Below are positions 1 to 64,000 of a DNA stretch of 64,000 bases, one piece after another (the stretch's first letter is position 1; every line of letters begins with the position of its first letter). A program made the translations under genes and the position numbers. The notes under the pieces are model-generated. The model was not told where the DNA came from, searched no databases, and saw only the letters and a program-made list of their open reading frames with translations. The DNA is from Auanema rhodensis (lineage: Eukaryota > Animalia > Nematoda): assembly GCA_964057225.1 (NCBI GenBank), contig OZ059897.1, forward strand, positions 15,066,001-15,130,000, given 5' to 3'.

Positions 1-85
1 TACATCAGGCTCTATGGCAGCGTATACATCCCATACCAAATACGGCGATGCAGTTAGTTCTGTTCAGAGAAAACAGTGAATCTTT

Positions 86-269
86 GAAATCATACTACAC
101 AGAATCATTTCTGTAGTTTGTATTTCACATTCCCTTTTAAACTTCGACACATGTTGACCGCGGTGAAAGGGTAATGAGCAGGTTGCGAGCGTGAAGAACT
201 TCTTCGGAAGTTGATGACCGCGAGCTAGCCGGCAACGGAAAGCTTTTGTAATCTGCTCATCTGAGCGGT
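86..269 (+). ncRNA. U3: U3 snoRNA (copy 1)
   Basis: Box A'/A ATACTACACAGAATCATTTCTGTAG (box A 102-116), box B GAGCGTGAAG (187-196), box C TGATGA (212-217), box D CTGA (261-264). Terminal stem ACCGC/GCGGT, stem ATGAGCAGGTTGC/GTAATCTGCTCAT, hairpins AACTTC-TTCG-GAAGTT and CCG-GCAA-CGG. The 5' end is approximate. Confidence 0.9.
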
Positions 270-456
270 TTTAATCGGTTAATCATCAAGGAAACTGAAA
301 GAGTTTCAACTGGACTTCACTTCTTCGACTTTCTTGTATCACTCCCCATGCTGCTTACGGCTCTGTCAGGCTACATCAGGCTCTATGGCAGCGTATACAT
401 CCCATACCAAATACGGCGATGCAGTTAGTTCTGTTCAGAGAAAACAGTGAATCTTT

Positions 457-640
457 GAAATCATACTACACAGAATCATTTCTGTAGTTTGTATTTCACA
501 TTCCCTTTTAAACTTCGACACATGTTGACCGCGGTGAAAGGGTAATGAGCAGGTTGCGAGCGTGAAGAACTTCTTCGGAAGTTGATGACCGCGAGCTAGC
601 CGGCAACGGAAAGCTTTTGTAATCTGCTCATCTGAGCGGT
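457..640 (+). ncRNA. U3: U3 snoRNA (copy 2)
   Basis: Identical to copy 1, offset 371. Confidence 0.9.
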
Positions 641-827
641 TTTAATCGGTTAATCATCAAGGAAACTGAAAGAGTTTCAACTGGACTTCACTTCTTCGAC
701 TTTCTTGTATCACTCCCCATGCTGCTTACGGCTCTGTCAGGCTACATCAGGCTCTATGGCAGCGTATACATCCCATACCAAATACGGCGATGCAGTTAGT
801 TCTGTTCAGAGAAAACAGTGAATCTTT

Positions 828-1011
828 GAAATCATACTACACAGAATCATTTCTGTAGTTTGTATTTCACATTCCCTTTTAAACTTCGACACATGTTGAC
901 CGCGGTGAAAGGGTAATGAGCAGGTTGCGAGCGTGAAGAACTTCTTCGGAAGTTGATGACCGCGAGCTAGCCGGCAACGGAAAGCTTTTGTAATCTGCTC
1001 ATCTGAGCGGT
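828..1011 (+). ncRNA. U3: U3 snoRNA (copy 3)
   Basis: Identical to copy 1. Confidence 0.9.
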
Positions 1012-1198
1012 TTTAATCGGTTAATCATCAAGGAAACTGAAAGAGTTTCAACTGGACTTCACTTCTTCGACTTTCTTGTATCACTCCCCATGCTGCTTAC
1101 GGCTCTGTCAGGCTACATCAGGCTCTATGGCAGCGTATACATCCCATACCAAATACGGCGATGCAGTTAGTTCTGTTCAGAGAAAACAGTGAATCTTT

Positions 1199-1382
1199 GA
1201 AATCATACTACACAGAATCATTTCTGTAGTTTGTATTTCACATTCCCTTTTAAACTTCGACACATGTTGACCGCGGTGAAAGGGTAATGAGCAGGTTGCG
1301 AGCGTGAAGAACTTCTTCGGAAGTTGATGACCGCGAGCTAGCCGGCAACGGAAAGCTTTTGTAATCTGCTCATCTGAGTGGT
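1199..1382 (+). ncRNA. U3: U3 snoRNA (copy 4, variant B)
   Basis: As copy 1 except C>T at 1379 in the terminal stem (G-C becomes G.U). Confidence 0.9.
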
Positions 1383-1569
1383 TTTAAACGGTTAATCATT
1401 AAGGAAACTGAAAGAGTTTCAACTGGACTTCACTTCTTCGACCTTCTTGCATCACTCCCCATGCTGCTTACGGCTCTGTTAGGCTACATCAGGCTCTATG
1501 GCAGCGTATACATCCCATACCAAATACGGCGATGCAGTTAGTTCTGTTCAGAGAAAACAGTGAATCTTT

Positions 1570-1753
1570 GAAATCATACTACACAGAATCATTTCTGTAG
1601 TTTGTATTTCACATTCCCTTTTAAACTTCGACACATGTTGACCGCGGTGAAAGGGTAATGAGCAGGTTGCGAGCGTGAAGAACTTCTTCGGAAGTTGATG
1701 ACCGCGAGCTAGCCGGCAACGGAAAGCTTTTGTAATCTGCTCATCTGAGCGGT
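1570..1753 (+). ncRNA. U3: U3 snoRNA (copy 5)
   Basis: Identical to copy 1. Confidence 0.9.
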
Positions 1754-1940
1754 TTTAATCGGTTAATCATCAAGGAAACTGAAAGAGTTTCAACTGGACT
1801 TCACTTCTTCGACTTTCTTGTATCACTCCCCATGCTGCTTACGGCTCTGTCAGGCTACATCAGGCTCTATGGCAGCGTATACATCCCATACCAAATACGG
1901 CGATGCAGTTAGTTCTGTTCAGAGAAAACAGTGAATCTTT

Positions 1941-2124
1941 GAAATCATACTACACAGAATCATTTCTGTAGTTTGTATTTCACATTCCCTTTTAAACTTC
2001 GACACATGTTGACCGCGGTGAAAGGGTAATGAGCAGGTTGCGAGCGTGAAGAACTTCTTCGGAAGTTGATGACCGCGAGCTAGCCGGCAACGGAAAGCTT
2101 TTGTAATCTGCTCATCTGAGTGGT
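1941..2124 (+). ncRNA. U3: U3 snoRNA (copy 6, variant B)
   Basis: As copy 4 (C>T at 2121). Confidence 0.9.
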
Positions 2125-2435
2125 TTTAAACGGTTAATCATTAAGGAAACTGAAAGAGTTTCAACTGGACTTCACTTCTTCGACCTTCTTGCATCACTCC
2201 CTATGCTGCTTACGGCTCTGTTAGGCTACATCAGGCTGTATGGCTTCCGTTGCTTTCTGTTATTTCCATTACTGAGTTCACTATCTAAAACTGCTATCCA
2301 GTGTAATGTTTGCAAGAAATGAGCATAGCAACCCTTTTATTATATTCCATGTTAATAGCTTTCACAGAAAAGGCCTACGAAATGAGAAATGAGCATAGCA
2401 ACCTTCCATGTTTACAACTGCAGTATTCTATCTTC

Positions 2436-4111
2436 ATGTCCCGGCCGATTGCTAGAACTATTAGTTCTAGACCCATCCCGTCAAGTACTTCAAAATCTGC
2501 TAAATCTTTTAAAGATAAGCAAAATGCCGGACAAGTCAGTACTGCTGATGCTACTAAAGACAGGAAAAATATAATTACATCCAACAGTTCTATAGCTCCA
2601 GTGAAGAAAACTGGCGATCAAGAAATAGGTGACTCAAGTGTTATCGAAGAACTTCGGTGGAAGACGTTAGTGCTGGGTCACCACTACCCGGAGGATTTCG
2701 ATTCTGGTCGTTGGATTTCATTACCAGGGTAAAAATTCTTTAAGCTATTGATTAAATTAATAAATTAAATTCATTTTACAGAGATAGCTATCCCATTGAT
2801 ATCGTAATAGGATTAGAACAAGTTTGTAATGTGTATAAAGTATTACTTGAAGTAGACGATAATCTTTTACGTGAGATTAACTGTTTTCCTTGTTTTTTAA
2901 ATAGATTAATGATCTTTAGCTTCAAAGGTTGATATATCAGTTGGACTAGGAGATGCTACACTACCAATAACATACAAAAACGCAAGAGAAGCCAATTTCA
3001 AAAGACCTGTTACGATGGAATATTTTAAAAGAGAACGAAGTCGCAGTCGAATGGAAACGAAGTTGAAGTTATTATGGAAATTGCTTTTTTCAACATTTCC
3101 ATTTAAGAACTGCTTTTATGGACAAAATTGGACAATATCTCTGGCTTCAAATTAATGAACCACTTAAACATCTTAATAATAAAACTGGACAGGTACATAA
3201 CTATATGTATTCTATTCATTTCAATGTTACGCAACAATTATGTATGAAATTTCATTCAAAGTCATTTGATTGCAGATTAAAATACTGAATTTAACCATTT
3301 TGGGATATCGGATAGTTGGAGATGAATACAAGGAAATGTTGAAAAAAACAACGTATTTTATATTAAAAAATCGATATTTAAATGTTGTAGTAATTTTACA
3401 ATTGAAGGATTGACGGATTTCGACCAAATACTCGTGACGGAGAAGAATACGAATTATATAATGAAATGGCAAGAAATATTATTGAAGAACCTAAGGAAAG
3501 TAGTGTTATAACTAGGCATAGCTAGTAAGAATTAGTATCATGAAGCTTCAAAATACCTAACTTTTAAAGCAATGGAGATGGTTTAGTTACTACGTCAAAT
3601 TTGCTGGCATCCGATCCCTTGACAACGCTGCGGACTGTTAAAAATACTCTAGAACAGAAAAGAGATACGGCAAAACGAGTAGGCGTAATAGGTTTTAGTT
3701 ATGTAATTGCAATGTTGAAGAATGGACGTGATGTCGAAGCAACAGTTTGTCATAGAGCTATTCAACGTCTTCTCGAATATGAGGTTATGGTTGAAGATTT
3801 GCATACAAGAAGGAGTAATGCACTTGTCCATGGGGATCTGATAATGGTAAAATCAAATTTGTTAGAAATATGATTCTTCATAAAGAGTTATTTCAAGGCA
3901 GAACGTCATCGTCTAGCCATGGTTGATTGTAGAGACACGGCACTTCGATCCACCCATGTTGATTTACTATTAGACAGAGCAGAAGTAAGTTATGTGTAAC
4001 AGAATTTTCTAAGAACATGTTAACCATATCAATTGATTTGATTCACGCTTATACAATAAGTTTTAGCTGAGAGCCATAGGAGCATCATCTGAATGGTCTG
4101 AGAAGCAGTAG
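2436..4111 (+). CDS. cep-104: CEP104-like centrosomal/ciliary protein, multi-exon, N-terminal region plus coiled coil only
   Basis: Spliced peptides GRWISLP..YPIDIVIGLEQVCNVYKVLL, LWLQINEPLKHLNNKTGQIKILNLTILG and DPLTTLRTVKNTLEQKRDTAKR..RLLEYEVMVEDLHTRRSNALVHGDLIMAERHRLAM resemble the CEP104 N-terminal domain and coiled coil. Stop TAG at 4109-4111. Confidence 0.6.
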
Positions 4112-4316
4112 AATGATGATATTGGAGTTTTTGATGTTTGAAGTGTAACAATAAAAAATAATTCATAAACAATTAATTTTAAAAATTTTGGCAATATTAA
4201 AGTGAATATTATTAGCACAGCATGAGAAATATTGAACCCGTACCTGTGGGCACAGTGAATCACAGATATGGACTAGTAAGAATAATATTAAATTACAATC
4301 TTAATGTAAAAAAATA

Positions 4317-7300
4317 CTATAATTTAAGAGCATTATAAAATATTTCCTGAAGAAAAGCACGAGAGCGTGCTTTAAACCGATATTCATCTAACAATTCCAG
4401 TACATCTGCATACAGACATGGCCATTCGAACAGCCAGGGATGAGCAGCGCGTAAGCTTCAAAACGTCGATACGTAACTGGTTTCACGCGAATAACCCACC
4501 TGATTAGTTTTTTTTCTGGGCCACCTTCCTTAACTTCTAGCATGTCAACTTCGTTCAAAACACGACGTCTCAAAACTGCTACATCTACATCAGCTGGCAG
4601 CGGATATTCTTGAAAAAAGATTGAAAGAGAAGTATTAATTGAATACAAATATAACACACTTTCTTTGTTTGCACTACAATAAAAACAGCGAAACGCGGAA
4701 TGTGTTAGATCCGCATCTGTACGCTGGCTTCGCCCACCATGTCCACTTTTGGCACCACGATCTTCCATCTCGTCAATGACTGAAGCGTGATATGACCGCG
4801 GGGAAAAGATATTCTTAAAGAAGACAATTTAAACAAATTAAGTTTTTTTTTAAAGACAAACCATGCACATAACATCAACGTCAATAGGTAGCGACGTTAT
4901 ATGAAAATTATTCACCCCACTTTGAGTGAATTCACTTTCACCGTCATATTGCCATTCCATCATTTGGGAAGTAGCACCATATTCCATAGCTGCTTGTCGA
5001 TACAAATGAAGATTCAGTTCCTAAACACATAGTTAAAAATTCACTTTCTAGAAGTGCAAGTCCCCACTTCTGCATCTGTCATGAAAAAATATCGAATTGG
5101 GTCACCAATGTTACGATTTACTTGAAGACAACGTCGAAGTTGCATTGGAGCTAATCTGTATTTTTCTCTACATCTATTGGAGAAATGAGGCTCAATTCGT
5201 ATATCCGATAGCTGAAAAGAATAATATAAAACTATATAATTCTTAAAATATTCACCGGGTCTGATTCCATTCGAATGCTTGATAAGCCATGAGTGAGACA
5301 TTGTGCTATTGTTGAAGATCTTGAACGCGTATCCCAATCGTCGCCTAGTGATCCTGTAGTTGTTGCTCTTCTCCGACCTTAATTTTAAAATTAAAATAAT
5401 TCAAGATTCATAAGCTTACATGAGCTGGAATCATCTAACATGGAACTCAAACCACTGGTTACAGCTGATTCGCCTGTTAGAGTTCTTTCGTTACGTGAAC
5501 TGGTCTCCGGACTAAGTTTTAATTTAAAACCAAATTTTCTACTTGGAACATGATACCTAATTGATTCAAGAGATGAATACGGTTCCACTAAGGTAGCTAG
5601 AGCAGTCTCACTACGACTCTTATGCATACCGATTCGTCCTGGCGAATATAAACCTCCACAAATCTAAATTCATTTGTTGCCATGATTGTATTAGAAATAA
5701 AATTATTGAAATCTTCAAAATCTCACTTCGCTATTAGATCTTGATCTAGAAGTGATTATACTAGGAACCGGAGTAGAAACTTTTTCTGATATTATCTAGA
5801 ATATTGTAATTAATATCCGCATACACACAAGTATTGTCTACTTCCGGGAAAATAGGCGTCAGAGTTCCTTTTCGTAAATCGGTAAGTCCGTACGATCTCT
5901 CAGCCTCTAATTGAACTTCCTCAATTACAAAACGATGACGATTGCTTTCCCAACCATAACTTGCTAAAGCCCGTGCGCCTTTAAAAGGTAATATAATGAA
6001 TGCTGAAAGTCGATAATTACGAACCGCTGACTGAAGCGCCCAGTATATTTAAAGCCCAAAAAGCAGTTCCCCGAACAGATAGAATAGATGATTCTTCACA
6101 AGCTTTAATAATTTTGGGTAAAGTAGAAGAAGCGAACAACTCGATTCCTTAATTAAAAATGAGTGGAAAAGCTTGGTCAAGCATATATACCCTTTTCAGT
6201 GCCACCGATATGTCCCAGAGCGATGAGAGCTCCTTTAACTTTAATGACGTCTTCATCATCTAGCTGTTTTGTCAAATGTTTAACAACTTGGGATTCCTAT
6301 ATAAAATTGAGAATTGAAAACAACGATTATTTCGAGTTATTACCAATAAAAGTCGACGTCCTGTGTTATGCTTAGCCAACGCACCAAACAGATGAATGGG
6401 ACAGCGAACTCCGAATTTCTCAAGTCTGTAAGAAAATAATATAATATAGAGGATTAGTAAATTGTTAGAAATACAACCGTTCTGTATGTCGAAACTATTA
6501 AAAATTTCCAATAATACCTCTCACTACTGCTTCTACTGAATGATCCATCCAATGTTCGTTTCACAGATAGTAGAGATGTTCTCATTTCATCATCAACGAT
6601 TTGAATATATCTCTCATTCATAGACTGTAAAGAAATTGTATTTAAACATACTTTGAAAAATGATATTCACCATCATCCATTGGTTTATCGCCATTCTAGC
6701 TCCATCTTCATCTTCTGAACAGAATTCCTGTACACCGTAAATATGAACTTGAAGTAGAACTCCAGCTTCTCTGAACGTGTCAAGTTTTATGTTTCTCAAA
6801 AAGCGAACAGCCTCTGGATACACCTAAACAGTCATTAAAATTGCATTGCCTCCAACTGATCTCGTACCGGAAGCCAAATATGGAGCAATCGAATGGCATG
6901 ACGTACAACTTTTACACATGAGTCAGCTAACTGACCTAGCAAAAGTCTCATTCCCCATTTTCCGAAATCGGGAAGTTGAAATGATGCTAAAGTTCCTACG
7001 AAGCGCGTACACCAACGCCTTGCTATCTAAATATGAGTAAAAAAACAATCATCCGATCTTCCAAATGGGAGATACCTCTCCTGTTGAAGTCAAAGCCTTC
7101 TGGAGAATAATTCTAGTCATTCCTTCATACTTATAGTTCAAACATGATACAATTACTTTGACATAGTCCGTTTGTGTTGAGGCATTCATCATATCGATAA
7201 AACTGGAAAGTAAAAGTGCGAATCATTTTGCCCGAGGCCAAGAAGCTGTTTCTATTTTTTTAAATCTCATAGAATCTAGTTCTTAGACAAAACTAATTCG

Positions 7301-10300
7301 TTGTAGCCTGGTGGCTTGGCTAATAGTAGCCAGACCTCCTCATTCTCTTCAGATGTCTAAAATCAAGGCCGCAAGACTAAGTTCATTCTGTTTTCTTTAG
7401 AAGCACTATTGCGTCCTCTAAATTTCGAAATCCCGATATCCACTTTTTGTCATCCTGTACCAATTAGGTTCAGCTATTGTACTTTCCCACTGTGAGGATC
7501 AAAAGAGGAGGCATGATGTAATTTATTCCATCCTCTTTATCATGTTTGCAAAAAAAATATCAGAACGCTATCGAACAAATCTCATTCATCTACTCATACT
7601 TTCAATCTTAATCTTCTTTCCTCCTTTTTCCCTGTCTCGTCCCATCAACCTCATTCAAGTCGGATCTGTTACTGTTCACCACCGACCAAACGCTTCTAAT
7701 GATTGTTCATTTCATTTTCTGTCGAACAGATCTTCTTCTCAACGATGTCTCCTGTGGCGATGACCACTCACGGGACGGAGAACATTGAAACCCGTTTTAT
7801 CCTTCACTATTCCAACAATTGTCTTGTTCTCACCCATTTCTCTATTTTCAGACTCAACAAACAATCCGATATATATTAAAATCATAACCTCAGAACAATT
7901 GTAACATTCAGTTAAAATTAATTTTAATATTTCCTTCTTAAATTAGTCGCTTTTTTATGAACTTTATTAAATATAATTGTCTGACATCTTATACCCATTT
8001 AGGGCAAATCGTTCTTTGACTAACCCATATCTTCACATCCCTTAACCCATATCTATTTCAACTTAGTTTTTGCAAACTTTCTTTTTCGAACAACAAAAAC
8101 ACATTGTTATTCTTATACTAAACTTTTACTGCGCTTGATTATATATGGGTGAATTAAGCGCTGCCCATTATCTTCACACAGTACAATAATGATCTTTTAT
8201 GTCAAGATATCTATTACTCATACAGACGTCTAGATTTACAAACTACTTACTATAACTATTAAACCAAAGTTATACAGGCTTTGTAATCAAGCGGAAAAAT
8301 CTTGTCCGGGATGGAAAGTTGATCCATCGGGTTCACTTCTCGACGACGGGGTCAGATATGTTCGGAAGCCGGGATTGAAAGCTAGAAGCGACCGGTTTTG
8401 GTGGCATTATCTGATAGATCCCCCCTTTCATTTGAAGAAATATTACACGGTCCAGAAAAAAGAGAATATCTAGCCAAATTAGCCATCACATTCTCAGTTA
8501 ATATCCTACATTGTTCAATTCTCTCTGATTTCAACCGTTAGTTTCGTCCAATACCCCTGTTGATATCGAAAGGTTTCTTAATCATCACTCCTATATCTAT
8601 CTTTCAATGTATATTTGCGTTTTTTATTTACTTTAATATATATTCTTTTTAGATGAGAAACACAAGTATTTTCATACTTCTTCTTGGAATAGCTTATGCA
8701 GTAGCTGCTGAGGTGCCAGCATGCCAAAATGCTAAATGTTCACATTGTGATGACGAATTCATCAAAAGAATGTGCCCTAAAACATGCGGACCATGTTACA
8801 AGGTTAGTAAACATACCTTATAATATAAATTTTAAAATAATTCTTTAAAGAATCAACGAGCGAGACAAAGAGCAGCACCAACTTACGTTCAAGTAAGCGA
8901 GCAAAAAATATAAATTTTAAAAAACTTTGAATTTTAGCCTGTTGCGCAAAATGTTGCTAATCAGCAAGCACTGTACCAACAACCTGCTGCATTTGCTGCT
9001 CCAAATCAGCAATACCAATATCCAACAGATACATCTACATTAGCTCCACTTATTGAGCAACCCCGAGCGGAATATTTAAGTCCACAATTGGCTAGACAAC
9101 CAGCTGATCTCGCTCAACCTTTGCCAGAATATCAAACATTGCCACAAACTCAACAAAATCTCATACAGACTGCTCCTGCACAGTCATCCTATTATCCTCA
9201 ACAACAAGCACAAACTCAAACAGCTTTTGGTCAACAACAGAGCTTATTCCCTGATATGAATTTACCAACATTATCTTCTTCCTCAGGATCCAATAACCCT
9301 TTGTTAAACCCTTTCCAGCCATTCTTACAGCAAACTTTCCACGTAAGTAATAATTACTAATGGGAAAAAACAGTCACTATTTTTAGAATGGAGGCTTATC
9401 AGCTTTAGACCCTCTAGGACTTTTCAACTTAGGATCTGGATCCAGCCTTGCTCAGGTAAATCTATATTCTGATTCTATCTAACTAAGCGCTTCTATTAAC
9501 GTTCATCAACCTTACAAATCTAATTTAACTAACTTATCACCTACAGGCTGCTCCATTAACTCAAGTAAGCCAACCGATACCAACTTACCAACCACAGCAA
9601 TTTACACCTTTCCAAAGCCCAACTCAAACACAAAATTTATACCAATCGCAAGCTCAACAAGCCCCCCAATTACCAGCACAACCTCAACTAACTTACCAAC
9701 AATACGCCCCAGCTACGGAACAACAACAACAACAACAATATAACTTTCCACAGAACACGAACTTCCATGGAAATTATCAACAACAAACATCTACACCACA
9801 ATTAGGAACTGGCCAAACTCAACAACAACCTCAAGTTCAACAATATCGTCTTCCTACCCCAACATTCTCAATGGAATTACCTGCGTTGCCTTCTATGAGC
9901 GTAAGGTTTATCGAATTATCATGAAACAAAAATCGTTTTCAGCTGCCTCAAATTCCACCAAGCCCACCTGCACCAGTTAATGTACATGGTCAATACCAAA
10001 CTCAACAACAGCAAAAACCTCAAATCCAAACCCAACAGCCTCAACCTTCCATTCAATCTCAGACACAACCACAGGTTCAAAGAACAGCGCAGCCAACTCC
10101 ATCTCAACAACCATACTCACAAGTTCAAACGGTACTAATTATTTTATTTCAACAGTAAAAATAATCACTTCGAATTTAAGACAGCAACTGTTAACACTGC
10201 CCAAAGTATTGATAGAGCACCAATCAACTACCAGAAATACATTGACACAGGTAAAGGGCCTGTAGCAGGAGGAGTAGCTGTTCAGCAGGTTTATATAACA

Positions 10301-13300
10301 CTTTGAATTTTGATAATGAATGAACTACAGTGTCCACGTCAACCAGGATGGGCTCCATGTATTACGAAAGATCAAGCCAACGATCGATTCCGCAACTGTT
10401 GTGCCCGATTAGGAGAAGGGTGTGTTCCTCTTTGCAATTATGATGCCACATTAGCCACGGTAAGAAGCCTTCTATATTCTTGTTCAAATCAAAGACTGCT
10501 TTCAGATGCAACTGGCTGTCTTGACCGGGCGTTGTCCTCTGAACAAGGTGGCCGATATGATGATATGCGCATCAGGATATCAAGATGCCACTCCCTGCTG
10601 CGAAGCCTATAACGTCTTTGAACCAGGATATGAACATTGCCGTCCTTATTGTAATCCAGCCGCGGGATTACCGCAAGGAGGATTGCTATCAGAAAAATAC
10701 AAGTGTCTTGTTAAGTTGGGTGCCATTCAGCAGTGCTTCTACGTATCTCAAAAACCATAGATACTGATTAATTTTTGAATGTGTTTTGCGAGTCCTTATT
10801 TCTCAGAAGAGTTGTCTTTCCTTACCGTAAATCAATCCAGGCGTGCAATAAGAGCTATATCTATCTCTTAGGTTATATCAAGTTTTCTCATGATATGTTA
10901 ATTAAGCAAAGATATCATATAATAAATTCTGACAAATTTTAAGTGTCTTAAATAAAGTTTCTAAATAAACTTACTGTTGAAAAACTCCTGTATCATTCAG
11001 AATATTAATTCCTTCATTTTGAGAGGAATATGCCCCGATCAACGAGAATATATACATCGATCCTCCATATGATAGATTTTTCACAGAAAACACGTTTTGA
11101 CCTTGGCAAAGCTGAAGCAAAATATTAGGCTTTCCATGGCATATATACTCACATTATCAAGAGCAATTTTGAACTCTTGAGCATAAGATTCTAAAGTTTC
11201 CATTAATAATGGATAGTCCGAACAAAGTTGGAGTGAAAATAGAATAGCATTACGAACACAAACAAATAGAAGTTTGTTTGAATTAATGCCCCATGATGGT
11301 TGAAGCCCGTTCGCAACACTAACTTCAGAAAGTAGCTGAAAAGAGAAAGCATAAGCACAGTATATTTCGTGCTCAAACCTTAACAAAAATTGCATTTATA
11401 CTTTCTACTTTATCGACACGTCTAGCTGTATCAACGTCATCAAGCAGAGAAGTATACAATAGAGAAACAACTTTTAAATTCAAAGAATCTCCTTTCCAAC
11501 AGCTTTCAATTAATGATTGATGATCACTTCTATCTACAAACCTTTGGTAAGAAAGGATAAATCACAGCATTGAGATACCTTTTTTCCATACAGAGGAAGA
11601 ATTAGAAGAATCTCGCGAAATATGAAGAAATAATGAATAATTAGAATCAGCGGCAGGCTTGCGTGAAGCATTTTGAATCGCAACCGTATTCAGTACATCA
11701 AATCTGTGATGAACTAATTCAGCACTTCTATAATCGGTTCATTTCAAAATTGAGTTATCAAAAAAATAATTACTGAGCATTAATGAATGTATACACAGGC
11801 TCGAGAGATTCGTTCAACTCATGATTTGCGTTTCCTGGTTTATTAATAGCTAAAGCTTCACAAGCGCTCTGAATTAAAGTAGGTAATGAAAGTATACTAG
11901 AACTCCACGAATTTGGCACAATTGAAGGAGCCTGAAATGATTTATAATGCTTTAAATTTTTTAACTTTTCAAATTGAGAATGTATTAGCGTAGGATCGAC
12001 GCACCGTATTTAACATATCTGCCATCAAAAGAGTGGCTTTAATTCCACTAGGGGCATCAGGTTGCGCAACAATTAGTCTAGAAAGGGCTTGTGGAAGCCC
12101 TGCGTTAATTAAAGCAAAAAAGGCAAAAGCGCGGAAAGAACTTAGAAGATCAACATGATTACAAAACTCCTGAAGCCAAAAATATAAAAAGGAAAAAACT
12201 ATTTGATTTTACCGAAGAGTAACGCATAATAATATCATTCTGCGCCAACACAAAATCTTCTTTCAACGATGATTCATAAGAATCGGGAGACGTCATAGAT
12301 CCTATCCAAACATCATGAACTTTTAAAAAAAAATTGAATAGTGTTACCATAGAAAGAAACTGCTTCATCCCAATCTTTAAATTTTCTGGAACTGTAAGGC
12401 AAATCCATGAATTCACAACAGAAATCCACAATCATATCTCTAATACGCCGTAGGTTTGCGTTTTCTACAGTACCCAAACCCAGATATTCTAATAATCTAC
12501 AGAAAGCAATATGATCATAATATGAAAAACTAAATATTGAAACCTTAACGGAGAAGAAGAAATAATAGTATTGTTGGGTCCTACAGCAGAACAAGCTATT
12601 AAACCCGGCCATGATCTCAGAATACACAGAAAAGAATTAGAAAAATTCTCCATGACTCTTTCAACTTCTCGTTCAGCACTAAGATATTAAAGATTCAATA
12701 GTAATTTTGAACTACTCACATTTCTGAAGGTAAAGATGTTTTTTGAAAAAATCCAAACTCGATTAGAGGAGCAAAAATTTGCTTCAAAACATATATTAAG
12801 AAACTTTACAGTTAGAAAGCAAACTTCAAGAACCAGATGTAGCTGAGCTTTTACTCTTACAATTGGATCGTCTAGCCAATGTATAAGTATTCTGCCAACC
12901 ATTGTAGCTAATCTTCGACTCACTTTAGCTGCGCCAGTTAGAACTCGAACCTATAATCCTATTTTCATAAGATATATTGGTATATATATATATCCAACCA
13001 TCCAATCTGTTCCTGCCATATTCAGAATATGACAGGGCTCATATATACAAAATTCCAGAAAGGTTGCAATACATGGCAAAGCTAACCTAGAATTTCACAG
13101 GTGAAAATATTTCTCATTGAACTTAGATAAAAGAATATACCTGTCATAATCACTGTGATAATGCTGACCAGTGTTGGGCTGCACTTCAGTATTACTATTA
13201 TCTTCCTTATCGATAACTCCTGTTATATTGATGGCAGATAAGGCAATCGCAATTACAGGCTGCATAACTGACCGCGGAAACGCATATTTTCTTCAAAAGT

Positions 13301-14047
13301 CATCAAGAAAGAAGTGAAAATGATATTATAAACAGAACATACTGTTTATTTTTCTGGGATTTAGAAGATTCAATCAACTTTTTCAGATTTGATGTTTGAT
13401 AAACAAGGATTAACTGGCTTATAAGTTGAAGAGCCTCAATACGTTCAACTTCATTTTCAACTCTCAAATCAAGTCCTCTTAAATATATAATTTTCAGATA
13501 ATGGCGCAAAGAAAGTCTAACCTGACAACATAAATGTCGATATGTGAAACTGATAACAAATAAGTTAAATTACGCTCTGTGAATAGACAGAGGCGAATAA
13601 TACGAAAACTCATGGCACGAAGTAAAGGATAGTCATCTTTAATGAATATAATGACTCTAAAAGATGAGAAGTAGGTCCAAATTTTAAAAATATCAAACTT
13701 TGAACAAATAGATTCGAAGAATTCATGTGAATTTAGAGCTTCCTGGGATGTTTCTTGTAATAATATATTTAATTTGTTCAAAAAATTATATTTTTCTTCA
13801 TATGAAGATTGAACTGAATGACTATAGCTTTCCTTAATTAAGATTTCACAGGCTGAACGATCAAATCGTGTGACTGCTGGTTTTTTAATAACAACTAAAC
13901 AGAACAAGTAACAATTAAATAGAGAGATTGCTTACTCTTGTTCTGTCTGGAACTTTGCCTCAAACTATTCACACGAAGAGACTCATTTTTCATACGTGCC
14001 GTCTTTGGAAGACGGGTAGGACGGTTCAAAGAGAATGATTCTGTCAT
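4317..14047 (-). CDS. rict-1: RICTOR (TORC2 subunit), many exons
   Basis: N-terminal LRAMSFRIIR..HIDIYVVRGLDLRVENEVERIEALQLI. Central VKVIVSCLNYKYEGMTRIILQKALT and RATIRGTAFWALNI. C-terminal HPWLFEWPCLYADVLELLDEYRFKARSRAFLQEIF. ATG at 14047 (MTESFSLNRP), stop at 4317-4319. Confidence 0.9.
8653..10760 (+). CDS. Secreted protein: signal peptide, ShK-like Cys module, long Gln/Pro-rich linker, C-terminal DB module; nested in a RICTOR intron
   Basis: MRNTSIFILLLGIAYAVAA signal peptide, then CQNAKCSHCDDEFIKRMCPKTCGPC, Q/P-rich exons, and ANDRFRNCC..CVPLCNYD..CPL..ICASGYQDATPCC..CRPYC..KC..IQQCF. TTTTAG immediately before ATG; AATAAA at 10921 and 10951. Confidence 0.85.
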
Positions 14048-14466
14048 TCAGAAGTCATCTATAAAGACTTCTTTGCAAAACTAATAGTTTTAAGCAAAAA
14101 AAACATTAAAATAAGGAAATAAAAACCAGATTGCTGAATGAAAAGGGGTACGAATACAAGTTTACGTACGAAGTTTTTGATCACACGAATTTTGGATGCC
14201 TTTTAGAACACGAATGTTCGGTTTGATGGGAAAATTATGGTTTTTCATTGAAAATTTGAAATGATCATTTAAATAAATATTCATAAATCAATTTACAGAA
14301 GATAATCTTATTCTTAAATTTTTTTATTAAAAAAACATTATTGCTCTTTTTTTGAATATCCTAGTATTTAGCGATATGCTTTTTAAAATTTTCAAAATGT
14401 TTTATAACTATAATACAACAACAACAAGAGTTAACTATTTTCTTAAAAATGATAATGAGAGAAATA

Positions 14467-17074
14467 TTAGTTTCTCAGAACGTTAAGAAACGCTTCTTTA
14501 GGAATTTGCACATTGCCTAACATCTTCATTCGTTCTTTACCCTTTTTTTGATGACTTAACTTTTTATTCAAACGCTCCATACCTATAATATTAAATGAGT
14601 TTATATAAATAGTTATGTTTTCAATTCAACCTCCTCCACCAAAGTTTCCTTTTAATAATTGACTGAAATCTCTCTTCATTGGTTGAATTGTTATTTGTGA
14701 CAATGCCTTTGTGGAACTGCCAACACAAGCTATAATTCGTATGCAAAATGAGGTTAATCCAAGATGCCAGTTGAACCTTTGATAATGACTTCAAACTGTT
14801 GTCTTGGGATTTCTCTCTTCAGCCTTTGAACCATGAGTTTTGCCCTATCTCTAGCCATAGCAGCTGGTATAATTTGTGAAAACTCAGGAATCTACATACA
14901 AAGACTTTATAATAGAAATACTGATTAAAAGCAAACCTCTTTTCCATTAATAGATATTGACAGTTTGATTAATTTGGATTCATTATAACCATCATGCTCA
15001 TAATCGAAAGATACATAGCCGGATGTTAAACGTTTAAGACGTTCGAAAAAATCAATTACAACTGAAAAAACAGTTAGTTCTGAAAAGGAATCACAGTTTA
15101 CCCTCAGCTAAAGGAAGCCGCCATATGATCATGACACGATCTTCATCAATGGACGATATATCACCACGTTCTCCCCTGCTCTCGGAACATAGACCATTAA
15201 CTATACCCATATGCTCTGTTTGAACGATCATTCGAACCTTAAAATAGTTTGAAATTTATAACATCTAACAAATCATTTTACCTTCACCATAGGTTCCAAA
15301 AACTGATCAACATCACTTTCTTCTGGAAACTTACTTGGATCTAATATGCGTATTTCAGGTTGACCATTATAACGTTTTTTTCTGATAGTTTCATTATCCT
15401 AAATAAAACTTTTAATGGATTTTTCTTTTCATTTAAACTTTGATAAGAGCACGATACTCAACAGAAGGTTGTGTAAGAATTACACTTGCTCCATATTCCT
15501 GATCAAGTCTAGCACCGAATACTTCCATATGGAGAACTCCAAGAAACCCTACCTTAAACACACCTTCATATTAATTTTTGGAATGTAATAGCAAATATAC
15601 CCTCCAACCCAAGCCCAAAGCATGGCTAGAATCAGGTGTAATTACAACTGAAGGATCATTTAAACTAAGTCTTTCGACAGCCTAAATAAAAATGTGTAAT
15701 AGCAAAAGAATTGTTGAAAAAATGAGTTACCTGTTTTAATCCATCATATTCAGAAGTTTCTAAGGGAAATAGACCAGCATAAACAGTGGGCTTGATGGGC
15801 TTGAAGCCCGGTAAAGGTTCTACAGTATCTTTAATCGCAGGATCGAATAAAGTTTCTCCAACAGCAGCCTCCTGCGAAAAAAATGAAATTAAACAAAATG
15901 GGGGAATACAAACCTTTACAGTCTTCATATTACAAATGATATATCCTACTTGACCAGATTGAAGACTTGCGCATGGCGTCATATCAGGTCTCATAATTCC
16001 AACCTTAAAAACAATATATCTCAATCTCTGAAAAAAAATACAAACCTCCACTACATCGTACTCTTTGTCATGATGGTAGCTTTTTATTTTTTGACCTTTT
16101 TTCACAGATCCTTCCTTAACAAGAATAAAAGCTATAGCTCCACGGAAATGTTCAAATAAAGAATCAAAGATAAATGCTCTGAAAAAAATTTCAAAACAAG
16201 AAATTACTTAGCAACTGTACTTGAAAGGTGCTTCACTTTCAACTGCTGGAGGAGGAATTCTATCAATAATATTATCTAATATATTTTCTATATTTAGACC
16301 CGTTTTTGCAGATATTTTCAAACTCTCCTCAGGATTAAATTCAAAAAGTTGCTTTAATTGATTTTCAACCTAAGCAACATTTATTATACATAAACTAGTA
16401 CAAATAACCTTACTTTTGGTATATTTGCCCCGGATAAATCAATTTTGTTAATTATCGGTATCATAGTAACATTTCTTTCAAAAGCCAACCAGAAATTCGA
16501 AATTGTCTGAAATAATAACAAGTCCAATAATACAAATTTATGTTACAAACTTGAGCTTGAACACCTTGATTAGCAGCAACTAATAATAATATTCCATCAC
16601 ATACTGACAATGAACGAAAAACTTCTGCAGAAAAATCAGCATGGCCGGGGGTATCTATAAGATTTAATAGATATCCCTGAAATGTATTTATGTTCTTTCA
16701 AATATTAAAGATTTATGAAACCTTGTATGGTAATGCGACTGTTTGAGCTTTAACAGTAATACCGCGTTCTCTTTCAACTTGAAGACGATCTAGCATTTGA
16801 CTATTCCTCTCCCCTTTTTTAATAACACCAGCTAATTCTAATAAGCGATCAGCTAAAGTACTTTTACCATGATCTACATGTGCTACAATGCTTAAAGATT
16901 TTTTTTTTAATTTCAACCGTTAATCGTATCAAACCTAAAATTCCGGATCTTATCAGGGGTATACTTTTCTAATTTTACAACTTTAGTAGGATCATCAGGC
17001 TTTAAAGAAAAATTGCGAACAAAATTTGTAATTCTATGATTACGATATACTCTAAAAATGACTCTCATATCCAT
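14467..17074 (-). CDS. GUF1: Mitochondrial translation factor GUF1/LepA (EF-4)
   Basis: [57 protein letters not shown], and C-terminal [26 protein letters not shown]. Arg-rich N-terminus is consistent with a mitochondrial targeting peptide. Confidence 0.95.
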
Positions 17075-17795
17075 TCAACATCACCTAAATATTTTTTTGT
17101 AAAATGTATATTTTAACAAAGTATTTGTATAATTTTAAATTAACTCTGCGGTCATGAACCTCAACAATTTAATAAAACATGTTCGATAGAATAATTTATA
17201 TAAAAATTACATACACAAATACAATGAATATATATCAAATTAAAGTTATAAATAACAACTAATAGAGTTAATCAATTTCTGTTCCAAATAAGTATATCAT
17301 ATAATAATAGAAATGACGATAAATCTGAAACCTAAACTAAATTATTATCCCTTATTAAATTGTTCAAGTGTGAAATAATTAGTTAAATTTGATAAATTAT
17401 ATGATTATTCACCAATGATACTAACCAAAACTTATATTAGTTAGGGTGTTTGTTTAATAAATAATTAAGCATAAACTCAATACTAAACAATGATAATTTT
17501 TTGTTTATTAATGTAAGTCTTCATCATAAGTTTTCATTAATTATGAATTTATTGGAACATAATGAATAAGAAAATAGAAAAGCTCTATCAATGATATATT
17601 ATCTGCACTCTGTTTAACTAGATGTTCATTTCATAAAATGTTACTTATTATTCAGGTGTTTGCGTTATCTACCGTGTTATATAACTAAAAGGATTGAACA
17701 TTATGAATCTAATAAATAAAATATTTATATATTTATTAATAATAGTTTATAAAACAATCAATTATAATGTAAACCAGTTAGATTATGTAATCTCA

Positions 17796-18133
17796 TCAGT
17801 TATCAATGTCTGGTACGATTCGAAGTTTTTTGCTAATATTCATATAGCTGATACAGCTCTTGAGGAAAGTAATTTGTCCTTCGTTTTCACGCTGATATTT
17901 TTTAAGTTTAGCATATAGAATAGGATCATCTGAAATATATTTTGTTCGTTTTTAAATACATATATGACAATACTTTTCATATGTTTTTCATCTTTCCAGA
18001 TTTCCGTACCTGAGTTAACCCAACGAATTAAATAAAGAATGTCGATCTCACGGAGCTTACAATCGACAACATGAATAGCACCGTTATCATAAATATCCAA
18101 AGATGGAATAAGAGAAGGCGATTCAGATGTCAT
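17796..18133 (-). CDS. Candidate two-exon orphan microprotein, 85 aa
   Basis: TTCAG acceptor just upstream of ATG 18133. Exon 1 is 18010-18133, the intron GTACGG..TTTCAG is 17930-18009, and exon 2 (17796-17929) is in frame. No recognised homology. Confidence 0.4.
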
Positions 18134-18574
18134 TAAACTCAAATATCTGAACATAATAGTTGAAAAATGTCAAATGTATGAATAAAGGAAAGCAATTATT
18201 TTCTAGGTATAGAGGAAAGCATATGTACATATTGATAGATGTTTGAATTAGACAGAAAAATTTTATACTTAAATGGAATCAAGGAATATTGTAATTTAAT
18301 TGTTAAACTAAGATGTAGATTTTGAGTTTTTGTTACAAGATAGCTATTTGTTAAATTGCTATTGAAATTTCTTGAATAATGATATATTTTACATGTTCGT
18401 ACTAGTTTAATTCTCTCATCTTATAATATTTTTGGTGGAAAGAAATAGGAAATGTTTTTTTTTATTAAACATAAAGAAGTTCTTGAAGGCTATAATATAG
18501 TATAATATATGAGATATTCCATGTCTCACATTTATTTAGACTTACTAGAGGAGGGAGGCTCTATCTAGAAATAA

Positions 18575-18588
18575 GTTGTCATAGCAAC
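18575..18588. promoter_or_regulatory. X-box (RFX/DAF-19 site) upstream of tub-1
   Basis: GTTGTCATAGCAAC is a near-palindromic match to the 14-bp nematode X-box, about 310 bp upstream of a ciliary gene. Confidence 0.8.
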
Positions 18589-18895
18589 TGTGGGCTAGCC
18601 CATTTTGGCTCAGCCTTCCTACGGCTCCTCTCATGCCCTATATGGAAACCAACAACTTTTCATTCTATTTTACGTATTTTGATACCATTTATAGATTTCA
18701 TGCTCTATATACTACTAAGCTAATGTATACGAGAATCCTATGTTCAACGTTTAATCTGTGTAGACTATCTAGATTTTAATGCTTTAATAGTATAAAAAAT
18801 TCTCAATTAATTAAAATGTAACTGCTCGTGAAATTTTGTATAATAATATCAAAATAAATTATTTCTTTTTTAATATTTCTTTCCAAATTTTAAGA

Positions 18896-21075
18896 ATGAC
18901 TGATAACTCAGAATGGATTAATCAAAATCTACAAAGACAGGTAAATTAATTGAAAATTTATGAAATTAAATCAAATCATACAAATATTATATGAAAGTTA
19001 TATTTATGAAAAGCGAAATATTTTTTTTGGAACTTGAGTAATGCAACATATCCTATTCAGAGGCGGATGTTAGAAGAAAAGCAAAAAATGAAGCGAATGT
19101 GCTCACCAAATATCAGAAGTAATCAAAATGCTTATTCACGATTAGAAAACTCAGAAGGGTAAGAATGAGCGTTGTAAGAGTGAGAATACTAAACAAATTG
19201 TTTTACAGAAGTGACGGTTATCCATTGGTTAATCACGCATTCAATGACAGAGATTTATCGTCGTTTTCTTCAACACCCGTTGTTGTCACGGATAATGTAG
19301 ACGTGGGAAGAACTAAAAACACTAGGACGCCTTCTCCGGAAAACAATGCCAGACCGGCTGGATCATTTTCCTTTTCAACTTCTGATCAATCAATCTCAGC
19401 ACAATCACAAGAAGGTGAAGAGTAAGTTGATCTATAAGCATTTCTTAAAACTAACTTCATATACTATACTTTAGTGATAATGATGCAGTGCACCGTTTGC
19501 TGTTGGGAAAACTTGAGAAGGCAGATATATCGAGCATGGTTACAAGTGATGATGAGGGTACAACAGGAACTGTTACAACTGGTCCGGACGGTCTCGAAAC
19601 GCACACTTTGCCTGTTACATTACAACCTGATTACGATGAAATCATGGCTGATGTTGAAGCGTACGTCATTGAAAAGCAAAATTACAAAATGATTTGATAT
19701 TTTTCAGATTTGTAAAATCACCAGCAAAGGGAAATAGGATATATCGTTGTTCTATTACACGTGACAAAAAAGGAATGGATAAAGGAATATATCCAACATA
19801 CTATTTACATTTAGAAAGAGAAGAAAAGAAAAAAGGAGTAAGAGTTACTTCAAAATATTAAAAACATTAATGATACTTCAGATTTTTCTGTTAGCAGCTC
19901 GTAAACGAAAGAAGAGTACAACAGCTAATTATTTGATCAGCTGTGATGCTACAGATCTTTCTAGAGATGCAGCATCTTTCATGGGAAAAGTCAGGTAAGT
20001 AAAGAATTTGAATATTTATAATACGACATGAGAATTAACAATTACGACAAATAGCTTTTAACTAGTATGTCTATTAAGATGTAATGCCATGGGTACCACT
20101 TTCGTCATTTATAATGGAGGACAAAATCCAAAAAAATGTAATACTTTGGATGTTCGTCAGGAATTAGCTGCAGTACTATATGTAAGTAATAAAGTTAAAT
20201 CAATATAAGTATATCATGAAGAAGAGGAAAATTATTCGTACGAAGCATCCATATATAGAATTTCCGGAAAGCAACCAGTGAACTGCGTTGAAATGACACA
20301 AAATGATGAGAATTATTTGACTTGCGTGTAATTAGCATAGACAAATGATGTCATGCGCATGTAGCTATGCCAATTAAAATAAAATATATGATTTAACATG
20401 TGACAATGACTGAATATGTTCAAAAATCAATAAAGATAATTAGAATTTTTTCAATATCATAACTAAAAACTATTAGCTTTGTTTCAGGATACCAATGTTC
20501 TTGGTTTTCGTGGCCCTCGAAAGATGACGGTAGTAATACCTGGAGTATATGATCCACATATCTCTTCTTCATTCAAACGTATTCCAATTCAACCAGTAGA
20601 TGAGAGAGATACATTAGTTGAGCGATATAAGAGAGTACGTTGTGATAGAGATACAAATGGTCAAATTGTGGTTATGACTAATAAGCCGCCAGTTTGGAAT
20701 GAAGGTATTATAATAATTTAAATAAATATTATATGATTTTATGCTGATTATAAAAACAAATAAAGTTGTTTATATGTAAATAACTAAATGATATTTGTTT
20801 TTCTTTTGCAGATTCACAATCCTATGTTTTGAATTTTCATGGTCGTGTAACACAAGCATCTGTTAAAAACTTTCAAATCATTCATCCTTCTGATCGTAAG
20901 AGATAATCAAGTTATAAAATATTTTAATATTTTACTTTTAGCTGAATATATTGTTATGCAATTTGGACGGATATCTGAAGATACATTCTCTATGGATTTT
21001 CGATATCCCTTGAGTGCTATACAAGCTTTTGGTATTGCTATGACAAGTTTTCATGGAAAAATAGCCTGTGAATAA
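18896..21075 (+). CDS. tub-1: Tubby family protein
   Basis: [25 protein letters not shown]-terminus. Tubby domain [101 protein letters not shown]. Confidence 0.95.
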
Positions 21076-21422
21076 TGTTTCAAGAAAATTCAAATCCATA
21101 TATCAAGAAAGAAATTAATAATTATTATTTTTTATGTTTAAACTTCTTGGAAAGTTTAAGGAAAAAAAATTAATAATAATAGTATTCCAAGATGTTATTT
21201 TTATTTTTTTTTGGAATTTTTTCTTCAATTTTCATGAAGATTTAATTCTACTGTAGTTTCAATAATTATAATAATATACTTCAAATGTTTTTGAAAAGAA
21301 AAACCAATAAATATTTTTTTTTATTATAAAATCTCTTAAGAGAAAAAAAATTTTGTATGGTCGTTTTACTTCCATTTATTTGAAAGAAAGTAAAAAAACA
21401 TATTCAGAGAACAAGGTAAATC

Positions 21423-21500
21423 AAAGAGAGAGGGAAGGAGAGAGAGAGGGAGAGGGGGAAGGAGAGAGAGAGGGAGAGGGGGAAGAAGAGAGAGAGAGAT
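21423..21500. repeat. Purine-rich (GA/GGA) low-complexity tract
   Basis: Tandem GGAAGGAGAGAGAGAGGGAGAGGG-like units. Confidence 0.85.
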
Positions 21501-22636
21501 AGAATAAAACTAATGAGTTATTTTGATTTAAACATCATTTTTTCTCACAAATAGAAGTATCCAACTTGTGAGGAAAATTAAAAACACCTAAAAACTGTGT
21601 CCCTTTTATGTTTTGTAAACATTTTTTTAGGAAATACACTTAATAGTTAAATTTCATTCTCGATGAACTTCTCTAACCACCTGGCAAACAAGTTTTATTC
21701 TTCTACTTCTTCGTCCAGTTTACAGGTCTGGTCAGTGCTTAGGTTAGGAAAAACCATTGAAAAGTGCTATTCAACAACATATTTCTTGTTTTTTTTTTCA
21801 AATTGTTTCAAACTGTTTTGGTTACAAACTGATCTGGAACATGATGAAACCGATTTTTTTCAAATAAAATTTGAAAGAATGTTTTTCAATGTGTTATAAT
21901 AATTATTTGTAAACAAAAAAAAACAAATAACTATGTATTTTTGAAAATAATTAGTTATTATTATTATAATAAAGAAATAAACAATATTGAAAATTCTATT
22001 ATCATATTATATATATATATATAGAATATTTCATTTAAATTATGACTAATAAGATAACGAGGAAAATAACTTTCTTTATAGAAATTAAAAAAAAATTTTT
22101 ATTTTTCTGATCCTTTTTGTAGTTTGATTTTATATTTCTCCTATTTTTATTTAAAACAATAGATTATATCTAGTTTACAATATTATATTTTATTTTGAAT
22201 TATGATATGTACTATATATATTATTTTAATATAAATTTAACTTAAGATAACTATATATTTACTATTCATACAGATATAATAATAAAATAGTATAATCTAT
22301 ATAATAGAAAGTCCATTATGTGATTTATACTAAAACACAAGGTATGGTGTACCCGGTACGGAACGGCATCTGACTAATCATCTCACAACATCTCTACTTT
22401 CTCTTGATATTTTAAATGTCAAAAAGAGAACTTTTGTCATTTATAATATTCAAATTCTTTTATAAACAAAATCTACTCAAAAAAAACTCAAAACCATCCT
22501 CTTTTCTTTATTTTCTTCTTGTTCTTCCAAAAAGTTTATATATCTTAACCTCACAATTGATATTGAAAGACAACTCTATAGTTATATCTCTTTATTTGAA
22601 TATCACATTCCTGATATTATTGTATCTTTTAATTAG

Positions 22637-22944
22637 AATTTTCGGGGCTGGTACGGTTTTTCCCCTCCACCCCCCTAATTACAGTACCATTAGAGAGCAC
22701 GCGTTGAATTGCATATTTAATGAGCGCCATAACTTTGAACTTTGAAAATAATTAAGCTTTAGATTTTTATTGAAGCTCTCTCCATCTGAAACGGATACCT
22801 CCCCTCACACCCCCCGGATCAGAGATAGAGCACTCCTGCTGGTTTATGCAAAGCTGGGAGTGCCCAAAATCCTATGCACGCTCTAATGTTAATTTTTGGA
22901 TGAATCGGTGAGGTGGTGGGCGAAACCGTAGCAGCGCCAAAATT
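22637..22944. mobile_element. Degenerate MITE-like foldback element, about 310 bp
   Basis: Left arm AATTTTCGGGGCTGGTACGGTTTTTCCCCTCCACC versus reverse complement of right arm AATTTTGGCGCTGCTACGGTTTCGCCCACCACC. Inner arms CATTAGAG/CTCTAATG. GC-richer than the flanks. Confidence 0.6.
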
Positions 22945-25900
22945 ATCATTGAAAAATAATTTTTTTCAGGTTGTATCCTAATAATCAAAGGATGTTATTA
23001 AATTAATATCAGAAGCTGATCTTGTTTCATCTTTACACAATCTACAAAATAAAAAATAATAATTTCTGAGAAAATAATAATAAAGAAACTAAATAAATAA
23101 ATTAATAAAATAATCTAAAAATTATTTCATATATTATTATAAAAAGCTTAGTTTATGCTGCAAAACTTTAACTTGCTCTTTCATATAAAATAAATTATAT
23201 TACGTCATTTCTTTTCAATGTATGTCTTGGGAAGTTCTATTAAATTAAAGACAAAAATATCTTCTTCGAAAGCTAATTATTTTGTTTTAATTATCAAAAT
23301 CTCATAAATCATATGATTTTCGTTATTTATCGTCAAGAATAATACAGTGTTCAACGATTCTGCCCCCATCTTTCTCCATTTTTTTTGCACTCAATTGTTA
23401 TTGGTTGAAGTACTGATGGCTATTCAATAAAAAAAAGTCAAAATGACTTAGGTAAGTTGCTAATATGGGGAGAGAGAGAGAGAGAATACAAAAAAATAGA
23501 ATTGCATAGAAAACGGTAAAACTTGTAGTTTGATGATGATTTTCTTCCTATTTCTGAAAATAAGTAAATATTTATGAAAAATTAGCTGGAACATGACACA
23601 GGAGAAATGCCGAGAGTTTTCTTTTTATGATTGAAAAAGTTGTATGAAGAAGATGTTCATCAAAAGAAAATTATTTTTTTAACAAGAATTTCAACAAAAC
23701 AAGTGGGTAAAGATGTACAGAACAGAATCAGGTTCTCAAAAAGTTTCTCTCCTTGAACTTCTGGAAAATTTTGTTACTTCCAATAACGCCTGAGGGTGCG
23801 TTAAGACAACTAGAGAAACAAGCGAACAGTTGGCTACTACTACCGTGCCACTCTAATACTCTCACTTCTTTCCATAGTATTCCAGTCCAGTTAGCAGACA
23901 CTGGTAGTAGCAACAGTTTATTATGCTATTGTGTGGTCCAATATGTGGTTCGAACTTTAACCAGTTCAAACGTCTGGTTTTATAAACTTTTTTCCTGATT
24001 TTAGTCTGAGAATAGTGGGCCACACTCAGATAACAGCATGGTAAAAAGTGCTCTAAAGGCAAGATTATTTTTAGAAAGTTTATGATCAGATCTCACTTTC
24101 ACTTAAATGTTAAATATATATATATATTTGGGAAAAAAATAATATAATGAAATTAAATAATAATTTGTATAATTAAAGTAAACATATAATTTTCAAATAT
24201 AATAAGAAAATTGAATGCAACCATTCTGTTACTGCACATTTCATACATTAGCTGATTAGCATCTAGGTGATGTGTTTAATGAACTTTCACGTTATATGCT
24301 AATGAAGACGTAACATGTGTAATATCCGATAAAAAGGATAAACATTTGTTTTTACCTCAGAATTATTTCTCCAAAATAATTTCAAAAAAAAAAAAATCCT
24401 TTCGACATATTTACATTTGTAAATCAACATTTTTTTTTTAAAATTGATACTGTTATCATGAATTTTCAGATTAATGTGTATAGAATAACTTTTTTTTTTC
24501 ATTTTTGATATTAGTTTGGTTATTACTTCAAGAAAATATGCTGCAAAATAAATAGAATTTTTTACCTTGTTATATTCCTTAGGGAATATCTGATGTTGAA
24601 AAATAATGTTAACTGTTTTTCGATATTTCATATTTTATTTTTGATAATGATCCAGCTTCAACAAAAATTTATAAATACTAAATTTTTTTTTCTTCCATCA
24701 CTTGTTATTTATTCTAATATTTGTTATTTATTAGAGACTATCTTCATAACAAGTTTAGATTTTCGAAATCATATATACGTATACCATCATTCTTATGTTT
24801 AATTCTTCATTTATCAATATGATTAATCGTTTTTAATTTTCATTTTCATTCAAGAATTTAAAAAAAAATAGTTTACTTGGCTTGTATAACCGTTTTTTCC
24901 CACTTAAAGTTGTATGTCCCGCCTATTTAACCCTCCCCTCCTACCAAATCAACGACCGCCCACACTAGGCAGTGATTGTACCCTAACCTTTAAAGGGTGA
25001 AAATGTTTCCCGAAAGCAGCTAGTCCATTTTGTTCCAAAAAAAAACGATATGAAATATATTTTTGTGCTTTTTTTTCTTCATTAGTCATGATATAATATT
25101 TAATAATAGTATACAATATAGTTATCAAGTTTCAAAATAAAGGTCATTGATAAAGGTCGGTAGGGAATGAAAGGTTGAACTCTTATTATCAGAGATGAGT
25201 ATCTCGAATAAAAAGTTTAAAAGTTTGCAACTCCTATCATGTACTTTCTCCTATTTTTTCCCGTTTTGTCTTGTTTTCCTGTTCTTGTTTTCTATAGCTT
25301 TCTCTCCATTATTAACATTGTATCTTTCATTTGATTATGTCATTTAAATTTGTTTAAGAAAATACTTTAATCACTCTGGCTTTTTATATTTTTCTTGAAT
25401 TTTGTTATTTCCGCCTATCATTTGATTTGTAAATGTGTTTCGTCATTCCAATACTGTCACTTCAATGGTCTCTTGTCTTCAGTTTTTTATTTAAAAATTC
25501 TGCTGAACTGATAATCTATTCTATTGGAATCCATTTAATCCATTCACATCTATTTCAAGCTCTTGTATTTAGATTAATATTCCATCGGATCTGATCTGTC
25601 AGCTCTTCTTCTCATTCATACAGTTATTCCCACTCGTTTTCCCTCCCACCCTTTTTCTTTTTTTCTTTGGCTCTCATTCTTTCTCCCTCTCTCTCTCTCT
25701 TTATATCTTGTTTCTTATATTCTTATTTGCTCTATCCTATTAATTTTCATTTTTAAAGAATCTTCACGAACAAGAAACTTATTTAGTTCAGTATTTTTTC
25801 ATTTGTACTTCTTCAATCATTGAGTTCTATGCTATTTCGGGAATTGCACTTGATGTCTGTCTCTCCAATCCAAATATATGGCTCGTCAAATCAGATGAAA

Positions 25901-28107
25901 AGTGATCTTGGCAATAAGACAAACCTTTCTTCTGTTCCTCCCCCCCTCATACTAACTCTGCTTTGCTACCAGCCATGTATCTAGTTGTTCTCTCTTCAAT
26001 TCCATCGTGTGCCCATTTAACCATTTGCATCGTGGTCTCCCGTGTCATCATCGTCATCACAGTTGCCGTCGTTGTTTTACACTCAGGTCTCCAGAAGTCA
26101 ACAGTCAAAGACATAGCTCCAACAACGTTCTGTGATCACAGCGTCATAACGACGTCAGATATAGTAGACCGAACTAAATATGGGAAATATTGTTGCGGTC
26201 GTAATGTTTATAGCTAAATATCTAGGGAGTATCTTTACGGCATCAGACGATTGCTCTTTTCAACTTCATCAACGTCTTACCTTCTATGTCTTCTGATATT
26301 TTCGGGATTGTTTTTCCTCTCTTACCTATTCTGTCTTCATTTGTTTTCCAAATTTACAATCTCAAAAATGTTTCCATCTTAACTGGTTTTTATCTTTTAT
26401 AAAGACTCGATTCCACATAGAACAGTGTTGGTTAATATACTTTCATTGTTAATTAACAATATGGACGAAAAATGGCAAAATGACACGTATATAGTTAATA
26501 TATCCAACCTATTTTATAATTTTTTTCTAAATTATATTCATAAGATATCATTCATCTTTTCTCTCTCTCTCTCTCTCCAAGCTCTCACCCTCTCCCTAGC
26601 TCACATTCTTTAATTGGCTCTCCCTCTTGAAATCATTTAACTTTTTCAGATACCACTCATATTCTTTAAATTAACTGATATTCAGTTAATTACTGAGTCT
26701 ATAATATTAAAATGGATCATTAATTAATAAATATTCTGGAAATATAACATTGGTATTCATTAAAATCTATTCTGAGCACTTGTCCTGTTTTTATTCCATT
26801 TTTTTTGTTTAATTGTGTTTTTAAAAGAATTTCTACACCTTGTTATGGCTGCCAAACTAGCGAACTGTAAAAAAAATTAAATTTATCAAACGCAATTTTA
26901 CCATTATAGGTATTCAAATAAAAAAATACAGAGAAAAAAGATAAAGGGAGAAAGAGAGAAAGCTAGAGAATGAGAAGTAGTGATAGTATCGAAAAACTGA
27001 ATCATACAACTATTTCTGAATGTATCACTCATTTTCATTCACATTTATTAAACGAATCTACTAAGTTTTGTCTTATTTTCTCAATTTTAAAGCTTTTTCA
27101 ACATATATTCTCTGAATTTTCATTAATTTCTTAAATTCGTATGAAGACATTTGAATGATAGATGAAAGAAGATTGAGATTCTAGGTTCTCATAGCTTTCT
27201 GCTGTACATCAAACAGATTATTCAGCTCATTTTCCTTATCAATCTATAGTCATGAGAAAATTTCATGTTGTTGAAACATCATCATTTTCTTAAAAAAATC
27301 CTGAGAATGTCAACTTGCTTATCGGAAAAATCTCTATTCTTCCTCACCCTTTTCGCTTTCTTCATACTCTAATTCTCCGAGTCATTACAGCTGTTCAATA
27401 AAACGTTGTACTTGTCTCTATAATACGATAATCAGTAACATTTCCTTCTAGAATAGTAGAAAAAAATTTTTTTAATAAAGTATTGAAATGAAATTTGAAA
27501 TGAACATAACCTACAAATCAAGAATTTCCTTTCCAGGCCCTTTGCCCTCCCATTCTTTACCAACACCCCGTTTCTTTGCATTGTTTTTAATTATACTTGT
27601 TCAGTGATAGTGAGAAAAACGAGTTTTTTTTGCTAGAAAAGAATCATTGAATCTTTGTTTTAAAAAAGAAAGTTAAAGAGAGAGAGAGCGAGCAAAAGGT
27701 AACACAAAGTGAGAGCGAGAAAGAGGAAGACGACGGGCCGGTGGGGAGAATTGAGAGGGGGGGGGGGAGAAATTGAGTTCCACATGATCAAATTTTTTTA
27801 TTTTTTATTTACTGTCTGGTCCATATATGGTATAGTTATATTCATTATATGATCGTATGTCTATCTATACCATGTTTGTTATTGTTTTTCATCTCTCATG
27901 ATACTTTTCAAAACCTTCCATTCCTCCTCAGCGTCATCCTCATGCTCCTCCTTCGGCTCCTCCTTCTTTATTTCTTCTTGTTTCTTCTCTTCTCCTATTT
28001 GAGCTCAATCATTTGTTTGTATTTTATTTCTTTGTTTATTTTTCTGATGATATCTGAGAATTATTTCATTTTAAATATTTCTAATTATTTTTTTTAATTT
28101 TAGGGTC

Positions 28108-31100
28108 ATGGCTGAGGAAGGTAATTTACTAAAAATCCTTCCAAATCTCCTTGATTATGATGTACGAATTAATGTACGAAATCTCAGGGACTCGAAAGAT
28201 ATCGGTAATTTATTTTATTTTCTACATAAAATTAAGAATATATACTATATAGCTTTACATTTTTCTTTTTTTTCTAATCTTAATACAATACCGTATCCAC
28301 AGTAAACTTCTATTTTTCCTTTTTTTTCAGAAGATCCCGTCTTCTCACATCGCCTGGTGCTCTCTTCTGCCAGTGTGTTGTTTCGTGATATGTTGTCACT
28401 GACCACCACAACAGGCATGGCCTCAATTGGTTAGTCATATCATCAGTATGAATTAAAATAAAGAAAAAATAGCTATAGAGATGTTATATGAATGTCTTTA
28501 TTCTTTCTTTTCTTATATATTTCTATCAATCTTCTCTTATATGATGATTACTACATATGCTATATCTTTAGTTCTTTTTATTAGCATTTTCCTTAACATT
28601 TAGACTTCTTCATCTCAACATTTTAAGAGAAAAATTTGTTTTTCTTTTTCTTCTTTCTAAACAATATGAAATGAATTGTCTTATCAACTTGATTATTCAT
28701 CTTCTCATCCAGAAATCCTTCAAACTTCACTTTCAGCACATGTTTTCCTAAATGTTGCTACCGTACACTTCTGAAAACCTTCTTTTGGCATTTAAATCTG
28801 AACCTACACCTTATTAGACTTTCATCTATGTATGTATTCACCTGATTATTCTCTCAATACATTGTATTGCTCCGCCTCTTTCAATATCCAGAAAGGAAGA
28901 TTGTTTCTTCTTTTCATCATCTAGCTAAAGGTTATGATTCGAATGGTACTACCAGGCGGACTCCTAAAAATACAAAAAAAAGAAAAGAATATGATAGAGA
29001 TAGATAAAGAAAGAATAAGAGAAAAGACTAAGAAATACTAAGAGATATAAGGATTCTCTCACTCATACATATATATCTTTTGACATTAAAAGCCAACCCG
29101 CAGTTCGAAAAGGATGAGCCAAGACTGAGTTGAATCAGCTAGCGAATCTTTAATGGCATCGACCTTTTCGATGACAACGATTGTTGTGCTTTCATTAGAA
29201 ATACATTCCCTATGGCTTTGATATGTTTCATATCTTTAGCTATTTATATGTATAGCTAACCTCTTGGAGAATAAAGAAATTTTAATATTTTACAAAATAC
29301 TGAAAGAGGTTGATATTGAAAGAAACTCTTATTCAATTCGTAATATCATAGTTATATATAAGGTTTCAGATGTTGATGTTCGAACGATACCTAATGGATT
29401 AGCAGCATTTAAAGCTGTAATTTCTTCATTATATTCAGGTCAACTTAGTTTCGAAGAAGCCGAGCCATTACAGGTATATTTATTTATTTATCTTTGTTTA
29501 CATATAGTTAACTATATTTCAGGTTCTCTGGGTTGCTCGGATGTTTCAGATTCCATCAGCTGAGTCTAAGGTTCTCGCTAACGTTTTGGAGTTAAATCCA
29601 TTATCAATGTTATTGCACAGTTCACCACTTCTAAGCCAAGCTACTCAGCGTAAGTTTCATAAACTTCAAAAGTTATAGAAGATTTTTCTTTTATAATTAA
29701 ATTTATTTGTAAAAAAGAAATATGTATGAAAAGAAAAAAAAGTGATACAACCGTTCGATTATAAAAAATTTATTTGAATTCACGTAATTTTCCACTTTGA
29801 TCTTTTAAATGTTTCAAAAAAAAATGACAAATATCATAATATTCTTTATATACTATATATTTATATTATTAAATAATTAAAAATATTTAATTGATTTATT
29901 GAATTATAATAATAAAAATAATTTATTTATAGTTCAACAATACTTACAATCACTTATGACACTATGTATGCAACCTGGTCTTTTAACAACAGCCACTCCA
30001 TCTACTACATCTCAGAATACACTGTCATCAAGTCGTCTAGTTTCAGCTCCACTTCTCACACCACCGTCATCAGTGGAAGATGTGTAAGAATACATTTTAT
30101 TTTCTATAAATTCAGATAATATTTTATAAATTATGCTTTAGTAATATATAAAATTATTATTTTTCAATATATTATTTACAGAAATGTTGGTGAAAATCAA
30201 AGTCTCTCTCCTGTATTAACTCCTCCAAATGGCTTAGCGCCAACAGAAAAAATTGTTCCAAATGATGATAAAGAGGGTAAGTAATGATAAATCTTAATAT
30301 TTTATTCATATTATGATTTCTCCGAATCTGAATATTTTCATTTTTCAAAAAAAAAAGAAAAAAAAAGGAAATATATATTCTTTTTTTCTTCTTTTTTTTT
30401 TGATCAAATAATATAAAAGTTTCAAAAGATGAAAATATCTGGAAAACTAAACGGAAGACAATGCTAAATATTTATTTGAATTGAATTCCATAAAATGCAA
30501 TTTTAATCTTTCGAACAAAAAAAAATATGTTTTTCAACCTCGATCATAGAGGGTAAATCATCAAACTTTGTATAAAACTCTTCTTATTATAGGATGGTGT
30601 CGGAATAAAAAATATATTGAAAAAGTTGATAAGGGATTCATGTGTACAGTCTGTCGTAAAGTTTATGGACGTTATAATTCTGTATCATATCATGTTACTA
30701 TTTATCATCGTAATCCACCAATTAAGTAAGATTCATTATATGTTTACACTAAACTTCATGCTTATGTTCTAGATGTGAAGAGCCAGGATGTCAATTTTCT
30801 ACTCGAGAAGCTCGATATATCCATTTCCATAAGTATTATCGCCATCAAATACCTTTACCTGATACTATAGACCTTGGTAAGTTCTAACTTAGCACTATAT
30901 CAACTTGATTCAATTTATAATTACTAAATTCATTTGTTAAAGGATCTCGAAAGTGCCCTTTCTGTCGTCATGTTTCTAAAAGTCCTGCTATGTTGGAGAA
31001 ACATATTGCTAGACATGAAGCTGAACGTAAGGAACAACCTAATCATAACTGTGACCAATGTGTATTCAGGTTAGCTATATTTCTATATTTACCATATATA

Positions 31101-31887
31101 ATAGTTTCAATAGAAACAACAAACATAGTACATACAACCATCAAATTCATCATCTTTTAATCAAAAATTTTGCCTAAAATCACGAAATTACTAATATAAT
31201 TTTGTCTTTTCCGAATCAAAATTAATATCTATACGTGAACATAGTAATCGAACTGAATTGCAAAAAAAAATTTTTTTTCGTTTGATTATTATAGAAGTCA
31301 GACAACTTTACTACGACCCTGTTTTTGACTTTTCTTCTTTATCGTCCATGTTGACAAGTTCCGACAATCTCGTTTTTCTTACTCCTATTATACACTTTCT
31401 AGTAGAGCGAATCAAGAAACGGATACTGATGATGATGTCCTATTACATTCTAGAATCACATTTTAAAACATAAATGAGCCTATATGTATAACACAGTGAC
31501 ACAATCCCAAAAGTGTACAATGTGCTTGTAAAGAAACAGGCTTTTAAAGTAAGGCGAACTCATCATCAGTATTTTTCTCTACTCCCCAACAACCTTATGT
31601 ACTACGTTTGCTACCTTAAACATATTATTGTTAACAGGATATCTCTCATCATTTCATCTTTCAGAGGCAAAACAGCACAGATGTTGCTTCGACATAAGCA
31701 GTTCTCACATTCAGGGGATGTCTACTCACCGTCATACCCTTGTTCATTTTGTTCCTTTATCACAGCATCAGAATCTGCCCTTCTCGTGCACCTGACCTCT
31801 CATGTAACTCTAACGGAAGGCTCAATCGACATTGAAAATAGCGAAAATGGCTTAAAGATAGATCTAGAAGAGAGTGTTGGTGCATAA
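28108..31887 (+). CDS. BTB/POZ + C2H2 zinc-finger transcription factor
   Basis: BTB-like YDVRINV..VFSHRLVLSSASVLFRDML..AFKAVISSLYSGQL..VLWVARMFQIP. Fingers CTVCRKVYGRYNSVSYHVTIYH, CEEPGCQFSTREARYIHFHKYYRH, CPFCRHVSKSPAMLEKHIARH, CDQCVFRGKTAQMLLRHKQFSH, CSFCSFITASESALLVHLTSH. Confidence 0.88.
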
Positions 31888-32201
31888 TAAGTATTTGCTC
31901 TAGTAAACTTATAAATATAACTTTCATTTGCTATACTTGTATTCATTGATCATTTAAACTGCCTTGATATCGTAACGGGACACATTTACATATGATATAC
32001 TATTATTATATAGTTATTAAACAATATTAATATTTATCTCACCTTGCTTGTAAATGTTTTTGTGAATATTTTATTGTTATGCCTTTGTTCACAGAAATAT
32101 AGTAAACTATGACGTATAAGAGACCATAAACGATTTGTGTAAAGAAATATTGAAAATAAAAAATCAAATATAGAAGGAGCAAATAATCACTTTTCTCAAT
32201 C

Positions 32202-33710
32202 TTAATCACATTCAAAGTCCCATTTAAACTGACGAGTAAGATACTCTTTAAATTGGAGTGACTTCTTTTTCAAATCACTTGATGCACAATCAGAATCTTA
32301 AAAATATAAATTGCTAATTAGTAATAAACAGAAAAGAACCTCTAATGTTGGCAAAAAGCATTGAGAGAGTAGTCGTGAGGAAATTATCTCTCGAAACAAT
32401 ATCAACAAAAAAATCTTTAGGACATTCTTTTAGTTGGAAGAATAAAACCTAGAACAATGAAGGTTTAGTATAATTGAAAACTATGAAGTTACCCTCAAGA
32501 AGGCAAGATAAAGATCGCTTTTCGAGCCCAGAGAAGAAGGACAACAACACAATAGATGAATAAATCGTTTCCATTGCTCGAAACCTTCAAACACCTTAAC
32601 AAAATTAGTTCATCAATTTAGAAATAAATAAAACGAATAGAAACCTGTCCGACTAAGAAGCATACAAATGAAAATTGGACCTCAGCGATTAATTTTTTCC
32701 AATCTCCACCTAACTTTGCAAGAAGCATATCCAACCGTTCTGTGTGATCTACACCTACTCTTGATGGAGTCTAATTAAATTAATTTTTAATAATTTGTAA
32801 TTAAAAAGATATAATACCGCTAATTGTGGAAATTCAACAAATCTTATTTCATAACCTTCTCTAATTTTCATGATTGGAAGACCACTCGAATCAACAAATC
32901 GTGTTCTTTTAGGATGATCCCTGTCAACACTATTACTACATCCAACATTAGCATTAAGCTTAAAATAAAAAATAGAAAATTGAGAACTTTAACTAATTAG
33001 TGTATACTTGTGCATTTTCCATCACAGTTGTTTCCATACTTACTAATTCAGCTTGAGCTGAAATTTTACCCTTCACTGGATGTAATCTGAAAACCATTGA
33101 TAATAACTAAATGTTTGTATATGAAAGTAAAACCTTTCAACAGTATTTTCGTTTACAAAATCAGTTAAGCCAAACCATGATCGATAGTTTGCATAAGGAT
33201 ATGGTCCTAAAGTAGAGTCCATTCGTTGCAAGTTTGATCTAAATCGTTCAACCTGAAAACATTCACCATAACTGCTTGTTTGGTAAATTAGTCGATACTT
33301 CTTCTTCAGTAGCTACTTCATCACTGAAATCCTCAGTTTTACTGTCCCATTTTTTAACATAAACTTCCTTAGCCTTGAAAGTATGGAAAAAACCTGAATT
33401 TACTATTGAAAAGCAATACGAAATAGCAAAATACCAATTCGAGGAGCTCCATTAACACTGCAGTATATAAAATGAACTCCGGGTGGAATCATCTTTAATC
33501 CCATGAATTTTTCAGCAACATTCCATGATTTGTAGTCAATACCAAATTCAGCACCACGCGGAAAGTCTTTTAAAATCTGAATAATACTATTTTCTTTCAG
33601 TTAACATAGAAACTCACAAAAAATGCTCCATTCTGGTACATATAATTCACAACTTCTCTTGGCAATTCAGATTGATCTCGCATACATTGCATTAAATTCC
33701 CCAAATCCAT
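32202..33710 (-). CDS. AAR2: AAR2 homolog (U5 snRNP assembly factor)
   Basis: DFPRGAEFGIDYKSWNVAEKFMGLKMIPPGVHFIYCS..PRIGFFH..KKWD, LGPYPY, QFSFVCFLVGQVFEGFEQWK, FFVDIVSRDNFL; ends KWDFECD*. Confidence 0.92.
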
Positions 33711-35363
33711 GCTTTCAGGCTTTATAAATTTAAATGTTGAAAAAAATATATATTCGAATTTTCCGCAAACTCGCGTGAACTCATGATACACATACCGTAC
33801 TTCGATAATTCTGAAACTGTTCCAAACTTTCAAAATCATTAGGTTAATAAGAGTTTTAAAGCCTGCGGATATAAGTAGAGCTTTATGAGTTTAAAATAAA
33901 CAGAAGATTAATGTCAATCGAGTATATTTTCTATAAATACCTGTTAGAATTCATCTTAAAATAAACTACAAAATGTACATATTCATATGAGGGTTAAGAC
34001 ATGTTTATTTTGGAGTTTGGTGGAATCTTTAATATTTTTCGTTTCATCAGAATTCAAGATTTCAACGGGTTTATTTAGTACATTAGCTTTGTTTCCTTTC
34101 AAACTTTCAATTAGTACTGTTCACAAATATGAAATGAAGATGACAATTGCTAAATAGTAAACAAATTCAAAATTTTCATTGAAAATAATATATTTTTCAT
34201 ATTGATTTTTATAATATTGTAAAAGTAAAAAAGGTCTAAATATTTATTTTATTTATATTTCTTACTTTTTGTATTATTTAGAGTTATGGTGTTCAGTAAT
34301 ATAACATCCTTTATTATTTTAATTATATTTTAGTACAAATATCTTCATAAAATGTTTTTTTTTAGAAAAATATGGAAATTTTCTTTTTTTTTTATATGAT
34401 ATTTCTTTCTTTTTGTTAGTTTTACTTCTTGTCTTATAAACAGCATGTTGCTCATTTTTGAAACCCTTTTCGATTAATTCTCAAATTTCGAAATAGTAAT
34501 GGCCCAGCTTCCATGTAAAGAGACAGAGAGAAATTGAAAGAGAAATAGAGAAATCGCTTATCGAACAATCATTGTTTGCTCTGACTAATGTAGAAACTAC
34601 CCTATTCAGTTTCTCATCAGATAGACTTAATAGAAAATGCTGTTACAGAATTCTTGAGAGGAAAATGGAAATACGAGAAGCGAAGAAAAAGGATGACATT
34701 AATCTCCAGGTGCTGGTAGTAGATTCAGATGACCAGATGCTATATTAGGAAAGTGAATATAATCTTAAAGTCTCTTCTTAATGCGTTCACTCTCCTCTCT
34801 CCATATGCTTCTACCCTCTTCATGGCCTTCATGGTCTCTTATACGCAAATTGCAAGATCATCTGGCCAAGATCTACATGTGTTTCATTTCATTTCAATTA
34901 AAAAAAAACAATCTTTCATTTAAAAACGAAATGAATATCGAATATCGGTATTCTTTACAAAGTTTCAGAAACATTATTCGATAAGATTTCTTTGAATTTT
35001 TATAATTTTTCTTGATTATACATATAGTAATAACAGATACAATAATATTATTCAACAGAAATGTGATCTCTCTTTTCCTCTTTCTATCTTCCTCTCCCTT
35101 TCCCTTTCTCTTTTGCTCCATAATTATTCTCACCAATAGCTCATTTGTATTGCCGTTCAATCGGAAATTTCTCGTAGAAACTGATATACTTATGCTTTGG
35201 AATACTGAAATCTTGTCTTCTGAAGGTCATTTCCAATGACTGAAATACGTATTCGTTTTTCTATAACTTGGTTTTTCATTTTCTTAGCTTTCTCCTCTAT
35301 CTATCCACCCTCACACTTCTTCCATTTCTGCTCTTTTGCTTGTAATAAGCATTTCCTTCCATT

Positions 35364-35365
<2 letters not shown>

Positions 35366-35399
<34 letters not shown>

Positions 35400-35410
35400 T
35401 CTCTACCTCC

Positions 35411-35448
<38 letters not shown>

Positions 35449-35461
35449 TTCTCTCTCTCTC
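35366..35461. repeat. (CT)n microsatellite, interrupted
   Basis: Direct reading. Confidence 0.9.
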
Positions 35462-36086
35462 TGAATGTCTCTCTATTTCTCATTTCTCTATTCCCTCTCT
35501 CGTACTACACATTTGTTTAGCCATGCATATCCGCCTTGCTGATGCCGAAAATTTCTCGGCTCTCTGAATATAGATGTGAGTGACACACAAACCTACACAT
35601 TCATACATGTTCTTTCCATATATACAAAATGTAAAATATTTTTATTTTTATTGAAGATTTGGAATATATTTAATCTTTTTCTTTCATTTTTTCCCCAAAA
35701 ATCTAATCATCTCGTTAGACGAAACTTCATTTTCAATTTGTCGCATCGTCTAATTGCCAATCAGAAGCACAATTTTTAGCTTTTTCATCCATTTACACAG
35801 GAAAAATCATTTTGACTGTATATCAATCAATCAACATGACCATATTGATTGATACAAAATAAATTTTTAATTAGGAAATTAGCAAAAGTTTTCATATATC
35901 ACATGTTCTTCATTCTTTATTTTCTATTTTTATTACTTTAATTAGTAATAAATAAAAAAATATTTATGAATATAATATATATATATATATATATAACTTG
36001 TTGTATGAAAGAATATATACTCTTAAATCTTTTCGAGTTGGAACTTTGCCAAAATTTAAAAAAAACTTAGCACCAGGTGGCAATGG

Positions 36087-36118
<32 letters not shown>
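36087..36118. repeat. (CA)n microsatellite
   Basis: Direct reading. Confidence 0.9.
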
Positions 36119-37999
36119 TTTGCTCATGTTCAAATAGATTGTAGTAATTGCATCCTACTTAAGTTTAAAAATCAGGTTTTTATTAGTTCTTTAATGCTTT
36201 AGAAATAAGTTTTAAGTTTAATCAAATTATAATAATTATGATTAACATATTACAATTTTATAATTTTAACTACAAGCAATTGTTATGAATAATCATTTTT
36301 GATTTCATTTCCCCTTTCTAAATCCTTAATTCTGTTTCTCTCTACATCTTAAGCTCTCTGCCCTCCCCTCCACCATTTCTCTCTGTTATTCTCTCTCCCT
36401 TTTCTATTCGTTTCCTTTTCTTGTTCTCTTTCTCTTTCTCTAGTGTGCCTGTCCTCTTGCTTTCTTCATGTCACCCTCTTTAGCCCTCTTTTTCTTCTTC
36501 TTACATCATCCATACGATTCTGTCTATTTGCCATATATCGGTTTTCGCATTAGCTTTTGTCGTCAGGCCTTCTAGCATTGCATATACTTATCCTACTCTC
36601 CATTCCATTTTTTACTCTTTATATCTTGTTATTCTTCTTCTTTTTTTTCTTCTTTCTGCTATTACTATCTTATCTTCAAATTTCTATAAACTTTTCTTAT
36701 TACTATTCTATTCATTTTTTTATTTTTTTAAATTATATTTGAAATTCTTTCAACTTTATTATTCAGTTCTTCCGCCCTCTTATTACAACAACTTTTTTTT
36801 ATCCTCTTTCTTTAGTTTATTATTTTTCATCTTCACTTTTTACATAAACAAATAGATTTTTTAAAATTAAATTTCATTCAATTATTTGTTTTTTTTTAAT
36901 TTGAAATTTATTTTCTCATTCATTCATTATGATTTATAAAGAATATTCATTTCAATTCTATTTCTATAATATCCTTCTCATGTTTTCAATAAAAAAAATC
37001 ATTCAAGTTTATAGATTTTTACACATTTTCATATCGGTTTTATAAGAATTTGAGATGTTCTCTCACAATTCCTCTTCCTCGTCATTATTTTCAAATCGAT
37101 TCTTTAATCTTATTCCTTGTACAATACCTGAGTATTTTTCAAATTGTATTCTATTTGAGAATTTAACGCCAATTTATCATTTTTTTTTGATTATATATTA
37201 CATCATCATCATCTCTTTATCGTTTATGACTAATCTATACAAAAATAAACGTAATTTTAGTATTTGAAAGTGACTATTATCTTGTCTTATTCTGAAGTTT
37301 TGAGCTTTTAATCCCATATATCTCTTATTTCATCTATCTTATCTATCATCCTATGAAAAAATACTGAATAACGTTTATTTCAACATATTTGCAGCTTAAA
37401 TCATGATAATTTCAAATTATTTCTCATACTCAATTTAGATTTTATGAATAGAAATGTCAATGTCTAATGACTTCTTTCTATTCATTTCTTCATCTTAAAT
37501 TCCTTTTTTTCTCAACACTATTAGTAGTAGTAGTAGTACATCTACGAGTTTTCAGTAAAAGGCTTAAGAAGTAATAACGATCTCTAATTACTCAAATTGA
37601 ACTCATTTCTAATCCTCCCTGCATTACCTTCATTCTGAGCTAAACCTTTTTCTTCAATGTTGTTTCGTGCTGTGCACGTACTCAGGAAGTCTATACACAA
37701 AGAAATAACTTCTAACAGCTTTATTGGGATGTCAGCAGCTTCAACACGGACATCATTCCATGTCAGCTGTTCGAAAAGCTTGACCGAATGATATTTCTCA
37801 TTTAGCTCATCTGTTTTCTTTATTCTTTGAATCATATGTCTTTTAATTTGAATCATTTATTTTGAGCTCAGCTCTTCCAAAAAATGTTTTGAAATCTCAA
37901 ATACTTCTTTAGACCGCACAAATTGATTTCTTCTATCTTCTTTTATCAATTATTTTTCAATTATTACATATGTATTCATCTCTCTTTCTCTCTCTCTAC

Positions 38000-38033
<34 letters not shown>

Positions 38034-41000
38034 TAAAAAAATAATCAAAATCTACTTGTCATACTTTTCAGTTCAAGTTGATTGCTATCCAATAGATCCT
38101 GCTATCTTCTTGTCTTGTGATCATGTTCTTATCTCCTCTTTTTCAATTTTTTTCTTCGCACTCAAACCATTTTCAAATCTTAATAGCCGTAAATCTGAAT
38201 TCTTTAAAAATTGCAGAGATCATATAAGTTTTCAAAGATAACAAGCAGTTGTATTCACCATTTTCATGAATGTTTTGATTTTTTAAAGTACAGGTAACAT
38301 ACAGATTGCCTTGTTGTCTTCAAATTTGCATCTCTTTTCCTCTAACCAATAATAACTATATCTTTCATCATTTTCTATAAATCGGAAGAAGGTTCATTGA
38401 ATGTTTTCTGTTTTTCATATTTCATATAACGATCTTTTGAAATCTTTCCTATTTCATCAGCAATTCTCCTTCTTCCCATCATTCTGAAGTTCATTTCTTA
38501 TAGTCTACAGCATTTTTTGTCGCTTTTTAGACATTTTCTGTTATTGTTAAGACTTCGGAGACAGATGGGATATCAATAGACAATAGCTAATCCATTCATC
38601 TTTCAAATCTAAGTACCCCCTATGTCTTGCAGTAGATCTCCCATCTTTCTACTTGACTGCCACTTCTTTTGTAGTAAATGCCCAAGCTACTCGATTCGCT
38701 TTAAACTTCCATAGTTTGAATTTTCTCGTCATGTCTACTTGTCATGAGCTTTTTCTGTCGATTCCATGATGAATTCACAACGGACCAACTAAACTGAACA
38801 CCATCGTAGTTGTTCGTCCAAGTCGCCCTCGTGCAGTTTTTCCGTTCTTGCTTCAAATTCAGCTGAAGAGCTTGTCAGGCAAGAATGATGTGAACGATGC
38901 TGGAAAGAAAGACGCAGAGATTTATTTCAAATATATAAACAAGCTACTCATAGAAAGCAAGAGTTTTCTATTTATTTATAATTTTAACAAAAATGTGTTG
39001 GATGTTTGTTGTACGATTCTATAACTTTGAACATGAGTTATTTCCTAAATGTCTCGTTTTTTTTCTTTTTTTGTCGTCCAAAAGGTCTTGGTAATTCTTA
39101 TTTTTCTTAAATTTTGAAATTATATGTTTGTAAAATCTATAGAAATATCATATACAAAATGTTTTCGTTATATTTGCCTCATCAAGATTCAGAATGTTTT
39201 TCAACACTTTTGACTGGTTTTATACTTATTTTTATAATTTTATCTATTCAATTTCTTCTCAATTTTCTTTTTTTTTCTTAATATTATTTTTCTAATAAAA
39301 ATAATATTTATTGGAAACATGCCAAATTCTCATTTATAGGTATCATGTACTGTTTTGAAAAGCCAAACGAATAGTTTAACTTAAATGCTCATTTTTCTTA
39401 TTTTACTCTATCTTGTCATATTTCTCTTTTCTCTTTCTCTCTTCCTCTCTCTCTCTTTCTCTCCCTCTTTCCCTCTTTCTCTCTGTCTCTCTCTCTGTTA
39501 CATAGACACACACAGACACTTTCATCTCAATTTCTCTCTTCATCTTTCAACGAACAATATGTTATTGGGAAAGTTATATAGAAATTTTGGCAAACTATTG
39601 AACAAAAAAAAATTTCCAGAGTTCATTGGTTGCATCTCTTCTCACTTTCGTTTTCTGTTTATTTTGCCTGAAAATGCTGAATGTAAATGTAAAAAAAGAA
39701 GGATAACTACGTTATTTCATCATCATAATATCATATATATATATTATATATTATATACAATTTATAATATATCTTTTTTTTTAATATAATTATTAAATAT
39801 TTTATTAGTTTAATAATAATATATATTATTATTATTATTATTTTATTTAGAAAAAATGTTTTATTAAGGTTTTTGACACTTGACTTGAATATCTCAATGA
39901 CGATATGTCAAAGTAGTGTCACGTATATTTCTTTTTTTTTTCCAACTGATGTGATACTTGAGATGAAAGATATTCATTTAGCTTTCTTCTCATATTAAAA
40001 TATTTTAGTTATCATTATTCAAAGATATATAATTATTCTATATATATATATAGAATATTCAAATTATATATATTTTTTTAAAAAACTTCAAAATATTATT
40101 GAAAATCATTAATAGAATCTCTATGATTTTCTATAACTAACACGTTTTACATACAATAAGACTTCATCAGCATCATCATCATCATCATCAAACTCTTCCG
40201 TTATATTCATTCTCTTCTTTCCCATTGCTTTATTTACTTTATAATTCTGCCTAGCAGTCGAAAACTTTTTTTTTGTATTTCATTGTATTGTCTATACACA
40301 TTAGAGAAAAGGTTTTTTTCTTCTTTTGAATATATATATATAGATATTTAACTATACGTATAGTTTAAATATTTTAATTATTCAAATTCTTGATAATATT
40401 TTATTTTTATTAAATAAAATAATAAAATATTATATATTATTATTTCTCATTTTCTCTCATAATATCTGTTTCAAATATAAAATATAAAAGTAATTTTCCA
40501 CACTTTTGAAATCAAATATGTTGCAGTCTGAATATGTATATGCTAGTCAGTCACATTCTTTGCAATATTATTACAAAATCAAAAATAATTTTTTTTTTCT
40601 TTTTTGGAATTAAATATTCTTCATAACCTTCTAAAATGATTTGTTAATTGATAATTCATTTTTATATAAAATTCAATTTTTTTTTCAAATTATTCAACTA
40701 TTTCTCTATCTGTTATGCCTTTTTTTGCATTTTTTTTGATATTAATGTTGATGAAGATGTCAATGCTATTACTTGTCATCTTATTGTCAGCTGGACCGTT
40801 AAAACCTTCACCTCATTCTATAATATCATCATGTTACTACTACTGTATGACTTCCGACTTTTTGAATTTTTTAGAAAAATAAAATGACCTTCAGTCATTA
40901 CAAGTATAACTAAAAACTTTTAACCTTTGAACTATTTTCCTTTGAACATTCAAATGTTTTGTCTTTTAAACTTTTTTTTAAAAATAAATATTTTTATTTA

Positions 41001-42701
41001 TATAATATGTAAATCAATCGATATTTTCTTTATATTTATATAGTTATAATAATAATAAACTTGATAATCTTACTACTTATTCTAATAGTCAGTTGTTCTT
41101 CATCATCCATTAATTCAGATTCACATATTCGATTTAGATTTCTTTCTCTAGATACCACACATGTTCTTTCTCATTCTTTTCGTATTTCTATTAACTTCTT
41201 ATGAACATCATATGTTATTTCTTTTCTTCTTAATAGTATTCTTCTTCTTCTTCTTCTTTAACTCTTTTAATTCTTCTTTTCAGTTCATTTATGTTTTCAA
41301 CATTTGTTTCTTTCAATTTACTATATTTTTTATCATTTTCAGCTCTCTCTTTCTCTCAAAAAAAAGTTTTGAAACTTCTCATAATGACGACAAAGCTCTC
41401 CCCTCTCTTCCAACATTCCTTTTGCAGCTTCCATGATCTTCTCTTTTCACAAACTTTTAATTATTTTCGAGAAAATTTTTTCTCCAAATTAAATAAATGC
41501 AGTAACAGAGGTAGAATAGACTCTAATGCATATAGCCGTTGCTAATCTAACTATATATGTATATGTATGTATGATTCAAATATATATATTTTTTTCAAAT
41601 ATTATTATAAAAAATGTATCCATTGAGACTTCTTTTTTAAATTTTTTTCGCCTTTTCTTTCCTTTTTCTAGAGTTTTCAGTGCATTCTTTAGTGCAGCTT
41701 CTATTGTGTTCACTATTCATATTCTGATCATTCTTATTCTATTTCGATATTCCAATTTTCGTTGTCTAAAAAGAGAAAAATATCGTTTTTGAAAACAATT
41801 TTCCTATTTCTATCTTATGCAATCTTCTTTTTTTCTATCTAGATATATATATATATATATTCTTATCCTATTTCTCTTTTCATCATCTACCTCCTACATT
41901 TTCCTCTTTTCTTTCTCTTGTCTGTCCTCTTCTTTTCATTTTTTCTATCACATTTTGTTAAATTTCTTGTCAAAACCTTACCTTTAAACATCAGAAGAAA
42001 AGGAAAAAAAAGTATTTCTTGTACTTTAAACTTTGTCTTAAAGTTATTTATATATTATATAAAATATATGTATATTAACTTTTATATCTTTATTTTCTTC
42101 AAAGATCTCCTTCTCTCTCTCTTTTTTTTTTCTTTTTTTTACAATGTCATTCTACTTTTCTATCTTTCTCTCTACTAAAGGAAACGAACTACAACTAAAG
42201 TAGAAGCTTAAACGTATTGGAATAAGAAAAAGCTCATGGGTGCATGCCCTCAGGCAATGTGTATGGGTGTGCGAATTTGTCAGTCTAACTGCAAACCCGA
42301 GATATATCCATTTCTGGTCCCACCTTATACTCAACATTTCTTTGAATTTTCTTTTAATTTCTGATCTTTATTCATATACTCATAATATATGTTGACAATT
42401 TTCAAATTTCTTTAAAGATATCTATATGTACATGTATGTATCTACATTCGTATTTCTTTCTTTTCTTTCAATTTGCATCATAATCATGCAAATGCATGTT
42501 TCTTTCTTTATTTCATCAGTTAGTTATTCGTCGTTATGATCAACTAAATTTATATACATAAAGCAATAACTTTATATTATAAAATATAGATCTATTATAT
42601 AAAATATTTAATGACAAATGTTTCATACTACGCTTGTCATCACTTGTCAAGAACTCTATGAACTTCATATATCTCTCTTTGGTGTCAAATTATTCTCTCT
42701 T

Positions 42702-42736
<35 letters not shown>

Positions 42737-45533
42737 CTTTCTCTCTCTCCCTTTCTCCCTCTCTCTCTCCCTCTCTCTCTATTTCAACAACTTGTTTTCA
42801 TTTTCAAATATGCTAATCTTTTCACGCACTATTTCATTAACCAATTAGCTCAGGCAAATACATATTGTTATAAAGTACATGGAGAAGCACCTGCATTTTC
42901 ATTAACTTTTTTTTGTTGTAATTTCTTTTATAAAATTTCAAGTTTAATTTTTAAAAAAACATTTTCAAGTTTTTTAACTATAACTTATTGTATAAACAAC
43001 ATTTCATTAAAGACAATACTTTCTTTTTCTTCTTTTTTTTTCATTTATTTTTAATTTAATGATGTAAGTAAGTATGCATGTTGTGGCTAATTTTTTCTTT
43101 AATTTGTTAATACATGCAAATTATATGAAGTTGTCATTCAATATATTGATCATTTACTTTCAATGTTCATAAGAGTTTATGCTTGATTACTTTCAATAAG
43201 TAAAAAGGTTGAATTGATCAAGTTTCTATACTATTCATATATAATATCATGCAAATTTATAAAAAAAAACTTCGTTATTTGACATAATCCAATATCTTAT
43301 CTTGCTCTTTTTTCCAAAAAAAGCAAATTAATTTTCGTATGTAGTTAGTAATATCTAAACTTGTTGAAAACAGCTGATACTTCTGTCTCGATTAAATTGA
43401 TCATTGCTATGAGTTAGCTAGTTAAATGCAAAATTATCTGCAAATCAGATTGCTTCTAGTCTGACAATCGAAAGCAACGATGTGATATTAAGACTTTCAA
43501 TGCATATCCTTTCTCAGTTTCAAGCAATCATTAAACTAATTGACAACAGATTATCTAGTTCTTTGGTCTCTTTTCACGTCATGATCTCCAACTAACTGAG
43601 TGAAGTTTTTCGAAAAAGTTACATTTCTCTTTATATAAATATAATTGAGAATATCCGCAATATCATCTATCTATATATATATATTACATCTAATAGGATA
43701 ATTCAAATAGTATGAAAACAATATATTTTAAAATTAAATTATCTTGGAAACTATCCAACAAACTAAAAATATTTTAAATTCACAATGACTTTTGCCTTTT
43801 AAAGTAGGGCAAAAGCTGAAATTTCAATGATCACTGAGGGTAGTTTTTATGTATCTTCCTATGCATTTTCTGTCAACATACATACATACATACAACACAG
43901 AACAGGAGCGACCTTCAATCATATAATCGTTGTTGTGCCATTGATTTCTTTATGCCATTTTCCTCTCTTTTCGCAATTTTGAAAAAAATTTCATTTTCTC
44001 TTTTTCCTTCAAAAAAAAATTTTCTTTTTTCTTTTTCAAACCATTTGCTTATAAAGAATTTTGAGCAAATCGTAAGATGAAAATCTTTACATCAACATGA
44101 TTGAATAGACAAAATCTGTACCAGTGTTGTCACATATCATATTACAGTCCTACGAATAGGGGAGAAGTGCAGGTAAGCATTGGAACGACCACGATGTGTT
44201 CACTTCTTTTCTAAGTACCACGTTGCGGAACTCAATTTCCATCTTACTTGTGTAATAGATTCTTTGATATTCGAAGTTTGAAGTTACCTCTCCTTGTTCT
44301 TCTATGTTTCTTACTCAACTACTCAGCCTTTTCCAGCATATATGGCAACCAATTTTCATGTCTTTACATGTTTCTTCTCCTCTTTCAGCCTTGACAAGAA
44401 GGTTCGGCATAAACAAATTGTTTTGTCGTTCATTCATTTATTACTATTTCTTTTTTTTCTTTTACTATTTTATTGATTCTATTTAATTGATTTTCTTTAT
44501 AAAATATATTATTTATTTATTTAAAGTACGCAAATTATAGATTAGATATTTTTTGTAAAAATACTATATATAATAATATTCAATAATATTTCTTATAATT
44601 AAAATAATTTATATTATAAACATATAAATCTATTATATTTTTTATTATTCTTCTCTCTTTACCTTCATTATTTCTTAATTTTTTTCATATTTAATTGTAT
44701 CATGCATTGCTAAGTTATTCTACTATTACTATTACCTTTTTACGGAAAAAATTACACGACTAGTATCCTTTTTTTTTTGGTTTTTCCTTTCACTTTCTCA
44801 CCGATGAATACCATTGGTAACAATGCTTTGTTAAGTTCCACTTTTTAAGTTCTAACATCACTTAATATGAAGAAAAATGCTGAGGAGGGGGGAAGAGGAG
44901 AAATCCCGTCTTCAATCTTCCTCCGTTTGTCCTCAGCCTTGCATTCTCCTTCCTCTATTATCTCTATTGTCAATGTATCTCAGAGAATCTGTAATTCAAT
45001 TGTTTTTTTTTCGCATACGGACGCTATTTGTAATATTTCTCGTTGGTTTTTGTCATCGCTGTCCCTAACTGACATTGTGGGAGAACGATATTCTATCTCT
45101 GGCCTTGTTTCCCTCCACTGTTTCATCTACAATTGAGAGAATGAATACTAAAGATGCTGGAAAAGAAACAAAAAAAAAACGAAACAAACGGCAAACAGAT
45201 TAATGGAGATTTTCAATCAACTCTTTCGATCTATCTATATCTCCCTCTTTCTCTTTCTTCTTCAATCTCTCTCTCTCTCTCTCTCTCTCCTCTGCACCAA
45301 ATTATCCCACGCCTAGTATACTTTTCTTGTGAATATTGTCGGAAAATGGTCATCGTGTAGATTGCATTTAGTCGTTTCTTCTCTTCTTTCCTTCTGTTAT
45401 TCTGTATAACTTGTGTTCTTTCTTTGAATTTTTGTCGTTTATATGATGAAATTAACAGTGTGTGTCTTCAGGAACATCTGCTCTCCCTATGCCATGGAAA
45501 AATCTCAAACATCAGTTAACGTATGCTCTATCT

Positions 45534-45633
<100 letters not shown>

Positions 45634-48021
45634 TTTCTCATTTTTTTCTGACGAAAAAGGTCTTTTGTATTTCCTTTTCTGTTTCTAACTGTGACATCCA
45701 GTCCAAACTTTATTGTTTTTCGGAAACGATGTCCGATGAGTGGCATGCTCATTAGAAATTCCTTGTTTTTCAGTTAAATATCCTACTGTTCATGACAAAT
45801 TGATTCATATTTTTATACTTCATATAGCTTTTAGTCTTTAAACAGCTTCGATTTGATTAGTATTTTCATATATATAATATGGAAACTGTCACTTAAGTAA
45901 GTAGTACTCTAAGAATATGTCACAGAAATGACTGAAAAATGAAGACTCTAGATTAAAAAAGTGAAAATAAGACGATTAGAGATTACATTTTCTGCATTTT
46001 TTCATACTTCTACATTCATTCATTGGTTTTTTGAGTTGTTACATAGTTCTCTTCTTTTTTTTTTCCCCTTTTTTCTGCTCTCATTGAATCATCTTCTCAC
46101 TGGGTCTTCATTGAAAATCCATTTAAATTAGTAGAATTTCAATTGAATTAATAAAGTTTATTTAAGGCTAATGATGCAATTTTTCTTTTTTTTCCTGTTT
46201 ATTTTTATTGCTTACAATCTCAAAAAATGTTCAATTATCTATCTTATGTTCTCATGCTTCAACTTGTCACAGCATGACCATTTATGGAAATGTGCTTCTA
46301 GGGTCTTGAATGGCTTCCGTTCTTATCTCAGATCAAATAAGACAGAAGCCAGAAAAGTGAAGTGGAGTATGTGGGAGTTTAGAGATTGGGAGAGAAAGAG
46401 AGCGAGAGAGAAAGCATGAGAGAGAAAGAGGAAGAAAAGGATCAGAACCAACAAACAGAAATAAATGTTTCGAAGTAATGAACGGAAACAGACGGAAAGC
46501 CAGAAGTACTTAGTACTAGCATGTCTGCTTTCCTAAAAGCCTACGGCCGACATGCTTTTACCCTGAGGCAGCTCCATTAACAGCGGATTATTAGTCTTCC
46601 TTTCTATATTTTTTCATATTTTAACTATTTGTATTCGAAGAATAGTTATATTTTGTAATCTTCAACTGTTTAAATGACCAGAAAACACACAATCAGCCAC
46701 TTCACGGCTTATATTTCATCATGAAGATGTTGAACTGTTCAGATAGAAGTAGTAGTCGACCAGAATATTGTACATTAGTCATGATGTACAAATGTAAGAA
46801 TAAAGGAAGATAGTAAAGTTAAATATATTTCTATATTTAACGATATTTGTTGATTTTCATTTACATTTTATTATGCAATTTATTCTGCATCTATCTCTTC
46901 ATCACTCGCTCTCTCTCTCTCTCTTTTTCCTTCTCTCCTTTTCCCTTGCTCTCCTTTTTGGAGGGAAATTGTTTCATCATTCGACTTCCTGCTTCATCTC
47001 TTCTTCTTTCTCGTCTTCTATTTCTTCTGCTACACCATTATTCGTTCTGTCGTATTCTTGTTTCTCTATTTTAACTTTAGTTTTTCCTATTTTCTCTACA
47101 TTCTTTTTCGTTCGTTTGTTTTGATGTTAGATTGTCGGTGTCCCTGTCGGCAAAGTGAACAAAGCTGCTCAAGTTGCCAAGTGTTCAGTTCAGCCTGTCT
47201 TCAGTCGGTTCAGCATTTTCCTTTCAAAGCCTCAGCGAACTTCAACTAGCTACTTGGGCAACTTAGCCGCAATTTCCCTATTCAGCTCCTATAATTATGC
47301 TTTCCTCAAAAGTTGCACTCACTCTACTATATTCATCTATTCCTATTTATATGTAAATAATTATTTCAATAAGTTTCTGATCAAATAAAGCCAAAAATTA
47401 ATTATTAATCACTTTAATTTTTTTTTATTTGAACTAATTCTACGTATCATATTGTATCGTTGACTTTTGCCTTTGAAGTCATTTTTTCCATCCATGAAAT
47501 CTATATTGTTTCTAATAATTTTTATGAAGAAACATGAGAATATACATATGGTATATTCATTTTCTTTTGAAAAATACCGTCGTAATTTTTATTTTTGTTA
47601 ATAAAAACAGGTAAAGTAAAATATACTATAAATGGACAAAGAAAACATTAAAATGACTTGTTCTTTGGAGGGGCAGAGAACAAGCTAAAGATGGAGACTT
47701 GGACAGACTTGCTCATGAATAATAAGCCGACCAATGAAATTTTTCCTGCTTCTTTCCACCTCACAACAAAAGGAGAGCAGGCTGTAGTTTAGGTTTAAAC
47801 CTCGTCTTATACTTCAGCTGTTCTGTGGTTTCTCTCCTCAATTTTCATTCCCTTTTCTGTGCCTTTCTCCCTAACTCTCTTTTATCTATCTTTCTATCTA
47901 AGCTTTATACGATTGTTGAAAATTCATTGGCCAAGTATAGGCCAAATGTGTGTGTGTGTGTTAGCTTCATTCATCTGTCGTCGTATAAGTTGTTCTACTA
48001 CTATGCTAATTCCCTCCCTCG

Positions 48022-48081
<60 letters not shown>

Positions 48082-48108
48082 ATCTATCTATCTATATATA
48101 TATATCTC
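48022..48108. repeat. (CT)n followed by (TATC)/(TA)n compound microsatellite
   Basis: Direct reading. Confidence 0.9.
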
Positions 48109-51100
48109 TATCTTGAAATTCATTTCACTAAGTTCGTTCTTTATTTTTAGTTTTCCCGTATTTGTTGTTGTTTTTCTTTCTGTTTTAAGCTTTTTATCCT
48201 TTCTTTCTCTATGAAAAGCATTATATTTTATATTTCTTATATGTGTTTTGTCTTCAGTTGTATTTAACTTTAGTTTACATGCTTCAAACTTCTCATCTCT
48301 GTCTCTTTAGCTGTCAAATAATCAAAAAAAAAGAGAATTTCATTAAAATAACCATAAAACTCTTTTTAATTTTTGACGTTTAGTCAATAATAGTAGACAT
48401 GAATAAACTAGAAGTAGAATAAACAGTCAAAAGCTTTACAGAAAATGTTTATTTTCAGCTTTAGAGCTTGTATGATTATGAGGAAGCTTATAAATAATAA
48501 ACGACTTTTTACTATTAATTTTATTGTCTCAATCTGATTTTTGTAATTTTTTCCTCCATTATCTTACATATTTATAATTTTATTATTTTTATTTTTATTT
48601 TAACTTAAATTGCTGCAACTTTTTGAAAAATACATTCTGAACTCTTTATATGGAAACAAATAATATTCTAATTTATTGATTGATTTTAATTATTTTTGTT
48701 GAAGTTTAGTTGGTCTCTAAGGTAGTTTTCAATTTTTTTTTCTATTATTTGATCAAACAATCTCTACATCCATTACTTTTTATTATTTTTACTCTTTCAC
48801 ATTCTTACCAGCTTTTAGTTTCTTTCAAAGTTTTTTTTTGTTAGTAGAACATTATTGTCTCATTATTATTTGATGTTTTTATGATGTTGAAAAAACATTC
48901 TATCTGATCTAAAATTATTACAATTTTTTTATATTTTATTTATATATATATATATCTTTTCAATTAAAACAAATATTATATAATGATAATTATACTTATT
49001 CATACAATCTTTTACTTATAACCCTATTACTTATTATTCACAATGTGAGATTTTTGTTTTTTTTCTTCGTTCAAACTGAAAGCTTGTGCAGTTTTCTTAT
49101 TTCAATTGATGTTTTCATCGTCTTCTTTCTGTACTACTTCTACTTTTACTTCTACTTTTTCTTCTTCTTCTTCTTCTTTTTCTTCTTCTTTCCTCTTTTC
49201 ATTCTTCATCGTCGTCTTCTTCTTCGTTTCTTATTCGGCAGTGCTTCTTCTCTGCGCTTATCCTTCTGTTCTCTGAAGACATTCCCGAGGGGAAGAAATG
49301 GCTGATGCGAAAAGAAGAATTGAACGACGACGACAACGATGAGAAGTTGAAGAATTTCCTAGTCAGCTAGCTAGTTTTTCGCTTCACACATACATATCTA
49401 CTGCTTCTATTTTCATTTTTGTTAGTTTACTTCAATCTGTTTCTACATATTCAACTTATTCCGCTTCACCACCAGCTCATATTATGATTTTCTGTTCTCG
49501 AAGTTTCAGAGTTCTATTTTTCTCTTCAACAACAACCTTATACGCATATAGATACATGCTAAATTTTATGCTGCTAAAGCTGCTTGACAATTTATCCGTT
49601 AGTAGAGTATGTATACATATTTCCAACTATGCATGTAATATAGTTTTTTTTTTCAACTCAAAATTCCTACTATAAATGTCATTTTCATATTTTTTGCTTT
49701 TTCGTATAATATTATCAACTTGTATAGTTTATTCAAATAATATTATATATATACAATAATAAGTGATAAACTTATTGACAATTTATAAGAAATAATTTTT
49801 TAATTTATAATTGAAAATAATTATTATTCTATTTCTATTTCTATATATATATTCTTTAAAGTTTACTACTAACTATAACAGTATACATATACATTTATAT
49901 ATACTATATATACTATATAATCCGAATAAACTATACAACTTATTTCTTTATACAAAATCTATTTTTACTTTCTTTTTTTTTTCAAATTTCATATCACTAT
50001 TTCTATAGAAGCTTATATGGTTTTTACTAAAAAAAATCTGAAACAATCACCTTTATTCAGGTTTTTTTCGATAGTTGTCAATCATCTATTGCTCAAGAAA
50101 ATGTACAATGTTTTCATTCATCTGATTGTCTTTTCTTACATCTGAAGCTCCAGACGTAAAAATTCCTTTTTCTTTTTTTTTTTTTCAAATTTGTGTCCCT
50201 CTTATAATTCTCTTCACAATCTGCATGCATGTAGTAGTGTTCATTCTAATATTTTCATCCTCTTCATCCGTTTTGTTTGAATGTTTGAATATGTAAACAG
50301 GCTGATGAACAGAAAAAAAACGAAAATGATGGAAGAAGGGTAAGACGGATGAACTACGAACCATGAATTCAATTGTTCATCTATACATCATCTATATTAA
50401 GATTTTGATATCTATTTTTTCTTTATCTCTATAAATATACAATCTTGTATGTTTTTTTTTGTTGGCAAAATTTTGAATTAAATCGATAAATCTGATATTC
50501 TTATGCAATTTAGCGAAAAATCTTATTTAATTCTCACTAAATTCTCTTCGGAAAAGCGTACTAACAGAGCGAACTGAACGAGAAAAGAGAGAATAAACCG
50601 TCATTATATGGCTTTTCTATGTTAACAAGGGTACCTGTAAAATAGATGATTCATTGAATATATTTGTTTATTTCTTCTTTTATACAAAGAGAAAAATGGC
50701 ATTTGTGCCAATATTCAATTTGTATATATACACATATACATGTTTCAACTTGTAATTTGTTTTGTTTTCATGTTCTTCCTTTTTCATGTAAATGTATTCG
50801 TGATAATAGTCAGAAGCAAGGATTGAAACTCTCTCTCTTTCTCCCTTTCTCTTTCCCTATCTCTCTTCATATCTATATATTACTCTCTCTCTCTCTCTCT
50901 CTCTCTTCGTTCGTACCTCTACTATATATATTCTCTCTTCACCATTTTTTTTTCGTTTTCTTTCTCTTCTTCCTAATGAAGGCATTCGTCGTCGCCATTC
51001 ATTTTCGCTTCGCACGATATTCGCTTTACTCTCCACTGGCAATCATCCATAGCATTCTTCTATCTTAACGCTTCAACCAATTTCACAGACATCTAACGGA

Positions 51101-53207
51101 CGTTGTTGCAGTTAGCAATGTATTTTGAGAATAAAAAATAATATTTTTGAAATATAGATGATCTTGATCAATATCAAAAATTGTTTTTTCTGCTTCTTAT
51201 TCTATTATATGATTGTATTGTATTCAAAGATGAATTATTTAGTTTTTACTTCATCAAACAGTCAATTTTCTTTTTATCAAATGGCTTCTTTTCAATTCTT
51301 TTTTTTTCTTTTTGAACTTTAATGAACATAAGCTTAAATGTTTTTTTAATCATTTTTCAGCCTTAAATTTTGATTTGTTTCTATCTCTTCCTCGTTTTGT
51401 CATTCTCTTTTTATGTTTCACCCCCCCCCCCCCCCCCCTTTGTATACCTTTTGATATTGACATCTCACCATCATTGACTTTGATGTCATGTGTTTTAATA
51501 TTCTATAATCTATCTAAAATTTATTATATATATCTTCTTAACTAGATATTTCTTTTTATTTAATTCTAATTTTCATTATTAATTCTATTATGTGTACTAA
51601 CATTTCCTTTTATTTTTCTTTCTTTTTTTTCTAATATTTTTTATTTTAATTTTGTAAATTATATTTTTAAATAAGACAGTATTCAATAATATTTTATACA
51701 ATATCTAATCAATTTATTCTTTCTTTCTTTCCTTATTTTCATGTCTTCATCTAATGAATGTGTGTCTTCATCTTCAATTTGTATTGTTCTCTTAATGATT
51801 CCAAATGCCACTACTTATTATGAGCAGATTAGCTTCAAGTAATTGATTCCTTGATTATTTCGTTTTTCTATCCGCTTGTTTTTCCTTTTTTTTCTCGATT
51901 AAACTATAAGTAAAATACTATTTTTTATTTTTATTATTATATTTTAAATAAATATTGATTTATTTCTAATTAATCAATACTTAATTTTTAAAAAAAAATA
52001 TTTATTATATAAATAAATATTTTTTTAGATTAACGTATACTATCTTATTTCAAATATATTTTTTATTATTTTGATTTATTAATATATAAACTGTATATTT
52101 CTATATAGTAATATAATATCTAATAATTCAATATAATTATAATATTCTTAGGTTATTATAAGATTTAAATATCTTTTACTTTTAGGTTTATTCTCTTTCT
52201 AATTTTCTCTCTTTCTCTTATTCTCTTTTCATCTTTTCTCTCTTTGTCATACCACTTAAACTGCTCTTGTCCTAATTAGAAAACAGACCACCACCACCAC
52301 CACCACCAACTACTACCAACATCATCAACACACATGCAGATTCAGAAAGGCTGAATCTCGATCAAGCCTTATGCTCCATATCCTTGTTCTCATTCTCTCC
52401 CTCCTTCTCTCTTTTCCTTTTTCTCTCGTTCTCTCCCTCTATATCTGTCTTATTTTCTTCTCTCACTTTCTCTCTCATTCCCTTGTGGGGTACTTGAAAC
52501 CATAAATGGTTATTCGTTCATATCAGATTGTTGTGCCTTAAGCTAAGCTACATCTTCAAATTTTAAACATTTTTCCATCTGTGTAAATCTTTTTATTTTC
52601 GTTATCTACATGTTTTTAGTATTTTCAACAATAGTTCTTAAATTTTTGTTTCGTTGCTTATTTCTAAATGTTGAGCTATTCAATCAAATGTTGTACCATA
52701 TATAGATTTTCAATTGAAATTAACTAAATATCTTATGTTTTCATTTCATTTGCCCTTTTTTGGACTTATTTCTTTCTTTTCTTATCAATTTTTTGTTCGT
52801 TTATATATTTTGTAATAGTTAATTCTGTTATATTTTGTCTTTAATTTATTTGATTTGTTCTTCTTCTTCTTTTTCTTTTTTTTTCTTAATTGTTATTGGA
52901 ATTCTATCAAATATTTATTATAGCTTTTTTCAGCGATTATTGAAGAAAGTAGAAACAGATTAAAATGGAATACTATATATATCTCTTCACTTCATCAATA
53001 TATTTGAAAGATGTTTCTCTTGTAAATCAATTGGGAATTGGCTGCTCTTTTTTAGAAAAGTAAATTATAAGCTTTTGTTTCTTCTGCTTTTCGATTTTCA
53101 ATATATTCAATAACATTGCTATTTCATCATATGTTATAAGCAAGAGTTTAGCTGAGTATACATCTCTATATGTGGATGAGATAGATCTCTGTTTCTTTCT
53201 CTCTCCC

Positions 53208-53210
<3 letters not shown>

Positions 53211-53267
<57 letters not shown>
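53211..53267. repeat. (CT)n microsatellite
   Basis: Direct reading. Confidence 0.9.
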
Positions 53268-53269
<2 letters not shown>

Positions 53270-54235
53270 CTTTTTCGATAACACATACACACACAAGGGA
53301 TATCTCTGTTCTCTCTAGATAGAAACGATGAATGCAGTTGAATGAGCTTGAACAGTACAAAGAAGAGGAAGAAACTAACTAGAGATGGATGAATAAAGAA
53401 GTTGAAAAGATTAAGAGAGACTAAATGAGTAAGTAAGTGAATGAACGAGAACGAGAGAGAAAAGAGAGAGAAATAAAAAGAACGAGAGAGTAAGAAAATA
53501 AAGTAAAATTGTAAGATAACTAGAGAATAAAAGACAAATTATGGTGTAGTAGATTTTTTTGTCCGCAAAATTTTTCTAATGCTCTATTTCTTTATTTTTT
53601 ACTATTTTTACACAAATCCTTTGATTTTTACGTCTTCTTAACTTCTTCCAGATAAGTATGCAGTATGAAATCTTGAAAAAAAAACTACGCTTAGCACAAG
53701 AACTGCAGCTTCTCTTCTTATAATCTGAAGAGACAAATTCGAACTAGTTAAGTATACTGGGCTCTATTCATTTCTTTATTTGGAGTCCCCTATGTGTATG
53801 TGTGTGGCTGCGTGTGTATATGTGCTCCATCCATGTCACCCTCATTCCATTTTCCTTTTTCTCTTCTTTTCATTCGATCATTCATTTTCTCTCCTTGCTC
53901 CTCATAGGAATTCGCATAATTCACGATTCTCGCACAAGAGAAGAAGCTCAGCTCCTTTCATTCATCCACGTATACTCAACAGATTTAGAACGTTCTTCTA
54001 GCAGTATAACATATACATTACTATATGAAATGATCTTCAATTTACTAGTGTGATTGAATATCAGCTAAGGTTTTGTAATCGAAACCGCCATTCGAGAATG
54101 AAGTTGTCGATGTTCGAACTAATGTCACTTTAGAGTCTTTCTTTCTCGTTCTCTATCTCTCCAGTTCATTCACAACACATGCACACATACACACTTTCTC
54201 TCTCATTCATTTTCCTACCTCTTATTTTCTCTCAT

Positions 54236-54236
<1 letters not shown>

Positions 54237-54290
<54 letters not shown>
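54237..54290. repeat. (CT)n microsatellite
   Basis: Direct reading. Confidence 0.9.
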
Positions 54291-54294
<4 letters not shown>

Positions 54295-56054
54295 GCCTTA
54301 TCCGTCTTCCTATCTGATCATCTGAACGGACACCAAGTTGACGTCGTCCTTTTCCTGCTTTTGACAAGCTCTCTTTCCATATATGTGTAGATATACATAT
54401 ATGTATCTAAACGTATATTCTATTGGCTTGTTTCATGCTACTGCTACTACTATATCCTATATATATATGAACGTGCTTAAGACGGATTTTACTTGGAAAA
54501 ATTCATATGAAGCTACTTACACATTCATTGGAGCTCCGGATAGAGTAGAGAAGCGAGAATCATAGCCGAGGGAGTGCTTCGAAGTCCACCCTCAGATGAT
54601 TCTCATCGTCGGCTTCAAACCAAAGTAATCCGATATCCAGCTTGAGGCTTAGGTGCTTCAGTCCTTTCTCTTCTATCTCTCCGTCTCCTCTTCCATATTC
54701 CTCACTAGCATTGTTCTCTAGTTTTTCTTTTTTTTCTTGTCATCTTCAATACGATCTGTGATTTAACAGGTTTATATGTATTATTTACTAAGTGAGTTTC
54801 ACTGAAATTTACACTAATAAACTGAATCTTTATTCCAAATTCTTTCGGAACTGTTTTTCCTCGTTTCTTATATAATTCTAATATGTTTTCTAGAACTTTC
54901 TTTCTATTTAACGCTTGAAGTATGATTCAGTTAGATGAACTTGATCAATTAAGTTACATGAACTGATTTGCTACTTTCATTTTTCTTCTCCTTTTTTTTT
55001 GATTTTTCAACACTTTCACTTAAATTTCTAAACCAATTTCCATCTGATATCATTATTTTCCAACTAAGACTCATATTGATCTTTCTGTTTTTCTTAGATA
55101 TGTTATAGATAGAGTAAGATATCTAATTGCAAAAGTTTTCTTCCTTTTCCTATTTTTCATTTCATCCTCTTTCTATCTATTTCGCTCATATTTCTCTCAT
55201 AATATTGGAAAAAAAAACAGAACAACGTTTAAGTTTTTCATTTTATTTTCTTTTTATGAAAAAAATGTTTTTTTTTTTCAAATTTAAATAGAAGTTACAG
55301 ATGAAGATGATGGTTCACTAACACTAAGCATCATCATCATCATCTACTTCATATCGAAACATCAAGATGAGAATAAAGAATAGGAAAAAAAGCTTTTCCT
55401 AGTTTTAACTTGGTTGATTTCGATATATTGTCCATCATTCACATCCTCTTCATCATCATCATCATCATCATCATCCAAGCCGTGCTTGTTTTTCTTGTTC
55501 AAATGCAATACAACATTTGCCTTTCATTTTAAAGGGAAAAAATTATTTTGTTTCAACTATACAATTCTTTGCAACTAAAATGTTTAAACAACGAACCAAA
55601 AAAAAGAAAAATTTCAAACTTAATTACAGCTTCCCATGTCTGTTAATCACAATTAGATTCAGATTCTATCTATAACATATCTAAATATGGATATATGTAT
55701 TCCTAGGCCCTGTGTATGTGTGTATATAGTGAAGAAGAATATCAGCACAACCATCAGGCTTCTGGCTCTAATTAAATTTTTGCTTTGTATGCTGTTTCGC
55801 CAGTCTGTTGTCATCTAGTTTCCGTTTCACGATGTCGTTCGTTGTCCGATGTCGTTGTCGCTGTCGTCGTCGACTATCTGACTGACTGACTGCAAAGCAC
55901 ATGATTACTACAAGGCTACACTGAGCAGTACGACCATAATTGATAACTATGCTGGATGAGCATGTCTTCTATCATCAAAGGAACGGCATCTCATTGGATG
56001 CCATCTCTGGCATGATAGTTCGCAAACGAGAAAGACGAAGATGAATAATAATGC

Positions 56055-56095
<41 letters not shown>
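56055..56095. repeat. (GAT)n trinucleotide microsatellite
   Basis: Direct reading. Confidence 0.9.
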
Positions 56096-56096
<1 letters not shown>

Positions 56097-56419
56097 ATGA
56101 TGGAGGGAAATGATCGAATGGAAGTTATTGAATAGCTTGTAAGCACATAAAATCCAAATTAGATCGGATTGTATAATCAAATAATCATTTTTATCAGATT
56201 TGAGAGTATACATTGTCAGAGAGTAAGAGAAGATATAGAAAGTATGAGAGATAAGAGAGAAATCATCCTTGGATAATTCTGTTTACTGAATCACATTGAA
56301 TATGACTAACTATCGGTTTCTATTGGTTTTAAATTGTTTCTTTCTTTATATATCTTCTTTTCTTAAAATTCTCTATATCTTTCACTAAATCATTCTCTCT
56401 ATATATATATTTAGCTTTC

Positions 56420-56420
56420 C

Positions 56421-56464
<44 letters not shown>
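56420..56464. repeat. (CT)n microsatellite
   Basis: Direct reading. Confidence 0.9.
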
Positions 56465-56466
<2 letters not shown>

Positions 56467-58003
56467 ATATATTAATTAATATCCATATATATGGATATAT
56501 GGATATCTTTATACTATCTTCATTTAATTCTGTATTTACCTTGTTTTTCTAGCTTTATTTGTTAAACTTTCTTAGTATTTATTTTTTTCTTTTCTCTCTC
56601 TTTCCTTCTTTTCCTCTCTCTCTCCCTTTCTCACTCTTTCTCTTCTAATAAAGTAGTCATGCAAATGATTATTCATAAGCACGAATAGGTTGAAGGCTTT
56701 CTCATCTCTCATTTCTCTTCTATTCTTGAATGCTAACTAAAATCTCTTGATATTCAATTTTCCCCGCAAATTGATTCATGTTTCAATCCTCTTATAGTAA
56801 TTTAATACTTTTGTAAATTATTGATTAAATATCATTTTTTTAATCAGCATATATCTTGTCTATAAGCTTTGTATTGCACCCATTTTTCATTGTTTCCACT
56901 TTGCCACTATCTTTTCATCTTTGCTTTATCCCAATTCTCTTTTTTTCCTTCTTTTCTAACTCCTATTCTGATTCAAATTCTTTGTCTTTTGTTTTTTTGT
57001 CTCTCTCTATCTTGCTCATTTTCTCTAAAATACGGAATACTTTATTAGAATGGCCTCGTCTTCTGCTTTTGTCACGAAAAGGTCCTACTACGAAATAACG
57101 TCAAATAAAACAGGCTATATTTTCGACTTTTTCTCTTAATGTTACTCGACTTTCTGTCAACGAGAGACACATAGCATCCGAGTATCGGCTATATAATGAA
57201 GCTCATCGTCTAGAAGGCTATTCACCCCTTTCTCTATCTCTGTCTCTCTCTCTCTCTCGTTCTTTCTCTCTCTCACCCTTTCTTTCTTTTTCTTTTTTCT
57301 TCATACTTTTCCTTTTCTGATCAATCTTTTATTTCCTTAATCTCTCTTTTACTCTCTTAAGCTGTAAAAATATTTATATCAGCTTAAGTTTTTTCACCAA
57401 GAATTAGCTAAGCTGTAACTTATTATTTTCATATTCTAATAACATTCATACATTATAGATTATATGATTTTAACCCATCATATATCAGTTAGTTAAGCTT
57501 AAAATATATATTTTCGTTCAGTTCCTCTTTCTCTTCTCCTCTTTCTACATGATTTTGTTTGCGTGATTTCATGTCTTGATCATTTAGTCAACGAAATTTG
57601 GCATTAAGAAATCTGATGAAATCGGCTTTTTTTGAGCTTCCTCTCCTACATTTTCATTTTCATCTTTTTCTTTTTCTTTCGGATTTTAGAATTTTAATTA
57701 TATATTTATAAGTATTTATTTATCTATACATATAATCAATTGATTTTTCTTTGTATTTATACATATATAGCTTATATATTTTTCGTTTCTAATTATATAT
57801 ATATGTATATACATTAGAACACTGTTTTGCTTTTTCTTTTCAATATATTCGACTAAAAATGAAGTTTGAAAAATAGAGGGCAAAGGTAAGTCTCACGTGA
57901 ATTACGTGAATGCTTACTGAAGCATTCGATGTTGTGCAAAGCTTAATGAACGGTTGTGTTCATTCTCCCTCACTCCCTTCATTACTTGATCTCTCCCTTT
58001 GTC

Positions 58004-58034
<31 letters not shown>

Positions 58035-59662
58035 CGTTTCATGTCAATGCCATTGATCTGCCTTTAACGTAATGAAAGCAAGCGAAACGATTCTTGCCTA
58101 TAATGGCTTGAAAATACAAAGAAAGGCAATTGATTATCGAAAGTTATATTATATTTAATTATATATGATATAATTAAGTTGTCACATTGCTTTAGCTTAT
58201 TTATTTCACTTCCCTGCTTATACTCTCACTATATCGCGCGTACTCTGTATTCGTATAATCGTAGTGCTGGAAAACATTTTTCTTTTTTTAGAAAAATGAT
58301 ATGATATACGGTTAGATTATATATAAACATAACTATTACTATATATATTTATTCATCATCATTTATTCTTTATATATTCTGTTTGAATTATTACTATTGA
58401 GTTGGTGAATATTCTCTATCTGACTTACCCTCATTTTCCACTCTTTTCGTTTCTGGTAGATTAATAGCTTCTTGTTGAGTGATGATGGAAGAAGAAAAAG
58501 AAGAAGCTGTAGCCATCTTTGCTTCTTCTTCTTCTTCTTCATCATTATCATCATCATCGTCACCGCTTTCTTATATATATATGAATCTGGATGCTGATTG
58601 CTAATGAACCTCATCCGAAACAATGAATGAATTTCATCAAAATTCAGCTATTTTCGAACGAAAAAAATTTCCTTTCTTACTATAAATATAATTTTAACTC
58701 AATTTGTCAATATCTTGTAAAAATTTTCTTATACGTTTTCCTATTTCGATTTCCATATACTATGATCAGATAGACAGCAGCAACGGGTTGCGAGGCAACG
58801 CTTCTCGAAATACAATCTACTTTTATATCAAATCCATTTTCATTTAGATATTTCTTCATAAAAGACGGAAAGAACAGAAAGAAATAATATGAGAGAAAGA
58901 GAGAAGAGAAACAGTTAAATGAAGTAGTGCTAGTTGAAAAAGGAACAAATTCAACAAATTCTGTTTGGAACTGTATTCATTCATTTCTATATATTATATA
59001 ATTGTATTTGATTTATATGTGCTTTTTTTTGTTTTTTTAATCAAATATAATTCAAGAAATAATTCAATTATGATCTTTGAGTCTCTTTCATCATCAGCTG
59101 ATTAACTGAAATCTGTATAAGAAGCCTTATGCAAACAAGATTCTATTTTTTTTTCTATTTATACATATAACTAACTAACTACATTATCATTTTGTATATG
59201 AAAAATCACGTTTTTCTTCTTTTTATTAACTTTTATTCCTACTTATATTATTATTATTATTATTTCTATTCATTCAATCTTTTTATATTATCTCATTCTA
59301 ACAATTCGACTTGAAACTTATAATTTCTTGTTGAATGCTATTGAATGGCTTTTCATCTTTTACTATTATTCTATTATTATTTATTAGATTTTATATATTT
59401 ATATTATATAAAACATATTTTTATTTTATTACTCACTTAATCCTTTGTTGTTGTTGTTGTTTTTTTTTTTGAAATGTATTGATTTTTTTGTTTTTTAATC
59501 AGTTCTTTTATCAGCATCTCATGAAGAACTTGCTGATTATTTAAAGTTCATTTCGAATATATTTGTTTTATCATTTTCTTTTATTTTTCTTCTCTTAAAC
59601 AGCATTATTCGAACTTCTTCTATTTAAGCCTAAATGCGTCATTCCATCAGTGACATTTGGTA

Positions 59663-60288
59663 ATGGAGGAAGTCTCGACGCGTAGAGCTTCCCTAGATGA
59701 TTACGGTATTAACTTTTTTTTATCAAATATGAGTAATATTTAATACTATATAGGTGCTGTTACTTATGGGAACGGGTCTTTATCTAATTCGCTCATGGAA
59801 GCCACAATGCATGACGTCATGAGTCTTGAAATGAGCCATCACGACTTAGGAGGTAAAAAGAAGATTTTGCCTTAAAAATTTTTTCTTTAAACTCAATCAA
59901 CCATAAGATACTAAAACAAGAACCACAAGAATGGAAATTGTAGGTTTTCCTGTGGCAATTTCTGGAAAACAGTTTACTCAGATAGAAATTAAAAATCAAA
60001 GGAAAACTTTCTATTTTTCGAAGCTTTTTTTCATGCGATTCACATAAAATTGTACTTTTTGTTGAAAGACATGTATGAAAAGGAAATTTCTGAAAAGTTT
60101 TAATTTGTTTTTCAATATTTTTCAATTTTTAGATACCTATCTCGATCCTAGAAGTTTTGGTGGACTCAATTCATACGATGACTATTCAGGTAAACAATAT
60201 GATTTGTTCTTATTTTTTATATTTTTATTATTATATATTTTATATTTTTTTATAAAAAAAAAGAAGAAGAAAAAGAAAAATATATTCG

Positions 60289-60322
<34 letters not shown>

Positions 60323-63300
60323 TAGCTGTATCATCTAAAAAAAGAATAAATAACAGCAAATATGAAAAAAAAATCTTCTTCATTGTTTTTTTTTTCGAAT
60401 ATAAATATAAAAAAACAACAAATAGAAGAATATTGATTTGATTCTCTGAACAAAAAAAAATATTTGAAAACAAAAAATTAAATAGATATTTAGATATTTA
60501 AAATATAAAAAGAAAAATTTGTTTCGAGTTATAATTAAATATTTTACTGTATTAACTATATAATTATATTTTTTTAAATATATTGTATTCTTGTAATTAA
60601 TACAAAATTATGGATTTTTTTCATTTTTTAGCTTCTCATCCGTCTTCCTATTCAGCTAATTCATCCAGCACTTCTTCCTCATCTACAACGTCTTTTGAAT
60701 CTGTATCTCAATCATCTCATACAACAAGATCTCCTTATATCATACATACCTGTAAGTTATCCCATTTTTCAATATAATAACACAATTTTCGTAATAAACA
60801 AATAAAAAACTAAAACTTGAAAGAAAAGAAAAAAAAACTTTTTATATGCCTATATATTTCTTATAGCGAGTCAGTTAAATTCTATAAAAATCTGTTTATC
60901 ATATGATAAGACCATAGCGCTAAGAAGGAACTTATCAACTTTCAACTTTGTTCGTTCTACTATTTTTGCTTCAAATAAATGTTCTTTATGGCATATATGA
61001 GCTATGCACCTTTTTCTTATCAAAACTATGTTTTTACTTCATATTATGCCTTACTATGTCATCAAAACCTCATGAACATGCCAATATCATATCTGTCATG
61101 ATTGGAAATTCAGATTGAATCTTTTGAATCTAATCAATAAATTTTCTTTTTCTTTTTTTTTGATAAAAGGATGATAAAACATATGCTTTGTATCAGTATA
61201 GCATATCAGATTAGTCTTTCAAGTTTGATATATTTTTACCAACTTTAGTTTGTGAGATTAATTTAATACACCTTTTTCTTATAGCTAATGTTCTAAACTA
61301 TAACTATAATATCAAATATTTACATATATATTTATAACAATATAATGCTGATTTAAACTTTCTGAAACAAATTCCAACAAGATTTTTCTGTTTTTTTATT
61401 AAGTATCACTATTTATCCTTTATATAATTTATTTTTCACTAGTTATTCCTGTTTCAGCATCCACTGTGCAATCGAAATACGATAATCCCAATAGATTTGA
61501 GTCACAACTGCCACCTCCTACCCAAAGGCAAGTATTAATACTGATTTCTATTCATATACTATTTAAATTTTATTTATTATTTATATATTGTTATATATTA
61601 TATTATTATGATTTTGTAGAGTTGTGCCTACTTATCCAGTAAAAACAGCAAATCCAGCTACCTGCACTCAATATGCACCTGTTCGAACTATCTTAGCGTA
61701 TGTTAATCACAAAGTTGATCCATCTCAATTTTTTTTTTCATTTCAGAGTTAAAACGTCTCGAAGATCTCATAGTCGTTCAGCTAACAAGAAAGAACCACT
61801 TGATCCACAGAGACTCGAAGACGAAGTTGCTAGGTTGGTATTTATGAAAACATATTTTTGTCTTTTATCGACAAAAAAAAAGCTTTTGATTTTAATTTAC
61901 AACAAGCTTTCTATATTTTGTTTCAATTGTCATTGTTTATATAAACTTTGCAGAAATGTTTCACAAATAATGTCAGCCACTAAGCAACAAAAGTTAATTC
62001 AAGAAGCTCAAATGAAGTATGTTATATCTATTTTCGTGTTTATTTTAATTTTTATAATTTATTATAGTTTTCGTAATATATATGTCTTCAGAAATGGTAT
62101 CATAACTAATCCTAAAGCCTTATTTTCGTGCCCAGATTGTGGAAAAGGCATGACGAGTCAAAGAAATCTTCAGGTAGAATCTTATATTTTCATAAATAAA
62201 TTTTAATAGATGAAAATTCTAAAAAGCAGTTAAGTGAATATTATTCAAAACTCAAATTTGCTTTTGCTTCGGAAAATTGAGAAAAGTTACGATAATATGT
62301 TTCCAAGGTTACCACTTCTCAAACTCTTCTAGATAAAAAGTGATTGTAATCATTTTCTATAATTAAAAGATTTCGTTAAATGACTCACAAACTCAGCAAT
62401 TTTCATATTCTATTCCTCAAATTACTTGTTGGAGTTATAACAATCAACTATTTGTTATAACATAAAAAACTCAAAAATTGAATAATTCAAATTAATGCAC
62501 TGTTATTTCTATCATTATATTCTCGTATTATATATAATATAATATAGAAAAATAGTTTTATAAATTGATTTTAATATTTCGAAAATCGTTATGAAAGTTA
62601 TAAAACAATAAACATCCAGTCTGTATAATTCCTATTGATTTTAGTAAAATATTTGTGGTCTTTTTGCAATAACATGAGAGAGAAAGTATTACAAACTAGG
62701 TGCATATAACATACATTTAGCCTTTATAATTCCTACATACCTCCGATATTTGAAAATCCATATAATGCCATAATTTGTTTTAATTATAATCTAAAGCTTT
62801 ATCCCATTTTATTACTGAGCCGAATATCAATACGATTAAGCTATGTCTTTTATATTTCAGCGCCATCGTCAAGCTTCATGTGCTAAGCGTATTCCGCCTG
62901 ATACCCCACCTCCAGAAGATGACTCAGCTGTTCAAACCAGCTCAGATACAAGTCTACAGAACACGATGATTACTCTACCTGGAATGGATACTTTTTCGCA
63001 CAGTATGGGATCATTTAACATGCACTCTGAGGTAAATAAACTCTTTTCACTAAACTAAAAATAATTTATTTTATATCCAAATAATTACTTGTTGACTTTT
63101 CAAATGTCTCCTTTTAGTAGCATTTATTGTTTCAGATGAATGATTGGTGTAGTAATGAGAGCTTTTCTCCTCCTCCACCTTCACAACCCCAACAAATATC
63201 TACGCAGCTGGATTCCACTGAATCTCTTGCTTTAGATACAGCGAGGTGAGATAATGTCGCATATATTTTAGTCAAAAGCATAATTTAGTCATATGTCCGA

Positions 63301-64000
63301 ATCTTGCTTAGCTCCATTGTCACTAGAAACGGACGACTCACACACTCATTCTAGTAGTGCATCACATTGTAGTTCCAATTCCGCAGGCAATTCGACACCT
63401 CAAGGATTATTCACGTAAGCGTTGTTAAATTTTTAGAGGGATATTGCATGAAGACTGATTATTGCTTAAGCTTTTTTGACAGTTCAAGATTTCACTTTAT
63501 TTTTATTATTCTAATTTCCACGCAAAATTGACGTGGTGACACCGTACTAATTTTCGTACAATTGCTTCGCACCAGCGGTTAATGCGCTTATTTACGTACC
63601 ACAAATTTTTAATACAAGGCGGTAAAGAAAATAGTTTTCCTAATTAAAGTTCATAAATTTATGAAAAAGTTATCTTTTTGCAATTATTTTTATATTACCG
63701 AACTTTTCTCTCTTTTGGCAATTTAGTGAGACGTCATTTTGCAGATGTGGTTCATGCAAGAAGTCAGTTTGTTCATTCCGCAGTCTCAAAAGACATCATA
63801 CCACCTGCAAACAATTCATAGCTGAATTTGGTCCCCCAGAAAATGAGTATGTCTATAATCGTATTTTTGAAATTTCTACAATATATAGATGTTGTAATTT
63901 CGTTGTGTTTGTTTGTTGTCATTTTAGTTCAAGAGCAAAGCCGAAATCGCACTTCAAATGTAAAGCTAGCTCTGATAAAGAGAATGAGCCAACCCCGCAC
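59663..64000 (+). CDS. CCHC zinc-finger protein, SEA-2-like, 3' truncated by the window
   Basis: Phase-consistent exons from MEEVSTRRASLDDY through Ser-rich segments to CPDCGKGMTSQRNLQRHRQASC and CGSCKKSVCSFRSLKRHHTTC. The similarity to C. elegans SEA-2 fingers is recalled, not searched. Confidence 0.75.

Follow-up and report, generated by a model that had tools for sequence, protein, structure and literature searches.

Tandem arrays of U3 snoRNA genes with predicted snRNA-type promoters in the nematode Auanema rhodensis

Results

The window analysed here is a 64-kb stretch of the Auanema rhodensis assembly (C5:15066001-15130000). Its left end is occupied by six tandem units, each of exactly 371 bp, which Tandem Repeats Finder reported at 1-2244 as the sole long-period array of the window (6.0 copies, 98% matches, no indels). 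When the window was searched by cmscan with the gathering thresholds of Rfam, six matches were obtained, all to U3 (RF00012), all on the plus strand and all full length (model 1-219). Their scores are 82.9-84.5 bits (gathering score 34), with E-values of about 1e-16. The RNA takes up 184 nt of a unit and the spacer 187 nt (Table 1). Given these E-values and the zero matches of a reversed control pattern in the genome search described below, a chance origin of the U3 matches is ruled out. The array begins 4 kb outside the window, with 11 further units on the left, so that array A holds 17 genes in all. On the right, its last spacer ends about 30 bp short of the expected start of the next promoter element. 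Beyond the array lies the first exon of a neighbouring protein-coding gene, for which a Pfam search gave no match. Array A is flanked by unique DNA on either side, which is evidence against a simple assembly artefact. A preliminary description of this DNA had read the apparent satellite as head-to-tail U3 snoRNA genes, with about 184 nt of RNA alternating with about 187 nt of spacer and at least six copies running past the window edge. The six full-length matches, their coordinates and the additional units to the left bear out these three points, and the comparison with the Rfam U3 model that it had proposed gave significant matches.

Table 1. Features of the U3 array and related loci. Plain numbers are window positions; C1, C3, C4, C5 and C8 are contigs of the assembly.
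Feature	Position	Strand	Basis or remark
Tandem array, right-hand 6 of 17 units	1-2244	+	Tandem Repeats Finder, pattern search, unit spacing
U3 snoRNA gene, 184 nt, C at RNA position 181	86-269	+	RF00012, 84.5 bits, model 1-219
U3 snoRNA gene, C181 variant	457-640	+	RF00012, 84.5 bits
U3 snoRNA gene, C181 variant	828-1011	+	RF00012, 84.5 bits
U3 snoRNA gene, T181 variant	1199-1382	+	RF00012, 82.9 bits
U3 snoRNA gene, C181 variant	1570-1753	+	RF00012, 84.5 bits
U3 snoRNA gene, T181 variant, final gene of array A	1941-2124	+	RF00012, 82.9 bits
Predicted proximal sequence element (snRNA-type promoter), repeated per unit	29-47, 400-418, 771-789, 1142-1160, 1513-1531, 1884-1902	+	matrix ranks 1-6
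TTTT tract at RNA 3' end, every 371 bp	269-272	+	alignments
Candidate 3' box, 22-38 nt past RNA end	291-307, 662-678, 1033-1049, 1404-1420, 1775-1791, 2146-2162	+	invariant block, similar motifs
Right junction of array A with unique DNA	2238-2244	.	sequence and alignment of unit 17
First exon of neighbouring protein-coding gene, outside the array	2436-2729	+	ORF list; ATG 2436, donor GT 2730
Whole array A	C5:~15061948-15068244 (genes C5:15062005-15068124)	+	371-bp units, 17 genes
Array B	C5:14948452-14960878	-	34 genes
Array C	near C5:15.20 Mb	-	6 genes
Solo array-type copy	C5:14799809		single
Diverged U3 paralogs	C5:8624279, C4:16487323		singles
U1 array	C3		period 727 bp
U2 array	C1		period ~2.46 kb
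U4 array	C4		period ~472-490 bp
U5 array	C8		period 371/366 bp
U6 array	C1		period 226 bp
SL1 array	C3		period multiples of 252 bp

The whole assembly (181 Mb, 112 contigs) was scanned for 28 nt of the box A'/A region, allowing up to two mismatches, and with the reversed pattern as control. The pattern was found at 60 places and its reversed form at none. This count of U3 loci elsewhere in the genome, foreseen in the preliminary description, gives arrays of 17, 34 and 6 genes, which measure 6.3, 12.4 and 2.2 kb, respectively, and three single copies. The U3 gene total is at least 60, with covariance-model scores obtained for 44 genome-wide, and these copy numbers come from one assembly in which collapse or expansion is possible. 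At least 57 of the 60 genes sit in the three arrays, all inside about 250 kb of one contig, and the near-identical copies number at least 58. Spacing between neighbouring genes is exactly 371 bp in 54 of 54 cases across the three arrays. Two of the single copies are diverged paralogs of 183 nt with more than 15 differences (C5:8624279 and C4:16487323; 77.9 and 84.7 bits, respectively). The third single copy (C5:14799809) is a gene of the array type. Behind its complete spacer lies another promoter element, which is mutated and has no gene after it, and the locus resembles the remnant of an array edge. Two metagenome contigs sharing a box A 24-mer were considered as possible relatives and set aside, as they carry unrelated single U3 genes (207 nt, 114 bits).

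Variability was compared over 54 internal units aligned in register. The 184 nt of the RNA part contain 7 variable sites, one of them shared by more than one unit, versus 38 variable sites, 30 of them shared, in the 187 nt of spacer (Fisher p = 7.7e-7). Nucleotide diversity is 0.0033 and 0.046, respectively, and hence about 14 times lower in the RNA part. Because homogenisation works on whole units, selection on the RNA is the best explanation of this contrast. The units differ on average by 4.4, 6.0 and 3.4 positions per 371 bp within arrays and by 11.3-15.2 between arrays, and adjacent units are slightly closer in sequence than remote ones. Such a pattern is the signature expected of local unequal exchange, i.e. 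of concerted evolution, and the homogenisation proposed in the preliminary description agrees with these figures. In their first units, arrays A and B have a promoter version that is nearer to that of the single copies than to that of the internal units. As this version is shared by the two first units, array edges would escape homogenisation, and the duplication of one array is the probable origin of A and B.

Alignment to the covariance model places the conserved U3 regions in the expected order, with the 5' domain containing boxes A'/A, followed by C', B, C, D and the terminal stem. The segment with boxes A'/A, where U3 pairs with 18S, has high posterior probabilities in its alignment to the consensus of the model and is the same in all 60 copies except for one single change. 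The box B and C motifs, GCGUGAAG and UGAUGA, are the exact consensus, and box D (CUGA) and the terminal stem are both present. Box C' reads GUGAAAG and departs from the UGAUGA consensus, keeping just the first UGA. RNAalifold, run on the two array variants and the two diverged paralogs, predicts 59 pairs and two hairpins with TTCG and GCAA loops. The ordered boxes A'/A, B, C and D, the terminal stem and the tetraloop hairpins had all been noticed beforehand, and are recovered here by the two methods. Four of the 59 pairs show compensatory double changes and several others show one-sided changes compatible with G-U pairing. In one paralog, the box B/C hairpin has two such compensatory changes (pairs 115/124 and 116/123). 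The compensatory changes in the paralogs therefore indicate that the U3 family evolved under the U3 fold.

The sole common variant of the RNA, which is also the most frequent U3 variant genome-wide, is C/T at position 181 (pair 75/181), where T181 turns a G-C pair of the terminal stem into G.U. As many as 51 of the 57 array copies have one of two sequences that differ solely by this pair-preserving change. There are six singleton RNA variants. Pair-preserving transitions account for those at positions 6, 114 and 140, and the singleton at position 42 falls in an unpaired region. One unit combines the box B change U107A with the stem change U38A, and one unit has the box C change U130A. A few array copies, those with box B or box C singletons, may thus be impaired. 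Pairing of the hinges was compared using the 5' ETS of the 6.57-kb rDNA unit of the host genome. The best duplex of the 5' hinge (-12.9 kcal/mol) lies about 100 nt before 18S and is equalled by 5% of shuffles (p about 0.05), and that of the 3' hinge was no better than shuffles.

When array units were aligned with the three single copies and with the opening units of arrays A and B, which are preceded by unique DNA, a single conserved upstream block emerged. A related bipartite element (roughly ACCCATA, 4 nt, ATACGG) precedes the U1, U2, U4, U5, U6 and SL1 genes of the host genome. Its start lies between -55 and -58 in most classes (U1, U2, U4 and SL1), at -60 in the array U5 genes and at -61 to -65 in the U6 genes. 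A weight matrix was built from 13 distinct sites of these six classes, with no U3 sequence included. When both strands of the 64-kb window were scanned with it, the top six of 127,964 positions were the six sites upstream of the U3 genes, each scoring 21.9 bits and each beginning exactly at -57; the next-best site of the window reached 17.0 bits. The first units of arrays A and B and the three single copies have the element at -57 or -58 with 19.6-27.1 bits, including 24.5 bits for the first unit of the array and 21.8 and 27.1 bits for the diverged paralogs. Unit positions 311-334, the longest stretch of spacer free of variation, include the element. Taken alone, this invariant 24-nt block is only mildly unusual (p about 0.11). 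As such a block is weak evidence by itself, the promoter call is based on the independent matrix. No TATA-like element was seen between the promoter element and the RNA start. The preliminary description had offered two alternatives, one mini-promoter per unit or a polycistronic precursor. Because every unit reaches 21.9 bits at -57 with a matrix that contains no U3 sequence and ranks the six sites at the top, the sequence evidence favours the first, with each unit having its own putative SNAPc-type promoter.

Two lower-ranking matrix sites were considered as further promoters and rejected. The site at 3654 (17.0 bits) lies within a coding exon, and the site at 58295 (14.0 bits) is followed by no Rfam gene. 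Downstream of the latter site there is a palindromic hairpin (about 58470-58560) with sub-threshold miRNA-like matches on both strands.

At the other end of the gene, TTTT follows directly after the 3' terminal GGU in 60 of 60 copies, the paralogs among them, although the remainder of their flanks cannot be aligned. This tract could be a binding site for a protein that stabilises the precursor or, alternatively, a terminator for RNA polymerase III. Further downstream, the second-longest invariant block of the spacer (unit positions 211-224, window 296-309 and its repeats) overlaps a motif of the form GAAAGAGTTTC. Comparable AAGAG/AGTTTC motifs are found downstream of the U1 genes and of the U3 paralogs. 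The likeness is suggestive only, and makes the conserved motif a candidate signal for 3'-end formation (3' box).

The U1, U2, U4, U5, U6 and SL1 genes, i.e. all the other small-RNA classes examined, are also found in tandem arrays (Table 1), and the arrayed U3 genes are one instance of a genome-wide habit. The length of 371 bp common to the U5 and U3 units is a coincidence rather than a sign of kinship, as BLAST gave only a 17-nt match (E 0.8). Several features concern the nature of the host. Its SL1-like RNAs begin with the canonical 22-nt nematode leader, TTAGGC repeats gave 83 matches versus none in the control, and a DB module was found in the window. The leader, these repeats and the DB module together identify the host as a nematode. 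A search of the host genome for six-fold TTAGG repeats found none. The host genome is AT-rich and rich in (TC)n, a composition that had suggested an insect, but the lack of TTAGG repeats, together with the TTAGGC repeats, the leader and the DB module, led to the rejection of such a host.

Discussion

We consider it likely that the locus is an array of working U3 genes in a nematode, built of self-contained 371-bp transcription units that are homogenised by exchange and most probably read by RNA polymerase II. According to this proposal, which is drawn from comparisons of sequence, a unit would start with a bipartite proximal sequence element of 19-21 bp (roughly CCCATA, 4-5 nt, ATACGG) at -57, predicted to recruit the SNAPc complex. 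A TATA-less gap would separate it from the 184-nt U3 with its boxes A'/A, C', B, C and D. The TTTT tract would mark the RNA end, with the candidate 3' box about 25 nt further on and then about 100 nt of freely evolving spacer. The polymerase would most likely be RNA polymerase II and the RNA capped, as in C. elegans. The array may have grown from a single gene by unequal crossing-over, its uniformity being maintained by exchange within the array while selection on RNA and promoter would purge damaging variants. Arrays B and C and the nearby solo copy would go back to the same ancestor as array A. The outcome would be a high U3 gene dosage, with at least 58 near-identical genes, in parallel with the arrayed U1, U2, U4, U5, U6 and SL1 genes.

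The choice of polymerase is the part of this proposal where a different answer has most to be said for it. Plants make their U3 with RNA polymerase III. If this held for A. rhodensis too, that enzyme would be recruited by the proximal element, TTTT would terminate transcription and the RNA would be uncapped or gamma-methyl-capped. The constancy of TTTT in 60 of 60 copies, even next to unalignable flanks, fits this possibility, and the U6 genes of the host, which have the same type of element, end in a T-run. However, U-tracts just 3' of U3 in yeast bind La/Lsm proteins on polymerase II precursors, so the tract may be read in either way. The gap between element and start lacks a TATA-like element, and the spacing of -57 fits U1, U2, U4 and SL1 and not U6, although the array U5 genes at -60 blur this contrast. 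In C. elegans, reporter transcripts of polymerase III small-RNA genes end at the first TTTT (PMC2527325), whereas U3 has a trimethylguanosine cap, indicative of polymerase II (PMC2943600). We regard transcription of the A. rhodensis genes by polymerase III as unlikely, and polymerase II as the better candidate.

The arrays could also be an amplified pseudogene satellite, silent or useless, with the U3 of the cell being supplied from C5:8624279 and C4:16487323. These two separate paralogs have strong promoter elements and could suffice, and box mutations do occur in a few array copies. A dead satellite would nevertheless be expected to mutate evenly, in contrast to the 14-fold difference in diversity between RNA and spacer. 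The promoter element falls where the spacer has its longest invariant block, and nearly all array copies reduce to two sequences with one pair-preserving difference; both points also speak for genes in use. We therefore hold a dead satellite to be quite improbable. A polycistronic precursor, in which one upstream promoter would drive a long transcript over many units that is then cut into U3 RNAs, is hardly credible, since nothing direct speaks for it beyond the close spacing of the units and the strong element of the first one, whereas each unit has an element of high score at the canonical distance, where the spacer is most conserved, and a conserved candidate 3' box after its gene.

Working genes with a promoter in each unit remain our preferred reading. 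All the classes examined that have this type of promoter element (U1, U2, U4, U5, U6, SL1 and U3) are arrayed, in contrast to the dispersed order reported for C. elegans. It is conceivable, if rather doubtful, that this change of layout was one lineage-wide event with a common cause and not seven independent neutral amplifications. The cause could lie in an amplification mechanism common to units bound by SNAPc, or in selection, be it for very high dosage or for nuclear hubs where small RNAs are made. If so, the presence of the nucleolar U3 alongside the spliceosomal RNAs would point to the promoter type, and not the function of the RNA, as what was amplified.

U3 initiates the processing of ribosomal RNA. 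At least 57 of the 60 U3 genes of this genome lie in arrays that would be hidden or miscounted by repeat maskers and gene finders, and its list of arrayed small RNAs now includes a nucleolar one. The array is moreover a natural experiment in 371 bp, in which a conserved RNA, the element at -57 and a block about 25 nt downstream stand apart from drifting parts. Comparing the units thereby locates what is functional in a nematode U3 gene, with no wet work. These data are of relevance for the study of concerted evolution, of SNAPc promoters and of ribosome-biogenesis dosage in nematodes.

Comparison with known systems

Tandem arrays with a promoter in each unit are classic for the U1 and U2 genes (human RNU1/RNU2, sea urchin, Xenopus) and for nematode SL1. 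The U3 arrays resemble them in their head-to-tail order, in having one complete gene with its promoter per unit, in concerted evolution and in gene dosage. They differ in that the arrayed gene encodes a nucleolar box C/D RNA, and in their very short unit of 371 bp.

In 1990, Thomas et al. reportedly described C. elegans small-RNA genes, U3 included, that are driven by the PSE/UM1 element. The proximal sequence element of C. elegans snRNA genes is bipartite, 21 bp long, mostly TATA-less, used by polymerase II and needed for transcription (PMC2527325). The A. rhodensis genes are like these PSE/UM1 genes in layout, with a bipartite element of about 21 bp located 55-60 bp upstream and no TATA element (Li et al. 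2008, PMC2527325; PMC2943600). In both nematodes, one element type is common to snRNA, SL RNA and U3-type genes. The snRNA genes of C. elegans are, however, described as dispersed (bioRxiv 10.64898/2026.08.31.747621), unlike those of A. rhodensis, where U3 and all the snRNA classes examined occur in long head-to-tail arrays.

As to U3 itself, trypanosomatids have single-copy genes (PMC2784804) and Schistosoma possibly one gene (PMC2770079). Euglena gracilis has at least 14 U3 genes, either solitary or linked to tRNA or U5 genes, and tandem U3 genes were sought there and not found (PMC2784804). The human cluster at 17p11.2 consists of a few genes in an inverted repeat, as cited in the same paper (PMC2784804). 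A. rhodensis is like E. gracilis and human 17p11.2 in that U3 is multi-copy or clustered and not limited to one or two genes, and unlike both in that at least 57 of its U3 genes form three strictly tandem arrays. The searchable open-access literature yielded no account of tandemly arrayed U3 genes. The tandem U3 array extends the known arrangement of snRNA-type arrays and is not a new mechanism.

U3 genes outside the arrays

Besides the arrayed genes, two diverged single-copy U3 paralogs are found in the genome (Table). Both are preceded by strong promoter elements and, relative to the array type, have compensatory changes in their stems. These two paralogs could be tissue- or stage-specific variants of U3. 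Downstream of a solo gene of the array type come a full spacer and a second promoter element, which has a mutated core (ATACAG versus ATACGG) and drives no gene. This locus looks like a decayed remnant of two units. The U3 genes of two metagenome contigs are nearly identical (207 nt, 114 bits). The box A 24-mer is the only sequence that they share with the worm's U3, and their source is an unrelated eukaryote.

Other features of the genome and the window

Long tandem arrays are formed by every spliceosomal snRNA class examined and by SL1-like RNAs. One upstream element, about 55-65 bp 5' of the gene, is common to the arrayed U1, U2, U4, U5, U6 and SL1-like genes. The genome has a compact rDNA unit of 6567 bp, with an 18S of 1754 nt; its spacer is very AT-rich, and about 100 bp are duplicated within it. 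An extra 18S copy lies inverted at 0.74 Mb from the rDNA.

Coordinates of the features (C, contigs of the A. rhodensis assembly; L, subsequences)
Feature	Location	Strand	Remarks
U1 array	C3:15.86-16.08 Mb		period 727 bp
U2 array	C1:10.96-11.28 Mb, also C8		period about 2460 bp
U4 array	C4:15.50-15.56 Mb		period about 472-490 bp
U5 array	C8:10.43-10.53 Mb		period 371/366 bp
U6 array	C1:6.375-6.386 Mb		period 226 bp
SL1-like array	C3:6.74-7.10 Mb		spacing in multiples of 252 bp
U3 paralog	L035:2279-2461 (C5:8624279-8624461)	+	183 nt, 77.9 bits
U3 paralog	L037:3323-3505 (C4:16487323-16487505)	-	183 nt, 84.7 bits
Solo array-type U3	around C5:14799809-14799992	-	in L036 (C5:14797001-14802000)
Metagenome U3	L079:413-619	-	contig Ga0222719_10218604
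Metagenome U3	L080:586-792	+	contig Ga0102948_1054880
rDNA	C8:10.98-11.05 Mb		L082 (C8:10976050-10980803)
Extra 18S	11.79 Mb	opposite to rDNA	L081
17-mer copies	window 2317-2333, 2387-2403	+	70 bp apart
DB-module exon	window 10506-10757	+	PF01682, E 7.4e-10
Promoter-like site	window 58295-58313	+	14.0 bits
Hairpin	window 58470-58560		near-perfect palindrome

One exon in the window codes for a DB module; this domain is characteristic of nematode proteins. Further on, a site resembling the promoter element is followed about 170 nt downstream by a hairpin with miRNA-like Rfam matches on both strands, all sub-threshold (best 29.6 bits versus a gathering score of 69).

Between the end of the U3 array and the start codon (ATG) of the gene that follows it, the 17-mer AAATGAGCATAGCAACC is present in two exact copies, for a chance expectation of 0. 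Together with flanking bases, it has 13 nt in common with the 5' stem-loop of the genome's own U6 gene, and could represent either a motif of a promoter or a fragment derived from U6. The 5' stem-loop of the arrayed U6 (L062 and its neighbours, C1:6375156-6386113) is unusual, being GCUCA GAAA UGAGC versus the usual form GUGCUCGCUUCGGCAGCAC.
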